Below are positions 1 to 64,000 of a stretch of DNA of 64,000 bases, one piece after another. The stretch's first letter is position 1. Each line of letters opens with the position of its first letter. The DNA is from Tolypothrix carrinoi HA7290-LM1 (lineage in GTDB: Bacteria > Cyanobacteriota > Cyanobacteriia > Cyanobacteriales > Nostocaceae). Location: positions 36,046 through 100,045 of the forward strand of contig JAHHIK010000016.1 in the NCBI GenBank assembly GCA_019358935.1, written 5' to 3'. Under the pieces are notes generated by a model. It was not told where the DNA came from, made no database searches, and saw nothing but the letters and a program-made list of their open reading frames with translations. Position numbers and translations under genes: made by a program.

Positions 1-535
1 ATCAGATACTTCACTTTTATTAGGAGTTTGCCATTTTTGTTTCTAAAGCGAAGATATTGCCCAAACTTGGGAAAAAAGCTCTACAATCCGACGTTTGGGT
101 AATATTTTCAACTTTGATAAACTAGATACGCAATTTAAGTGCAGCTTTGCACTCTTAGTTGCGAGAAGTCGTGCAATGGTTGTGAGACAAGTTGATTAAG
201 GAGCAAATTTTGCTTTTTTTTGCAAGAAAATAAATTACAATCTCACACCTCGAAACACGCTCAACAGCGTTATTCTAGCACCGTGCTGAGTAGCGCTGAA
301 CCTCTATGTCGGCGTTTAAGCTACTGTTAGATTAGCGAAAGATACAGAATGTACAATCTGATTTTTGGAATACTGTTGAATGGCAATAATTTGAGCCATT
401 TTGCTATTTGGCAATAATAGCATGGCGTGTCTCTTCTATTCGCCCCCAGTAACCATGACAATATACCTGTGAATTCCGGACAGGATATTGACCAATTTCA
501 ATTGCAAATATTAATTTTATATAAGAGCCGTAGCA

Positions 536-1621
536 ATGAAGACACTTCCCATTAGTAGATACAGATTTTTCCAGAAGCTACAACCCCTCTCTCTATTGAC
601 CAAAATTAGTAATAAGTCTGTTACTGGTTGTTTGCAAGTATTTAGTACCACAGGTTCTTGGTCAATCTATATAGAGTCAGGTAAATTAACTTATGGCTGC
701 TACTCAGATCGCGTCTTTGAAATGCTTTACAAAAATTTGCAGCGATTGAGTCAACATATTCCTGCTTTTCCGAAAGGAATTTACGAGCAGTTACGGGCAA
801 TATTTGAAACAGGTATTGATAATGAAGCAATACCGAATCCAGATTATCTAGCTATTTGCTGGTTAGTTAATCAAAAGTATCTTAGCCCAACGCAAGCGGG
901 GATTTTGATAGAGCAATTAGCAATAGAAGTTTTGGAATCGTTTTTGAGATTACAAGAGGGAAGTTATGAGTTTACTCATGAAAGCTTTCTTGATGATATG
1001 CCAAAGTTCTGTCATTTGAATTTGCGATCGCTTGTCGAAAAGAGTCAGAAGCGAGCTTCATACCGCAAAAATACTCAGTCCCAAGTTTCCCTAGCACAGC
1101 GATCGCAATTTTTACGCGAACCTCAACCAAAATCGCAACAATTACCCAGACAAAACGGCTATAAACCACAAGAAAATCCTAACTCGGCTTCACCCCGCGA
1201 TGTTCACATTGCTGATAAAAGTATAGAGCAAAACAACCAGCAATCAACGGAGAAGAAACTTTATAAAATCTTCTGCATTGATGATAGTCCCACAGTATTG
1301 AATGCAATGAAAAGCTTTTTAGATGAGCAAATGTTTTCTGTTATTGCAGTTAACGAACCATTAAAAGCTTTAATGCAAATTCTCCGTACCAAACCAGATG
1401 TGATTTTACTAGACATTGAAATGCCGAATTTAGATGGATATGAATTATGCTCTTTGTTGCGGAAACATTCATATTTTAAAAACACACCTGTGATTATGGT
1501 TACAGGTAGGACAGGATTAATAGATAGAGCTAAAGCAAAGATAGTTAGAGCGTCTGGCTATTTAACTAAGCCTTTTACACAAGCAGATTTATTGAAAACT
1601 GTTTTTCAACACATTGTTTAA
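536..1621 (+). CDS. patA: PatA heterocyst-pattern response regulator (PATAN + C-terminal receiver domain)
   Basis: N-terminus MKTLPISRYRFFQKLQPLSLL closely resembles Anabaena PatA as recalled; C-terminal REC domain (CIDDS, LLDIEMP, YLTKPF). Confidence 0.88.
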   Translation: MKTLPISRYRFFQKLQPLSLLTKISNKSVTGCLQVFSTTGSWSIYIESGKLTYGCYSDRVFEMLYKNLQRLSQHIPAFPKGIYEQLRAIFETGIDNEAIPNPDYLAICWLVNQKYLSPTQAGILIEQLAIEVLESFLRLQEGSYEFTHESFLDDMPKFCHLNLRSLVEKSQKRASYRKNTQSQVSLAQRSQFLREPQPKSQQLPRQNGYKPQENPNSASPRDVHIADKSIEQNNQQSTEKKLYKIFCIDDSPTVLNAMKSFLDEQMFSVIAVNEPLKALMQILRTKPDVILLDIEMPNLDGYELCSLLRKHSYFKNTPVIMVTGRTGLIDRAKAKIVRASGYLTKPFTQADLLKTVFQHIV

Positions 1622-2137
1622 TTCAGCAATCAGATTGTCAAGACGCTAAACTAACTTATTTATGCTAAAATATTTAACTTTTAGTGTTAGTTGCTTTGGC
1701 ATAATTATGATGCTCAAAGATGCTTGCATTCCAACACTATTAAAGTGACTGGCGTTGTGTTGCTTTCTCAAAATAAATCTGGTTAATCAACAAGTTTTGA
1801 GTGTAATTTCCAGTTACAAAAATTAAGCGAATCAGCATTTTATGACTTGGAGATAAAATGCTGACACCTATAACTCAAGCTTTACAGCCGCAAACAGCTT
1901 CTGGTGCAATTTAATTAGTGGCTGCATGGATCTACATTCTATCATGAGCAGGTCAAAAATTGCAATTCATACCTGACAAATCTAATCTTACTAAGCTATA
2001 GCGATCGCATATGTCAAAACCCTTATTTATTAGTATCTTTGATTTGATTGATTAAAGAAAATTACTAATAATAAAGAAAGTTTTGCGCGACTGGTTACAA
2101 TTTTTGCTAAATAACAAGGGCTGCGTTCTTTGATTTG

Positions 2138-2390
2138 TAGGACTTACGCACAGCTCACGGAAAAACGTTCGCCCTTGGCGTTGCCGTTGGCGAAGCCTCT
2201 CGTTCGCCCTTGGCGTCTTTGAAGGAGAAGAGAAGGCTACCGCAGAGAACGCAGAGAAGCCAGTGCGTTGCGGAGCCAGCGCCGTGGGCGGGTTTCCCGA
2301 CTTGAGGCGACTGGCGTGGGGTTCCCCCCGTTGTAGCACCTGGCGCGACACGGAAGTTGAGAGTTTGGGAGAGTTTTTGCGTAAGTCCCG
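2138..2390. mobile_element. MITE with TIR TAGGACTTACGCA / TGCGTAAGTCCCG carrying nested small repeats
   Basis: Inverted ends at 2138-2150 and 2378-2390; ATTTG on both flanks; same TIR recurs at ~63976. Confidence 0.65.
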
Positions 2391-2509
2391 ATTTGAATAA
2401 AATCGACCATTAAAGTTTACGTAAGCTGCATAAATAGCACATAAAGTCACCTATTACTTTATATCAGGGATGTAGAAAGAATCGAGAGTGATTCAATAGG
2501 GGCGCACTT

Positions 2510-5221
2510 ATGGCTAAACGTATCTACCGAAAGCTTTTAACTCATATTAGTTTATGTGCGATCGCTATTTCATCGCCTTTACTTTTGACCGGCATCAGTT
2601 GGGCGCAAACCTCCACCGACACCAAAGTTGAGCAAATTCAGCAGCAAAAGCCAGAAGATATCCAAAAGCGTTCAAATCAAATCAATGCTTTAATTAAACG
2701 CAATTCGCCAGATGCTATTGTTGAGCTAAAAAAGGCTTTGAAAGACAGTAATCAAGAGATGCGTAGCTATGCAACCGATGGTCTGAGGAGCATCGGTACA
2801 GGTGCTGAAGCTGCTTTGCCTGACCTGATTGAGACTCTTAAAAAAGACCCAGATAAGGATGTGCGTGCTGGTGCAGTCAGGGCTATCAGAGCGATCGCTC
2901 CAGAAGCAGGTGTCCCTGCATTCATCCAAGCTTTCAAACAAGACTCAGATGCTAGAGTGCGCGAACTAGCTGCCCAAGCTTTAGGGGAGGTTCCGACAAA
3001 AGCCAAACAAGCTATTCCTGACTTGATCGAAGCTCTTCTAAACAACCCGAAGCTAGACGTGCGTAAAGGTGCGGCTGAAGCCTTGGCAAAGATAGAGTTG
3101 CATCGAGATGCTGTGCCTGACCTGAGAAAGGCACTAAAAGACACAAGTTGGCAGGTGCGTCGCTCTGCTGCTGAAGCTTTAGGAAATATTGGTGCAGAAG
3201 CTTCATCCGCTGTACCTGACCTAATTTCTGCTCTCAAAAAAGACCGTAACTATACCATGCGTCGCTCTGCTGCTGAAGCTTTAGGAAATATTGGTATGAA
3301 AGCTTCATCCGCTGTACCTCAACTAATTGCCGCTCTGAAAGACCAAAATTTTAAGGTACGTGGCTCTGCTGCTGAAGCCTTGGGAAAGATGGGTATAGAA
3401 GCTTCATCAGCTATGCCGAATCTGATTATAAATCTCAAAGACGAGAATAAAGATGTGCGTCGCAAGACAGTCACTGCCCTGAGCCAGATTGGTCTTAGCC
3501 TTAAGACCAAGGCAAGCAATAATCAGCTATCCATCTCAGAATTGAATCGAGGCATATCGCCTTTGGAGACAGCCTTAAAAATTGTAGAAGAGCCTAAGAA
3601 TAAGTTCTCAACAGAAGATATGGAAAAAATAAAACAAGTTCTCAATCTTCTTAATAGCAAAAAAACAGAACACTTATTCATCAATCAGATTCTCAAGAAT
3701 CCGTTAGTATGGGGAGTTGGAATTTACTTTATCTTACTCTTCGGGATTTTTTGGTTACGCCCTCTGTGGTTGCTAAAAATTGATAAATTCCTAAAACCTA
3801 TAGGTTTTAAAGTGCCTGTTGTCGGTACAGAAATATCGCTGAACTTTTTATTGTTGCTGCTGAAAGACCACCCCAGAGCGCTAGATGCTTGGGTAGCTGC
3901 ACACCTGAAATCAGTTAGAGAGGAATTTCAGGAAAAGGATACAATCAGCAATAGAAATGTTTATATATCTATCCCTGTTATACACAACGGTAAAACCGTA
4001 GCCCAAATTAACGGCAAAGATTTGTACGCTAGCTTTAAAAAACACCGAGATTGCTTGCTGATTCAGGGTGAAGGCGGAGTAGGTAAGACCAGCCTTGCCT
4101 GTCAAATCGCGAAGTGGGCAATGTCTGAAGATGAGGCAGAACGCCTCTGCCAGCACCCGATGTTACCAGTGCTAATTGAGGAAGAACTGGATTTGCAATC
4201 AGCAGATGATACACGAGTAGCAGCTAAACGAGCTTTGATGGCGGCTATCAGGGGACAGGTGCAAGATTTGACCAACCAAGCAGAGCCACCCTCCGAGGAA
4301 TTACTGGAACTCCTCCTTAAGCATCGGCGAATTTTGGTAATTGTAGATCACTTTTCGGAAATGAGCGAAGCCACACGCAAAGCAATTCGCCCTGAATCTC
4401 CGGATTTTCCGATCAACGCTTTAATTGTCACCTCACGCTTTGAGGAAAAGCTGGGTGGAGTAACCAAAACTACCTTAAAGCCTTTGCGAATTGAGGGTAA
4501 TCGCCTGTCGTCGTTTATGGAAGCCTACTTAACTCAGCAAGGCAAGCGTGACTTGTTTACCGATACAGAGTTTTTCAATGCTTGCAGTCGCCTGTCGCTG
4601 ATGGTGGGTCAGCGAAACATCACCGCACTACTAGCGAAACTGTATGCCGAACAACTGATTGCTGTCAAGGTTGAGGGGATGAAGGAGTTAGCCTTACAGA
4701 TGCCTGATAGTATCCCGGATTTGATGCTTTCTTACCTAAACGAACTTAACGCAAGCGTGAGCGGGGTAAAATTGAGCGATCGCACTGTACACAAAGATGC
4801 GAGTGCGATCGCTTGGGAATGCCTCAAACAAACTCTTCGACCTGCAACTGCTAATACAGAGGTGGCGATCGCTATCCTGGGTGGTAACAATGCGGAAACT
4901 CGCCTCAAGTATCTAGAAGACCGTCTCCGGTTGATCCAAACTATCGGTGCTGCACAAGACCAAATCCGCTTTGCCCTTGACCCCTTAGCAGAATATCTGG
5001 CGGCTTTGCACTTAATAGACTTTTACGGCAAAGACTCGCAATTATGGCAGGAGTTCTTACAACAAGCAGAGGCTATACCCGGATCGCCAGATTCAATCAA
5101 AGGTTTCCTCCTCGCACTGCGAGATTGTTGCCTTATCAAAGGCAAACAAGCAAACGTGCCAAACTTTGTAGCAGAGGAATTGGGAAAACTGGCGAGTTTA
5201 TCTCCACTTGTAGCAGTTTAA
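2510..5221 (+). CDS. Signal peptide + HEAT (PBS-lyase-like) repeats + TM helix + NACHT/STAND-like P-loop NTPase
   Basis: Repeated VRRSAAEALGNIG motifs; hydrophobic LVWGVGIYFILLFGIFWL; Walker A GEGGVGKT; Walker B ILVIVD. Confidence 0.8.
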   Translation: MAKRIYRKLLTHISLCAIAISSPLLLTGISWAQTSTDTKVEQIQQQKPEDIQKRSNQINALIKRNSPDAIVELKKALKDSNQEMRSYATDGLRSIGTGAEAALPDLIETLKKDPDKDVRAGAVRAIRAIAPEAGVPAFIQAFKQDSDARVRELAAQALGEVPTKAKQAIPDLIEALLNNPKLDVRKGAAEALAKIELHRDAVPDLRKALKDTSWQVRRSAAEALGNIGAEASSAVPDLISALKKDRNYTMRRSAAEALGNIGMKASSAVPQLIAALKDQNFKVRGSAAEALGKMGIEASSAMPNLIINLKDENKDVRRKTVTALSQIGLSLKTKASNNQLSISELNRGISPLETALKIVEEPKNKFSTEDMEKIKQVLNLLNSKKTEHLFINQILKNPLVWGVGIYFILLFGIFWLRPLWLLKIDKFLKPIGFKVPVVGTEISLNFLLLLLKDHPRALDAWVAAHLKSVREEFQEKDTISNRNVYISIPVIHNGKTVAQINGKDLYASFKKHRDCLLIQGEGGVGKTSLACQIAKWAMSEDEAERLCQHPMLPVLIEEELDLQSADDTRVAAKRALMAAIRGQVQDLTNQAEPPSEELLELLLKHRRILVIVDHFSEMSEATRKAIRPESPDFPINALIVTSRFEEKLGGVTKTTLKPLRIEGNRLSSFMEAYLTQQGKRDLFTDTEFFNACSRLSLMVGQRNITALLAKLYAEQLIAVKVEGMKELALQMPDSIPDLMLSYLNELNASVSGVKLSDRTVHKDASAIAWECLKQTLRPATANTEVAIAILGGNNAETRLKYLEDRLRLIQTIGAAQDQIRFALDPLAEYLAALHLIDFYGKDSQLWQEFLQQAEAIPGSPDSIKGFLLALRDCCLIKGKQANVPNFVAEELGKLASLSPLVAV

Positions 5222-5274
5222 TTTCTATAGTGTCAAACCGGACGACAAGCAGATACTCCCTTCCCGCTACAAAA

Positions 5275-6123
5275 TTACCTATCTTCTTTTTCTTCTTCCT
5301 TCGTGTCCTTCGTGTCTTCGCGGTTCGTTAGATAAATATTCTTCGAGCGGGAAGAAAATAAAATGCTGTGCATGTTCACCACAGATCCAATAACAGCGAT
5401 CGCCGGCGCTCCAAATCCAGTTGTCTCTACTTGCTCTACAATTGTCTTTAATTTACCAATTAATTCTTCTTGATCCGGTCGCGTACCCCAACGCACTAAA
5501 GCGATCGGCGTTTCTAAATCCAACCCGGCAGAATGTAACTCTTGGACAATGTAAGGTAGATTGTGAATTCCCATATAAATCACAATCGTTTCTGAACCGC
5601 GAGCGATCGCATTCCAGTTTACCGTCGGTTGGTACTTCCCCGCTGCCTCGTGACCCGTGACAAATGTCACCGAAGAACTATACAAGCGATGAGTTAAAGG
5701 AATACCCGCATAAGCTGGAGCGGCGATTCCCGATGTAATACCGGGCACAACTTCGGTGGATATCCCAGCTTTCAGCAATTCTTCCATTTCTTCGCCACCG
5801 CGACCAAAGATAAACGGATCGCCACCTTTTAGCCGCACCACAACTGCATTAGTATGTGCTTTATCAATCAATAACTGCGTAGTTTCTGACTGTAATAAAG
5901 AATGTCGCCCCATTCGCTTACCGGCGTTTATTTTCTCTGCGTTAGGATTAATCATTGCGAGAATTGCCGGACTTACTAAAGCATCATAAATGACGACATC
6001 GGCACATTCCAACAAAGCTTTACCCTTGAGAGTCATTAATCCCGGATCGCCGGGTCCCGCACCGACTAAATAAACTTTTCCCAAATATTTCTTTTCTACT
6101 TCGTTAGTGTCTTCGCGGTTCAT
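5275..6123 (-). CDS. cobA: Uroporphyrinogen-III C-methyltransferase
   Basis: VYLVGAGPGDPGLMT, RLKGGDPFIFGRGGEE; ATG at 6123 overlaps the stop of the upstream chelatase (ATGA). Confidence 0.93.
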   Translation of the reverse strand: MNREDTNEVEKKYLGKVYLVGAGPGDPGLMTLKGKALLECADVVIYDALVSPAILAMINPNAEKINAGKRMGRHSLLQSETTQLLIDKAHTNAVVVRLKGGDPFIFGRGGEEMEELLKAGISTEVVPGITSGIAAPAYAGIPLTHRLYSSSVTFVTGHEAAGKYQPTVNWNAIARGSETIVIYMGIHNLPYIVQELHSAGLDLETPIALVRWGTRPDQEELIGKLKTIVEQVETTGFGAPAIAVIGSVVNMHSILFSSRSKNIYLTNREDTKDTKEEEKEDR

Positions 6124-6884
6124 TTGTGAATCAAATCCCAAATCAGATCGGCTAATTCTGCACTTGCTCCCAAAGGTTCAGCCAGTTGGAAACGCACAGC
6201 AGGGAATTGTAATTTTAACTCTTGTTCAGAGCGAGCGATCGCATCTGTGATACCGCCAGCAAATAAAAAGTATGGCAAAATAGTAATATTTTTACAACCA
6301 GCACTCACCAACTCTTTCACTCGTGATTCTAAACTAGGAGCCACAGACCAATAAGCTGTTAATACTCCCAAATTCGCTGCCATTGCTTCGACTTGTTTTT
6401 TAGAACCAGGACGACGGCTACCATGAGTTAAAAGAATCCATCCTTGGTTGTAACAATTTTCGCTGCTTTGGGCAATTTGCTTTGCTAGCAAATGTTCTAC
6501 ACCAGCATGACTACCTAAATATGGTTGCAACTCAATTATGATATCTTCAGCCGCCTGTTGAGCCAGAGCCACTTCACCGGGAATATCTTCCATTACATGC
6601 ACCCCAGGCAGCAGAAATAATGGTAATATTTTTAGGCGATGATACCCATTCGCTTTCAGCATTTGGGCAAATCTTTTAATCTGCTCGTGCAAAGGTTCAG
6701 GCTTCAATTCTAAGTATGCAGTACCTACCAATTCGCATCTTGGCGGCGACATTACACCACCAATGATAGACCTTTGTAAGTTGCTTTCCAGCTTATTATT
6801 TACCAGTTTTGCCAATTGCTGCATAGCAATTTCCTGGCGCGGATCGCGACTTCCGTGAGACACCAACAGATATGCAGATAGCAT
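6120..6884 (-). CDS. cbiX: Sirohydrochlorin chelatase (CbiX/SirB family, two-domain)
   Basis: Two HGSR motifs, PLFLLPGVHVMEDIP, PYFLFAG; coupled to cobA. Confidence 0.85.
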   Translation of the reverse strand: MLSAYLLVSHGSRDPRQEIAMQQLAKLVNNKLESNLQRSIIGGVMSPPRCELVGTAYLELKPEPLHEQIKRFAQMLKANGYHRLKILPLFLLPGVHVMEDIPGEVALAQQAAEDIIIELQPYLGSHAGVEHLLAKQIAQSSENCYNQGWILLTHGSRRPGSKKQVEAMAANLGVLTAYWSVAPSLESRVKELVSAGCKNITILPYFLFAGGITDAIARSEQELKLQFPAVRFQLAEPLGASAELADLIWDLIHK

Positions 6885-7053
6885 TAGCGATCGCTTACTC
6901 AAAGCGCAAATTTTATATATCTTATCAAATTATTAAGTTGCGTAGACGCAAATCTAATTCGCGTCTACGCAGCCCTAACTATATAACCTGCAAAGCTGAT
7001 AAATTAACTTTTAGGATAGGATATTCTCCTCTTCGTTTTCCTAAAAATTAAAA

Positions 7054-7737
7054 CTATTTTGCCGCACCTGGGTCAGCAACGTAACGGAAAGTCGGTTCCG
7101 AATTCCAAGGACCGCGTTCATCCTTACCGTTGGTAGATAGGTTGTAGTAAATATCCACAGTGTTATCTGGTTGGATATTTCCAAAGAACGGGTCAGTTAA
7201 CTTACCCAAAGAATCCAACGCTTTCATAAACATTTGGGTATGAGAAATTTCCCGTGTCAACAGATGAACGAGCGTATTTTTCGTTCCTTCATCAGTCGCT
7301 AGTTTAATCAAGGATTCGTATGTTTGACGTGCCCCAGCTTCAGCAGCAAGGTTAGCCCGCAAATCGCGCACTACATCACCACCTTCATTTACATAACTGG
7401 CACTCCAAGTATTACCTTGACTATCTAATAAGTGTGGTCCCATACCCCGCACTGCAAACAAAGTGCTTTTGTAAGCTTCAGTTTGGTCAACATTTTTGGT
7501 GTGAACTTCAATCAATTGACCCACCATTTCTAAGTGACCGAACTCTTCTAAGGCAATATCTTGCAGCATATCGCGAATACCTGGGTCTTCGCAATGAAAG
7601 GATTGAGTCCAATATTGCAAAGCTGCTGTTAATTCACCAGTTGCACCACCAAATTGCTCTAAAAGCAGTTGAGCAAAGCGCGGATTTGGCTCTTTGACAT
7701 CAACAGAATGAATCGGGTCTTTTTTGTGAAAAAACAT
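7054..7737 (-). CDS. katB: Manganese catalase
   Basis: EQFGGATGEL, DIALEEFGHLEMV, LLTREISH; resembles Anabaena KatB as recalled. Confidence 0.9.
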   Translation of the reverse strand: MFFHKKDPIHSVDVKEPNPRFAQLLLEQFGGATGELTAALQYWTQSFHCEDPGIRDMLQDIALEEFGHLEMVGQLIEVHTKNVDQTEAYKSTLFAVRGMGPHLLDSQGNTWSASYVNEGGDVVRDLRANLAAEAGARQTYESLIKLATDEGTKNTLVHLLTREISHTQMFMKALDSLGKLTDPFFGNIQPDNTVDIYYNLSTNGKDERGPWNSEPTFRYVADPGAAK

Positions 7738-8000
7738 CAGCGTCTCCCTCTCTTTTTATGGCACATTTCAGCATTGGAAATGTAATTTTTTTCACAAAAT
7801 TACAAGTCATCTGGAAATGCTCGGCACACATCTAATCATGTTAGATATCACATCCAATCTTTACATGAACCTTGAGAATGACTTACTTGATAAGCATCTC
7901 TAACCAAAGTTTGATTTTGTCGATGAGAAAATGGAAATAAAAATAACTCTAAGAGAAGAAAGCGTCTTTGAAGGGAAGAGCAAGAAATTACGCTTCTTTT

Positions 8001-8381
8001 CTACTGCTGTTCGGCGCTGTAAGTATAAAAGCTTTCAAATGCTCCTACACTCTCAAATGTATAAGAAGGCAGCCATGAATTCAGTTTTAAATCTGTACGA
8101 TAAATACTAAAAATAATAAAATCTTGCCGTTCCGTTGTGCCTGCAATAAGTTCGCGCACTTGTGGACTAGCGGAGTCTACTAGTTTATCGCAATCTAATT
8201 TAATTAAATTTTCTAACATCTTTGGTGTTTTTTTGCAGACATCGCTTTTTAAGTATTTTGTCAACTGTTGCACGGCATATTCTTCATATTCCGCTTGACT
8301 GGGATTTGTCTTCGTCATCGTCACTCCCAAGAGAACTAGTCCTGCTGCCCCCACATATGTCATAATTGTTGAGAGTCTCAT
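8001..8381 (-). CDS. DUF4359-like membrane-anchored protein
   Basis: N-terminal TM, TNPSQAEYEEYA, FIIFSIYRTDL motifs. Confidence 0.7.
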   Translation of the reverse strand: MRLSTIMTYVGAAGLVLLGVTMTKTNPSQAEYEEYAVQQLTKYLKSDVCKKTPKMLENLIKLDCDKLVDSASPQVRELIAGTTERQDFIIFSIYRTDLKLNSWLPSYTFESVGAFESFYTYSAEQQ

Positions 8382-8473
8382 TTTTCCTAACTGTTAATCA
8401 CTGAAGTCTCTTGACTCTAGATTAACTGACTCCGTTCCTTAAACAAAAACTCTGGATAAATTCGCCGGGGCTA

Positions 8474-8482
8474 TGTTATAAT
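8474..8482 (+). promoter_or_regulatory. Extended -10 promoter of tRNA-His
   Basis: TGTTATAAT ending ~13 nt upstream of the tRNA. Confidence 0.6.
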
Positions 8483-8494
8483 GAATCGAAGAAT

Positions 8495-8568
8495 GGCGAG
8501 CGTAGCCAAGTGGTTAAGGCAGTGGTTTGTGGTACCACCATTCGTGGGTTCAAGTCCCATCGTTCGCC
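8495..8568 (+). tRNA. trnH: tRNA-His(GTG)
   Basis: G-1, acceptor stem GCGAGCG/CGTTCGC, anticodon arm GTGGT-TTGTGGT-ACCAC, GGTTCAAGTCC T-arm, C discriminator; CCA not encoded. Confidence 0.95.
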
Positions 8569-8569
8569 C

Positions 8570-9145
8570 TTATTTCAGAATAAGACCAACAGCACGGCGG
8601 ATATATGCTTCGACTGGTTCAACGCTAGGCATAAATACCAGCGCGTAAAGCATGATTCCGCTCATCAGGTCAAAAACTAAATCGCTATCTGTATCAGCGT
8701 GGATTTCATTTCTAATCTTAGCCCGCTCGATCGCAACCTGAAAAGCTTGGCGTCGTGGTAAAAGGTATTTTGTCCAATAAACTTGGGCAAATTGCGGACT
8801 GCTGGAAGCAGCACCGATAATCATCGCCAGAATTTGACGACCCAAAGGTGTGAGAGTAGTTTTCACCGCAATCTCAATAATGCAGTCTATATCGCTTGAA
8901 AGCGTACCTGTATCAGGTATTTCAATTTCTTCGCGAACACTTTCAATCGCGTCAGCCACTAGTTCTTCTTTAGAAGCATACCATCGATAGATTGTGGTTT
9001 TGCCAACACCAGCCGATCGCGCGATCGCATCAATACTCAGGCGATCGTAACCCATCTGAGAAAGCAAATCGAGAGTTGCCTTGATGATGGCTTGATGAGA
9101 TTCTGCACTGCGCGGTCTTCCTGGTTTTTTGTCTGATTTCGTCAT
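8570..9145 (-). CDS. TetR/AcrR family transcriptional regulator
   Basis: PGRPRS...LSIDAIARSAGVGKTTIYRWYASKEEL HTH; ATG at 9145 chosen as start. Confidence 0.9.
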   Translation of the reverse strand: MTKSDKKPGRPRSAESHQAIIKATLDLLSQMGYDRLSIDAIARSAGVGKTTIYRWYASKEELVADAIESVREEIEIPDTGTLSSDIDCIIEIAVKTTLTPLGRQILAMIIGAASSSPQFAQVYWTKYLLPRRQAFQVAIERAKIRNEIHADTDSDLVFDLMSGIMLYALVFMPSVEPVEAYIRRAVGLILK

Positions 9146-9505
9146 GATTGGGGACGCTTGGACGCTTAGATTAGGGATTAGGGACGCTTGGACTGGTGAG
9201 TCCTGCACAATTGTCTTGGTTTCCCTCTCAATCACAAAGACGCTTCGCGTTCACGAAGCAATACAGTTGAGTTAGAGAAAGGAAAAGGTGCAAAGGTGAA
9301 TGTTTTAAATTTTATTTCACCTTTACCTTTCTCCTATCAGAGTCTATTCCACGCAACCGAAAACCCTTATATTGGTACTTAGTCTGAAAAACTACACAAT
9401 TGACATGGGGTAGCAATACACGGTACATGATGATTCAACAGTTAAATTTTTGAAGATGAAAAATTTGATTAATTGCAAGTTTGATCAGCACAAGGAGGGG
9501 TGGTA

Positions 9506-10474
9506 ATGGATGCTAGCTTAATCGTTTCCAACATCCTGAATCCGCCAATCTTATTTTTCTTTCTGGGGATGACTGCTGTTTTTGTCAAGTCCGATCTAGA
9601 AATTCCGGCACCAATACCCAAACTTTTGTCGCTTTATCTGCTGTTTGCGATTGGTTTTAAAGGGGGAGTAGAACTGATCAAAAGCGGTATCACTCAAGAA
9701 GTAGTGCTAACAATGTTGGCAGCCATGTTAATGGCTTGTTTTGTGCCAATTTACACCTTTTTCATTCTGAAGCTGAAGCTGGATACTTACGATGCGGCGG
9801 CGATCGCAGCAACCTACGGCTCTATTAGTGCTGTCACCTTCATCACTGCTAGTGCCTTTCTGGATGAGCTTGGCATTGCTTATGATGGCTACATGGTTGC
9901 AGCCCTTGCCCTGATGGAATCTCCAGCAATTATTGTTGGACTCATCCTGGTGAATATATTTACCGCCGATGGGAAGCGGGACTTTTCCTGGACGGAAGTC
10001 TTACAAGAGGCATTTCTCAATAGTTCAGTTTTTCTTCTAGTCGGTAGCCTCCTGATTGGTGTCTTAACAGGAGAACATGGTTGGCACGTATTAGAACCCT
10101 TTACTCAAGGCTTATTTTATGGTGTTCTTACCTTCTTTTTGCTGGACATGGGACTAGTCGCTGCCAGAAGAATTAAAGACTTGCAAAAAACCGGATTTTT
10201 TCTCATTTCATTTGCCATACTAATTCCAATACTCAATGCAGGCATTGGGTTGCTGATTGCTAAATTCATCGGTATGCATCAGGGAGATTCACTCTTGTTT
10301 GCTGTGTTATCTGCCAGCGCGTCTTATATCGCTGTCCCAGCTGCAATACGGATGACTGTTCCAGAAGCGAACCCCAGCCTGTACGTTTCTACCGCTCTGG
10401 CAGTAACATTCCCGTTCAACATTATCGTGGGTATTCCGTTATATCTATACGGAATTAACCTGTTTTGGAGGTAA
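9506..10474 (+). CDS. sbtA: Sodium-dependent bicarbonate transporter (SbtA family)
   Basis: LLFAIGFKGG, YGSISAVTF, ASASYIAVPAA, TFPFNIIVGIP; SD AAGGAGG. Confidence 0.88.
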   Translation: MDASLIVSNILNPPILFFFLGMTAVFVKSDLEIPAPIPKLLSLYLLFAIGFKGGVELIKSGITQEVVLTMLAAMLMACFVPIYTFFILKLKLDTYDAAAIAATYGSISAVTFITASAFLDELGIAYDGYMVAALALMESPAIIVGLILVNIFTADGKRDFSWTEVLQEAFLNSSVFLLVGSLLIGVLTGEHGWHVLEPFTQGLFYGVLTFFLLDMGLVAARRIKDLQKTGFFLISFAILIPILNAGIGLLIAKFIGMHQGDSLLFAVLSASASYIAVPAAIRMTVPEANPSLYVSTALAVTFPFNIIVGIPLYLYGINLFWR

Positions 10475-10478
10475 TAAT

Positions 10479-10790
10479 ATGCACCTAGTTAAGAAAATAG
10501 AAGTTATTGCTAACGCCTTTGAGCTTGGCAAAATTTTAGATAGTTTAGACAAGTCAGGTGTACATAGTCATATTGTGATTCGCAATGTTGCTGGTAAAGG
10601 ATTGCGAGGAACCGCAGAAGATTTAGACATGACAATGCTTGATAATGTTTACATCATCGCGTTTTGTATGCCAGAGCAAATCAAGCCTGTACTCGAAAAC
10701 ATCAGACCACTGCTCAACAAATTTGGGGGTACTTGTTACATCTCAGATGTAATGGAGATTCGCTCTGTAAAATGTGTGGCGTCGCTGTAA
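10479..10790 (+). CDS. sbtB: PII-like regulator (SbtB family)
   Basis: KKIEVI...NVAGKGLRG...FGGTCYISDV; directly downstream of sbtA. Confidence 0.82.
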   Translation: MHLVKKIEVIANAFELGKILDSLDKSGVHSHIVIRNVAGKGLRGTAEDLDMTMLDNVYIIAFCMPEQIKPVLENIRPLLNKFGGTCYISDVMEIRSVKCVASL

Positions 10791-10806
10791 GAGGTTGATA
10801 AATCTA

Positions 10807-11529
10807 ATGAAGCATTTCATAGAACGTCGTGACTTTTTGAAGTTAGGGGTTACGGGAGCATTTGGGATGATGGTAACTGCCGGTGATTTACTTTGGCAGG
10901 TCGAACAAGCTAAAGCCGCCGGATTGCCAAATGGCTCTTTAGCTACCCCTCAATCCCTTAGTGCCGATGCTGTGCTGCAAAAGTTGATCGAAGGAAATCA
11001 GCGGTTTGTGCAACATAAACCTGAATATCCCGATCAATCTGCGGCTCGATTGCAGGAAGTCGCTCAAGCTCAACATCCATTTGCAACTATCCTTAGTTGT
11101 GCTGATTCACGGGTGCCGGCAGAAATTATTTTCGATCAGGGTATTGGAGACATCTTTGATGTACGGGTTGCTGGAAATATTGCCACGCCGGAAACACTCG
11201 GCAGTATTGAATATGCGGTTGTACTGTTAGGCACGCCGTTAGTGATGGTGCTGGGTCATGAACGATGCGGGGCAGTCACCGCAGCTGTACAAAACGAATC
11301 GCTGCTGGGCGAAATTGGTAGCTTTGTGAAAGCAATCAAGCCAGCCGTGAAAAGAGTCAAGGATCAGCCAGGCGATGCGGTTGATAACGCTGTGGTGGCA
11401 AATGTGCAATATCAAATTGAACGGTTGAAGCGATCGAAGCTCTTAACTGAACAGATCGAGGCGGGCAAGTTAAAAATTGTGGGGGGTCGTTATGACTTGG
11501 ATACAGGCAGTGTGACTATGATTACCTAA
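10807..11529 (+). CDS. Beta-carbonic anhydrase with Tat signal
   Basis: ERRDFLK twin-arginine motif; CADSRVP and HERCGAV zinc ligands. Confidence 0.92.
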   Translation: MKHFIERRDFLKLGVTGAFGMMVTAGDLLWQVEQAKAAGLPNGSLATPQSLSADAVLQKLIEGNQRFVQHKPEYPDQSAARLQEVAQAQHPFATILSCADSRVPAEIIFDQGIGDIFDVRVAGNIATPETLGSIEYAVVLLGTPLVMVLGHERCGAVTAAVQNESLLGEIGSFVKAIKPAVKRVKDQPGDAVDNAVVANVQYQIERLKRSKLLTEQIEAGKLKIVGGRYDLDTGSVTMIT

Positions 11530-11748
11530 TTAGGCAGAGGTTACAATACACACTGGCTATTCAGCCTGATTGAACTTGTACTTGGTGTAACGTTTCCAAA
11601 GTTCAATAATTTTGTGTGTAACGTTGGGTGTAATGTCAAGCTCGATTGTACTGAGTAGGTAAGGCTTCAGAAAAGTGAAATTGAGCGATAAATCGCTCAC
11701 TACGAAAACATCAAAATTAATCACACATACCACTAAGTATGGGCAAGC

Positions 11749-11790
11749 TTGACATTTACGCCGAAAAATTACGATACTGTATCGTATCGT
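11749..11790 (+). promoter_or_regulatory. Promoter with palindromic operator overlapping the -10
   Basis: TTGACA at 11749; perfect palindrome ACGATAC-T-GTATCGT at 11771-11785. Confidence 0.6.
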
Positions 11791-11808
11791 TAGCAATTGG
11801 TGCAAATT

Positions 11809-12297
11809 ATGAGGCGTACTCGTCCCCAATATACCGATAAAAGCAGCACTCAAACCCTACGGCAAGGAATCGAAGAGTTTTACGCAGTAAATCCACATCT
11901 GACCAATCCAAACGAAATGCCGCCGGATTTTGCGAAAATCTTAATTGCTCATGATGTTACGCATGTCATCTTGGGCTGCGATACCGATATGTATGATGAA
12001 CTGAGACTTTTGCCATTGTGCTTTTTAACTAGTGACTTCAAGTTTCGTGACTATTTACGGGAGCGAAAAAACCCGGCTGTTGATGTGATGTATAAAGACT
12101 TGGTAAAGCAACATGGGCTGCTGTGGTTGTATAGCTCAATATTTGTTGTATTGCCGCGATTATTGCCACAAGTTGTGGTAATGTGGTTCAAAACTCGCGG
12201 AACACGTAAGTACTATCCATTTTTCGACTTTGAACCTCTACTTGACCGTTCTCTGTTAGAGATTCGCTCCTGTTTTAACCTGTTACCACTGCTTTGA
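11809..12297 (+). CDS. Coq4-like metal-binding protein
   Basis: HDVTHVILGCDTDMYDE (HDxxH...E) motif. Confidence 0.6.
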   Translation: MRRTRPQYTDKSSTQTLRQGIEEFYAVNPHLTNPNEMPPDFAKILIAHDVTHVILGCDTDMYDELRLLPLCFLTSDFKFRDYLRERKNPAVDVMYKDLVKQHGLLWLYSSIFVVLPRLLPQVVVMWFKTRGTRKYYPFFDFEPLLDRSLLEIRSCFNLLPLL

Positions 12298-12533
12298 TGC
12301 AGAAGACAAAATATTAACCGATCGGGGGTAATGCGATCGCGCTCTTTTTCTTTGATTACCGTAAGAAGTGTCCGACAATAATTAAAGCCGAATGAATCTA
12401 AGAAGCTTTGCAAACTAAAGAATTAGCTATATTAACCAGGTAGTGAGAATGAAAATTGACATACAGAGGTAAATTTTGGCTAATCCCGATAAAGTGGAAT
12501 GAAAGAGAAACAGTTTGATAAAAAATTCAGGAC

Positions 12534-12794
12534 ATGGAAAATTCTGCCGAACAACCACAACCTTTGAAATTGCAAGCTGCCGCCATTCGCAGTTTGCCAA
12601 CTCTGAATTTTGGTGACTCTGGTGACTCTGTAAAAGTCTTACAGCGGCTTTTATCACAGAATGGCTATCCTGTTCGAGTTGATGGCAATTTTGGTGCGTT
12701 AACAGAAACAGCCGTCAAAGCCTTTCAAAGCCGGCACAACTTAACTGCGGATGGAGTAGTCGGTTCGAGGACTTGGCGTGAGTTGACAAGCTAG
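12534..12794 (+). CDS. Peptidoglycan-binding domain protein
   Basis: LPTLNFGDSG...VKVLQRLL...VDGNFG...AVKAFQ...DGVVGSRTW. Confidence 0.88.
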   Translation: MENSAEQPQPLKLQAAAIRSLPTLNFGDSGDSVKVLQRLLSQNGYPVRVDGNFGALTETAVKAFQSRHNLTADGVVGSRTWRELTS

Positions 12795-13386
12795 TTAACA
12801 ATTAAAAATTAAAAGTTATTAACCCATCAATCAAATAAGAGGTTGGGAATTAGGATGCGTTGTGTTTTTTAACAATATTAAAACACAATTATTTATTTTA
12901 TCATTAATATTTAAAATTTATTTATTATAAAAATCTGACTCACCTACCACCCATAGTGCATGAAGGCAAAAGGGAGGAAAGCTTATTTTACAAGCTTTTC
13001 AACTGGATAGTTATTTATGCCACGCTGCAAAGCGCGATTTTTATGCTCTCAAGCTTATTGATGGGTAATAGGTTTGACAGAATTATTTTGCCAAGAGAGA
13101 TAAAATTGCACAAAGTTTAATAATCGACTCATTAGACAAGAGTGACAAGTTTAGAGATTTAGGGATAAAAGGAAGTGAGAATTTTTAGACGAGACTTGTG
13201 TGTGAATAATCGACTTATCCGTCTATCCCACATTTTTATCAACCAGATATTACAAGTGCAAATACTTAATAAATGATTTTATCGCCAAAATAATTACATT
13301 TTTTTAACTTATAGCTACGCATTATTCCTGAGGAACAACTATTTTGTCTGTCAAGGGAAATATGGGTGTTAGTAAAATGAAATACG

Positions 13387-14049
13387 ATGAGTCATATTGG
13401 TCTGCTGATGACCGGTGTCTTAACAACAGGACAACCGTCTTTGCCCAAGTTACCCGTACAGCCATTATTTCAGTCAGACAAGCCGGTGCAGCAGTCAACA
13501 GAGGAGCGCTCAAATGATGTCGTTGCCGCTCCTGAAATCACACCGCCTGAATTCATACAGCTAGATGGTAATCTCCAAGTCGCCCACTCACCGCTGAAGA
13601 AAGAGCAGCAAAATATACTAAGTGATTTAACGGAAAAAATCAAGTCAATACAATCTAAATTTTCCCATGTAGGAAAGGACACCGCTGTAGAAGGCTGGAC
13701 GCTGGGGGAAATTTCAGTTGTTGCTGCTGTGAATTCTCTGATTATAAAAGAAGATGAACAAAGTAGTGATGAGTTAGTTATTGGGCGATCGCGAAGTGTC
13801 TCCAAAGGAGAATCAAAAAAACTAAGACCAAAATTTATTAACCAAAATCTGCCAACTCTGGGTTTTGGTAGCTCAGGTGTTTCTGTCAAAGTTTTGCAAC
13901 GCCTATTATTATCTAACGGCTATGCTGTTCGAGTTGATGGAGTTTTTGGTGCGCTGACAGAAAGTGCTGTTAAAGCCTTTCAAAATCGGCGCAATTTAGG
14001 TGTGGATGGAGTTGTTGGTTCTAGAACTTGGCGAGAATTAACTAGGTAG
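13387..14049 (+). CDS. Peptidoglycan-binding domain protein with long N-terminal extension
   Basis: C-terminal PG_binding_1 domain paralogous to 12534..12794. Confidence 0.85.
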   Translation: MSHIGLLMTGVLTTGQPSLPKLPVQPLFQSDKPVQQSTEERSNDVVAAPEITPPEFIQLDGNLQVAHSPLKKEQQNILSDLTEKIKSIQSKFSHVGKDTAVEGWTLGEISVVAAVNSLIIKEDEQSSDELVIGRSRSVSKGESKKLRPKFINQNLPTLGFGSSGVSVKVLQRLLLSNGYAVRVDGVFGALTESAVKAFQNRRNLGVDGVVGSRTWRELTR

Positions 14050-14166
14050 TTAGGAGGAGCGGAGTTAGACAGAAGATTGAGCGATTTTATTTCACTCCTG
14101 ACTTGTGACTTGTAACTCCGCTCCTTTGCGCCGACCGTACAGACGTTCCACGCTTTACGTCTCTAC
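14050..14166. repeat. Composite hairpin GGAGCGGAGTTA...TAACTCCGCTCC plus GTAG-type REP-like palindrome
   Basis: Same composite at ~56675-56769; lies between convergent genes. Confidence 0.65.
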
Positions 14167-14182
14167 CGCTTTTCCTAACTTT

Positions 14183-16594
14183 TTACCGATGCTTATGCTC
14201 TTCTAAAATTGCTTGCGCTCTTGGCTTGTAAATCAAATAGAACAAAGTCTCAATGTAGCGCAACAAATCCTCCCGATTTTCCTTAGAGTTAAAGTTCCAG
14301 AAGCCATAAATCCGTGCTAATGATAGCAGCTTGGTAGTGTGAATTTTCCAAGTGTAGGTGCTATAAACTCGGTTAATAGCTTGCTGAGAAACTTCATTCC
14401 AATAGTTCGGATTTTGTTCGCACTTCAGCACAAATTCGATAATTTTATCGGCTGTCTCTTCTAAATTTGTGGGGTTAATGTAAAAGCCATTAACTTTATT
14501 TTGGATAATTTCCAAAGGACCACCAAACTGAGTAGCAAAAGTTGGTAATCCGGAAATCATTGCTTCCAAAATAGTCAAACCGAAAGCTTCAAATAAAGCT
14601 GGCTGGACAAACACACCTTGATGGTCAGCAATTACTCGGTAAACTTCACCAGATTGACCTTTAGACAAACGCACACCTAACCAACGAATCTTGCCATGAA
14701 GATTGTATTGCTCAATGATGTTGTAAAGTTTGATAATTTCGTCGCGTTCTTCGTTGTCGCCTGATTCTTCAACTCGCAACTTACCGGCGATTAAAATTAA
14801 GTTGAAATGCTCTTGCAATTCTGGACTTTTACCAAAGCATTCGGCTAAACCTGTCATGTTCTTAATGCGGTCGAGACGTGCCATTGAGAACAGCGGACGC
14901 TTGTTGGGGTCGTCGAGTCTGCCAAATATCTGTGAGGAGTCGTCTAAGGTAAAGAGCATTTCTTCAATTCTCAGGCGATCGCTCTCTACACGGTCTTCAT
15001 GACGCGTGTAGGGGAAGTAAGCTTTTTCATTTACTCCCGGTGGTACTACATTAAACTTGGGACTAAACAGTTCAATTCCATTCACCACATGATACAAATC
15101 TGGCATGGTGAAGCATTTGTAAGACTCATATTGTCCGACACTATCCGGCGTACCGACAATTTCTTGATAGGTGCTGCTGATGATGAAGTTAGCAGCATTC
15201 ATTGCAATCAAATCAGCAGTAAACTGTAAGGAAAAATGATATTTATCCTCCAAATCATTCCAGTAAAGGTTACTGAACAAGTATTTGGACTTTTCCAAAG
15301 CGTGGGCAATGTTACACTGCGTTACTTTCAGACGCCGCGCCAGGAGAAACGCCACCAAATTTCCATCAGTATAGTTACCCACAATTAAGTCAGGTTTACC
15401 TTGAAATTCTGCCAGCAATTCTTTTTCAGAATCAATGGCGAAAGTTTCTAAATAAGGCCAAAACTCAAATCGAGAAATCCAGTTTTGCGTCATGTTGGGA
15501 TTAAATTCCCGCAGAGGTACGCGCAAAATCCAGGCATTTTCGGTGCCATGAACTTTTTCTAAACGTTGGTTACAAAGAGTGCCATCACTGTTGGGTATTA
15601 AGCGGGTGAGAATAATTACTTTTGGCTCAACATTGAGTTTTTCTAAGCCAGCTAAGATGGCATCTTCTTGTAACTGTTGTTCGAGAGTTTTTGCTTGGTC
15701 GAGGACGTAAACTACCTGACCACCAGTATCGGGACGTCCTAAAACTCCTTCTTGTCCAAACCAACCGTGAGCTGACACCAAGACGATTTTAAAAATCATC
15801 GGGATGCGAGAGATAAACGCTTCTAGGGTTTGGGGGTCGGGAGAGTCGATTAATTCATCAAGAATTTCTAAGCTTTCGCGGACGCGAGAAGCGGTGTTAC
15901 CCCAACCCGGTTCAAAGCCCATCATTTGCAATTGAAACCGGAATTCTTCGTAGGGTTCATCAGTTGGGCGATCGCTTACAAATCCGATTGCTTTTTTAAC
16001 TTGTTCGGAAAGTTGCTGCTGTGTTTGAATGTTGTTATTGATCAGCAGTTGGATGCCGTTGTATTGGTGCAAGCGCAGAAAATTAAACAAGCCTTCTAGC
16101 CATTCCTTCGGGTCTTGGAACAACTTGCTGGAGAGATAACGGTTGAGGTACTGCACCCCTTTGCCAATATTTTTCGGATCGCGAATTGTCGGGGTATAGT
16201 CGTAAAATGGACCGAAATCCAATTCTAGCAGATCGCCTTCTTGAGGGTGAAATCGGTTTACTAGGCGATCGCGCAGATCCAAAAGTTCGTCCACCGATAT
16301 CGATTCCACACTCAAGTCTTCCGTCAGCCGATAAACTTCTTGACTGGCTATTTTTGGGCGAAAAATGAAACAGAGATTTGTACTGTCCTGAATAATTTCC
16401 TGAGTATAGTAAATTAGCTTGCCTAAGAGCGAAAAAGGCTGCTCTTTCTGGTGTTTAGAGCAAAATTCACTGTACACGTTCAGGATGTCGTTTCGCAGCA
16501 AATACCCCTTTTCTTGGCTGCGTAACTCGCTAATAAACGAACGCAAATCGCTTTTTTCTTCGCTGTTCAAGACTGCATGAATCAATTCAGACAT
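14183..16594 (-). CDS. susA: Sucrose synthase
   Basis: GRPDTGGQVVYVLDQ, MARLDRIKN, EAFGLTILEAM; resembles Anabaena SusA as recalled. Confidence 0.95.
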   Translation of the reverse strand: MSELIHAVLNSEEKSDLRSFISELRSQEKGYLLRNDILNVYSEFCSKHQKEQPFSLLGKLIYYTQEIIQDSTNLCFIFRPKIASQEVYRLTEDLSVESISVDELLDLRDRLVNRFHPQEGDLLELDFGPFYDYTPTIRDPKNIGKGVQYLNRYLSSKLFQDPKEWLEGLFNFLRLHQYNGIQLLINNNIQTQQQLSEQVKKAIGFVSDRPTDEPYEEFRFQLQMMGFEPGWGNTASRVRESLEILDELIDSPDPQTLEAFISRIPMIFKIVLVSAHGWFGQEGVLGRPDTGGQVVYVLDQAKTLEQQLQEDAILAGLEKLNVEPKVIILTRLIPNSDGTLCNQRLEKVHGTENAWILRVPLREFNPNMTQNWISRFEFWPYLETFAIDSEKELLAEFQGKPDLIVGNYTDGNLVAFLLARRLKVTQCNIAHALEKSKYLFSNLYWNDLEDKYHFSLQFTADLIAMNAANFIISSTYQEIVGTPDSVGQYESYKCFTMPDLYHVVNGIELFSPKFNVVPPGVNEKAYFPYTRHEDRVESDRLRIEEMLFTLDDSSQIFGRLDDPNKRPLFSMARLDRIKNMTGLAECFGKSPELQEHFNLILIAGKLRVEESGDNEERDEIIKLYNIIEQYNLHGKIRWLGVRLSKGQSGEVYRVIADHQGVFVQPALFEAFGLTILEAMISGLPTFATQFGGPLEIIQNKVNGFYINPTNLEETADKIIEFVLKCEQNPNYWNEVSQQAINRVYSTYTWKIHTTKLLSLARIYGFWNFNSKENREDLLRYIETLFYLIYKPRAQAILEEHKHR

Positions 16595-17256
16595 GGGAAC
16601 CCCACTTATCGATTTTTGATTTTAGCTTTTGTTTAGATTTTGACTGGATAATGCCTCAAAAGTCAAAAAAAGCAACATCAAGGCAAAAAAAAGCAGATTT
16701 TTCCTTTTTACTTTGACCTTTTCTGTTTACCCATCAATTTCATCTCCTTTCTACGCATATCTTATTGCTGAACAAATTTCCCTCTAACTAAAGACGTACA
16801 ATTTGAGATTTTTTCATTGACAGGAAAAATTTTCTCAGTGTCAAGTAACCCAAGGGCTATTTTGGGAGATACTCGCTATAAAGAAATTTTTGTTATTACC
16901 TGTAACAATTATCAAGTTAGATTTATAACGTGGCTGACAAAATTTTGCAAGCTTATTTGTTACTGATTAACAAGCATCGTTAATTTGAGGCTCAACTAAA
17001 TTTTAATAGTTGATATTGCTGGGTATTAATGCTTATTTTTATACTTTGGTGCAGAAAAGCTATTTTTAAAAGCCACAGGATTTATGAGAGAATGATTAAT
17101 TTTTGTCAACAACAAAAATTAATTGTTTGCAAGTAAATATACTCAAAATGTTTAACTTAAATGAATTAAAATCAACTTTTGGATGTTAACTAGAAAATGC
17201 CTGATTCAATGTGTTTATAATTTCAGCATAAAGTCGTAGAAATCAGGTTGTTTCAT

Positions 17257-17370
17257 ATGGCTACAAATACACAAAAAGCAACATCTGACCACAGCGTAGG
17301 CAACATAGTTATTATGTCCTTGCTTGCCTTCTGTGGGTTGACCGTCATCTTTCTGCTTGGTCTTTTTTAA
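17257..17370 (+). CDS. Small single-TM protein (37 aa, MATNTQKATSDHSVGNIVIMSLLAFCGLTVIFLLGLF)
   Basis: Clean ATG..TAA ORF with a hydrophobic C-terminal helix; not in the ORF track. Confidence 0.5.
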   Translation: MATNTQKATSDHSVGNIVIMSLLAFCGLTVIFLLGLF

Positions 17371-17390
17371 CTAGAAATTAAAGTAGTCAA

Positions 17391-17521
17391 CACCCTATAA
17401 GGGTGTCGCTATACAAACAAAGCCCGCCTACGCGGGCTGGAATCTCATAGCCCGCGTAGGCGGGCTTCCCTTCGGGACGCTGCGCGAACGTTCATGTAGC
17501 CCCAGGCTTCCAGCCTGAGGG
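17391..17521. repeat. Multi-hairpin REP/MITE-like element with an inserted small repeat
   Basis: AGCCCGCCTACGCGGGCT / AGCCCGCGTAGGCGGGCT inverted pair; related half copy at ~23890-23922. Confidence 0.6.
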
Positions 17522-17642
17522 TAGTAGTATTCAAAATTTAAAGTAACAAAAAGCGATGTCTGACGACATCGCTATTGATATTTAACTAATTTTTTTGTTG
17601 GGTAGTAATTTTTAATTTCCCCGCAGAAAGTTGACGTTACAA

Positions 17643-18728
17643 CTAACCCATGCCATCGATTACGGGATGAAAGTAGAAAGCGAACCCCAACACTGTATAA
17701 GCGGCTAATAGCAATGTGCCTTCTAGCCAATTGGATTTCCCATCAGAACTAATAGAATTTGCAATTAACACCGATACAGCCACAGCCACTAATTCAAAGG
17801 GTTTAAAATCTAAATCCATCGGCTGACCGAATATTCGCCCTGCTATCACTAAAACAGGAGCGACAAATAAAGCAATCTGCATACTCGATCCCACAGCCAC
17901 GGAAACGGAAAGATCCATCTTATCTTTCATTGCCACCGTAACTGCGGTAGCATGTTCAGCGGCATTACCGACGATGGGAACCAAAATCACCCCTGTAAAC
18001 AGTGCCGTCAAACCAAGCTGGGATGTGGCTACTTCCAAAGAATCTACCAGCATTTCTGACTCAAGCGCCACTAAAAGAGTACACGCTAACAGCACGCCAG
18101 TCCACAACAAAATATTTGGCTTAGTATGAGAAGTTTCCTCAGACTCGACTAAACCCACCTCATAAAGATAAGCGTGGGTTTTCATCGAAAATAGCAGCGT
18201 CAAAGCGTAAACCACGATTAATACTATTGCCACCGCAAGCGAAAAATTTTCTACGGTTTGTTGACTAATTCCAACAGAAGTTACGTTCATCGCTGTTGGC
18301 AGCAAAATCGCAATCACTGCCAAATTCATAGAAGCAGCATTTACCCGCGCTACAATTGGCTGAAATGTCTGTTCTTTGTAGCGAAGTCCTCCCAACAGCA
18401 TAGAAAGACCCATCACAAGTAGTAAGTTGCCAATAATCGAGCCGGTTATACTGGCTTTGACTACATTTACCAACCCAGCTTTTAGGGCAATTAAAGCAAT
18501 GATCAATTCTGTGGCGTTACCAAAGGTGGCGTTTAATAATCCTCCTAGCGTTGGACCAACTACCACAGCAATTTCTTCTGTAGCTGTACCCATCCAAGCT
18601 GCTAACGGCAAAATCGCTAGTGCAGCGGTGATGAAAACTGTCAACTCTCCCCACTTGAGAAATTCGGCTGCTAAGGAAACGGGGATAAACAATAACAGAA
18701 CGAGAAAGAGAATGTTTTTACCGGACAT
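17643..18728 (-). CDS. cax: Ca2+/H+ antiporter
   Basis: GLLNATFGNATELI and GNAAEH alpha-repeats. Confidence 0.93.
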   Translation of the reverse strand: MSGKNILFLVLLLFIPVSLAAEFLKWGELTVFITAALAILPLAAWMGTATEEIAVVVGPTLGGLLNATFGNATELIIALIALKAGLVNVVKASITGSIIGNLLLVMGLSMLLGGLRYKEQTFQPIVARVNAASMNLAVIAILLPTAMNVTSVGISQQTVENFSLAVAIVLIVVYALTLLFSMKTHAYLYEVGLVESEETSHTKPNILLWTGVLLACTLLVALESEMLVDSLEVATSQLGLTALFTGVILVPIVGNAAEHATAVTVAMKDKMDLSVSVAVGSSMQIALFVAPVLVIAGRIFGQPMDLDFKPFELVAVAVSVLIANSISSDGKSNWLEGTLLLAAYTVLGFAFYFHPVIDGMG

Positions 18729-18782
18729 TTGTTATCTAAATTCTAGGGGATCAATGAAAATAGTTGGTTGTGAGTTGTTGGT

Positions 18783-19082
18783 GGGCATTGGGCAATGGGC
18801 ATTGGGCATTGGGAATTGGGAATGGGTAATGGGTAATGGGTAATAATTCTTTTTCCAGTCGCCATGACGCGGCTATGCTTCAAGTCGGCAGAGCCGACGG
18901 CAGGTGCTACAACGGGGGGAAAATACGCAACGCACTGCCTCCCCAACGCACTGGCTCCCCCATGCCCCATGCCCCATGACGCGGCTATGCTTCAAGTCGG
19001 CAGAGCCGCCCAACGCACTGGCTCCCCCATGCCCCATGCCCCACTATCCACTATCCACTATCCACTTCCACTATCCACTTCC
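18783..19082. repeat. STRR heptamer arrays with nested ~45-nt structured elements
   Basis: (GGGCATT/GGGTAAT)n, (CCCCATG)n, (CCACTAT)n; duplicated element, one copy with a 44-nt insert. Confidence 0.85.
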
Positions 19083-19523
19083 AAAGACTAGATTCTAGGA
19101 TACTCTCTACCCTGCGGTAGAACGGCTCAGAGATTCTACTGTTTGCACTTTTTGGCTAGATATGTAAAATTAAATTGCGATTTGTGCAGCTTTCGCAATC
19201 TTTAGTTACAAATCTATCAATTTAAGCCCGAATCCTACACCAAAAATGGGGTTTAATATATTAAAAGACAATTAAGTTTTTTCGGGCTGCAAACCAAATA
19301 ACCCGTTAACTAAGGCTTTTGACAATGGATAATTCATTCATGCCTGCGGTTCGGCTGAAGTTTGAGAAAGCAGATGACCCGCAAGACTAAAGCAAGATGT
19401 CAAAAATTAGCAAGTTTTGTCATAGTTGTTTATACCGAGCGAAGCGAAGATGGCGCGGTAACGATTTTTGCATAGATATTCGATAGCACAACTGTAATTT
19501 TTAGTGATTCAGGATAAAGATAC

Positions 19524-22181
19524 ATGACTTCAGCTGCTGAAATGCCAGCTAGTACTGGCTCCAGATCGATGTCAAACCAAAGTACTGCATACACCCAGCA
19601 ACCCGATCCATTGAGAACGGCTAGCGGTGTTTACGTAGCTGTACACGGTCATTTTTACCAACCGCCACGGGAAAATCCTTATTTGGATGCGATTGAACGC
19701 CAACCTGGTGCCGCACCTTTCCATGACTGGAATGAGCGGATTCACTGGGAATGTTACCGCCCAAATGCCTTTGCCAGGGTGTTAAACAACCGAGGTGAAG
19801 TGCTGGGGATCGTGAATAATTACGAGTATTTCAGCTTTAATATTGGACCTACGTTGATGTCGTGGCTAGAACGCCATGATGTGGAGGTTTATCAACGGAT
19901 TTTAGAGGCAGATCGTTCAAGTTGCGATCGCCTAAACGGTCATGGCAATGCGATCGCGCAAGTATACAATCACATCATCATGCCTCTCGCCAACGAGCGC
20001 GACAAACAAACTCAAATCCACTGGGGTAAAGAAGACTTCCGATCCCGCTTTGGACGCGATCCCGAAGGTATGTGGCTAGCAGAAGCTGCCGTAGATTACG
20101 CAACCTTAGAAGCTTTAGTTGCTGAAGGCATTCGCTTTATCGTCCTCGCACCTTCTCAAGCACTACGTTGTCGTCCCTTACCAAATAACGAGAATCCGCA
20201 CCCAGGATGGCACGAAGTCGGTGGCGCTCAAATTGATTCTACCCGCCCTTATCGTTGTTATTTGAAAGAAAGTGGGGAAAATGACGATCCCCCATACATT
20301 GATATTTTCTTCTACGATGGTCCGATATCGCGGGATATGGGTTTTAGTGATGTGGTTTACAATTCCAGTCACTTTACAGGACGCATCGGTTCAGCGGTGC
20401 GCGGGGATCATCGTCCTGCACAGTTAATTTCTGTAGCGACGGATGGGGAAACCTTTGGACATCATAAGAAAGGAACTGAGAAAACTCTCGCTTACGCATT
20501 CATCGAAGAATTTCCCCGCCAAGGTTGGACGGTAACGAACTTTGCCCACTACCTCAGCTTAGAAGCGCCTGCTTGGGAAGTTGAATTAAAGCCTGTCACG
20601 GCATGGAGTTGCGCCCACGGTGTCGATAGATGGCAAGATGATTGCGGTTGTGGTGGTGAAGGTGGAGTATGGCATCAAAAATGGCGGCGTCCGTTGCGAG
20701 ATGCGCTAAATTGGCTGCGCGATCGCTTAGTTGATGTATATGAAGAATATGGCAGACAGCTTTTTAGCGATCCCTGGCAAGCGAGAAATGAATATATCGA
20801 GGTGATGCGCGATCGCTCTCCAGCGAATATTAACAGATTCCTCAGCCGCCATCAAACTCACAAACTGACAGCCGCCGAACAAGTAGACGCATTACGACTT
20901 TTAGAAATGCAGCGTCATGCTTTACTGATGTTTACTAGTTGCGGTTGGTTTTTTGAAGAAATTTCCCGCCCAGAAGGAACGCAGATTATGCGCTATGCGG
21001 CGCGGGCGATGGAATTGGCGGGAGATGTGGCAGGTGTACAGTTAGAAAAAGGCTTTGTTAAACGCCTTGGTTTAGCCCCCAGTAATGTTGATATATTCAA
21101 GCATGGTGGGGAAATTTATCGCCAATTGGTGCTAACAGCGCAAGTCGGTTTTAAGCAAGTTGCCGCACATTACGCGATTACTTCATTATTTGGGAATAGC
21201 GATCGCAAACCGACAGAAACCCGCAATTCTGCAACTAAGCTTCCGCATCCTTACCAAAAGCGGGTTTATTGCTACACGGCAAATGAGCTAGATTACCAAA
21301 TGCAACGCCTGGGATCGCTAACTTTGGCGATGGGACAAGTAAAGCTGGTGTCAGAAATTACTTGGGAGAGCGAGCATTTAGTCTTTGCCGTGCTGCATTT
21401 GGGAGGCTGGGATTTTCATTGCTGCATTCAACCTTTTGAGGGTAGACGTAGTTACAGCCAGTTAAAAGAAAAGCTGTTTGCAGCGCTGGAACAAGCGAGT
21501 GCGGCTCATACTATCTTGGCGATGACGCAGTTGTTTGGCGAAGAACCTTTCAGCTTGCAGAATTTATTCGCCGAGGAACGCCATCGAATTATGCGGTTAT
21601 TGAGTCAGGAAACACTGACACGTTTAAATGAGCTTTATACTCAAACGTACCGGGATAATTACGGAGTGATGATGGCATTCCACCGGGATCAACTGGAAGT
21701 ACCGCAAGAATTGCAGGTGGCAGCGGAAATTGCCTTAGGGCATCGGTGTATGATGACATTGCGATCGCTTGAGCAAGACATCGCCGAGCCGCAACTAAGC
21801 GCGAATCATCTGGTAGAATTAGAGGCGATCGCCAAAGAAGCGAAACATCTGCATTGTCGGTTGAACATTCACGACGGCAAGGTGATGTTAGAGCAATTGA
21901 TTTTGCGATCGCTTTGGCAATTATTGCACGATCCCAACGGCACATTCGATGCAGATATCCAACGCTTAGAAAGGTTGATAGATATTGGCTATGACATGAA
22001 TATCGGTATTTCTTTGGAGCGATCCCAGGAATTATACTTTAGCTGTCTGCACAGTCAAATATTACCGCATTGTGCGGCTGCGATCGCTAGTGGGAAAGAT
22101 ACTCATCAGTGTCGGCATTTGTTGAAGTTGGGACAAAAGTTAGCTGTTGATGTTAGTCCTTGGTTGAGTCAGTTCGGGTAA
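19524..22181 (+). CDS. Glycoside hydrolase family 57 / DUF3536 protein
   Basis: HGHFYQPPRENP, GMWLAE, ATDGETFGHH, SWSCAHG-like AWSCAHG. Confidence 0.88.
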   Translation: MTSAAEMPASTGSRSMSNQSTAYTQQPDPLRTASGVYVAVHGHFYQPPRENPYLDAIERQPGAAPFHDWNERIHWECYRPNAFARVLNNRGEVLGIVNNYEYFSFNIGPTLMSWLERHDVEVYQRILEADRSSCDRLNGHGNAIAQVYNHIIMPLANERDKQTQIHWGKEDFRSRFGRDPEGMWLAEAAVDYATLEALVAEGIRFIVLAPSQALRCRPLPNNENPHPGWHEVGGAQIDSTRPYRCYLKESGENDDPPYIDIFFYDGPISRDMGFSDVVYNSSHFTGRIGSAVRGDHRPAQLISVATDGETFGHHKKGTEKTLAYAFIEEFPRQGWTVTNFAHYLSLEAPAWEVELKPVTAWSCAHGVDRWQDDCGCGGEGGVWHQKWRRPLRDALNWLRDRLVDVYEEYGRQLFSDPWQARNEYIEVMRDRSPANINRFLSRHQTHKLTAAEQVDALRLLEMQRHALLMFTSCGWFFEEISRPEGTQIMRYAARAMELAGDVAGVQLEKGFVKRLGLAPSNVDIFKHGGEIYRQLVLTAQVGFKQVAAHYAITSLFGNSDRKPTETRNSATKLPHPYQKRVYCYTANELDYQMQRLGSLTLAMGQVKLVSEITWESEHLVFAVLHLGGWDFHCCIQPFEGRRSYSQLKEKLFAALEQASAAHTILAMTQLFGEEPFSLQNLFAEERHRIMRLLSQETLTRLNELYTQTYRDNYGVMMAFHRDQLEVPQELQVAAEIALGHRCMMTLRSLEQDIAEPQLSANHLVELEAIAKEAKHLHCRLNIHDGKVMLEQLILRSLWQLLHDPNGTFDADIQRLERLIDIGYDMNIGISLERSQELYFSCLHSQILPHCAAAIASGKDTHQCRHLLKLGQKLAVDVSPWLSQFG

Positions 22182-22335
22182 GGGGACAAGGGGGAGAAGG
22201 GAGACAAGGGGGATGAGGGGGACAAGGGAGACAAGGAGGACAAGGGGGAGTTTGTCTCCTCGTCTTCCTTGTCTCCCCCCTCTCCCTTGTCTCCCCCCTC
22301 TCCCCCACTCCTCCACTCCCCCACTCCTCCACTTT
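22182..22335. repeat. Inverted 9-mer/8-mer repeat array (GGGGACAAG)n...(CTTGTCTCC)n(CCCCACTC)n
   Basis: G-rich arm followed by complementary C-rich arm; same family as the recJ insertion and 42280-42322. Confidence 0.8.
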
Positions 22336-22340
22336 CCTAG

Positions 22341-22607
22341 TTAAATGTGACGGTGAGTATTTTTTGAAGAGGCTTCGCGATCGCAATGGTAGGGATAAAG
22401 CCACTCACATTTGAAGAGTCCGTGGCTGTATTTTTCAAAAACAGTACCGGCATGTATTCCTGGTGCTAAATCAATCCCGGCTTTTGTTTTGATTTCGTAT
22501 AGCTTGGGAAAAGCTGCGATAAAAACAGCTATAACCACGAAAAAGCAAAAGAAAAGAGTTGTAACTTTGGGAACTTTTTGGTAATTGCTGTTAAGGTTTT
22601 TAGACAT
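22341..22607 (-). CDS. Small membrane-anchored hypothetical protein
   Basis: 88-aa ORF with N-terminal TM helix, co-oriented downstream of the HNH gene. Confidence 0.55.
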   Translation of the reverse strand: MSKNLNSNYQKVPKVTTLFFCFFVVIAVFIAAFPKLYEIKTKAGIDLAPGIHAGTVFEKYSHGLFKCEWLYPYHCDREASSKNTHRHI

Positions 22608-22637
22608 ATTGCCAAGAAACTAACAGTTAATATTATC

Positions 22638-22883
22638 CTATAAATCAAAATGTCGCCGAAAGCGGTGATCAGTTTTATCTGTTTTTTGAAGGTTGCAGGT
22701 AAAGCAGAGTGTTTGTAAGTTACTGATATCATTTTGACCACCACGGGCGAGGGGTATAATATGGTCAATAGTGAGATTAGTTTCGTCATTTGCTTTACCA
22801 CAACTTTGACATTGATATTTGTCGCGTTGAAATACATATTTCCTCACCTCGGTCGGGATGCGAATGCGGGGAGTTTTACTCAT
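22638..22883 (-). CDS. HNH endonuclease
   Basis: CQSCG...IDHIIPLARGGQNDISNLQTLCFTCN; start overlaps the KGK stop. Confidence 0.9.
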   Translation of the reverse strand: MSKTPRIRIPTEVRKYVFQRDKYQCQSCGKANDETNLTIDHIIPLARGGQNDISNLQTLCFTCNLQKTDKTDHRFRRHFDL

Positions 22884-23326
22884 GTGCTGACTTCGTTTAT
22901 CATGCGACGAATGTCATCAAGTGGTGACTCTGGTTGAGTGATTTCGGGTTCATCTGGGGAGAATTCTAAGATAAACTGAATTTTAGCTTTTTCAGTTGTA
23001 TTAGGAAAAAACTCTATAAAAGCTTGAGTTCTAAGTTTTCCTTTTTGCCAGCTTTTAGCACCAAGTCTAAGAATTTCACATTCTTTACCTTCTTTTGGTG
23101 AACTTAAATTAATAGTTAAATCACATTGTCCAAAAGATAGATATATTAAAGAATAAATCCTTTGTACTGTACCAGCACGTTGGTCTTCTTTTCCATAAAG
23201 ATGATTTACTTTTTTCTTAAATTCATTTTCTAAATCGCTTTTTAATTTAGCAAATTTTACTAAATTCCCATTAAATGACACAACATCATCATCATTACAT
23301 TCTAAAAGTTTAAATTTATTGTTCAT
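22880..23326 (-). CDS. KGK domain protein
   Basis: CEILRLGAKSWQKGKLR...EFSPDEPE...ESPLDDIR. Confidence 0.85.
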   Translation of the reverse strand: MNNKFKLLECNDDDVVSFNGNLVKFAKLKSDLENEFKKKVNHLYGKEDQRAGTVQRIYSLIYLSFGQCDLTINLSSPKEGKECEILRLGAKSWQKGKLRTQAFIEFFPNTTEKAKIQFILEFSPDEPEITQPESPLDDIRRMINEVST

Positions 23327-23360
23327 ATTAATTTATATTTTTTATTTACCTAAAAATATC

Positions 23361-23759
23361 TCAAAAGCTGCTTTCATTAGCCATGCGACGGATGTCCTCA
23401 AGTGGTGATTCCGGTTCGGTGATTTGTGGTCTTTCTTTAATTTCCGGTTCATCAGGACAAAATTCTATAGTAACTTTGATTTTTATTTTTCCTTGCTGCC
23501 AGCCTTTTCCACCAACTTTTAGGACTTCACAATCTAAACCCTCGCCAAACCATTTCCAGGTTCTCAAACTTCCATGATTATTGCATCCCGGATCTATTTC
23601 AATTTTTTTGGATATTAATGATTTATGTAGTGTCTCTGCTAATACTCCCCGAAATATTTCTTTGATTGCGTGCTTGACATGACCAATTTTAAATGCTTGA
23701 TTTTTAACTGACAAAGCATCATCATTATTACAATTTTGCAGATTAAAATTTTCTTCCAT
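23361..23759 (-). CDS. KGK domain protein
   Basis: WFGEGLDCEVLKVGGKGWQQGKIKIKVTIEFCPDEPE...ESPLEDIR. Confidence 0.88.
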   Translation of the reverse strand: MEENFNLQNCNNDDALSVKNQAFKIGHVKHAIKEIFRGVLAETLHKSLISKKIEIDPGCNNHGSLRTWKWFGEGLDCEVLKVGGKGWQQGKIKIKVTIEFCPDEPEIKERPQITEPESPLEDIRRMANESSF

Positions 23760-24131
23760 ATCAACCTTGATTTTTGAAATTGTTTTACAACTGTACTCAA
23801 CAATTGTATTCGCATCAAATATAAATCGTCACTACATCGGCGAAACGCCCTGCGCCAAGCGCACGCTACGCGAACAGAATAGAATTCTGGGGCTATACAA
23901 ACAAAGTCCGCCTACGCGGACTTCAAACAACTCTTCTCTTTGCGTCTTTGCGCCTTTGCGTGAGTAAAAAGAATATCAAACTACAGATAAATACAGATAA
24001 TTACCTGTATTTACCTAAGCACATAATCGCATAAATCCCTAACGAATTCAAATCAGAAAACCTCTGCGATCCTCTGCGCTTACTTTGTGTTCCTCTGCGT
24101 TTAAAAACGCGCTCATTTTCACGCTTAGATT

Positions 24132-25559
24132 CTAATCCTCCTCTACAACATCCCCTAAACCATCTGATATGAGAAAACCATTACTCAAAATACTTCTTTT
24201 ACTAGCTTCCGAAACCTCATAAATTTTCAGCGAATCATCAAATAGAGGTAACAAACAGTCATATAACTTCATCGCTTGCAAACAACTATTAATTGCCGAA
24301 ACTGCTGAATTATACTGCTCAATCTTTTGTTCAACAGTAAGTAATAACCGTCGATTATTCAAGATTTTATTCTCAGCTTCTTGTGCAAGCGTTTCTTCTA
24401 AATAAGCACGCGCATGAGAGTATTGTTGCAAAATCTCATCCGCTTGCTTATCAGCCATTGGTAACAACTGACTTTTGATAGTTTGGTTAATAGTCTGGCG
24501 GAAGTTTTTGCGGATGGTTTCGGAAACTTTCGGCTCAAAATCTAACTTTAATAATTGCCTAATTGCGGGTTCCGCTTCTACCATGCTTTCGCAATCGTAA
24601 CCTTGAGAAGTTTGCAGCAATGTTTGCCGAAATTGATATATTGAAAAAGTGCCTTCATCGTAAAATCTGGGACTTTCTCGAACAAAGCGATCGCGAATTC
24701 CCCCATTCCCCCGCATCGTTTCCAAAAGTTCCGTTTCTTCCTTCGTCATATCACCCGCTGAAGCAGGTTTCAAGACACACACCACCGCAGATGTATCAGA
24801 ATGTTGAATTTTCGCGTAAGTTAACTGTGCATCCTTCTCAACTGGCGCATCAATTCCCGGTGTGTCGATAATCACATTTCCATCCTGCAACAAAGGATGA
24901 TGACAGTAATATTCAATGCGTTTCAAAACAGCACTATTGCTACCACGACGCGCATATCCAGCAGCTTCCTTCAAATTAGAAAAGTTGAATTGCTCCATCG
25001 AATATGTGGCATTATTAACTGTATGAATGCGTTCTCGATTTGCCACATATCCATCAAGCAATAAAATTAACGCCTTCGCTTGTTTCGCACGTTCCGATTT
25101 ATTCTCACCACCCTCTTGCTGAATAATTGCTTCACATCCTTGATGCAACAAATCAATTACTTCAACTTTATTAATATTGATTCCTTCCTTAAATTTCAAC
25201 AGTTGACACAAAGAAGTTGCTTGTTCTCGAATTTCAACTTCACTTAAAAACGTTAAAACAACTCGTTCCTTATTAACTTCCGCATACTCAATTTTGCATT
25301 CCGTGCCAGTAGCATGTCCCTCTGCACTATACAACAATTCCCGCTCCAACAGCGCATTAATTAGCATCGACTTCCCCGCGCTAAACGCACCCGCAAACAC
25401 AATTTCAAACTTCGGAGAAATCGCTTTACCCAAAGAAGTTTGCACTGATGTAACGTCATGGCTTCGCAAACTTGGTTCTTGCTGTAAAAGTTGTAATATA
25501 AACTCAACTTGTTCTTTCAGATTTTTACACTGAAGCGGTAGATATGACATATTCGACAC
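24132..25559 (-). CDS. Bacterial dynamin-like GTPase, apparently internally deleted (possible pseudogene)
   Basis: G1 GAFSAGKS, G2 ATG, G3 DTPG; no G4 (N[K/R]xD) segment; only 475 aa; abrupt junction IRDR|FVRESP at a HIP1 site. Confidence 0.75.
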   Translation of the reverse strand: MSNMSYLPLQCKNLKEQVEFILQLLQQEPSLRSHDVTSVQTSLGKAISPKFEIVFAGAFSAGKSMLINALLERELLYSAEGHATGTECKIEYAEVNKERVVLTFLSEVEIREQATSLCQLLKFKEGININKVEVIDLLHQGCEAIIQQEGGENKSERAKQAKALILLLDGYVANRERIHTVNNATYSMEQFNFSNLKEAAGYARRGSNSAVLKRIEYYCHHPLLQDGNVIIDTPGIDAPVEKDAQLTYAKIQHSDTSAVVCVLKPASAGDMTKEETELLETMRGNGGIRDRFVRESPRFYDEGTFSIYQFRQTLLQTSQGYDCESMVEAEPAIRQLLKLDFEPKVSETIRKNFRQTINQTIKSQLLPMADKQADEILQQYSHARAYLEETLAQEAENKILNNRRLLLTVEQKIEQYNSAVSAINSCLQAMKLYDCLLPLFDDSLKIYEVSEASKRSILSNGFLISDGLGDVVEED

Positions 25560-25652
25560 CTAAAAATATATTAATATAGTTTAAGAATATTTCTCTACTC
25601 AATGGTTCAGTAAAATTACTAGGTTAGTTTCTCATTCCCAACCACACCAAAA

Positions 25653-26054
25653 ATGAAAATCTTTCCTCTCAGACTCAAACCCGACCAAGATTTGAGACAA
25701 AATTTAAAAAACTTCGCCAATCAAGAAAATATCAAAGCAGGTTTTATACTAAGTGCTATTGGTAGCCTCAAACAAGCAAAAATCCGCTTTGCAAATCAAT
25801 CAAATAGCATATTATTAACAGATAAATTTGAAATTATTTCCCTCAACGGAACAATAGCAACTTCCGGCGTACATTTACATATTGCTATTTCCGATAAACA
25901 AGGTAAAACTATCGGCGGACATCTTGACAATGAATGCATCATCTACACAACCGCCGAAATAATAATTGGTACAACAGAACAATTCATCTTTAATAGAACT
26001 ATCGACGAACAAACAGGCTATAAAGAACTAGAAATTATCCCCAATAACTCCTAA
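25653..26054 (+). CDS. PPC/DUF296 domain protein
   Basis: LRLKPDQDL, FEIISLNGT, HLHIAISD...GGHL. Confidence 0.88.
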   Translation: MKIFPLRLKPDQDLRQNLKNFANQENIKAGFILSAIGSLKQAKIRFANQSNSILLTDKFEIISLNGTIATSGVHLHIAISDKQGKTIGGHLDNECIIYTTAEIIIGTTEQFIFNRTIDEQTGYKELEIIPNNS

Positions 26055-26401
26055 TCTCTTCCTTTCCCTCTTTCTTCGTGTCCTTAGCGACTTCGCGGTT
26101 CGTATTCTTATCAGTAGTAAGCGATTTATCGCTTCTTTTAAGCACTAAAGTGCTCACTACGAGTTGAAATTTACATTTACTTTTCACAAAACCATCAGTC
26201 AAACTGTCACATAAGAACAATTTAATAAAACTGTTGGCATCATACTAATAATATTCTGACCGCCTGATAGCAATCCGCATAGTGATTCGTGAACGGTGGT
26301 AGGTGGGGATTGTCTTCTGCGTTACATCCATCTCTGCTCACCCTGTCAAATCACAATATAAAATGGAGCATTGCTATGACTAAACGGCATTGGAGATTGT
26401 C

Positions 26402-27814
26402 ATGGTATTAGACAATTTTCGCCGAAAACTACGCCAAGAAGCACAAAAATGGCGGGATGAAGGAATTATTAGTTCTTCATGTTACCAAGACCTAGGAAAA
26501 CGTTATCAATTTGATAACCTGGAAATAGCTGCACGCGATCGCTTCGTTTTCATCGTGATTGCGATCGGCAGCATTTTGTTAAGCTTAGGCATAATTACCT
26601 TTGTAGCCGCAAACTGGCAAGCATGGTCACGAGATGTCAAATTTGTGATTTTGATCAGTTTGTTTTTCGCAACTACTATCACAGGTTTTTACTCTTTTAG
26701 AGAACCTACACTTAATGCCCAAGGAAAAAAGCAGCCACGCAGCAAACAACTATTAGGAGAAAGTTTGCTAATTTTAGGCGCTTTGATATTAGGTGCAAAT
26801 ATTGCGTTGATGGCGCAAATGTTTAATATCAGCGGTTCAACTTCCCAACTATTTCTTTGCTGGGGGTTGGGTGTTTTAATCATGACATATGGACTTAGCT
26901 TGACTTCTTTAGGAATCTTATCAATTATCCTTTTACAAATAGGATATTGGACAGGATTAGGAGAATTATCTTACTCTGCAAGTGACTTTAGTTGGTCGCG
27001 ATTATTGGTGCAACATATGCCATTATTTATTTGGTTGCTGTTTGTACCCTTAGCTTATTTATGCCGATCGCGTTGGATATTTGCACTCGCAGCGATCGCC
27101 TTTACCATTTCCTTGCAATTCAACCTCAATCCACTGCAACGTTTAGCTTATAATAATACAGCGCCTTGGGTTGCATCTTTTGCTTTTGCACTTCCAGCCG
27201 CATTATTTTGGAGTTACGATGACCTACTATTCCCCACAATAAATTTTAGGTTATTTCAACCCCTCGCCCAAAGTCTCTCGCTATGGTTTTTCGGAACTCT
27301 ATTTTACGTCCTTTCCTTTTATTGGGTTTGGCAATATCCATCCTCCGGATTTTATCCCCTAACAACCAACTCACCGATTAGGTCATTTCCCCTAATTGAT
27401 TTAGGAATTTTCAGCGGTTTAGTAGTATTGCAATGGTTGTTTATGCTGCGTTATCGCAACAGCCTAACCCGTCGAGGAATGGATATCACCAACGTCTTCA
27501 TTACCAGCTTTATTGTCATCGTCGCCTTGATACCTTTTTGGCATCAAGCTGTTACTCGCATTCCCGGTTTAGCAGTTTTTATCTTCAATATTCTTCTGGG
27601 AATATTTGCCTTTGGACTTATGCGACACGGCATAGAATACGGCGATAGACGCACATTTTGGGGCGGAATGCTGTTATTAACACTGCAAATTATTAGCCGC
27701 ATGTGGGAATATGACACAGACTTAATTTTCAAGTCATTTGTCTTTGCTATGTGCGGCATCGGTATCATTAGCGCCGGACTTTGGTTTGAACGGCGTTTAA
27801 CAGTTAGTCGATAG
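26402..27814 (+). CDS. DUF2157 membrane protein
   Basis: GIITFVAANW, GANIALMAQMFNI, multiple TMs. Confidence 0.82.
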   Translation: MVLDNFRRKLRQEAQKWRDEGIISSSCYQDLGKRYQFDNLEIAARDRFVFIVIAIGSILLSLGIITFVAANWQAWSRDVKFVILISLFFATTITGFYSFREPTLNAQGKKQPRSKQLLGESLLILGALILGANIALMAQMFNISGSTSQLFLCWGLGVLIMTYGLSLTSLGILSIILLQIGYWTGLGELSYSASDFSWSRLLVQHMPLFIWLLFVPLAYLCRSRWIFALAAIAFTISLQFNLNPLQRLAYNNTAPWVASFAFALPAALFWSYDDLLFPTINFRLFQPLAQSLSLWFFGTLFYVLSFYWVWQYPSSGFYPLTTNSPIRSFPLIDLGIFSGLVVLQWLFMLRYRNSLTRRGMDITNVFITSFIVIVALIPFWHQAVTRIPGLAVFIFNILLGIFAFGLMRHGIEYGDRRTFWGGMLLLTLQIISRMWEYDTDLIFKSFVFAMCGIGIISAGLWFERRLTVSR

Positions 27815-28128
27815 TGGATAGTGGTTAGTGGATAGTGGTTAGTGGTTAGTGGTTAGTCGATAGTGGTTAGTGGATAGTGGATAGTCGATAGTCGAGAACT
27901 GTTAACCGTCAACTAACAACCAACAACTAACAACCAACAATTAACAACCATCAACTATCAACCATCAACTATCAACCAACAACTATCAACCAACAACTAT
28001 CAACCATCAACTATCAACCATCAACTAACAACCATCAACCATCAACCAACAACTATCAACCAACAACCAACAACCAACAACCAACAACCAACAACCAACA
28101 ACCAACAACCATCAACTATCAACCATCA
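27805..28128. repeat. Inverted STRR arrays (GTGGWTA)n ... (CAACYAW)n
   Basis: Visible heptamer periodicity with a GT-rich arm followed by a longer CA-rich arm. Confidence 0.85.
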
Positions 28129-28131
28129 AAA

Positions 28132-28851
28132 ATGAAAAGCAATTCCAACGAATCTAACAAATCTTTGACACCGGAAATGGAATTCTCCAAAAAGGTGACT
28201 TTTGACGATTACATTAAAGCTAATGAACAAAAATCAACAAAGCCTTTACCTTTTTGGCGGCTAATAGTTCCCTTGCTGATTCAAACAGCATTGATTATGG
28301 CGATACCATTTCAAGCGATGTTTACTCATGTCACTGGTAAAACAGTAATCTTGCAAACTGTACCAGTAAACCCTGATGATGCGTTACAGGGAAATTCGGT
28401 GAACCTTGATTACAATATCGCTCGTTACAACACTTTGAGAAGATTACCAGGATGGCAAGAATTAGTTAGACGCCGTTCTAATAGAAACAGACAATACGTT
28501 TCTTTAGCTGAGGGAACCAACTTTTATGTAACTTTGCAAGAGCAAGAATTTCCAGATTCTCGTAATCCTAGGGCTTGGAAGCCGGTGCGGGTTAGTGTTA
28601 ATCCCCCTAGAACTTTAGCCGCAAATCAGGTTGCTTTAAAAGGTGTTTATGAGAATGGAGCTATTAACTATGGTATGGAATCATATTCCATCCCCGAAGA
28701 CCAAAGGCAGCAAATTAATAATAATCTTTTTCAGGCACAGCAAACCCAACAAAGACGGCAACAACCGATTTTAGTGGAAGCTAAAGTAGATGCAGAGGGT
28801 AATGCTGTACCCGTTAGTATGTGGGTACAAAATCGCAACTACCGCTTTTAA
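28132..28851 (+). CDS. GDYXXLXY-family protein (partner of DUF2157)
   Basis: GKTVILQTVPVNP...GNSVNLDY variant motif; YGMESYSIPE; synteny with DUF2157. Confidence 0.78.
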   Translation: MKSNSNESNKSLTPEMEFSKKVTFDDYIKANEQKSTKPLPFWRLIVPLLIQTALIMAIPFQAMFTHVTGKTVILQTVPVNPDDALQGNSVNLDYNIARYNTLRRLPGWQELVRRRSNRNRQYVSLAEGTNFYVTLQEQEFPDSRNPRAWKPVRVSVNPPRTLAANQVALKGVYENGAINYGMESYSIPEDQRQQINNNLFQAQQTQQRRQQPILVEAKVDAEGNAVPVSMWVQNRNYRF

Positions 28852-29087
28852 TCCTCACGTCTTAACTGCCATGCGGCACCAAAAGCTGCCCCAGCCCCAG
28901 CTAGCAAACCGGTACTCATTCCTTCTATAGTTTTGTTAATGGGGTTTTGGGTCAAGCACTCACTCGTCACGGTATCGGCTTGCAAGCAAATGGTGCTTTC
29001 TGCCCAACTTGCCGTACCTCCTAAAACTACACCGGTGACACTACAGGAAACAATTAGCAGTAAAAGGCGTTTGGTTTTTCTATCCAT
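28848..29087 (-). CDS. Small membrane hypothetical protein
   Basis: 79-aa ORF with two hydrophobic Gly/Ala-rich segments and a Cys pair. Confidence 0.65.
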   Translation of the reverse strand: MDRKTKRLLLLIVSCSVTGVVLGGTASWAESTICLQADTVTSECLTQNPINKTIEGMSTGLLAGAGAAFGAAWQLRRED

Positions 29088-29648
29088 AGAGGGTTGCGGA
29101 AAATCTTACTAACGGTATACGACTCTCAACTACTTTACACATACGTGGAAATAATGTCACCTGTTTTCGTCTAAAAAAAAGCGATCGCTCTTTAACATTT
29201 CGCTGCTTTCCCTTTCCCAACCGCAACCAAAACCCACACCCGTCAGCGTTTTGCTCATTACCGCTTCTCGCTTGGACTGGGAGAAGTTAGGTTTTTCTTT
29301 GCGGATTTAGGAGCAAACGCTAATTTATATGTCATATTTCACACCCAACATGTACTGATATAGTTGACAAAACTTATTAATTAATAGCATACACATATTT
29401 AGCCAATTATTTTTATTAGAAAAAGATGGCTTTTATGAAGTTTAGATGTTTGCCAAAATACAAGTAAATTTTACATTAAGGCATTAAAAATATTGAGCGA
29501 TCGCTTGACAATAATTAACCGCCAATATACATCCCCAGATTTAAGCTGAATGTGTCTTAAACAGAGTTTAATAAATAGATTATCTAAATATTTTTCCGAA
29601 AGCAATATTAATCAAAAATTGCGTTTTATTAGTTAAAGGAGACTCGTC

Positions 29649-30374
29649 ATCTTAATAATCAAAAATCCCGATTTCCCAATAGAAAATAAGCTGCTTGCGG
29701 CTTTGCCAGATGAAGATTACCAACGCCTTGTTCCTGACCTAGAGTTCGTCGAACTTCCAATCAAACAAGTTCTCTACGAACCAGAAGAACCCATAAAACA
29801 CGTCTATTTTGTCAATCAGGGAATAGTTTCGATAGTCTACACTACGGAAGACGGCTCGACAGTCGAAGTCGGTATGGTGGGCAATGAGGGTATGGTAGGT
29901 ATTCCCGTATTTTTGGGAGGCAACATGACAACCACAAGCGCATTTATGCAGGTCCCTGGCACTGCTATGAGGATGAAAGCTGTTCGGATCAAAGCCGAGT
30001 TTGACCTTGGTGGGTCGTTGCAAAAACTGCTGCTGCGCTACACCCAAGCACTGTTGACCCAGATTTCTCACACAGCTGTCTGTAACCGCCTGAATACGGT
30101 GGAAGAACGACTTGCCCGCTGGCTGCTGATGGTCGCTGACCTGACGCAATCAAACGAGTTTCCACTGACTCAGGAATTTATCGCCCAGATGCTCGGTGTG
30201 CGTCGCTCTGGTGTGACGGTGGCTGCTGGCATTCTCAGCCAAGCCGGAATGATTCGCTACAGCCGTGGCAGAATTACCATCCTCAATCGGGAGGATTTGG
30301 AAGCAACTTCTGGCGAGAGTTATAGAATGATAAAAACGGAATTTTCGCGCTTACTTGACACTGAGCATAAGTAG
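29649..30374 (+). CDS. Crp/Fnr family transcriptional regulator
   Basis: ENKLLAALP, VGNEGMVG, LTQEFIAQMLGVRRSGVT HTH; the frame extends upstream of TTG 29703 to an ATC after SD AAGGAG. Confidence 0.85.
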   Translation: MLIIKNPDFPIENKLLAALPDEDYQRLVPDLEFVELPIKQVLYEPEEPIKHVYFVNQGIVSIVYTTEDGSTVEVGMVGNEGMVGIPVFLGGNMTTTSAFMQVPGTAMRMKAVRIKAEFDLGGSLQKLLLRYTQALLTQISHTAVCNRLNTVEERLARWLLMVADLTQSNEFPLTQEFIAQMLGVRRSGVTVAAGILSQAGMIRYSRGRITILNREDLEATSGESYRMIKTEFSRLLDTEHK

Positions 30375-30470
30375 AACTGAAATTAACTCTTCTTATGTCG
30401 GAAACCGTACAGAACACCGATACCGATATGTTTATTTTAAGAAAAGACAACATTAACATTAACATTCTTT

Positions 30471-30507
30471 CTCACGCTCACTCTCTTAGACAGAGCGTGA
30501 GCTTTTT
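30471..30507 (+). terminator. Probable intrinsic terminator
   Basis: CTCACGCTC...GAGCGTGAG stem followed by CTTTTT. Confidence 0.5.
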
Positions 30508-30637
30508 CAGAGAGTATATTTAGCTACTCAATAAAAGTAGTTAACTATACTACTTTTTAGCTGAAGACATTAACTCAATTTTGCAGCAAAAGTATTTTTA
30601 TTGTATAAAAAGAGTGAATGCAACGAATGTAAATGTT

Positions 30638-31042
30638 ATGAGTCGAAAAGCCAAAAAAGTATTTAAACAATCAGGAGTAATTCCCTACAGAGTTACAAAC
30701 GGAAAAATTGAAGTTTTGCTGGTGACAGCTAGCGACTGTAAAAACTGGGTAATTCCCAAAGGAGGTATTTGCAATGGAATGAGTCCCCCCGCTTCCGCCG
30801 CAAAAGAAGCGTGGGAAGAAGCCGGGGTAATTGGTCAAGTGGATCGTAATGAACTGGGCACGTACAAATATCGCAAAAAAGGCAAAATTTACCAAGTCCA
30901 GACGTTTTTGTTAGCAGTTGAAACTGTATTGTCAGATTGGCCCGAAGCGAATCAAAGAAGACGGGAGTGGTTAGATCCAAGCAAAGCCATCAAGCGGGTT
31001 AAGAAAGCTTCACTCAAGCAAATTCTCAAAGGTTTTAGCTGA
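30638..31042 (+). CDS. NUDIX hydrolase
   Basis: WVIPKGG...AAKEAWEEAGV Nudix box. Confidence 0.9.
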   Translation: MSRKAKKVFKQSGVIPYRVTNGKIEVLLVTASDCKNWVIPKGGICNGMSPPASAAKEAWEEAGVIGQVDRNELGTYKYRKKGKIYQVQTFLLAVETVLSDWPEANQRRREWLDPSKAIKRVKKASLKQILKGFS

Positions 31043-31751
31043 GAGTAAGTGCATTATTTCTCGAAATTTATAATTTTATAATAGTTGATAAATAAAAGAA
31101 TTGTTGTCAATATTGCTCAGTTAAGTAAAATTTTGCTAATCTCAATAAACTTTTGTAATAAAGTTGAGAAATAAATGAACTTTTTTCTGAGTATTTAACT
31201 GGTAATGAAAATAATTATTAGGCGTTAAATAAGCCTCAGTTATCATTTATGTATAACCTCAGCCTGAGAATTTTTTATAACCATAGCAAAAGTCAATGAA
31301 ATCAAATATGTTGTATCTGGTAATGGTTATGCACGACTTGATCGCACTCGATAAACATCAGCTTATACAGGGGTTAGTCTGAATATGCATAGAGCGATCG
31401 CTTGTTGCAAACAATAACCCAAAAGTAGTAAAATTACACTATAAAATTACGGCTGTACCTCTGTTTCTTAGGATAAAAGCTAGTTCAATAGAAGAATTGT
31501 TAAGAAATTACAGACGTAATTTCTGCACAGTAATTCATAAGAGCGATGTTACCGTAATACCTGTATAAATCTTGCTAATTGGTTTATCCTAGACCCAAAA
31601 TCTATCTCAAGTCGTAACCGAAAGCTACCCCTACGGTAGAAGTCAGAAAAAATTAGAATATTTAGTTTGTTCGTAAAAGGCAATAGCCTTAAGAAGAAAC
31701 CTATATGTATGCATTTTGTTGGTGATATGACTAATAGGGCGTAAATTTCAA

Positions 31752-32912
31752 GTGAAGATAGAACAGTTTATTCAACGTACAGAAGCATTCCACAGGCGTT
31801 TAGCAGACTTGAACCAAACTGCGATCGCATTGCCTTGTTTAAAGTCGGAGATGTTACCGCAAGCTTTTAAAGAACTCAGTAGCAACTCCAGGATGTTGCA
31901 GTTAGCCGCTGAGGAAATATATGTACAAAATGAGGAATTAATACGCACACGAAATATACTAGAAGAACAATGCGATCGCTACCAGAATTTATTTTATTTT
32001 GCACCAAACGCCTATTTATTAACTAATACTCAAGGCATAATTCAAGAAGCTAACTATCTTGCTATCACCTTGCTAAACGTTCATCAAAATTATCTAATAG
32101 GCAAACCATTAATTAACTTTGTTCCTTTAGAAAAACGTCGGGGCTTTCGCAATGACTTAGTAGAAGTATTAAAACCAGACAGCAGTAGAGAATTATCAGT
32201 CAGCTTGTACCAACGCGATGGTAAATTACTTAATTTAACTTTAACAGAAGCAACTGTTCCCAATCAACAGGGTAAACCGACAAACTTACTCTGGGTGTTG
32301 CGTGAAATTCCTCAGCCTCAGCAAAGAGAAGCTAACAACGAATTTTACTTCACCGAAAATCGCTTTATATATAAATATTCTAAAGGAGAAACTATAACCC
32401 TCAAACCATCAGAAATTTTTTATGTTTGTCAGGGTTTAGTTAAACTTAATACATTTTGTGAAACTGGCGAACAAGTGCTGACAGGGTTAGCAGGTGAAAA
32501 AATGGTTTTTGGCTCTAGTTTGACTTCTTTACAAACTTACCAAGCAACAGCGCTGGTGGATGTTGAGTTAGTTTCAATTGATGTAGCAGAGATAACAGAA
32601 ACGCCGACGCTGAGTCATGCGCTTTTACCAAAAATTAATCAAAGATTGCGGCAAACAGAATCTTTTTTAGCTATTTCCGGAAGGCAACGAGTACAAGACC
32701 GTTTACATTATTTATTATTACTTTTAAAACAAGAAATCGGTCAACCTGTCCCAGAAGGAACCCGCTTAAATTTTCGCCTCACCCACGAAGAACTTGCTAG
32801 CGCGTGTTGTACTACCAGAGTTACAATTACGCGATTGATGGGCAAGTTACAACAACAAGGTGTAATTAGCTTTGATTCAAAAAAGCATATAATTCTGCAA
32901 AATTTAACTTAG
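31752..32912 (+). CDS. Coiled-coil + PAS + Crp-type HTH regulator
   Basis: YQNLFYFAPNAYLLTNTQGII PAS; RLTHEELASACCTTRVTITRLMG HTH. Confidence 0.82.
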   Translation: MKIEQFIQRTEAFHRRLADLNQTAIALPCLKSEMLPQAFKELSSNSRMLQLAAEEIYVQNEELIRTRNILEEQCDRYQNLFYFAPNAYLLTNTQGIIQEANYLAITLLNVHQNYLIGKPLINFVPLEKRRGFRNDLVEVLKPDSSRELSVSLYQRDGKLLNLTLTEATVPNQQGKPTNLLWVLREIPQPQQREANNEFYFTENRFIYKYSKGETITLKPSEIFYVCQGLVKLNTFCETGEQVLTGLAGEKMVFGSSLTSLQTYQATALVDVELVSIDVAEITETPTLSHALLPKINQRLRQTESFLAISGRQRVQDRLHYLLLLLKQEIGQPVPEGTRLNFRLTHEELASACCTTRVTITRLMGKLQQQGVISFDSKKHIILQNLT

Positions 32913-33080
32913 GGCAATGGGCAATGGGCATTGGGCATTGGGCATTGGGCATAGGTTTGGCTGTGCGTTGGGGAGGCAGTGCGTTGCGGGGGTTCCCCCC
33001 GTTGTAGCACCTGCCGTCGGCTCTGCCGACAGACGCGCACCTGCCGTCATGGGGCAATGGGCATGGGGCAATGGGCATTC
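32912..33080. repeat. G-rich STRR array with nested structured elements
   Basis: (GGGCAWT)n; 45-nt inner element 32973-33017 inside an outer element. Confidence 0.8.
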
Positions 33081-33124
33081 ATGAGGGCATGGGTTATGGT
33101 TGATGGAGAATTTTGGGGTTTTGG

Positions 33125-33490
33125 ATGGCGAAACCTGATTTTGAAGATTTGCAAGTCTACCAACTGGCTGAAAAGCTAGCTAACCAAATTTGGCATATTG
33201 TTAAAGAATGGGATTATTTCAGCAAAGATACAATCGGCAAGCAAATCGTTAGGGCTGCTGATAGTGTTTGTGCGAATATCGCAGAAGGGCGAGGTCGGTA
33301 TAATGACCAAGACAATCGGCGATTTGTAAAGATTGCCAGAGGCTCTTTATATGAAACAATAAGCTGGTTGAGACTAGGCTACGCCCGACAACTCTTAACA
33401 AGTGAACATGTAAACAAATTCAAACCAATCATTGATGAGCTATTACCCAAACTCAATGCTTACCTTAAATCTATAGGAAATAGGGAATAG
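33125..33490 (+). CDS. Four helix bundle protein (23S rRNA IVP / bAvd-like)
   Basis: FEDLQVYQLA, QIVRAADSVCANIAEGRGR, FVKIARGSLYET. Confidence 0.9.
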   Translation: MAKPDFEDLQVYQLAEKLANQIWHIVKEWDYFSKDTIGKQIVRAADSVCANIAEGRGRYNDQDNRRFVKIARGSLYETISWLRLGYARQLLTSEHVNKFKPIIDELLPKLNAYLKSIGNRE

Positions 33491-33718
33491 GGCATGGGGC
33501 ATTGGGCATGGGGGATGGGGCATGGGGCATGGGGATTTGAAGAGGGGAAAGGGGAAAGGGGAAAGGGGAAAGGGGAAAAGCCCATTGCCCAATGCCCATT
33601 GCCCAATGCCCCATGCCCCATGCCCATTGCCCATTGCCCATTGCCCAATGCCCATTGCCCATTGCCCATTGCCCAATGCCCATTGCCCAATGCCCATTGC
33701 CCACTCCCCATTCCCCAT
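33490..33718. repeat. STRR arrays (GGGGCAT)n,(GGGGAAA)n then (TGCCCAW)n
   Basis: Visible heptamer arrays; distal array complementary to the array upstream of the four-helix gene. Confidence 0.85.
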
Positions 33719-35553
33719 TACCTAATCGTAAAGTTAAATGGCAAACGAGCATAAACGCCGAGGGGATCGTTCATTTTTTGCATAATCGCTAATTCCTTTT
33801 GTAGTTTTTGGAATTCAGCGGTTAGTAAATCGGGTGATTTAGTTATTGTCTCAATTCCCAAAATAGTCCGCGCTTCTTGAGTTACCCCGCCAAAAAAGCG
33901 TTCTTCAAAAGTGCTGCGTCTGGGATGCTCTTGTAATTCCCAATCGTTTGCTAAATTCGCGCTTTTAGCGGCATAATTTATAGCAGTATCCATGCCGCCA
34001 ATTTCATCAACTAAGCCGATTTGCTTTGCCGCTACCCCAGACCAAACTCGTCCTTGAGCGATTTCTGCTACCTTTTGTTGTGGGAGTTTGCGTCCTTGAG
34101 AAACTTTGTTGAGAAATAGATTATAAATGCGGTTAACAGTGCGCTGATAAACAGCTAACTCTTCGGGAGATTTGGGGCGAGAGACGGTTTGACTATCAGC
34201 ATAGCGTCCGGTTTTGACTGAATCCCAGGTAATGCCGTTATTATTCGCCAGTTTTTGCCCATTTAGCAGCAAGCCAAAGACGCCGATTGAACCTGTGATG
34301 GTGTTTGGTTCGGCAAAAATGCGGTTGGAATCGCTGGCTATCCAGTAACCACCAGAGGCAGCGACATCACCCATTGAAACAACAACTGGTTTGATTTTGC
34401 GAGTTAGCCGTACTTCTCGCTGCATCACTTCTGCGGCAGTAGCGCTACCACCGGGACTGTTGATCCGCAATACAACTGCTTTCACATTTTTATCTTGTCG
34501 TAGTTTGCGGAAAGTTTTGGCAAAGCGATCGCCTCCTACTTCACCATCGCTACCTTGACCATCGACAATTTCACCTTCCGCATAAACCACAGCAATTTTA
34601 TTTCTAGAGTCGCGTTCTATACCGAATTGCTTGCCAGAAACTCCGGCGTATTCTGCTAAGTCGATTTGACGGAATGTTCTATCTTCCTTATCGCTATCAG
34701 TTAACTTTTTCAAATCGCTAACTACTTCATCGAAATAATCTACCCGATCTACCAAACCGCTAGACTTGGCTTCATCAGCCATTAAGACAGCTTGATTATC
34801 GGCGATCGCCTGCAATTTTTGCGGAGTAAGTTTACGACTTTTACCCACCGCAGTACGCCATTCTGACCAAACATCATCCAACAATTTTTGAGTTTGTTGG
34901 CGGTTCTCCGGACTCAATTTTGGCAGTATATACGGTTCCACCGCGCCTTTAAATTTACCAACGCGCACAACTTGAACACCTATACCATACTTTTGCAATG
35001 CTCCCGTGAGAAACATCGTTTGTGTACTCAAACCGTTAACTTCCATCTCTCCTAGGGGATTGACGACAACTGTATCGGCAACCGAACTTAAGTAATATTC
35101 CCGTTCCCCCAATTCCATACCGTATGCTATAATCTTTTTCCCAGAGGCGCGGAACTTCTCCAACTCCTGACGGACTTCTTTAAGAGTCGCAAAACCCCCA
35201 ATGCTACTACCTGCTCCGCTATGAGTAGCATCTAAGTAGATAGCGACAATTCGTTTATCACGACGCGCTTTTTCTAAAGCATCGATCACCCTGCGGAGTG
35301 ACATTCTATTCTCATTTTCACCTGATAGTGCTTGCTGAAAAACTTCATTAGAACTTGGTTCGCTGTCAGTGATTTTCGTCGCCAAGTCAAAAACCAACAC
35401 TGACTTATCCTTGACTATGGGTCCAGTGTCTTTGGAGGTAGCAGCAATCAGCAACAGAAAGAACAGTGTGCTGGTGCCGACACCGCAGAAAATAATCAGT
35501 CCCAGTAAGCTGCCAACTAAGCTAGCAAAAGTTTGTTTGAGAAAATTACGCAT
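33718..35553 (-). CDS. sppA: Signal peptide peptidase SppA (67K type)
   Basis: LRINSPGGSA, AASGGYW, ITGSIGV, GRVWSG. Confidence 0.93.
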   Translation of the reverse strand: MRNFLKQTFASLVGSLLGLIIFCGVGTSTLFFLLLIAATSKDTGPIVKDKSVLVFDLATKITDSEPSSNEVFQQALSGENENRMSLRRVIDALEKARRDKRIVAIYLDATHSGAGSSIGGFATLKEVRQELEKFRASGKKIIAYGMELGEREYYLSSVADTVVVNPLGEMEVNGLSTQTMFLTGALQKYGIGVQVVRVGKFKGAVEPYILPKLSPENRQQTQKLLDDVWSEWRTAVGKSRKLTPQKLQAIADNQAVLMADEAKSSGLVDRVDYFDEVVSDLKKLTDSDKEDRTFRQIDLAEYAGVSGKQFGIERDSRNKIAVVYAEGEIVDGQGSDGEVGGDRFAKTFRKLRQDKNVKAVVLRINSPGGSATAAEVMQREVRLTRKIKPVVVSMGDVAASGGYWIASDSNRIFAEPNTITGSIGVFGLLLNGQKLANNNGITWDSVKTGRYADSQTVSRPKSPEELAVYQRTVNRIYNLFLNKVSQGRKLPQQKVAEIAQGRVWSGVAAKQIGLVDEIGGMDTAINYAAKSANLANDWELQEHPRRSTFEERFFGGVTQEARTILGIETITKSPDLLTAEFQKLQKELAIMQKMNDPLGVYARLPFNFTIR

Positions 35554-35732
35554 TTTTTTTAGTTATTAGTTAATAGTCAATAGTCAAAGATTTTGGACGA
35601 TTGACTTGTTTGCTTATAATTCCACCGAATATCTCAAACCTAACATTTAAACGGTTTAAAGCTGCTGCAACTTATATTAACGTGAAGTTCGATGAACCTC
35701 TCCCCAACCCCCTCTTTTTACCAAAAAACCTG

Positions 35733-35761
35733 GTAGAGACGTTCCAATGGAACGTCTCTAC
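35733..35761. repeat. GTAG-type REP-like palindrome
   Basis: GTAGAGACGTTCC-AAT-GGAACGTCTCTAC perfect hairpin. Confidence 0.8.
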
Positions 35762-35801
35762 CGTGTGGAATAACGAAAAATCGTTATACAAGGGTAAAGG
35801 G

Positions 35802-36848
35802 TTAGGTTTCTATTTTTTGTAAACTTCCAGAATTTTGCAACTGATATAAGGTAGCATTACCAGTGCAGAATAGGACTGTAGTGATTTCGGCAATTAAGAC
35901 ATCAGCCAGCTCGCACAATGCTGCTTCTCCCACCGCTGCTGCTTGCAAGAATGGCATTGCCAAACCTGCGATATCTGCTTTCAGGGCGATCGCTTTTGCT
36001 GCATCCAGTCCATGACGCAATCCCCCAGAAGCTATCAATGGCACTTTCGGTGCAACAGCCCGAATACTTGTAATGCACTCTGCTGTCGGTAAACCCCAAT
36101 CAGCAAAGGTTTCTCCTAAACGCCTTTGTAAAGCATTTTCTGCTCTTTCGCTTTCCACCTTTGCCCAAGACGTACCACCCGCACCGGCTACATCAATCGC
36201 TGTCACACCAGCGGCAATCAATTTCTCTGCCATTTTTGCAGAAATGCCATTGCCGACTTCTTTGACAATTACAGGCACGGGTATTTTACTGCATAATTCG
36301 GCGATTTTGTCAAGCAAGCCGCGAAAATTTGTATCGCCTCGCGCTTGGATGCATTCTTGCAACGGGTTTAAGTGTAAAATCAAAGCATCGGCTTCGAGAA
36401 TATCGACTACGCGCAGACATTCATCTAAACCGTATTTATAATTAAATTGCACAGCGCCCAAATTCGCAAGTAGTAAAACATCCGGAGCGTACTTTCGCAG
36501 CGCAAACGTATCAGCAACCGAGGGTTTTTCTACTGCCACACGCTGAGAACCGACACCCATTGCTATTTTATAGTGTTGTGCGACTTCTGCCAAACGACGG
36601 TTAATGATTCCCGCTTGTTCGGTACCACCAGTCATCGAAGAAATTAACAAAGGTGCCAAGAGAGTTTTCCCTAAAAACGTTGTGCTGATGTCAATGTCAT
36701 TTCGGTCTAATTCCGGTAAACAACAATGAATAAAGCGATAGCGTTCGAGTCCATTAGTAATTTGCTGACATTGAACATCTTCCTCAAGACAGATGCGGAT
36801 GTGGTCTGCCTTGCGAGTTTGCGTAGAAAAGCTGGTGGGAACGTTCAC
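35802..36848 (-). CDS. fni: Type 2 isopentenyl-diphosphate delta-isomerase
   Basis: [33 protein letters not shown]; start (GTG) uncertain. Confidence 0.92.
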
Positions 36849-37020
36849 GGATAGATATAACTGAAAGTTGTGTTGATTATAATTCTGTAGCGATCGCTTC
36901 AGCGCTCTCAAATTTGAGGACGCGCATTCCTCACTACGAACAATTCACGACATAGACCATCAAGGTTGATAGCTAATAGCTAATTGCTTGTTTTTCCGAT
37001 TAGCCATTAGCCATTAGCTA

Positions 37021-38514
37021 TTACCGATTACCCATTCTTTCTTCTAAAGCATCGCGAGCGTGTTCTCGGTCATCAAAGTGGATTTTTTCGGTGCCGAGAA
37101 TTTGATAATCTTCGTGACCTTTACCGGCAAGTAATACGCCGTCTCCGGGTTGAGCTTGTAAAATTGCGGTGCGAATGGCAGTAGCGCGATCGCATATAAC
37201 TGTCGGATTAATTGTATCAGGAATTCCCGCCAAAACATCTGATAAAATTCGTTCTGGGTCTTCCGTCCGGGGATTATCTGATGTCACAACCGCTACATCA
37301 GCTAATTCGGCGGCGATTTTACCCATTTTGGGACGTTTAGTGCGATCGCGATCGCCTCCGCAACCAAACACGCAAATCATCTTACCAGGAATAAACGGAC
37401 GTGCGGCTTTCAGCAAATTTTCCAAACTATCGGGAGTGTGAGCATAATCGACAATCACGCTGATTTCCTGTTCCGAAGTAATTTGCACTCGTTCCATCCG
37501 TCCGGGAACTCCCGGAAACTCAGGTATCACAGAAGCAATTAACTGCAAATCTAAACCTAAGTGTAAAACAGCCCCTACCGCCGCTAGGAGATTTTCTAAA
37601 TTATATTGACCAACTAAAGGCGATTGAAAAGCAACATTACCATGAGGTGTATGCATTGTACCACTTACACCATTAGGCTCGTAATTTAAATCACTCATCC
37701 ACAAATCAGCCGTAGAATCGTTAACACTGTAACTCCAAACTTTATCTGAATTCAAAGACGTAATTAATCGCTTTCCATAAACATCATCGCTGTTAATTAT
37801 CGCCCTTCCCGTGAGATAATCAGAATTGAAAAGTAGTGCCTTCGCCGCAAAATAATCCTCCATATCAATGTGATAGTCAAGATGGTCTTGAGTGAGATTG
37901 CTAAACACCCCCACCTCAAATTGACAACCCATCACTCTACCCTGCGCCAAAGCATGAGAACTAACTTCCATCACCCCGAACTCATTACCAGCATTTAAAG
38001 CGGACGCCAGCTGCTGCTGCAACTGGACCGCAAACGGCGTAGTATGGACAGCAGTTTGCTCAAAACCTGCCCAACGAGTGTAGAGAGTTCCCATCAAAGC
38101 CGTATTTTTATTTGCCTTGTGCAGCAAATATTCAATCAGATGAGTAGTAGTAGTTTTGCCATTCGTACCCGTCATCCCCACCAGCTTGAGTTTTTGTCCG
38201 GGATAATTGTAAAAAGCTGCCGCAATTTGGGCACAAGCCTTAGTCATATCCTTTGCAGCGATCGCACACTCACTTGTGGTCGGATTTTTTTCAGCCGCCT
38301 GAGGTGAGATAATAGCAGCAATTGCACCGGATGCGATCGCGCTTTGCCAAAACTCCCCACCATCAACTCGCGTTCCCGGCATACCGATAAACAAATCTCC
38401 CACACCACAAGCATGAGAATTCGTCTTCAAACCTTTCACCTCTGCATCCATCGCTGAATGTTCAGGTAATTGTCCAATTCCCTCTACACCCGCTAATAAT
38501 TCACGCAGTTTCAT
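37021..38514 (-). CDS. murE: UDP-MurNAc-tripeptide synthetase (m-DAP ligase)
   Basis: GTNGKTT, MEVSSH, NLTQDHLDYH, DYAHTPD, DNPR, AGKGHE. Confidence 0.95.
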   Translation of the reverse strand: MKLRELLAGVEGIGQLPEHSAMDAEVKGLKTNSHACGVGDLFIGMPGTRVDGGEFWQSAIASGAIAAIISPQAAEKNPTTSECAIAAKDMTKACAQIAAAFYNYPGQKLKLVGMTGTNGKTTTTHLIEYLLHKANKNTALMGTLYTRWAGFEQTAVHTTPFAVQLQQQLASALNAGNEFGVMEVSSHALAQGRVMGCQFEVGVFSNLTQDHLDYHIDMEDYFAAKALLFNSDYLTGRAIINSDDVYGKRLITSLNSDKVWSYSVNDSTADLWMSDLNYEPNGVSGTMHTPHGNVAFQSPLVGQYNLENLLAAVGAVLHLGLDLQLIASVIPEFPGVPGRMERVQITSEQEISVIVDYAHTPDSLENLLKAARPFIPGKMICVFGCGGDRDRTKRPKMGKIAAELADVAVVTSDNPRTEDPERILSDVLAGIPDTINPTVICDRATAIRTAILQAQPGDGVLLAGKGHEDYQILGTEKIHFDDREHARDALEERMGNR

Positions 38515-38580
38515 CTTGCGAACCTCGTCACCCGCTAACATTGCGCTTATTTTGCACTATTTTTCAGTTTATACAAACAC

Positions 38581-38886
38581 CTATAAATACTTCCGGAGCA
38601 TTTTCTCCAATTGTGACACCGTTGCACGCGGCGAAGGACGCGGTATCATCTCCTCCCTTCCCTCTTCCTCTGCTGACTCTGCGTCTCTGCGGTAGCCTTC
38701 GGCAACGCCAGAGGCGAACGTTACATAAAGCACCGGCACCTCATACTGATATGCAGCAAACCACTCATCACGAGTCATAATATCGCGAATTTCCAACTCA
38801 AAGTCAAGATTTTCGATTTGTTCTAACTTTTCCTGCAACCCCTCGCATAAATGACAACCAGGTTTACTGTATAAAATTAATCGCAT
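38581..38886 (-). CDS. Glutaredoxin-like (DUF836) protein with in-frame repeat insertion
   Basis: YSKPGCHLC, YQYEVPVL, IPRPSPR; extra segment derived from a dispersed repeat. Confidence 0.85.
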   Translation of the reverse strand: MRLILYSKPGCHLCEGLQEKLEQIENLDFELEIRDIMTRDEWFAAYQYEVPVLYVTFASGVAEGYRRDAESAEEEGREEMIPRPSPRATVSQLEKMLRKYL

Positions 38887-38947
38887 TTGTTGAATACCAA
38901 TTAGGATAAATCTCACACCAAAACCCAAAGTATGAGATTATTAAATT

Positions 38948-40003
38948 TTAAGTTTGTACTGCAAATTCATCTGGATCGATTCCCCAGTTTACCCAACGAA
39001 TCGCCTCTCGCGCTGATTTTACATCAGGTGGGACGCGCAACACATGAATAAATCCGGTACTGGGGCAAGTCATCTTTAGCAGATAAATTGGCTCGATATC
39101 TATATTATTATCAATTTTTAATAATGTATATTCTTGATATGAATCTAATTCAGTTGCTTGCAATTGTTGGATAATGCGAGTGTAACCGATACCCTGAATT
39201 AACACTCGCCGCAGTTCGGCATTATCTTCTTCTAAAAGCCATTTAGCTTGCCATTCTTGCGGATGTAGTTTGCCGTATTTTTCTGGTAACGTCACACCAT
39301 GATAAGCGTAGAGGCTGTATCCGTCTGTAAATTGTATCGCGGGTTCGCCTTCGGCGTGCAGTCGGTTTTGGTTGTCGAAGCGCAGGTGAATCGGGCGATC
39401 GCATACAATACAAATATTTTCAAAAGGGAAAATCCAGCCGCAATTTTTGACAAGTGACTCAAATATATTACTGAGTTTTTCAGAAAAGCTGCAATTTAAT
39501 ATAGAATTACAACAGTCAATAAAAATATACAATCGATATGATTCTATTTGAATCATGTATTCTAGCAAATCAGAAGTTACATCAAAATCTATATCAATAA
39601 AAACTAGACGGACATTATCCAAAATAATTTGATTATATAGTAACGATTCATCTAGATTCAGTAATCTTATAATTTTTTCATAGACAATATCAGGTGATTT
39701 ATCTTTAAATTCATCGCTATATTTTTCAAAAAAATCTTTATCGAATAAATAAATTTGCTTAATTAAATTCTTTTTCTCATCAGGTAGATTGAAAATAGTT
39801 TGTAGTGCGCTGTAAGGACTAGAACAAAAAACTATTTGTGGTTGTTGCCAATCAATCAAACCGTAAGCTGCTTTAATCGCTTCCCTCGCTTTTTCTCTAT
39901 CAATTCTCTCAGTTGAAAGCGCAATTTTTCTCCACTTTTCGCGAGAAACCGGAATCAAGGCTTCTTGTTCTGGAGTTAGCTTTGTAATCTTTTTTTGTGA
40001 CAT
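38948..40003 (-). CDS. DUF6745-like protein
   Basis: LTPEQEALIP..EKW N-terminus; RLHAEGEPAI, NAELRR, MTCPSTG..LRVPP C-terminus. Confidence 0.75.
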   Translation of the reverse strand: MSQKKITKLTPEQEALIPVSREKWRKIALSTERIDREKAREAIKAAYGLIDWQQPQIVFCSSPYSALQTIFNLPDEKKNLIKQIYLFDKDFFEKYSDEFKDKSPDIVYEKIIRLLNLDESLLYNQIILDNVRLVFIDIDFDVTSDLLEYMIQIESYRLYIFIDCCNSILNCSFSEKLSNIFESLVKNCGWIFPFENICIVCDRPIHLRFDNQNRLHAEGEPAIQFTDGYSLYAYHGVTLPEKYGKLHPQEWQAKWLLEEDNAELRRVLIQGIGYTRIIQQLQATELDSYQEYTLLKIDNNIDIEPIYLLKMTCPSTGFIHVLRVPPDVKSAREAIRWVNWGIDPDEFAVQT

Positions 40004-40104
40004 AGTGGGGTGACTTGGTAAATATATCTTACAAAAATAACCTCAGCAAAGGAAATTCGCCAATATATATGTTAATTGATATTATTTCGTCTGTTCCCTA
40101 TCGC

Positions 40105-40218
40105 ACCAGGAAATAAATTTCCTGGCTAATAGCGTAAGTCCTCGCATATAGGACTATAAATCCATATTTAGTCCACTTAAGTGGACTTATGCTATAAGCC
40201 TGGGATTTAAATCCCAGG
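40105..40218. repeat. Multi-hairpin REP/MITE-like element
   Basis: CCAGGAAAT-A-AATTTCCTGG-like hairpin, AGTCCACTTAAGTGGACT, CCTGGGATTTAAATCCCAGG palindromes. Confidence 0.65.
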
Positions 40219-40261
40219 TGGGTAAAATGCTTGTTGCAAGATTAACCTTTAACAAAAAATC

Positions 40262-40432
40262 TTAAGTTTGTCGTGCAGCTTTTCTAACAGTTTCCACATC
40301 TACCTCTAATATTTCTGCAATCTCCTGCAAACTTAATCCGCGTTGCAAAAGCTTGGGAACAACTTCTAGCTTACCTTCTTCCTTCGCTTCTTGATAAAGT
40401 CTCGTGTGCTTAATTAAGCTTAAATCTAGCAT
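40262..40432 (-). CDS. Stand-alone small Rpn C-terminal protein (RpnS-like, 56 aa)
   Basis: SD AAGGAG then ATG 40432; MLDLSLIKHTRLYQEAKEEGKLEVVPKLLQRGLSLQEIAEILEVDVETVRKAARQT; diverged copy of the C-terminus of the upstream Rpn. Confidence 0.78.
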   Translation of the reverse strand: MLDLSLIKHTRLYQEAKEEGKLEVVPKLLQRGLSLQEIAEILEVDVETVRKAARQT

Positions 40433-40477
40433 TGCTTCTATCTCCTTTCGACTTAAATGGAGTTTTGAGAAAAAATG

Positions 40478-41257
40478 TTAAGTTTGTCGTGCAGCTTTTC
40501 TAACAGTTTCTACATCTACCTCTAATATTTCTGCAATTTCCTGCAAACTTAATCCGCGTTGTAAAAGCTTGGGAACAACTTCTAGCTTACCTTCTTCCTT
40601 TCCTTCTTCCTTCGCTTCTTGATAAACCCTCGTGTGCTTAATGAAATCTAAATTTAGCATTGCTTCTATCTCCTCTCGACTTAAATTTGGAAACTTGTAA
40701 ACAAAAATAGTCTCTATAAATTCTAAAACTTTATCTTGGATAATGACATCTGTTAATTCTTCCCTAGCTTTGTTAACTAATTGTTTCGCAAATTGGATAG
40801 CATTATTCTGACTCTCGACAATTAACTTCAAAATTCCTAAACCTAAAGATGATGCAACTTCCTCAAGTTCATTTAGGTAAACGCATCGCAGATGCATTTC
40901 TCTTAAAGCGTGATAACGTGGTGGATATACGCTTTCGTTGCTGCGTTTATCATATATAACTATAGCGTACCAATCAGGGTTAGCCGGTTGGTATTGACTA
41001 AAGTAAAGGAAGATTCCCGTAAAAAGTCTGTCATAGAATTCTTCGTCTTTGTAAAACTGAACCTCTACAAAATAAATCGGTTCGTTAGAGAAGTTTTCTA
41101 AGGTTGAAAATACACCATCTAATCGAAAGCTGCGCTGTTTGATTTCTGGAGTTGTGAACTCGTAAATATTCGGGTTGGTTTGCGGTTTATTAATTAGTTC
41201 AAAGAAGATGTCAGGAAATTCTTTAAATAACTCGTAGAAAATTGCATCTGTTTTCAT
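40478..41257 (-). CDS. Rpn family recombination-promoting nuclease (DUF2887, PD-(D/E)XK)
   Basis: MKTDAIFYELF, RLDGV...FVEVQF, C-terminal EEGK + HTH-like tail; internal SD GAGGAG + ATG at 40660. Confidence 0.9.
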   Translation of the reverse strand: MKTDAIFYELFKEFPDIFFELINKPQTNPNIYEFTTPEIKQRSFRLDGVFSTLENFSNEPIYFVEVQFYKDEEFYDRLFTGIFLYFSQYQPANPDWYAIVIYDKRSNESVYPPRYHALREMHLRCVYLNELEEVASSLGLGILKLIVESQNNAIQFAKQLVNKAREELTDVIIQDKVLEFIETIFVYKFPNLSREEIEAMLNLDFIKHTRVYQEAKEEGKEEGKLEVVPKLLQRGLSLQEIAEILEVDVETVRKAARQT

Positions 41258-41410
41258 TTTTATCTAAGATGCTGTGCTGACATTGGCAAATATTTATTTT
41301 ATATCACTCGTTCCCAGGAACGGAAACCTAGGAATGCATTTTTAGATCGCGTTTGGCAAATTATACATAATTGTAGAGACGGGGATAGCAAAAGGTCTTT
41401 ACGACGGTTG

Positions 41411-41600
41411 CTAAATTTCGGCGATGATTTGCTGCACTCGTTGTAAACTAGTTTTATCCTGTCTTTGCGAATAGATTCTTACAGCTTGCTCAAAAGCTTG
41501 CTTTGCTTCGACTTTCTTTTTTAAACTTAACAAAGCGTTACCTTTATTTTCATGGATCTTCGGCAAAATTAGGATTGCGTTGAATTACGCGATCGCAATC
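41411..41600 (-). pseudogene. TPR protein 3' remnant with frameshift
   Basis: DRVIQRNPNFAE / HENKGNALLSLKKKVEAKQAFEQAVRIY in two frames; homology appears to begin near a HIP1 site. Confidence 0.55.
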
Positions 41601-41648
41601 TTTATAACTTAGCGCGTTCCGAGTTTAGCACTACTTAAATCAGCTTGT

Positions 41649-41708
41649 GCGATCGCCGAAGGCGGGCGCAAAGCGCGATCGCCGAAGGCGGGCGCAAAGC
41701 GCCATCGC
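41649..41708. repeat. Tandem 26-nt element embedded in HIP1 (SDR5-like)
   Basis: (GCGATCGCCGAAGGCGGGCGCAAAGC)x2 followed by GCCATCGC. Confidence 0.7.
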
Positions 41709-41935
41709 GCTTTTTTATCTTTCCACACTTAAGTATGAATGCATCTTGGTTGCATAGCAATACATGAACCTAAAAACTTAAGCGTCAGTATTACTGATGA
41801 CTTAACAGATATATTTGTTTTTTATCGCGTCTCGTCCACCCGAAAAAATTAAGATTGTTAATAAATATAAAAGCTCCACTCATGAAAGAGCAGAGCTTTA
41901 TTAACTTATTTTTACCAAACTTTACAGTCTTTAAC

Positions 41936-42040
41936 TTAGAACATATTCATGATAGTGATGACACTAGCGCTGGTCAGCATAACTAAAACGCCCATCAACA
42001 AAGACTCTTTCAATGGGTTGGAAGATTTTGAATCGTTCAT
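41936..42040 (-). CDS. Small single-TM protein (34 aa, MNDSKSSNPLKESLLMGVLVMLTSASVITIMNMF)
   Basis: Clean ATG..TAA ORF with a hydrophobic helix; not in the ORF track. Confidence 0.45.
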   Translation of the reverse strand: MNDSKSSNPLKESLLMGVLVMLTSASVITIMNMF

Positions 42041-42169
42041 AATTAGTACAGTTTTTTATTTCTAAGGATTTTCTAAAGATATCAGTATAGGTATATATAT
42101 CAATCAAATCAGAGTAAAACTTAAAATACTGTAAACTATCTTAATAAATGCAAGAGTGTTTGCTGAGAA

Positions 42170-42330
42170 ATGGGGAATGGGGAATGGGTAATTGGTAATT
42201 GGTAATGGGGAATGGGTAATGGGTAATGGGTAATGGGTAATGGGTAATGGGTAATGGGTAATGGGTAATAGAAAGAAATGTCCCCCTTGTCCCCCTTGTC
42301 CCCCTTGTCCCCCTTGTCCCCCACTCCCCC
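42170..42330. repeat. STRR (GGGTAAT)n and 9-mer (TGTCCCCCT)n arrays
   Basis: Visible tandem periodicity. Confidence 0.85.
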
Positions 42331-42439
42331 TCGGTAGTAATTTCCGAATCTTGTAAATACCTTATTACCTACCGGGAAAGGTGTCTTGATAATGTAAAAT
42401 AAATCTTAAGCAAGGTAGAAATCATTCAACTAAAAAATT

Positions 42440-43168
42440 ATGACAACCGCTTCCAGGGAATTTGCAAGTAAAATTGACAACTTTGACTTAGAGCAACTAA
42501 ACAAGCAATTTGAAACCGCGCATCCCAAAGACATTTTGGCATGGTCACAAGAAAATATTCCAACTGGACTAGTGCAAACCAGCGCTTTTAACGTGGATGA
42601 CTTGGTTATTACCCACATTCTTTACAGTGAACTCAAGCATCCAGTCCCAGTAATATTTCTGGACACGCTGTATCACTTTCCGGAAACCCTGGAACTAGTT
42701 GCTAAAGCCAAAGAACTATACAATCTCGATCTCAAAACTTACAAAACTCCCGATATAGATAGCCGCGAAGCCTTTACAGCTAAATACGGCGAAGCACTTT
42801 GGGACACAGATATTACGCAATTTCACAATGTAACAAAAATAGAACCGCTGCAACGTGGTTTAGACGAACTAAACACAGTTGCTTGGATTACAGGTCGTCG
42901 TCGTGACCAAGCCGTAACTCGTGCTAATATGCCTGTATTTGAATTAGATAACCAGGGACGCCTGAAAGTTAATCCCCTGGCTGCATGGACGCGCAAAGAT
43001 AGCTGGGCTTACGTTGCTGAACACGGCGTTATTTACAACCCCCTACACGATCAAGGTTATCCCAGTATCGGTGACGAACCGATTACCACCAAAGTAGGCG
43101 AAGGCGAAGACGAACGCGCTGGACGCTGGCGGGGTATGGGTAAGACTGAGTGTGGTATACATATTTAA
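42440..43168 (+). CDS. cysH: Phosphoadenosine phosphosulfate reductase
   Basis: FLDTLYHFPET, WITGRRRDQ, GYPSIGD, ERAGRW, ECGIH. Confidence 0.95.
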   Translation: MTTASREFASKIDNFDLEQLNKQFETAHPKDILAWSQENIPTGLVQTSAFNVDDLVITHILYSELKHPVPVIFLDTLYHFPETLELVAKAKELYNLDLKTYKTPDIDSREAFTAKYGEALWDTDITQFHNVTKIEPLQRGLDELNTVAWITGRRRDQAVTRANMPVFELDNQGRLKVNPLAAWTRKDSWAYVAEHGVIYNPLHDQGYPSIGDEPITTKVGEGEDERAGRWRGMGKTECGIHI

Positions 43169-43285
43169 TGGGTAATGGGGCATAGGGAATGGGTAATGGG
43201 TAATGGGGAATGGGAAAAGAAAGATTACCAATTACCAATTACCAATTACCAATTACCAATTACCAATTACCAATTACCAATTACC
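43168..43285. repeat. STRR arrays (GGGTAAT)n / (ATTACCA)n in inverted arrangement
   Basis: Visible heptamers between cysH and sbcD. Confidence 0.8.
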
Positions 43286-43286
43286 T

Positions 43287-44537
43287 ATGATTAAAATCCT
43301 TCACCTCTCCGATATCCATATGGGAAGCGGTTTCTCCCACGGACGCATTAATCCAGAAACGGGATTGAGTACACGGTTGGAGGATTTTGTCAAGACTTTA
43401 TCTCGATGTATCGATCGCGCGTTAACAGATCCGGTGGATATGGTGATATTCGGTGGCGACGCCTTCCCGGATGCGACACCGCCACCATATGTGCAAGAAG
43501 CTTTTGCCAGTCAGTTTCGCCGCCTCGTGGATGCTAATATACCCACAGTGCTGCTGGTGGGAAACCATGACCAACATTCCCAAGGACAGGGAGGCGCGAG
43601 TTTATGTATTTACCGCACCTTGGGAGTGCGCGGTTTTGTTGTCGGTGATACCTTAACTACTCACCACATCCAAACCCGCAATGGAAGCGTGCAAGTTATG
43701 ACTTTACCTTGGCTGACACGTTCAACGTTGATGACGCGCCAAGATACTGATAATTTATCACTTGCGGAAGTCAACCAGCTATTAACAGAACGCTTGCGAG
43801 TAGTTTTAGAAGGAGAAATTCGCCGTTTAGATCCGGATGTGCCAACTGTGCTTTTAGCTCACTTAATGGCTGATAATGCGACTTTAGGAGCCGAGCGTTT
43901 TTTGGCTGTAGGTAAAGGCTTTACTCTGCCATTATCTTTGTTAACGCGACCTTGTTTTGATTATGTGGCATTGGGACACGTCCACAAACATCAAAATCTG
44001 AATAAATCTAACGATCCGCCGGTAATTTATCCGGGAAGTATTGAGCGGGTGGATTTTAGTGAAGAAAAAGAAGATAAAGGTTATGTGATGATAGAATTGG
44101 AGCGGGGTAACGCTGAATGGGAATTTTGCCGTTTGGATGTGCGGACTTTCCGGACAATTGAAGTAGATGTATCCAAGGCAGAAGAACCGCAGGGAGTTAT
44201 CATGAAAGCGATCGCCAAACATGATATTCAAGACGCAGTAGTTAGACTCATTTACAAACTTCGCTCCGAACAGTTGGATCTAATTGATAACGCTTCACTG
44301 CATAATGCTTTAACTCAAGCGCACACCTACACCGTTCAACCAGAATTAGTCAGTCAATTGGCTCGTCCCCGCATTCCCGAACTGAGTGCGAGTAGTAGCA
44401 TCGATCCGATGTCAGCCTTAAAAACTTATTTGGATAATCGCGAAGACTTGAAAGACATCGCAGCATCTATGTTAGAAGCAGCAGACAAGTTGCTTGCAGA
44501 CGATGTAGAAGTCTGGCTCGAAAAAGCAACTAATTAG
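43287..44537 (+). CDS. sbcD: Exonuclease SbcCD subunit D
   Basis: HLSDIH, GGDAF, VGNHD, ALGHVH, YPGSIERVDFSEE; start 43287 (the ORF-track extension is STRR). Confidence 0.93.
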   Translation: MIKILHLSDIHMGSGFSHGRINPETGLSTRLEDFVKTLSRCIDRALTDPVDMVIFGGDAFPDATPPPYVQEAFASQFRRLVDANIPTVLLVGNHDQHSQGQGGASLCIYRTLGVRGFVVGDTLTTHHIQTRNGSVQVMTLPWLTRSTLMTRQDTDNLSLAEVNQLLTERLRVVLEGEIRRLDPDVPTVLLAHLMADNATLGAERFLAVGKGFTLPLSLLTRPCFDYVALGHVHKHQNLNKSNDPPVIYPGSIERVDFSEEKEDKGYVMIELERGNAEWEFCRLDVRTFRTIEVDVSKAEEPQGVIMKAIAKHDIQDAVVRLIYKLRSEQLDLIDNASLHNALTQAHTYTVQPELVSQLARPRIPELSASSSIDPMSALKTYLDNREDLKDIAASMLEAADKLLADDVEVWLEKATN

Positions 44538-44995
44538 GGGAGTGGGCATGGGGCCCTATCGCAATGGGCATAGGGCATGGGGCATGGGGCATGGGGCATA
44601 GGGCATAGGGCATGGGGCATGGGGCATGGGGCATGGGGCATGGGGCATGGGGCATGGGGCATGGGGATTTTAAAGAGGGGAAAAGGGAAAGGGGGTTCAT
44701 GGGAAGGGGGAGGGGACTCATGTTAAAGGGTAAAGGGAAAATGTTGAAATATTTTAAAATAATTCGACTGATTTTAAATGACTCCACCCCCTTTCCCCTT
44801 TCCCCAATCATAGGCAGGTGCTACAACTTTCTCGGCAGCTTTTCGGGGGAAGCTTAAGAGCGAAAACGTGCCTTGGGAAAATACGCAACGCACTGCCTCC
44901 CCTTTCCCCCTCTTAAAAACCCCTTTTCCCTTTTCCCTTTACCCTTTCCCCCTCTTGATATGCCCATTGCCCATTGCCCATTGCCCAATGCCCAT
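44537..44995. repeat. Large nested inverted-repeat element (STRR arms + GGGGAAA/TTTCCCC arms)
   Basis: (GGGCATG)n-GGGGATTTTAAAGAGGGG...CCCCCTCTTAAAAACCCC-(TGCCCAT)n. Confidence 0.75.
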
Positions 44996-45117
44996 TTCAA
45001 TTGAAAATATTTCAACTATTGCTCAGAAATCTGCCAAAATTGCAATATTCATTGCTCAGTGCTTAGTTTTTGACTTTCACAGAACAATGACCAAAACCTT
45101 TTTCAGGTGGACGTTGT

Positions 45118-46953
45118 ATGTCCTTCTACCCTCAATTCAAGCAATTTTTACTCGGTAAAACATTACCAACCAGCGCTCATGCTGAAGAAAGATTAAGCAA
45201 TGCTGCGGCTTTAGCGGTTCTTTCCTCCGATGCTCTTTCCTCGGTTGCTTACGCGACAGAAGAGATTCTGCTAATTTTAGTAACCGCAGGAAGCAGCGCT
45301 CTCGGTTTGTCTGTACCTATTGCTGTAGCAATTATCTTACTGTTGGGAATAGTCATACTTTCCTATAGACAAACCATTCGCGCTTATCCCAAAGGTGGCG
45401 GATCGTATATCGTAGCCAGAGAAAACCTCGGTCTTTATCCCGGACTGGTGGCTGGAGGTTCGCTGATGATTGATTATATCCTCACTGTTACCGTCAGTGT
45501 ATCTGCTGGTACAGCTGCTTTGACTTCATTAGTTCCAGCACTGCTACCCTATACAGTCAGCCTTTGCTTGATTTTTATTTTTTTGTTGACACTGGCAAAT
45601 CTCCGGGGTGTAAAGGAATCAGGCAATATTTTTATGGCTCCTACTTATGCCTTTATTGCCAGTATTTTTGTGTTGATTGGTCTTGGTTTGTTTAAACAAG
45701 CTACTGGACAACCTGTCACAGAATATCCTACCCTTCCTGTACAAGAAGGAGTCAGTTTGTTTTTCATTTTGCGAGCTTTTGCTGCTGGATGTACAGCGCT
45801 GACGGGAGTAGAAGCAATATCCGATGGCGTTTTGGCTTTTAAGGAACCAGAGTGGAAAAATGCCCGTCTCACATTGCTTTTCTTGGGGATAATTCTGGGG
45901 TTAATGTTTGTGGGAATCACCTACTTGTCGAACGTTTATCACGTTGTTCCCAGACACGGAGAAACTTTAGTTTCTCAGTTGGGTAAGTTGCTGGTTGGCA
46001 ATGGACCATTTTACGGTTTTATCCAAATCGTCACTTTGTTGATTTTACTTTTAGCGGCGAATACCAGTTATGCAGACTTTCCCAGACTAAGTTACTTTTT
46101 GGCAAAGGATGGATTTTTGCCACGACAATTAGCATTATTAGGCGATCGCTTAGTCTACTCTAACGGTATCATCCTTCTCAGCCTGTGTGCTGCGGTTTTG
46201 GTGATTGTCTTCAAAGGGGAAGTTAGCGCCATTATTCCTCTGTACGCAGTCGGTGTATTTACTTCGTTTACCCTTTCGCAAGCGGGGATGGTACGTCGCT
46301 GGTTTACAAATCGCGAACGCGGTTGGCAAGCAAGTGCTTTGATGAATGGTTTGGGAGCGATCGCTACACTAGTTGTTCTTGGCGTCATCGTCTCAACTAA
46401 GTTTCTCTTAGGTGCTTGGTTGGTAGTTGTAGCGATTCCTTTGGTGGTGTGGCTATTTTTGGCGATTCACCGTCACTATGAATATGTAGCCGAACGTCTC
46501 AGCATTCAAGGATTACCACCGCGTAGCTATGTTCCCAGACCGAAACCAGCAGTCGTGACTCACCCCGCAGTGGTTGTAGTCGGACAACTTAATCGAGGAA
46601 CGGTAGAAGCTTTAGACTACGCACGCACCATTGCTGATGAAATTGTAGCCGTTCATGTAGACCTTAATTCTACAGATCGAGAAAAGCTGCAAGAAAAATG
46701 GCGAAATTTAGAATCAGATATTCCTTTAGAAATCATCGATTCACCCTATCGCTCTGTAATTGAGCCAATTGTTGATTTTGTCGCACAGTTTGAAGAACAA
46801 CATCAAGGTGTTTTTACAACCGTAATTATTCCGGCTTTTGTCACTCGCAATTGGTGGGATAGTCTTTTACACAACCAAACAACTTTGTTCTTAAAAACAG
46901 CTTTAAGAGCTAAACAAAGTCGCGTTATTACCACCGTCAGGTATTACCTGTAA
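45118..46953 (+). CDS. APC family permease (KimA/YdaO-like K+ transporter)
   Basis: LSSDALSSVAYATEE, DYILTVTVS, GCTALTGVEAIS, cytoplasmic C-domain SPYRS...LLHNQT. Confidence 0.85.
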   Translation: MSFYPQFKQFLLGKTLPTSAHAEERLSNAAALAVLSSDALSSVAYATEEILLILVTAGSSALGLSVPIAVAIILLLGIVILSYRQTIRAYPKGGGSYIVARENLGLYPGLVAGGSLMIDYILTVTVSVSAGTAALTSLVPALLPYTVSLCLIFIFLLTLANLRGVKESGNIFMAPTYAFIASIFVLIGLGLFKQATGQPVTEYPTLPVQEGVSLFFILRAFAAGCTALTGVEAISDGVLAFKEPEWKNARLTLLFLGIILGLMFVGITYLSNVYHVVPRHGETLVSQLGKLLVGNGPFYGFIQIVTLLILLLAANTSYADFPRLSYFLAKDGFLPRQLALLGDRLVYSNGIILLSLCAAVLVIVFKGEVSAIIPLYAVGVFTSFTLSQAGMVRRWFTNRERGWQASALMNGLGAIATLVVLGVIVSTKFLLGAWLVVVAIPLVVWLFLAIHRHYEYVAERLSIQGLPPRSYVPRPKPAVVTHPAVVVVGQLNRGTVEALDYARTIADEIVAVHVDLNSTDREKLQEKWRNLESDIPLEIIDSPYRSVIEPIVDFVAQFEEQHQGVFTTVIIPAFVTRNWWDSLLHNQTTLFLKTALRAKQSRVITTVRYYL

Positions 46954-46975
46954 TATCCTTTCACGTTGTCAAATT

Positions 46976-47004
46976 GTAGAGACGTTCCACTGGAACGTCT
47001 CTAC
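46976..47004. repeat. GTAG-type REP-like palindrome
   Basis: GTAGAGACGTTCC-ACT-GGAACGTCTCTAC. Confidence 0.8.
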
Positions 47005-47399
47005 GACAATTCATGATATTACATATAATATCTCTAAAGATAGGGATAATTTGTATCAAGCATGGCAATGTGATTAGCAAACAATTTTAGTTTTATTTAA
47101 TTGTCAAAGATTATATTTTTTGATATATTCATTGTTTGCAGTCAAAGAAATTATATTAACTAAAGATAAAATGTAATTTTCCTAACTTTGTTTGAAATTG
47201 ATTTTGTTTAAAATGTCTTATTTTAGTTAGTTAAATCAGATTTAAAAAACTAGTAAAAATATTTTAAAAGCCTGCTAATTAAAGAACTTGGGACTAAAGT
47301 CTCAAACTTTTGGAGTGCAATTATGACTAAAGGCACTACAGTCAGCAAAACGAATCACCTAATATAGAAAATATCGAGAGTTAATAGGATTTCAGTTGG

Positions 47400-48218
47400 A
47401 TGTCATATATGAACACCACATACCAAAATCAGCAGAAACAAACTGCTCTTATTACTGGTGCATCCAGTGGAATCGGTTACGAATTAGCCTGCATATTTGC
47501 GGAAGATGGCTACAATCTTGTATTAGTTGACAAGCAAAAAGAAAAACTTACGCAAATCGCTGAGGAATTTCCGCCAAAATTTGGCATTTATGTGAAAATT
47601 CTTGCCAAGGATTTATCCAAACCAATATCTAGAGAAGAAATTTTTTCCGAGTTACAACAATGCTATATTAAGGTTGATGTTTTGGTGAATAATGCGGGAT
47701 TTGGGACTTATGGATTATTTCACCAAACCGATATTAACGCTGAATTGGATATGATACAAGTAAATGCAGCGTGTATCACTCATTTAACAAAGTTATTTGT
47801 CAAGGACATGGTAAAGCAGGGTTATGGGAGAATATTAAATGTTGCCTCAACTGCTGCTTTTCAACCAGGACCGATGATGGCGGTTTATTTTGCGACGAAA
47901 GCTTATGTATTATCATTTTCGGAAGCGATCGCTAATGAATTAGAAAATACAGGTGTCACCGTGACTGTTCTTTGTCCAGGACCCACAGCAACGGGATTTC
48001 AACAAGCAGCAGCGATGGAAAAAGCTAAAATCGCTAGTTCTGGACGAATGATGGATACACGAACTGTAGCCGAAATTGGCTATCGCGGTTTAATGGCAAA
48101 GAAAACTGTTGTCATTCCGGGAATTAGAAATAAAATACTCGCTCAATCGATTAGATATTCTCCCAGAAAGCTTGTGGCAAAGATAGTCAGAGATATGCAT
48201 GAGGCAAAACATAAGTAA
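47400..48218 (+). CDS. Short-chain dehydrogenase/reductase
   Basis: TGASSGIG, VNNAGFG, YFATK. Confidence 0.92.
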   Translation: MSYMNTTYQNQQKQTALITGASSGIGYELACIFAEDGYNLVLVDKQKEKLTQIAEEFPPKFGIYVKILAKDLSKPISREEIFSELQQCYIKVDVLVNNAGFGTYGLFHQTDINAELDMIQVNAACITHLTKLFVKDMVKQGYGRILNVASTAAFQPGPMMAVYFATKAYVLSFSEAIANELENTGVTVTVLCPGPTATGFQQAAAMEKAKIASSGRMMDTRTVAEIGYRGLMAKKTVVIPGIRNKILAQSIRYSPRKLVAKIVRDMHEAKHK

Positions 48219-48310
48219 TATTTTTGACTATTGAGCTACTCAAACCGGGATGTATGGTGTTAGGCTTGGGTATTCAAATCTACATATTTAGCTGTGTAAA
48301 TCCTAATACC

Positions 48311-48559
48311 ATGTCTAAGTTATTATTTGCAACTTTAATAACCGCCGTAGTGCTAACATCCACTCAGCACCTAAGCCCTACTTATGCGGGAACCTGTGCC
48401 TCTAAATGTGGTTCTCCCCCTCTTCAATTTACACCCGGTAAACACATTCGGCTGGAAGTGATAAATAGCACGCCAAAGTTAATAAAACTAGAGAAAATAC
48501 GCGGAACGAATGCAATTACTTTGCAACCCGGACAGAAATTACAATTAGACCAGGGAGAC
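48311..48559 (+). pseudogene. Secreted hypothetical protein truncated by an STRR array
   Basis: Signal peptide + AGTCASKCG..LQFTPG; the frame runs into (GQGAGSR)n from 48560. Confidence 0.6.
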
Positions 48560-48674
48560 GGGCAGGGGGCAGGGGGCAGGGGGCAGGGGGCAGGGAGCAG
48601 GGGGCAGGGGGCAGGGAGCAGGGGGCAGGGGGCAGGGAGCAGGGGGCAGGGGGCAGGGAGCAGGGGGCAGGGGG
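48560..48674. repeat. STRR (GGGGCAG/GGAGCAG)n, left arm
   Basis: Heptamer array, reverse complement of 50470-50585. Confidence 0.88.
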
Positions 48675-48795
48675 AATTAGCGCTTCAAAAGCCAAGGTGA
48701 TGGATTGTTGATCATGGTTACTAGTAGATATTAATTGACGATTGCCGGATAATTTTTCAGGGATTGGCCATCACAAAACCGGAAAAGGGGGGGCA

Positions 48796-50119
48796 ATGGA
48801 ACGACCAAGGTATATCGTGCGGCTCAGTACAGAAGAACGGGCAGAATTGGAAAGCATCGTCAAAAAGGGGAAAGGGAGCGCACACAAGATTCGTAACGCA
48901 CAAAGAAAGCTGCATAGCGATGTGAATGGAGAACGTCTGACGGTAGAGGCGATCGCAAAACTGCTTCATTGCCATAAGGATACCGTCTGCGAAGCCCGCA
49001 AACGCTTTGTGACACGTGGCTTTACGGGTGCCTTGGAGCGCAAGAAACAAGATCGCCTGTCGGTAGAGCCGTTATTTGATGGAGCAGCCGAAGCGCGATT
49101 GATCGCTTTGGCCTGTGGTAGCCCACCGGAGGGGCGTGCCCGGTGGACGCTGCAACTGTTGTCAGACAAAGTGGTGGAACTGCAAATTGTTCGGCATTGT
49201 ACGGCCAACACCATCCATGAAGTGCTAAAAAAAACGAACTCAAGCCGCATTTACGGCAATGTTGGGTCATTCCCCCAGAGCAGGATGCCGATTTCGTAGC
49301 GGCGATGGAAGATGTGCTGGAGGTTTATCATCGTCCTTATGACGCCGACTATCCAGTGGTATGTATGGATGAGCAGCCCATCCAGCTTACCAAAGAGACA
49401 CGCATACCCCTGCCTGTGGAACCAGGAAAACCGAAACGGTATGACCATGAATATGAGCGAAACGGTACCGCAAGCATTTTTATGTTTACCGAACCAAAAG
49501 CTGGAAAACGCACTGTTTCCGCACGCGAACAGCGCACGATGACCGACTGGGCACAACAAATAAAGTACCTGCTCGATGAGCAATATCCAAACGCGAAAAA
49601 GGTTGTGCTGGTTTGTGATAACCTTAACACCCACAAACCAGCGGCACTTTACAAAGCCTTTAAGCCGGAAGAGGCACGCCGACTGCTCGCCCGCCTGGAA
49701 ATTCATCATACCCCAAAACATGGCTCGTGGCTGAACATGGCCGAAATAGAACTCGCCGCCCTGACCAAGCCCCGTTGGGGCGGGGTGTAGGGTATGGGGT
49801 GTGGGGTGTGGGGGAAGAGATAGCCCCAACAACCAGTGGGTCACAAGCCCCATTCTTTAGGACGATTGCGTTGGTCGGGGTTTCAAGCCCTGACCAACGC
49901 CGTCAACGAGACCTGCAACCCTAACCATGCAACCCCACACCCTTCTTGTTGACACGACAATGTCTCGACCGTCGCATCCCCGATCTTCAAACCCTGCAAT
50001 CCGAACTCGTCGCTTGGAACGTGACTAGAGACGTTGCCGCCACAAAAATCAACTGGCAATTCACTACCAATGACGCACGCTTAAAGCTCAAACGCCTATA
50101 TCCGGTTATCGACGATTAG
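48796..50119 (+). pseudogene. IS630 transposase (orfA/orfB, -1 frameshift), interrupted
   Basis: HTH orfA; A8C slippery site 49227-49235; DDE residues MDE, CDN, AEIE; C-terminus TRQCLDRRIP...LKRLYP resumes after 49953. Confidence 0.88.
49766..49953. mobile_element. 188-bp non-autonomous element inserted after TGAC in the IS630 transposase
   Basis: CTGAC|CAAGCCCC...GTTGAC|ACGA; removal restores CTG ACA CGA CAA TGT (L-T-R-Q-C); internal hairpins. Confidence 0.8.
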
Positions 50120-50469
50120 GATCTACTAGAATTCCCAAAACTCGATTGTAAGTTGCATAAAGTTCTCGAGCTGTTTCAACGTCCAGATAATTGCATTTAA
50201 CGGCGAATTTGAGCCACGTTTGAGTCTCTGCGGCTTCTGCTTCAGAATCGTTTAGTTTAGCTATAAAAGCTGCTTCATAACGCCGCTTTCTCCATGCTTC
50301 GGCTAAATTAGCGCAAACAGAGCGTGACGATCTACGAATTTGGTCAGTTAAAGAATATCTCTCTTCCACGGGAAACTTCTTTGATAGTTCAAAGATTTTC
50401 ATAGCTGCATCAAATGCCATTTGGTATACTTCCAAGTCCTCATGACTTTTAATTGGTTCTTTTCTCATC

Positions 50470-50600
50470 TCCCCTGCCCCCTGCTCCCTGCCCCCTGCCC
50501 CCTGCTCCCTGCCCCCTGCCCCCTGCCCCCTGCCCCCTGCCCCCTGCCCCCTGCCCCCTGCCCCCTGCCCCCTGCCCCCTGCCCCATTACCCATGCCCAA
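50470..50600. repeat. STRR (CCCCTGC)n, right arm
   Basis: Heptamer array complementary to 48560-48674. Confidence 0.88.
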
Positions 50601-53600
50601 TCAAAACGGACGTGGTTTGGCGATACCATAGCCTTGTGCATAATCGACGCCCAGAGTGGTAATTTTTGCTAAGATTTCTTGATTTTCGACAAACTCGGCG
50701 ATAGTTTTAATACCCATCAAATGACCAATTTGATTGATTGCTTCTACCATTGCTAAATCAATCGGGTCCTCGACAATATGCTGGATAAAGCTGCCATCAA
50801 TTTTCAGATAGTCTACTGGCAGATTTTTGAGATAAGCAAACGAAGACATTCCACTACCAAAGTCATCCAAAGCGAAGTGACAGCCGATTTCTCGCAGTGA
50901 ACGAATGAATTGAGCCGCTTTTCCTAAATTAGCGATCGCTACGGTTTCGGTAATTTCAAAGCAGATTAATGCTGGCGGAATTTGGTATAATGCAAACTGC
51001 TCGTGCAGAAATTCGATAAACTGCTCATCGTTAATACTCGCACCAGAAAGGTTGATAGCATACAAACAGCCGCAACCAACTTTATTTAATTGACAACCTT
51101 TCCAGGTTTCTCGATAATGCTGTCCTTGAGTCGCAAACAAAGTACGGATTACCCAACGGTCAAGAGTTTGCATTAAATCGTAACGTTCAGCCGATCGCAT
51201 AAAGGCGATCGGTGATACTAAGTTCCCGACTTCATCCACAAGACGCAACAGCACTTCATAATGTTCGCCATTTTCAGATTCGGTAATCGGGACAATCGGC
51301 TGGTAATAAAGGCAAAAACGATTTTCTTCCAAAGCTTGAGTAATCCGCGCTACCCATTGCATTTCACCTTGCTGCTGCGTCAGTTGAGTATCATCAGCTT
51401 GATAAATATGCACTCGATTGCGTCCGTTATTTTTGGCAGCATAGCAAGCTGCATCAGCAGCACTTAAAACAGTAGTTACGCTTTCACTGTTCTCATTAAT
51501 CTCAACCAACCCGATACTGACACCAAGTTTAAAAATTTTATCTTGCCAAACAAAACGAAATGCTTCGATACTTTCACGCAGCATCTTGGCGATCGGTAGT
51601 GCTGCCTCTAGAGAGCAATGGTTGAGCAAAATACCAAATTCATCTCCGCCCAAACGTGCTAAAGTATCGCTGGAACGCACCTGAGCCTGAAATAATGCGG
51701 TTACTTGGCGCAAAAGTTCATCACCAACGATATGACCGCAAGTATCATTAACTATTTTGAACTGATCTAAATCTAGATAACACAATGCATGTTGTTGATT
51801 TTGTGTTCTGGCAAAGACTAAAGTTTGAGTCAGGCAATTTTCAAACTCACGGCGGTTAACTAGTCCTGTTAAAGCATCGTGACTCGCTTGCCAACTTAGT
51901 TGACGTGCCAGAGAGCGGGCTGTGGTAACATCATGAAACACCATGACAGCACCGATTATTTCATCATCAAGAGTGCGAATTGGTGCGGCAGAATCTTCAA
52001 CAGCAAACTCATTACCATTACGGCTAATTAAAACAGTATCCTTAGCAAGAGAGACAATATTACCTTCGCGTAAGGCTTTTTGTACTGGGTTTTCTACTGG
52101 TTCGCGGGTAAGTTCGTTGATAATGTGAAATACCTCTGTCAACGGCTTTCCTTGCGCTGACTGCTGACTCCAGCCTGTGAGTTCTTCAGCGACTGGGTTG
52201 AGAAATCTAATTTTACTTTCAGCATCAGTGGTGATAACTGCATCCCCGATAGATCGTAACGTCACTTGCGCGAGTTCTTTTTCTTCAAAAAGCTCTTGTT
52301 CTAGCCGATGGCGAATCTGTTGTTCTAAACGATGGCGATCGCTTATATCAACCGCCACACCACCAACATACTTTTGTCCCCCAGTGTTTTCAAAGGGAAA
52401 TTTGAAGACTAACCAGTGATGCATACATCCATCTGGGGTAGGAACAGCCTCAATTAGCTCTACAGTTTTACCTGTAGACATGACAAATATATCATTTTCA
52501 CATATCTGTTTTGCTGTGTCGTGCGACAACCAATCAAAATCGGTCTTACCTCGCAAAGAAGCGGATTTTATGTTGAAAACTTGCTCTAACTGCTTGTTAA
52601 CGTAAACGTAGCGTCCTCCCTCGTCTTTCATAAAAGCCACCGTCGGACTGTTATTCATGAAAGCTTGAAAGAGTTCTTCACTTTCTTGCAACGCCGTTTC
52701 TGCTTGTTTGCGCTTGATAAATTGACCGATTTGACTGCCGATCGCCGTCATCATCGTCAGCAAATCCGACTGTGGTGACTGAATCTTTCGGCTGAAAAAG
52801 GTCATAACGCCGAGAATTTCGCTTTGATTTTTGAGGGGAAAACCAAAAGCACCGTGCAGTCCTTCTTGGATTGCACTCTTTGTTCGCAGAAAATTCGCTT
52901 CGCTGTTGATATCTTCAATCCAGACCGGTTCACCGCTAGCCCAGACGCGACCTGGTAGCCCAATACCTGGTGAAAAGGCGATCTGCCGAGAAACCAACAA
53001 AAACTCTGAGATATCAACCGACGGCAAATGCCAAGTTTCCACATAGCGTAGCACGTTGGCTTGCTCGTCTAACATCCAAAGTTCCCCAACTTCCCATCCC
53101 AGGTATTTGCAGATAACTTCCAAAATTTTTGGAGTCGCTTCTTCCAGCTTGGCTGATTCTGACAATATCCGGGTTGTGGCATGTTCCGCAGAAAGATGCG
53201 CTTGCGATCGCTTACGTTCTGTAATGTCTCGACCGATATAAACTAAATCTGGTGAATTTTCATTAATACCAGTCTGAATTACTGCTGCCGAAAAAGCAAC
53301 AAAAACCTCATCCCCGGTTTTTGTTTGACAAACAACTTCGCAATTATGCAAAAATTTCGCATTTATGCTGGAATCTCCTTGGTTTCCTTTTGATAATAAC
53401 TCTTCTCCATTAATAATCTGGGAAATATGCTTCTCTAATAATTCCGTTTCGCTATAGCCAAATAAATCAATTGCGGCTTGATTGACTCTTTTTATCTTTC
53501 CAAAGGTATTTGTTACCAACAATACATCGGCGATGGATCTAATAATATTATCAAGATAATTTTGCGAAGCTGTTAATTTACTCAATAAAATATTTGCCTC

Positions 53601-54023
53601 GCGATTTTTCTGGACTAAGTTTTGCTGCAAAACCATTCTTGATGTGGCATTTTCAAAGAAGATTAGCAACTTTCTATCCAGATTTATCACATACAAATCA
53701 ATGTAGAATAAAGTATAATTTTCCGAAACCCGCGTTATTCCTTTTAACTCAAAATATTGCTTTCGTCCTTCCAAAATGTCTATTAGGATGTCTTCCACTC
53801 CTATTAGTTCCGGAAAGCCAAGGCGGACATCTCTTAAAAGCATCACCTCTGATGGACAATCAGCAAACCGTTGCACTTGTTCAGAGACATCTAGAATGTG
53901 AAAATCTCTATTGATTTGTAAGTATTCCATCTGTCGATTATCTGAAAACTTGTTACAAATCTGCTCCAGTTCCAAATATTTCATGTCTGGTGACGCTTTA
54001 TTATTCCTTTTAAGCAGACTCAT
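50601..54023 (-). CDS. PAS/GAF/PAS/PAS-GGDEF-EAL diguanylate cyclase/phosphodiesterase
   Basis: HDALTGLVNRR, ARLGGDEF, YEVLLR, ALDDFGSG, KIDGSF, AQGY. Confidence 0.93.
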   Translation of the reverse strand: MSLLKRNNKASPDMKYLELEQICNKFSDNRQMEYLQINRDFHILDVSEQVQRFADCPSEVMLLRDVRLGFPELIGVEDILIDILEGRKQYFELKGITRVSENYTLFYIDLYVINLDRKLLIFFENATSRMVLQQNLVQKNREANILLSKLTASQNYLDNIIRSIADVLLVTNTFGKIKRVNQAAIDLFGYSETELLEKHISQIINGEELLSKGNQGDSSINAKFLHNCEVVCQTKTGDEVFVAFSAAVIQTGINENSPDLVYIGRDITERKRSQAHLSAEHATTRILSESAKLEEATPKILEVICKYLGWEVGELWMLDEQANVLRYVETWHLPSVDISEFLLVSRQIAFSPGIGLPGRVWASGEPVWIEDINSEANFLRTKSAIQEGLHGAFGFPLKNQSEILGVMTFFSRKIQSPQSDLLTMMTAIGSQIGQFIKRKQAETALQESEELFQAFMNNSPTVAFMKDEGGRYVYVNKQLEQVFNIKSASLRGKTDFDWLSHDTAKQICENDIFVMSTGKTVELIEAVPTPDGCMHHWLVFKFPFENTGGQKYVGGVAVDISDRHRLEQQIRHRLEQELFEEKELAQVTLRSIGDAVITTDAESKIRFLNPVAEELTGWSQQSAQGKPLTEVFHIINELTREPVENPVQKALREGNIVSLAKDTVLISRNGNEFAVEDSAAPIRTLDDEIIGAVMVFHDVTTARSLARQLSWQASHDALTGLVNRREFENCLTQTLVFARTQNQQHALCYLDLDQFKIVNDTCGHIVGDELLRQVTALFQAQVRSSDTLARLGGDEFGILLNHCSLEAALPIAKMLRESIEAFRFVWQDKIFKLGVSIGLVEINENSESVTTVLSAADAACYAAKNNGRNRVHIYQADDTQLTQQQGEMQWVARITQALEENRFCLYYQPIVPITESENGEHYEVLLRLVDEVGNLVSPIAFMRSAERYDLMQTLDRWVIRTLFATQGQHYRETWKGCQLNKVGCGCLYAINLSGASINDEQFIEFLHEQFALYQIPPALICFEITETVAIANLGKAAQFIRSLREIGCHFALDDFGSGMSSFAYLKNLPVDYLKIDGSFIQHIVEDPIDLAMVEAINQIGHLMGIKTIAEFVENQEILAKITTLGVDYAQGYGIAKPRPF

Positions 54024-54422
54024 TTTATCTGTTCATCAGGTTTTTTGGTGCTATTTAACAATTTGGCAATCCAATTTTCAACCACTAATTTCAATATTTT
54101 TCTCACTTAAATGGCACTCAATCAACTGGTAATTTTTGCGATTTATTTGTTAAAAAAATCGCTATTTAAGCATATTTGGGAAAGTTTTGCTGACATGATA
54201 TTTTACAGATGACCCCAGATAAGTTAATAACTAACCCCTATTAATTGAAACAAGCTTCATGATAAATTAATCTAATGTATAGAAAAATTATATACTGTTA
54301 ACTAATTTCTGCTACAGTATAATTACGGAATAAGGAACTGTTTTACTTACGTACATGCCACTTTACACATTCAGCTTGAGACTTTACGCTAAAAGCTGAC
54401 ACCTGAAGTGCTGATAGCTTGC

Positions 54423-56681
54423 ATGGCAGACCAACTTACATCTGAATTGCCCGAATGCCGACTAACTCGTTTGCCGATTCAACGCTGGCAAATTTGCCCT
54501 GACAAACCAGAAATTGCCCAAAAACTGGCAATACTTACAAATATATCGCCGATAATCAGCCAATTGCTGATAAATCGCGGTATCAAAACCCCAGAACAAG
54601 TGCAAGCTTTTTTAGATCCAGAATCTTTAAGTTTGCCTTCCCCGCTAACAGAATTCCCAGATTTGGCGATAAGTTTAGAGTTGTTAGAGTCGGCGATCGC
54701 ATCAAAAGAAAAAATCGCTATCTGCGGTGACTACGATGCAGATGGCATGACTAGCACAGCTTTATTATTGCGTAGTCTGCGAACTTTAGGCGCTCTTGTT
54801 GACTACGCCATCCCCAGCCGAATGCACGAAGGCTACGGCATTAATAAACGCATCGTTGAAGAATTTTCAAACGAAGGTGTTAAACTAATTCTCACAGTAG
54901 ATAATGGTATCTCTGCGTATGAAGCGATCGCTCTTGCCAGAGAACTCAATCTAAAAGTAATTATCACCGACCACCACGACATCCCTCAGCAATTACCGCC
55001 AGCAAACGCCATCCTTAACCCGAAACTCATAGCCGAATCCTCACCTTATCGCAGTGTCGCTGGTGTTGGCGTTGCCTATATTTTGGCAGTTTCCCTAGCA
55101 CAACAACTCGGACAAGCTAGAGGCTTAATTCAGCCGATGCTAGCACTTTTTACATTGGGAACCATTGCAGACTTAGCGCCATTGGTAGGAGTCAACCGAC
55201 GCTGGGTGAAACGCGGTTTACAACAGTTACCCAAATCCAAGTTAGCCGGAGTGCAAGCGTTAATTCAGGTAGCAGGTGTGGGAGGAGGGGGGGAGAGGGG
55301 GAGTGGGGGAGTGGGGGGACAAGGGGGACAAGGAGGACAAGGGGGACAAGGAGGACAAGGAGGAATTTCTCCCTTGTCTCCACGCCAGTCGCTACAACGG
55401 AGGGAACCTCCGCAACGCGCTGGCTCCCCCTCTCCCTTGTCTCCCTTGTCCCTTCCATCCCCCCCTCCCCCCCTCCCCCCTTCTCCCCACTCCCCACTCC
55501 CCACTCCCAAATCTCTCAAACCTGAGGATATCGGGTTTCGCTTGGGTCCGCGAATTAATGCGATTGGTCGGATTGGCGATCCGCAAATTGTGATAGATTT
55601 GCTGACTACTGATGATATGGGGATAGCGCTAGAAAAAGCGATGCAGTGCGAAGCGATTAATAAGCAACGCCAGCAAATGTGTTCAGAAATTGAATCTGAA
55701 GCGATCGCCATCGTCGAAACTGAATTTATCTCATCTCTACAGCAAGACCGGGTATTAGTTGTTGTAAAATCAAATTGGCATCATGGCGTGATTGGTATTG
55801 TCGCCTCTCGCTTGGTGGAACGCTACGGTGTGCCTGTGTTCATCGCCACTTATGAAGATGAAACACACATTCGTGGTTCTGCACGCGGAATTCCAGAGTT
55901 TAATGTGTTTGCAGCTTTGGAATATTGTCATGACTTGCTTGGCAAATATGGCGGACACAAAGCAGCTGGAGGATTTTCTTTTCCAGCAGAAAATTTGGCA
56001 GCGTTGCGAAAGCGATTGTGTGAGTTTGCCAATAAATCTCTAGAACTTGAGCATATCAAACCATTAATCAAAATTGATGCCCAGGCAAACCTGAATGAAA
56101 TCAATTCTCAGCTTTATCAACAGCTTAATGCCCTTCACCCCTGCGGTATCGACAACCCCGATCCGGTATTCTGGACACCTAATGTCCAAGTAATTGAGCA
56201 ACAAATCGTTGGCAAAGGTCACATTAAACTGACAGTGGCGCAAACTATCGACAATCAACAATTTAAAATTAAAGCGATCGCTTGGCGTTGGGGTGACTAC
56301 TTCCCCTTACCCTCTAAAGTCGATATCGCTTACAAATTACGCGAAAATAACTTTAACGGCAACACCACAATTGAGTTAGAATTACTAGGTGTCAGACTTG
56401 CAAAACATTCTCACCTGTCTTTCACCTCAGCATCTACGCCGTCAAAAAGCACCTTTGAGTATAACCAACGCCACTACACCTGTGGCATCTATCAAAATGG
56501 TGAGTTACCAGAATTAAGAATTAAAAATTCTGAAGGTAAAGTTCTCGCTGTCTGCTGTGGACATCAGAGCGCTCTTTTGGGAACCAATCGCCAAGACGCT
56601 AAAATAGTTGATATTTCTCAACCGCAGTATGACGGCATTATCCAAGCTGCTCTACAGGCTTTAGAATCAGTGAGGAGTTAG
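54423..56681 (+). CDS. recJ: ssDNA exonuclease RecJ with in-frame low-complexity insertion
   Basis: GDYDADG, TVDNG, TDHH, LGPRINAIGR, GGHKAAGG. Confidence 0.93.
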   Translation: MADQLTSELPECRLTRLPIQRWQICPDKPEIAQKLAILTNISPIISQLLINRGIKTPEQVQAFLDPESLSLPSPLTEFPDLAISLELLESAIASKEKIAICGDYDADGMTSTALLLRSLRTLGALVDYAIPSRMHEGYGINKRIVEEFSNEGVKLILTVDNGISAYEAIALARELNLKVIITDHHDIPQQLPPANAILNPKLIAESSPYRSVAGVGVAYILAVSLAQQLGQARGLIQPMLALFTLGTIADLAPLVGVNRRWVKRGLQQLPKSKLAGVQALIQVAGVGGGGERGSGGVGGQGGQGGQGGQGGQGGISPLSPRQSLQRREPPQRAGSPSPLSPLSLPSPPPPLPPSPHSPLPTPKSLKPEDIGFRLGPRINAIGRIGDPQIVIDLLTTDDMGIALEKAMQCEAINKQRQQMCSEIESEAIAIVETEFISSLQQDRVLVVVKSNWHHGVIGIVASRLVERYGVPVFIATYEDETHIRGSARGIPEFNVFAALEYCHDLLGKYGGHKAAGGFSFPAENLAALRKRLCEFANKSLELEHIKPLIKIDAQANLNEINSQLYQQLNALHPCGIDNPDPVFWTPNVQVIEQQIVGKGHIKLTVAQTIDNQQFKIKAIAWRWGDYFPLPSKVDIAYKLRENNFNGNTTIELELLGVRLAKHSHLSFTSASTPSKSTFEYNQRHYTCGIYQNGELPELRIKNSEGKVLAVCCGHQSALLGTNRQDAKIVDISQPQYDGIIQAALQALESVRS
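55281..55508. repeat. In-frame inverted repeat insertion within recJ
   Basis: G-rich 8/9-mer arm, 45-nt structured element (55382-55426), C-rich arm. Confidence 0.85.
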
Positions 56682-56769
56682 GAGGAGCCCAGGAGCAAAG
56701 GAGCGGAATTATAAGTACTCAATTAACTCCGCTCCTCTTCGTACAGACGTTCCGTCGGAACGTCTCTAC
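56675..56769. repeat. Composite hairpin plus GTAG-type REP-like palindrome
   Basis: GGAGCGGAATTA...TAACTCCGCTCC then GTACAGACGTTCC-GTC-GGAACGTCTCTAC. Confidence 0.7.
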
Positions 56770-56783
56770 CTCATTGATAACTC

Positions 56784-56906
56784 TTAAAGGTTGCCGTTGC
56801 GAAATGCTAGCAAAAATATAACTACTGGTCCAGCTATCATAATTAGCCCAACTGAAACTAGCTGAAATATAACTTCCCAATGGATATTCGCTAAAGCGTC
56901 AAACAT
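56784..56906 (-). CDS. psb30: Photosystem II protein Psb30 (Ycf12)
   Basis: MFDALANIHWEVIFQLVSVGLIMIAGPVVIFLLAFRNGNL (40 aa); not in the ORF track. Confidence 0.92.
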   Translation of the reverse strand: MFDALANIHWEVIFQLVSVGLIMIAGPVVIFLLAFRNGNL

Positions 56907-57039
56907 TATTGCCTCCGGTTGAATTCAATATTGATCTAAAAAATTAAATAAATCAAATGCAAAACCCGAAAATGATCATATCCGGCGATCGCGCACTAAA
57001 TTTAATTTACTTAACAAAATTATAAGAAAAAACATAAAC

Positions 57040-57148
57040 TGGGCATTGGGCATTGGGCATTGGGCATTGGGCATTGGGCATTGGGCATTGGGCATTGGGC
57101 ATTGGGCATTGGGCATTGGGCATTGGGCATTGGGCATTGGGCATTGGG
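57040..57148. repeat. STRR (TGGGCAT)n, ~15 perfect units
   Basis: Perfect heptamer tandem array. Confidence 0.92.
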
Positions 57149-57231
57149 GACTAGGAAAAACCGTAATCCTTAACTCCGCGCCTCCTAACTCCGCGCCTCC
57201 TAACTCCTAACTTCTAATCAAGGTGGAAAAA

Positions 57232-57582
57232 ATGGCAACTTGGGAATGTATAAAGCAATGTGGAGCCTGCTGTCATCTAGACCCAGCGGAGCGTCCAGAC
57301 TTAGAAGAGTATTTATTACCAGAGGAACTGGAACTGTATCTGAGCATGGTAGGTGAAGGGGGATGGTGCGTTAATTTTGACCATACCACGAGAGAATGCC
57401 GCATTTACGCAAATCGTCCTCGTTTCTGCCGTGTAGAAACAGAGGTGTTTCAGGATATGTATGGTATTGAGCCAGAGGAACTGAATGATTTTGCCATTGA
57501 TTGCTGTCGTCAACAGATAGAGGGAGTTTATGGCGATCGCAGTCTGGAAATACTGCGCTTTGATTCTTCTGTTGGTTTATGA
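57232..57582 (+). CDS. YkgJ family cysteine cluster protein
   Basis: CIKQCGACC, C...C..Y..RP..CR. Confidence 0.85.
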   Translation: MATWECIKQCGACCHLDPAERPDLEEYLLPEELELYLSMVGEGGWCVNFDHTTRECRIYANRPRFCRVETEVFQDMYGIEPEELNDFAIDCCRQQIEGVYGDRSLEILRFDSSVGL

Positions 57583-57922
57583 CCGACTGGGGCATGGGGC
57601 ATCGGGCATCGGGCATGGGGCATCGGGCATCGGGCATGGAAAGAATTCTATAGATGTGCGCATTACTTTCAAAGAACTTGTTTAATTCTCATTGCCCTTC
57701 GGACGGCAGGTGCGCGGCTGTCTTTTGACCGAACGCACTGCCAAACCGTTTGCCCTTCGGACGGCAGATGCTCTCGCGTAAGTCCGACACCAAGACCGCA
57801 CAGCCAAACCTATGCCCATTACCCATTACCAATTACCAATTACTTACACTGTTGCAATTTATGACGATAATCTGAGAAAATGAGAAGAATATGAAAAACC
57901 CTCGCCATAGGACTACTGAAGA

Positions 57923-58351
57923 GTGAAACTTGATGCGCCTTTGAGCCTTTCTGCCATATCTCCAATTGAAAGCGAGACAGAACTACAAGATGGTATCGAA
58001 TGCAGCTCGGCAAATATTATTATTGAGCCACTTGAGCCTGTGGATAGTGATTGTGCTGAAAAGCCACAGTCCGCATTAGTAACCTTCGGCACTACATTTA
58101 TCACAATATTTCTCGCGGAAATTGGCGATAAAACGCAGTTATCAACTTTGTTGATGAGTGCTCAATCGCATTCGCCGTGGGTGGTATTCATGGGATCTGC
58201 GGCTGCGTTGATTACCACAAGTTTATTAGGTGTACTTTTGGGTAGTTGGATAGCCAGCCGACTTTCTCCGAAAACCGTGGAAAAAGCCGCTGGGGTAATG
58301 TTGTTGCTGATTTCCATAATGCTGTTTTGGGATGTGGTTATTGGTTATTAG
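57923..58351 (+). CDS. TMEM165/GDT1 (UPF0016) half-size protein
   Basis: FLAEIGDKTQL motif, 3 TMs. Confidence 0.85.
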   Translation: MKLDAPLSLSAISPIESETELQDGIECSSANIIIEPLEPVDSDCAEKPQSALVTFGTTFITIFLAEIGDKTQLSTLLMSAQSHSPWVVFMGSAAALITTSLLGVLLGSWIASRLSPKTVEKAAGVMLLLISIMLFWDVVIGY

Positions 58352-58410
58352 TTATTGGTTAGTAGTTATTGGTTAGTAGTTAGTCGAACAATTAACAAAG
58401 GATAAAATTA

Positions 58411-58704
58411 ATGGACTGGCATCTTTTAGGGTTAAGTTTTATTACAGTTTTTTTATCAGAATTAGGTGATAAAAGTCAGTTAGCGGCGATCGCACTTTCA
58501 GGTCGTTGTCAATCGAAGCGTGCAGTGTTCTTCGGAACAGCGGGTGCGTTGCTGCTGACTAGCTTGTTAGGAGCGCTGGCAGGGGGAACTGTGGCAGAAT
58601 TATTACCGACACGTATATTAAAAGCGATCGCTGCTGTGGGATTTGCCATACTCGCTCTACGTCTGCTGTTACCTAATAATGAAGCATCCGCAGATTCTGA
58701 ATAA
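58411..58704 (+). CDS. TMEM165/GDT1 (UPF0016) half-size protein
   Basis: FLSELGDKSQL motif, 3 TMs. Confidence 0.87.
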   Translation: MDWHLLGLSFITVFLSELGDKSQLAAIALSGRCQSKRAVFFGTAGALLLTSLLGALAGGTVAELLPTRILKAIAAVGFAILALRLLLPNNEASADSE

Positions 58705-58725
58705 ACGCCCTAACTACAATAAAAC

Positions 58726-58766
58726 AATTGCCTACCAGTCATTATCAGTCTGGTAGGCAATTTTTA
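58726..58766. terminator. Bidirectional intrinsic terminator
   Basis: AATTGCCTACCAG...CTGGTAGGCAATT stem with T-tract, between convergent genes. Confidence 0.7.
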
Positions 58767-58783
58767 ATTATAGCGGCATAGTA

Positions 58784-59269
58784 TTAAACTTCTCGCCAGC
58801 AGCGACTGAATAAAGTCCCCGCAGCCAATAACTTCACAGCTTCCAGCACCCAGTAACCACCGTGTAACATATTCATGGACGCTGGAATTGTAGTAGCTGT
58901 TTCAAACAAATTCAGTTGAACTCCAATTGCAGACATTTGTGGAGTTAAGAAATAAGTGTTAACCAAAGATACAGCTAGTAGCAATACTGCTAAAACCACA
59001 GTACCACGACGCCAGCTATGAGTTTTGCTCATAGCCAAAACACCAGTCAATATTATGCCAGCAGACAATAATTCAATGCGATTAAAATTCCAGAAAATAG
59101 CATAGCCTGCTGTAGCAAAACCAGCTTGAGTCATCATGCCGGAAAGATAAAGACTAGGCATAATTACCCAATCTAAAACTATACTAGCACTGAGCCAGAA
59201 GCCTAAAGTCAAGATAACAGCGGTTTGCCAAATCGGGCGCTTGAATTCAACGTTGGAAATAGCATTCAT
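58784..59269 (-). CDS. DUF4149-like four-TM membrane protein
   Basis: Four hydrophobic helices, FNRIEL, YFLTPQM, LHGGYW. Confidence 0.7.
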   Translation of the reverse strand: MNAISNVEFKRPIWQTAVILTLGFWLSASIVLDWVIMPSLYLSGMMTQAGFATAGYAIFWNFNRIELLSAGIILTGVLAMSKTHSWRRGTVVLAVLLLAVSLVNTYFLTPQMSAIGVQLNLFETATTIPASMNMLHGGYWVLEAVKLLAAGTLFSRCWREV

Positions 59270-59510
59270 AAGAATAATTGCCTGTATTTAATTTCTAGTT
59301 TGTCGCGTAAATAGTTACTTTGACAAGCAATCTCAATTATCTTTAACAATACAGTTGTTGCTTTTATTGGTTCTTTTCGGAAAAAGTTTACTTTACTTTA
59401 CACAAGTTAACAAATACAAATAATTGTTGCTATTTCATGGTAATATAGCAATATAAACTAAACGAATTCAAAAAAAGTTATCTGCTGTTTGTAGCATTTA
59501 AACGTTATCT

Positions 59511-59539
59511 GTAGAGACGTTCTAGCAGAACGTCTCTAG
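59511..59539. repeat. GTAG-type REP-like palindrome (compensatory variant)
   Basis: GTAGAGACGTTCT-AGC-AGAACGTCTCTAG. Confidence 0.75.
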
Positions 59540-59612
59540 GAGGGATTTAGGTAATAAAGTTTATATTCAGCAACGCCTAAATCTCGATTAGCTTAATAAA
59601 TTATTTTGAAGC

Positions 59613-60209
59613 GTGTTTTGTGTGAATAAAGCAATACATATAGTAGTTTTATTAAGCAGCGCAATTGCTTGGACAATCGGAATTGGCGGATATAGCGATC
59701 GCCTGACTCAAGCAATCCAATTGCGAGATGGTACAGTATATTTTGCCCAACCGCCGCGCCTTACTTATACAGCGACTACATATAACGACGTTTATGTGTG
59801 GGGCGCGACATATTATTTTACAGTCAGCTTGCCAGATAATGCTGGCGAACCTTTACAAAAGATAACTATTAACCAGCATGAGGGAGTAGATGACATTCGG
59901 TTTGAACTGAAAAAAAGTTACGCCTTTGAAGGTACACGTTCTCACGAAGGACAAAAGTTACAACTGACAGATGTTAGCAGAGATAAAAAGACAATATCAA
60001 TAACATTTAACCCGCCAGTGTCTCCAGGTAAAACCATTACAATTGGTTTGAAACCAGTGCAAAATCCTACAGTTAGCGGTGTTTATCTATTTGGGGTCAC
60101 GGCTTTTCCTGCGGGTGAGAAATCACACGGGCAATTTCTCGGTTATGGAAGGCTACAATTTTACAGCCACGGTTTTGACTCTGGATTTTTCCGTCGTCCT
60201 TGGTTTTAA
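59613..60209 (+). CDS. DUF2808 secreted protein
   Basis: Signal peptide, YFAQPPRL, ITFNPPVSPG, YLFGVTAFP. Confidence 0.75.
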   Translation: MFCVNKAIHIVVLLSSAIAWTIGIGGYSDRLTQAIQLRDGTVYFAQPPRLTYTATTYNDVYVWGATYYFTVSLPDNAGEPLQKITINQHEGVDDIRFELKKSYAFEGTRSHEGQKLQLTDVSRDKKTISITFNPPVSPGKTITIGLKPVQNPTVSGVYLFGVTAFPAGEKSHGQFLGYGRLQFYSHGFDSGFFRRPWF

Positions 60210-60210
60210 T

Positions 60211-60264
60211 TCGTAGTGAGCGCTGTCTTCGCTTAGACTTGAGCGAAGACAGCGCTCACTACGA
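60211..60264. repeat. Long GTAG-type hairpin between convergent genes (REP/terminator)
   Basis: TCGTAGTGAGCGCTGTCTTCGCT...AGCGAAGACAGCGCTCACTACGA. Confidence 0.8.
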
Positions 60265-60265
60265 G

Positions 60266-62851
60266 TTACTTATCCTTAAAAGTCCAGACACCTTCATCCC
60301 AATCTGCTTCCGTTGGAGGTTGCTGTAACCAGTGCTGACAACGCCGCAGATGTAACATAGCAGCTTGGTCATGTTTGTCAATTTCTAAAACGTTATCAAA
60401 TTCAGCTTTAGCCTTTTTAAAGTCGCGATTGAGATAATACTCTCGTCCTTTACGATAATACTCAATTACTTGTATTTTTTCGCTTTTTATAGAATCAGAA
60501 CACAAACCGATTAATTCGTATATTGCAACTGGTTCATTTCGACCTTTGACGCGAATGTAATCTAGTTCTCTAGCACAGACTTTATTTTGACATTGTTTAT
60601 AAGTGTTATCACTAAGAATAATGTCGCAGCCGTAGTGTTTGCTAACACTTTCTAAGCGGGAACCAAGGTTAACACCGTCACCGATCGCTGTAAATTCCAT
60701 CCGCTTGCTAGAACCAATATTACCACTAATTACAGTATCCGAATTGATGCCAATACCAATGTTAATTCTCGGCTTACTAGCTGCGTAACGACGGGCATTA
60801 AATTCTTTTAAGCGATCGCGCATTTCTAAAGATGTTTGCACTGCCATCCAAGCGTGTTCTTCTAGGGGTAAGGGGGAACCAAACACCGCCATAATCGCAT
60901 CGCCGATATATTTATCAAGAGTGCCTTTATGTTTGAAAATCGCCTCTACCATCGATTCAAAATATTCGTTGAGCATACTTACCACTTCTTCTGCTTCCAG
61001 GTTTTCAGTTAAAGTGGTGTAGCCGCGAATATCAGAAAATAAAATCGAAACTTCTTTGCGATCGCCTCCTAATTTAGCGTCATCCAATTTCAGCAATTCT
61101 TCTGCTAATTCCTGAGTCATGTAGCGGTACATTGTACTTTTGAGGCGTTTTTCATCGCTGATATCTTCCATGACAACCAGGGCGCCGCGAACTTGCCGAT
61201 TATCGCTTGCATCGGCGATCGTGTTAATTGATAAATTAATACTGTGTTGTTCTATCTGACCGGCAATGAGTGTGCGATCCGGATAATATTGCTGGCTGTA
61301 TTTGAGGTTAGCCGCATTTAAAGCATTCTGACACCACTTACTAAAGTCGCCTTCTTTGATGCGGATGATGTCAGTAATTAATTTACCTTCTAAGCGGTCT
61401 TCTGCGTCAAGTCCTAACAAGCGTTTTGCACTTTCATTTGCGGCGATAATTAACCCGGCTTTATCTGTAGAAACCACACCATTAGAAAGACTGCGTAAAA
61501 TGTCGCGTTGCATTTGTTCTTGTTGTTTAACTGTGGCAAACAACTGAGCATTTTGCAATGCGACTCCTGCTTGAATATTAAAAGCTTCCATAAACTCTTC
61601 ATCGTTGCTGTCAAAACTAGCTTGGAAGCATTCAGGCGCTTTGGGCCATGAATTCGGGTTATAATTGGGAAAATCGCCGGATTTCTTTTTATTTACTAGC
61701 TGGGTAACACCAATCAATTCTTGATCGGCGTTAAACACTGGCATACAAAGTAAGCTACAGGTGCGGTAGCCATTTTGCTTGTCCATGTGTCTGGCTGTAT
61801 CAGAGTCAGGATGATCGTATAAATCAAAAGGAATATTTAGCGTTTTCCCAGATTCTGCTACTTTACCGGCAAAGCCTTTACCGATTGGGATTCGCAACTC
61901 TTTGGTAGAATTATCATCTTGAGTGATTTTCGTCCACAATTCACTCGCTTCGCGATCTATTAACCATAGAGTACTGCGATCGGCGTTCATTAGTTCCTTC
62001 GCTTCGTCCATCACCCGTTTTAGGGTGTCTTCTAAGTCGAGATTGCTTTGAGAAAGAGACTTAATCGCTTTCATCAACGCTGCTGCTGCCCTTTGTTTTT
62101 GGGTTGCGACATAAAAAGAGCGTGATGATTCTAAAATTAGTCTAATTGAAGGGGCGAATTCTTGAAATAATTGTTCGTCAGCGCTGGTAAAGCCTCTAAT
62201 ATCGATTCTGTCGGAAATAGGGGCATCTAGATTGTCAGAAGATAGTAATTTATTCAGTAATTGTACTACTGCAACTAATCGCCCTTGTTGATTTAATAAC
62301 GGCAGAGCTAACATTGTGTAAGTGCGGTAGCCGGTTCTTTTTTCTTGTTCTTGGGCAAATACCGATCGCGGATCTTCATAAAAATCATAGGGGATATTAA
62401 TCGCTCTTTTATACATGGCGACTTCACCGGCAATTCCTTTATTCGCTGGAATGCGAATTTCTAGAGAGCGATCGCCTTCTCCTTCTGCCAAAATTGACCA
62501 AAGTTCTTGTTTTTCTTCATCTAATAAAAATATTGTCGTTCGGTCTGCTCCTAGTAATTCCCCGGTCTTAAGTGTTATAGTATGTAACATTTCTTGCAAA
62601 ATCGTTTCAAACCCTTGGGAATCCAACATGGAAAGGGTTTGATTCACAATCAGCAGTTTTTGTTCTACTTCGGTAACAACCTGTTTAAAAGTATCCTGGG
62701 TGAGGGGAGCCAGAAAATTAGATATAGTGCCTTTTCTTTTGGCGAGGACACCCACAGAAGCAGAATTTGGCTTAAAATCGCCGTTTTCTTGATTGCAAAC
62801 CCCAATAATCAAATCAGCGGTTGACCCGCAACTACGTTGATACACTGACAT
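60266..62851 (-). CDS. cyaB2: Adenylate cyclase GAF-GAF-PAS-CYCc(-TPR)
   Basis: N-terminus KGTISNFLAPLTQDTFKQVVTEVEQKL resembles Anabaena CyaB2 as recalled; FSDIRGYT, DKYIGDAIM, GDGVNLGSRLE. Confidence 0.88.
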   Translation of the reverse strand: MSVYQRSCGSTADLIIGVCNQENGDFKPNSASVGVLAKRKGTISNFLAPLTQDTFKQVVTEVEQKLLIVNQTLSMLDSQGFETILQEMLHTITLKTGELLGADRTTIFLLDEEKQELWSILAEGEGDRSLEIRIPANKGIAGEVAMYKRAINIPYDFYEDPRSVFAQEQEKRTGYRTYTMLALPLLNQQGRLVAVVQLLNKLLSSDNLDAPISDRIDIRGFTSADEQLFQEFAPSIRLILESSRSFYVATQKQRAAAALMKAIKSLSQSNLDLEDTLKRVMDEAKELMNADRSTLWLIDREASELWTKITQDDNSTKELRIPIGKGFAGKVAESGKTLNIPFDLYDHPDSDTARHMDKQNGYRTCSLLCMPVFNADQELIGVTQLVNKKKSGDFPNYNPNSWPKAPECFQASFDSNDEEFMEAFNIQAGVALQNAQLFATVKQQEQMQRDILRSLSNGVVSTDKAGLIIAANESAKRLLGLDAEDRLEGKLITDIIRIKEGDFSKWCQNALNAANLKYSQQYYPDRTLIAGQIEQHSINLSINTIADASDNRQVRGALVVMEDISDEKRLKSTMYRYMTQELAEELLKLDDAKLGGDRKEVSILFSDIRGYTTLTENLEAEEVVSMLNEYFESMVEAIFKHKGTLDKYIGDAIMAVFGSPLPLEEHAWMAVQTSLEMRDRLKEFNARRYAASKPRINIGIGINSDTVISGNIGSSKRMEFTAIGDGVNLGSRLESVSKHYGCDIILSDNTYKQCQNKVCARELDYIRVKGRNEPVAIYELIGLCSDSIKSEKIQVIEYYRKGREYYLNRDFKKAKAEFDNVLEIDKHDQAAMLHLRRCQHWLQQPPTEADWDEGVWTFKDK

Positions 62852-63011
62852 AAGTGGTTTTAGATATAAGATTAGATTTAGGAATGTTTATGAATGTCAT
62901 GAAATGTATGTAAGTGTTGCTGATAGCAACAATCGTTACATATTATCCACAGTTTAATCGGTTGTCGAGCTAGCGTCATCAATTTGGGCGTTGGGCATTG
63001 GTAATGGGGAA

Positions 63012-63139
63012 TGGGGCATAGGTTTGGCTGTGCGTTGGACGGGTTTCCCGGCAGACGCGCATCTGCCGTCATGGGGCATAGGTTTGGCTGTGCGTTGGAC
63101 GGGTTTCCCGGCAGACGCGCATCTGCCGTCATGGGGCAT
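63012..63139. repeat. Exact 60-bp tandem duplication of a structured element within an STRR
   Basis: GGGGCATAGGTTTGGCTGTGCGTTGGACGGGTTTCCCGGCAGACGCGCATCTGCCGTCAT x2. Confidence 0.88.
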
Positions 63140-63325
63140 TGGGCACGCTCGAATTAAAGAAGCGGCTTTTCGATTTGGCGGGTTCTAATACAATTCTTTC
63201 CATGCCCCATGCCCCATTACCAATTACCCATTCCCCAAAAGAAGTGTGAAATTATGTACGCGATCGCCCATCCTTTCACCAAAAACGCATAAAATTCCCA
63301 AATCTGCCATAGCTGCGAGGCGTGT

Positions 63326-63679
63326 ATGAATTGGATTAAAGTACTAACTCAAGATGAACTACCACCTAATGAGCGGAAAGTTGTTAAAGTTGAACAACGC
63401 GCTATTCTACTGCTTCACCATGACAACCAAATATACGCTGTAGAAAATTCCTGTCCGCACTTGGGGCTACCGATGCGAAAGGGCAAACTAACAGAAGATA
63501 AAGCGATTATTTGTCCTTTTCACCGCAGCGCCTTCGACTTACGTACCGGTAATATTAAGGATTGGAGTCCTTTTCCCCCCGGTATTGGCAAGGTGATGGG
63601 GATGATGTCTAAAGAAAAAGCACTAGCTGTTTTTCCTACCCGTGTGGATGAAGGTAGTATCTGGGTAGGATTACAATAA
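63326..63679 (+). CDS. Rieske (2Fe-2S) ferredoxin
   Basis: CPHLG ... CPFHRSAFDLRTG. Confidence 0.92.
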   Translation: MNWIKVLTQDELPPNERKVVKVEQRAILLLHHDNQIYAVENSCPHLGLPMRKGKLTEDKAIICPFHRSAFDLRTGNIKDWSPFPPGIGKVMGMMSKEKALAVFPTRVDEGSIWVGLQ

Positions 63680-63704
63680 CTTCAGGCTATAAGCCTGAGG
63701 TCAA

Positions 63705-63812
63705 TACAGCACATTGCAGGTCAATGAGGTACACCATTAAATCTCTAAAACTCTTGTGGGGTGGGCAGAAAGTGCCCGCCCCCTTGTACCTCACTCACAT
63801 TAAAACCACTGT
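63705..63812. mobile_element. Short MITE with imperfect TIRs
   Basis: ACAGC...TGAGGTACA / TGTACCTCA...CACTGT inverted ends. Confidence 0.55.
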
Positions 63813-64000
63813 CCAGGTCAGCTATTACCGAAATGTTAGGTTTAACCGTTGGTGCGGGTGCAGCTTTCTGTTGAGTTACGGATGCTGTTGGCGAAATATT
63901 TCTTAACATTTGAAAGGTTGGCAAACCCATTGTTGCAGAAGACGTTGGGTTTTACGGCAAAAGCAGATTCCTGTTAGGACTTACGCACTATACAAATTGA

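Follow-up and report, generated by a model that had tools for sequence, protein, structure and literature searches.

The locus studied here, a DUF2887 gene and the small reading frame directly downstream of it in Tolypothrix carrinoi HA7290-LM1, very probably belongs to the RpnL/RpnS/rpnSs kind published from E. coli (PMC10400941), and this placement is more secure than any single role for the downstream copy. Taking the locus as a whole, we lean towards a gene-within-gene toxin-antitoxin whose downstream copy is an rpnSs, likely translated, that has the tail of another allele, is likely mismatched to its own RpnL by one repeat, and is exchanged with the gene by recombination.

Anatomy of the rpn locus

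The window, meaning the whole stretch of DNA that was analysed, is 64,000 nucleotides long. The features of the locus within it are as follows.

40478..41257, minus strand: rpnL, gene for a 259-aa DUF2887 Rpn-family PD-(D/E)XK nuclease (ORF list, profile matches)
41057..41119, minus strand: predicted catalytic motif D47...E65-x-Q67 of RpnL (family conservation and published EXQ motif)
40670..40675, minus strand: internal Shine-Dalgarno (SD) sequence GAGGAG, spanning two Glu codons, 9 nt 5' of the internal ATG
40478..40660, minus strand: predicted RpnS, 60 aa, in-frame within rpnL (start codon conserved among homologs)
40589..40612, minus strand: a pair of 4-aa repeat units (KEEG KEEG) within the RpnL/RpnS long helix (unit number differs among orthologs)
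40459..40477, minus strand: 19-nt spacer and duplication junction (identical junction in G009 (L003) and L227)
40442..40447, minus strand: SD AAGGAG of the downstream copy, 9 nt 5' of its ATG
40262..40432, minus strand: rpnSs-type stand-alone copy, an intact 56-aa ORF with one repeat unit fewer (ORF list, alignment)
40373..40384, minus strand: single KEEG unit of the downstream copy (alignment)

As the first-pass annotation had described, the Rpn gene contains an internal SD and an in-frame ATG at 40660 that opens a 60-aa product, and the downstream duplicate is restricted to the tail module and holds an intact 56-aa ORF at 40262-40432. Two of its measurements are corrected here: SD and ATG are separated by 9 nt, not 8 nt, in each of the two copies, and the 5' edge of the duplicate lies at 40458 instead of 40459. 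The duplicated block (40248-40458 versus 40464-40686, minus strand) extends from 26 nt 5' of the ATG to ~14 nt beyond the stop, and the duplicate identity was 94% and 89% ungapped, with 94.4% across the aligned part. The copy ORF repeats the final 60 codons of rpnL with one 12-nt in-frame indel (4 codons), four amino-acid changes (codons 3, 5, 6 and 12) and four synonymous changes (codons 11, 29, 37 and 46). The amino-acid changes in the first 12 residues and the indel were thus reported correctly at first pass, and the count of three synonymous changes was one short, the fourth being at codon 11. The helix-turn-helix (HTH) part of the copy is unchanged in protein compared to its own RpnS. The copy has the same orientation as rpnL and a strong SD, and begins 19 nt 3' of the rpnL stop. 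The main start of rpnL has no SD 4-mer, whereas both the internal ATG and the ATG of the copy have an SD hexamer. An assembly artefact was rejected as the source of the tandem copy: besides the indel, the blocks show 10 mismatches among aligned bases, and two other assemblies contain the same junction.

RpnL matches PF11103 (DUF2887) at 241.8 bits and passes the Rpn family model TIGR01784 (88.3 bits versus a cut-off of 52.1), a model that 11 matches in the source genome pass on their own score. No match to PF04754 (YhgA-like, the E. coli-type Rpn) was found anywhere in the source genome; with PF11103 matched instead, the protein is therefore placed in a sister clade and not in the E. coli subfamily. 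In the predicted structure of RpnL (pLDDT 81.8), an alpha/beta domain at the N-terminus is followed by a helical middle part, then a long helix and finally a helix-turn-helix. The top matches of a fold search with this model were PD-(D/E)XK nucleases at modest scores, the best being a Pyrococcus repair endonuclease (Z 8.9, rmsd 3.3, 105 aligned), with McrBC (Z 7.8) and restriction enzymes among the others. A sequence search of the PDB with the long protein found no Rpn structure. Residues D47, E65 and Q67 are kept in 192/192 intact distinct homologs, and D4 in 188 of them. The clade is about 50–70% identical within itself, and the named relatives of RpnL are nearly all cyanobacteria. DUF2887 had been predicted to be a PD-(D/E)XK nuclease with an EXQ motif, a resolvase-like HTH and a YhgA-like link (PMC3045609), and its function was listed as unknown (PMC3424549). 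These prediction papers describe the same family, motif and architecture as RpnL here, and the available parts of their text mention no internal start or small protein.

The neighbours of the rpn locus in the window are housekeeping genes (murE, IPP isomerase, sppA, cysH, sbcD). PADLOC, run on 14 neighbourhood proteins, gave no call for Rpn or the copy, and one weak BrxP match on cysH. Directly upstream of rpnL, at 41411-41566 (minus strand), is a 51-aa TPR remnant; at its position L227 encodes an intact protein of 414 aa that combines N-terminal pentapeptide-like repeats with TPRs, so the window has apparently lost most of this gene by deletion. On the downstream side lies a DUF6745 gene (38948-40003, minus strand), whose N-terminal part is divergent in G001 and whose 3' end alone is found in G003 and L227. 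The differences at these two genes indicate rapid turnover on either side of the rpn locus. A short intergenic element 3' of the copy (about 40165-40220) matches several unrelated contigs with different flanks and is probably a dispersed small repeat. Elsewhere in the window, an IS630-family transposase is in pieces (48742-49790 and about 49946-50119), its last part apparently set apart by an insertion of unrelated sequence, and a gene for a four-helix-bundle protein (TIGR02436; 33113-33490, plus strand) is flanked by heptamer tandem repeats. The heptamer repeats and the GCGATCGC sites in the window fit Nostocales.

The internal start across the family

The precedent for this anatomy is the work of Zhong et al. 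2023 (PMC10400941). In the portion of that paper available, RpnL is toxic and the internally translated RpnS is its antitoxin, inhibition is cognate-specific between E. coli RpnA and RpnB, a one-repeat mismatch abolished inhibition for RpnC (the one protein so examined), and RpnP2 protects against phage. The same portion names separate downstream copies rpnSs (rpnESs (ypaA), rpnCSs, RpnFSs and RpnP1Ss), reports RpnESs (ypaA) detected as protein in E. coli, and describes the copies as arising independently from the upstream gene and disappearing either through deletion or through fusion with the N-terminal domain. A commentary by Koonin also mentions the second copy (PMC10400984). As far as that text goes, E. 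coli rpnE-ypaA and rpnC-rpnCSs are like the window locus in having an internal SD and ATG plus a separate downstream small gene derived from the upstream rpn, and the 4-aa unit variation of the E. coli systems is found at cyanobacterial DUF2887 loci as well. The E. coli Rpn proteins are PF04754, whereas the long protein here is a cyanobacterial PF11103 protein.

The family test used 229 locus records, of which 60 came from genome searches, 80 were regions picked among the 150 matches listed of 397, 80 were collection matches (the best 80 of 592) and 9 came from the source genome. The records yielded 211 intact full-length ORFs, 192 of them distinct; 20 records without an intact ORF were excluded from the counts. 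A DUF2887 match, often several, was carried by 39/41 of the genomes searched. The internal start codon is ATG in 191/192 homologs and GTG in the remaining one. An SD 4-mer lies 5' of it in 189/192, compared to 9/131 of the other internal Met codons and a background of 6.6% of all codons. The two Glu codons that supply the SD are biased in the same direction: GAG is used in 123/130 cases at position -5 from the internal ATG and in 145/186 at -4, compared to 749/3332 among upstream Glu codons. The Glu codon at -2 is GAG in only 15/149. Because the GAG preference is a synonymous choice, conservation of the protein cannot account for it. The homologs are related (85 clusters at 80% identity), so the counts overstate independence, but the effect is still near-universal. 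Chance is excluded as the explanation of the internal start, and of the repeat itself. The initial proposal that the DUF2887 locus has RpnL/RpnS gene-within-gene anatomy is borne out by this family-wide conservation of the internal SD and ATG at the nucleotide level.

The main start of the long gene is GTG or TTG in 133/175 scored genes (17 skipped), with an SD in 10/175. Such an imbalance between a weak main start and a strong internal one would be expected if the cell produces an excess of the small protein. In the promoter scan, three minus-strand promoter-like sites were placed 60–170 nt 5' of the internal ATG, with 4 sites compared to 4.2 expected by chance; promoter and terminator scanning of the locus gave chance-level results overall.

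RpnS is predicted to form a helix and an HTH, and gives a weak C-terminal TIGR01784 match. A PDB search with the small-protein profile found no Rpn structure, and 7TH0 (E. coli RpnAS) was not among its matches. The KEEG units begin at RpnS residue 17, within a predicted helix (210–225, low confidence). This agrees with the hypervariable 4-aa repeats of RpnL/RpnS pairs, which lie in the long helix and start 8–20 residues after the Met of the small protein.

Several related loci in the same genome and elsewhere were recorded on the way. At G000 C66 (17514-18339, minus strand) a DUF2887 paralog is split near residue 185 by a ~50 bp frame-shifting insert, and its internal SD and ATG and small ORF are left intact. 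Tandem Rpn arrays occur at L237, L238 and L240, in which neighbours alternate two tail types after the same internal SD and ATG. G000 C22, C45, C101 and C120 encode ~290-aa proteins that resemble Uma2-type nucleases and end in a variable coiled-coil repeat plus HTH as an RpnS-like tail; among these four, a purine-rich stretch before an internal Met was seen in C22 only.

Downstream copies among orthologs and across the family

The copy is 52/56 identical to its own RpnS, with a 4-aa gap, and 54/56 identical, at equal length, to the tail of the long-gene fragment P0021. Its D-L-S-L N-terminus is found within the long genes P0021 and P0026, and the S-L within G003 and P0019. Three of its four N-terminal changes therefore occur in same-locus long-gene alleles (P0021, P0026), V12L being the sole private change of the copy among the sequences seen. 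Because the long-gene alleles vary at the same positions, the N-terminal clustering is a property of the locus, not one peculiar to the copy. Across the surveyed copies, amino-acid changes were no denser at the N-terminus (pN 0.078) than in the HTH part (0.092), and N-terminal diversification was rejected as a family rule. The label 'diversified' given to the copy at first pass thus describes real changes, but ones largely shared with other alleles of the locus and not part of a family trend.

Two other alleles share the duplication junction of the window. L227, the most distant of the four alleles (92–93% versus 96.8–97.6%), has an intact copy that keeps S-L, and a frameshifted long gene. Stops interrupt rpnL as well as the copy in G009, where the copy matches its own rpnL at species-specific bases, which suggests gene conversion; L141, counted with G009, has a changed catalytic Glu codon as well. 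Cases of a broken rpnL or a broken copy are few and fall in both directions. The fourth allele, G001, has no copy. Its rpnL has both KEEG units plus a KQEIV unit found in the copies P0001 and P0002, and is followed by the flank that sits 3' of the copy in the window. This single-copy state fits a deletion that fused the copy to rpnL, as described for E. coli; since informative sites among the four alleles conflict (5/4/2) and the KQEIV unit is also present in the long gene P0024, G001 could instead be the ancestral single-copy state. RNA of related strains gave assembled contigs with a 6–15% word share, from which start, strand and level are unreadable, and one contig of RNA run X5 has a single-copy state like that of G001. 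Compared by sequence, copy presence, conversion, breakage and apparent re-fusion all occur among the orthologs.

In the source genome, 6/9 DUF2887 loci have a downstream copy (C16, C39, C71, C11 with two, C47 and C82 in the DUF2887 survey), of which the second C11 copy and the C47 copy are frameshifted. Across the family, an RpnS-profile match lay within 750 nt downstream at 43/187 loci with enough flank, never on the opposite strand (0), and the other 144/187 had no downstream copy. Alignment at the DNA level gave 58 duplicated segments in 48 loci, 9 of them large or whole-gene and 49 tail-only, the latter distributed over 42 loci (22 clusters). Rule-based classification scored 36 of the tail-only copies as intact, 9 as broken and 4 as start-less; an ATG is present in 44/49 and an SD 4-mer in 34/49. 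The 5' edge lies 14–75 nt before the ATG in 33/49, several at -14 to -16 with short spacers. Copies thus recur in the family and in most cases retain the ATG and the SD; the 9/49 broken and 4 start-less ones weaken the reading that they are under selection. Copy presence is patchy, 13/23 copy-bearing clusters being mixed. The nearest RpnS of the 42 testable copies was that of the upstream gene in 21 cases, of its 80% cluster in 21 and of another cluster in 0; by this sequence measure, the stand-alone copies derive locally, from the upstream rpn gene.

Copies and upstream genes also differ in their repeats. The length of the repeat region differed from that of the upstream gene in 33/34 scorable intact copies, by multiples of four in 32/33 of the differences, and the repeat number differed in all 18 copies with at least 90% identity. 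The excess of repeat mismatch in copies is nevertheless weak, because long-gene pairs within clusters also differ in repeat length in 362/435 cases (Fisher p = 0.028 ignoring kinship, about 0.17 at the cluster level).

Selection on the free ORF had been suggested at first pass from the synonymous pattern of the changes. The pN/pS of gene versus copy was 0.31 (cluster bootstrap 0.36, 0.27–0.45), with lower values of 0.11–0.23 in long-gene pairs. The untranslated 5' part of the duplicates, summed over 12/14 segments (2 dropped for >30% difference, two loci contributing twice), had pN 0.034 and pS 0.144, and was as synonymous-biased as the translated part. Because this control behaves like the translated part, dN/dS was rejected as proof of selection on the free copy, and the suggestion is weakened. 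The synonymous bias of the copies may be inherited from functional alleles.

Two further sets of relatives were noted in the survey. Just after 12127 (minus strand) of G000 C82, and at L125, an old and strongly diverged 54-aa ORF, intact in two genomes, starts one base past the rpnL stop; no other copy is as good a candidate for a functional rpnSs that has been kept for long. On L241 (5574-7017; the conjugative plasmid NZ_CP097481.1) an rpn gene with an annotated 60-aa downstream gene adjoins an N-6 methylase and helicases, a setting more defence-like than that of the window. In all, 31 plasmid records matched; no relatives were found in IMG/VR contigs or among 50,697 phage records.

Role of the downstream copy

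In the reading we lean to, the internally started 60-aa RpnS would restrain the nuclease RpnL by analogy with E. coli, where the toxicity and the anti-phage role supposed for RpnL also have their model (PMC10400941). The 56-aa copy, likely translated, would carry the tail found in another allele of this gene, and its one-repeat mismatch would make it a poor inhibitor of its own RpnL, to judge from E. coli RpnC (PMC10400941). The orthologs suggest that recombination moves sequence between the copy and the rpnL tail, and that rpnL would acquire a different tail and repeat number through a deletion between them. In that case the copy would be less a spare for another paralog than a transient reserve of an alternative tail and specificity.

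Three other accounts of the copy were weighed against this. The one put forward at first pass, divergence of the copy towards neutralising some other Rpn paralog of the same genome, is now very improbable. There are candidates enough, with 9 DUF2887 loci and further Rpn-like genes in the source genome, and the changes are confined to the first 12 residues of the copy. But the tails of the genome's own paralogs match just 29–32 of its 56 residues, and no paralog ending in the copy's sequence was found in the 99.65%-complete source genome, the best reaching 32/56. With none of the 42 surveyed copies nearest to another cluster, specificity for another paralog was rejected; E. coli RpnA/RpnB inhibition is also cognate-specific in the text available (PMC10400941). 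It is unlikely, too, that the copy is simply a dose booster, that is, translated and still inhibiting the RpnL directly upstream, its differences being tolerated drift. An intact ORF of the same orientation with a strong SD 19 nt after the rpnL stop, the 52/56 identity and the unchanged HTH protein are what such a booster would look like, and the stops in both G009 genes are as expected if the copy serves its own toxin. The repeat number, however, differs here and in 33/34 copies, a type of mismatch that abolished inhibition in E. coli RpnC; the L227 copy is intact beside a frameshifted rpnL, and 144/187 loci do without a copy.

About equally unlikely in our judgement is that recombination at a repeat-rich and possibly self-cutting gene end left the copy behind without any function; it would look intact on account of its youth or of conversion from functional alleles. 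The 13/49 copies that are broken or start-less, the 13/23 mixed clusters, the untranslated part that is equally synonymous-biased, and the frameshifts in the C47 and second C11 copies of the source genome would all follow from it. Yet the 5' edges concentrate just upstream of the SD (33/49 within -75 to -14), old diverged small ORFs stay intact (C82 and L125, 54 aa), and the E. coli counterpart is made as protein according to the text available (PMC10400941). The complex prediction of RpnL 1-199 with the 56-aa copy scored 0.00 in two runs and is evidence neither way.

A more specific form of the alternative-tail reading, which we consider rather unlikely, is that the copies are selected swap cassettes. 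Such cassettes, kept at a repeat number and allele other than those of the upstream gene (33/34), would periodically be recombined into rpnL to give it a new tail and specificity, and would pre-immunise the cell against a neighbouring repeat state or an incoming same-locus allele. In Rhs/CDI orphan C-terminal tip/immunity cassettes and in type I restriction hsdS shuffling, stored gene ends swap in by recombination, and the likeness to these systems is the downstream store of alternative gene ends. The rpn case differs in that what is stored would be an inhibitor instead of a toxic tip, that the stored piece is usually single and has its own SD and ATG, and that no dedicated recombinase or array was seen here.

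The downstream-copy arrangement itself has been known since 2023 (PMC10400941). Its extension to cyanobacterial DUF2887 was not found in the literature: no mention of DUF2887, PF11103 or cyanobacteria occurs in the supplements of PMC10400941 other than Dataset S1, which may list such genes, and a literature search reaching few subscription journals found no cyanobacterial Rpn small-protein study and no follow-up on rpnSs function. On codon-level evidence, the present analysis carries the gene-within-gene layout of Rpn over to a large cyanobacterial family whose function is listed as unknown. If the copies are indeed swap cassettes, they would represent orphan-cassette diversification of an anti-phage toxin at about a quarter of cyanobacterial DUF2887 loci. 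The natural allele series, with 1, 2 or 3 repeat units and the copy present, absent or broken, makes the role of rpnSs directly testable.
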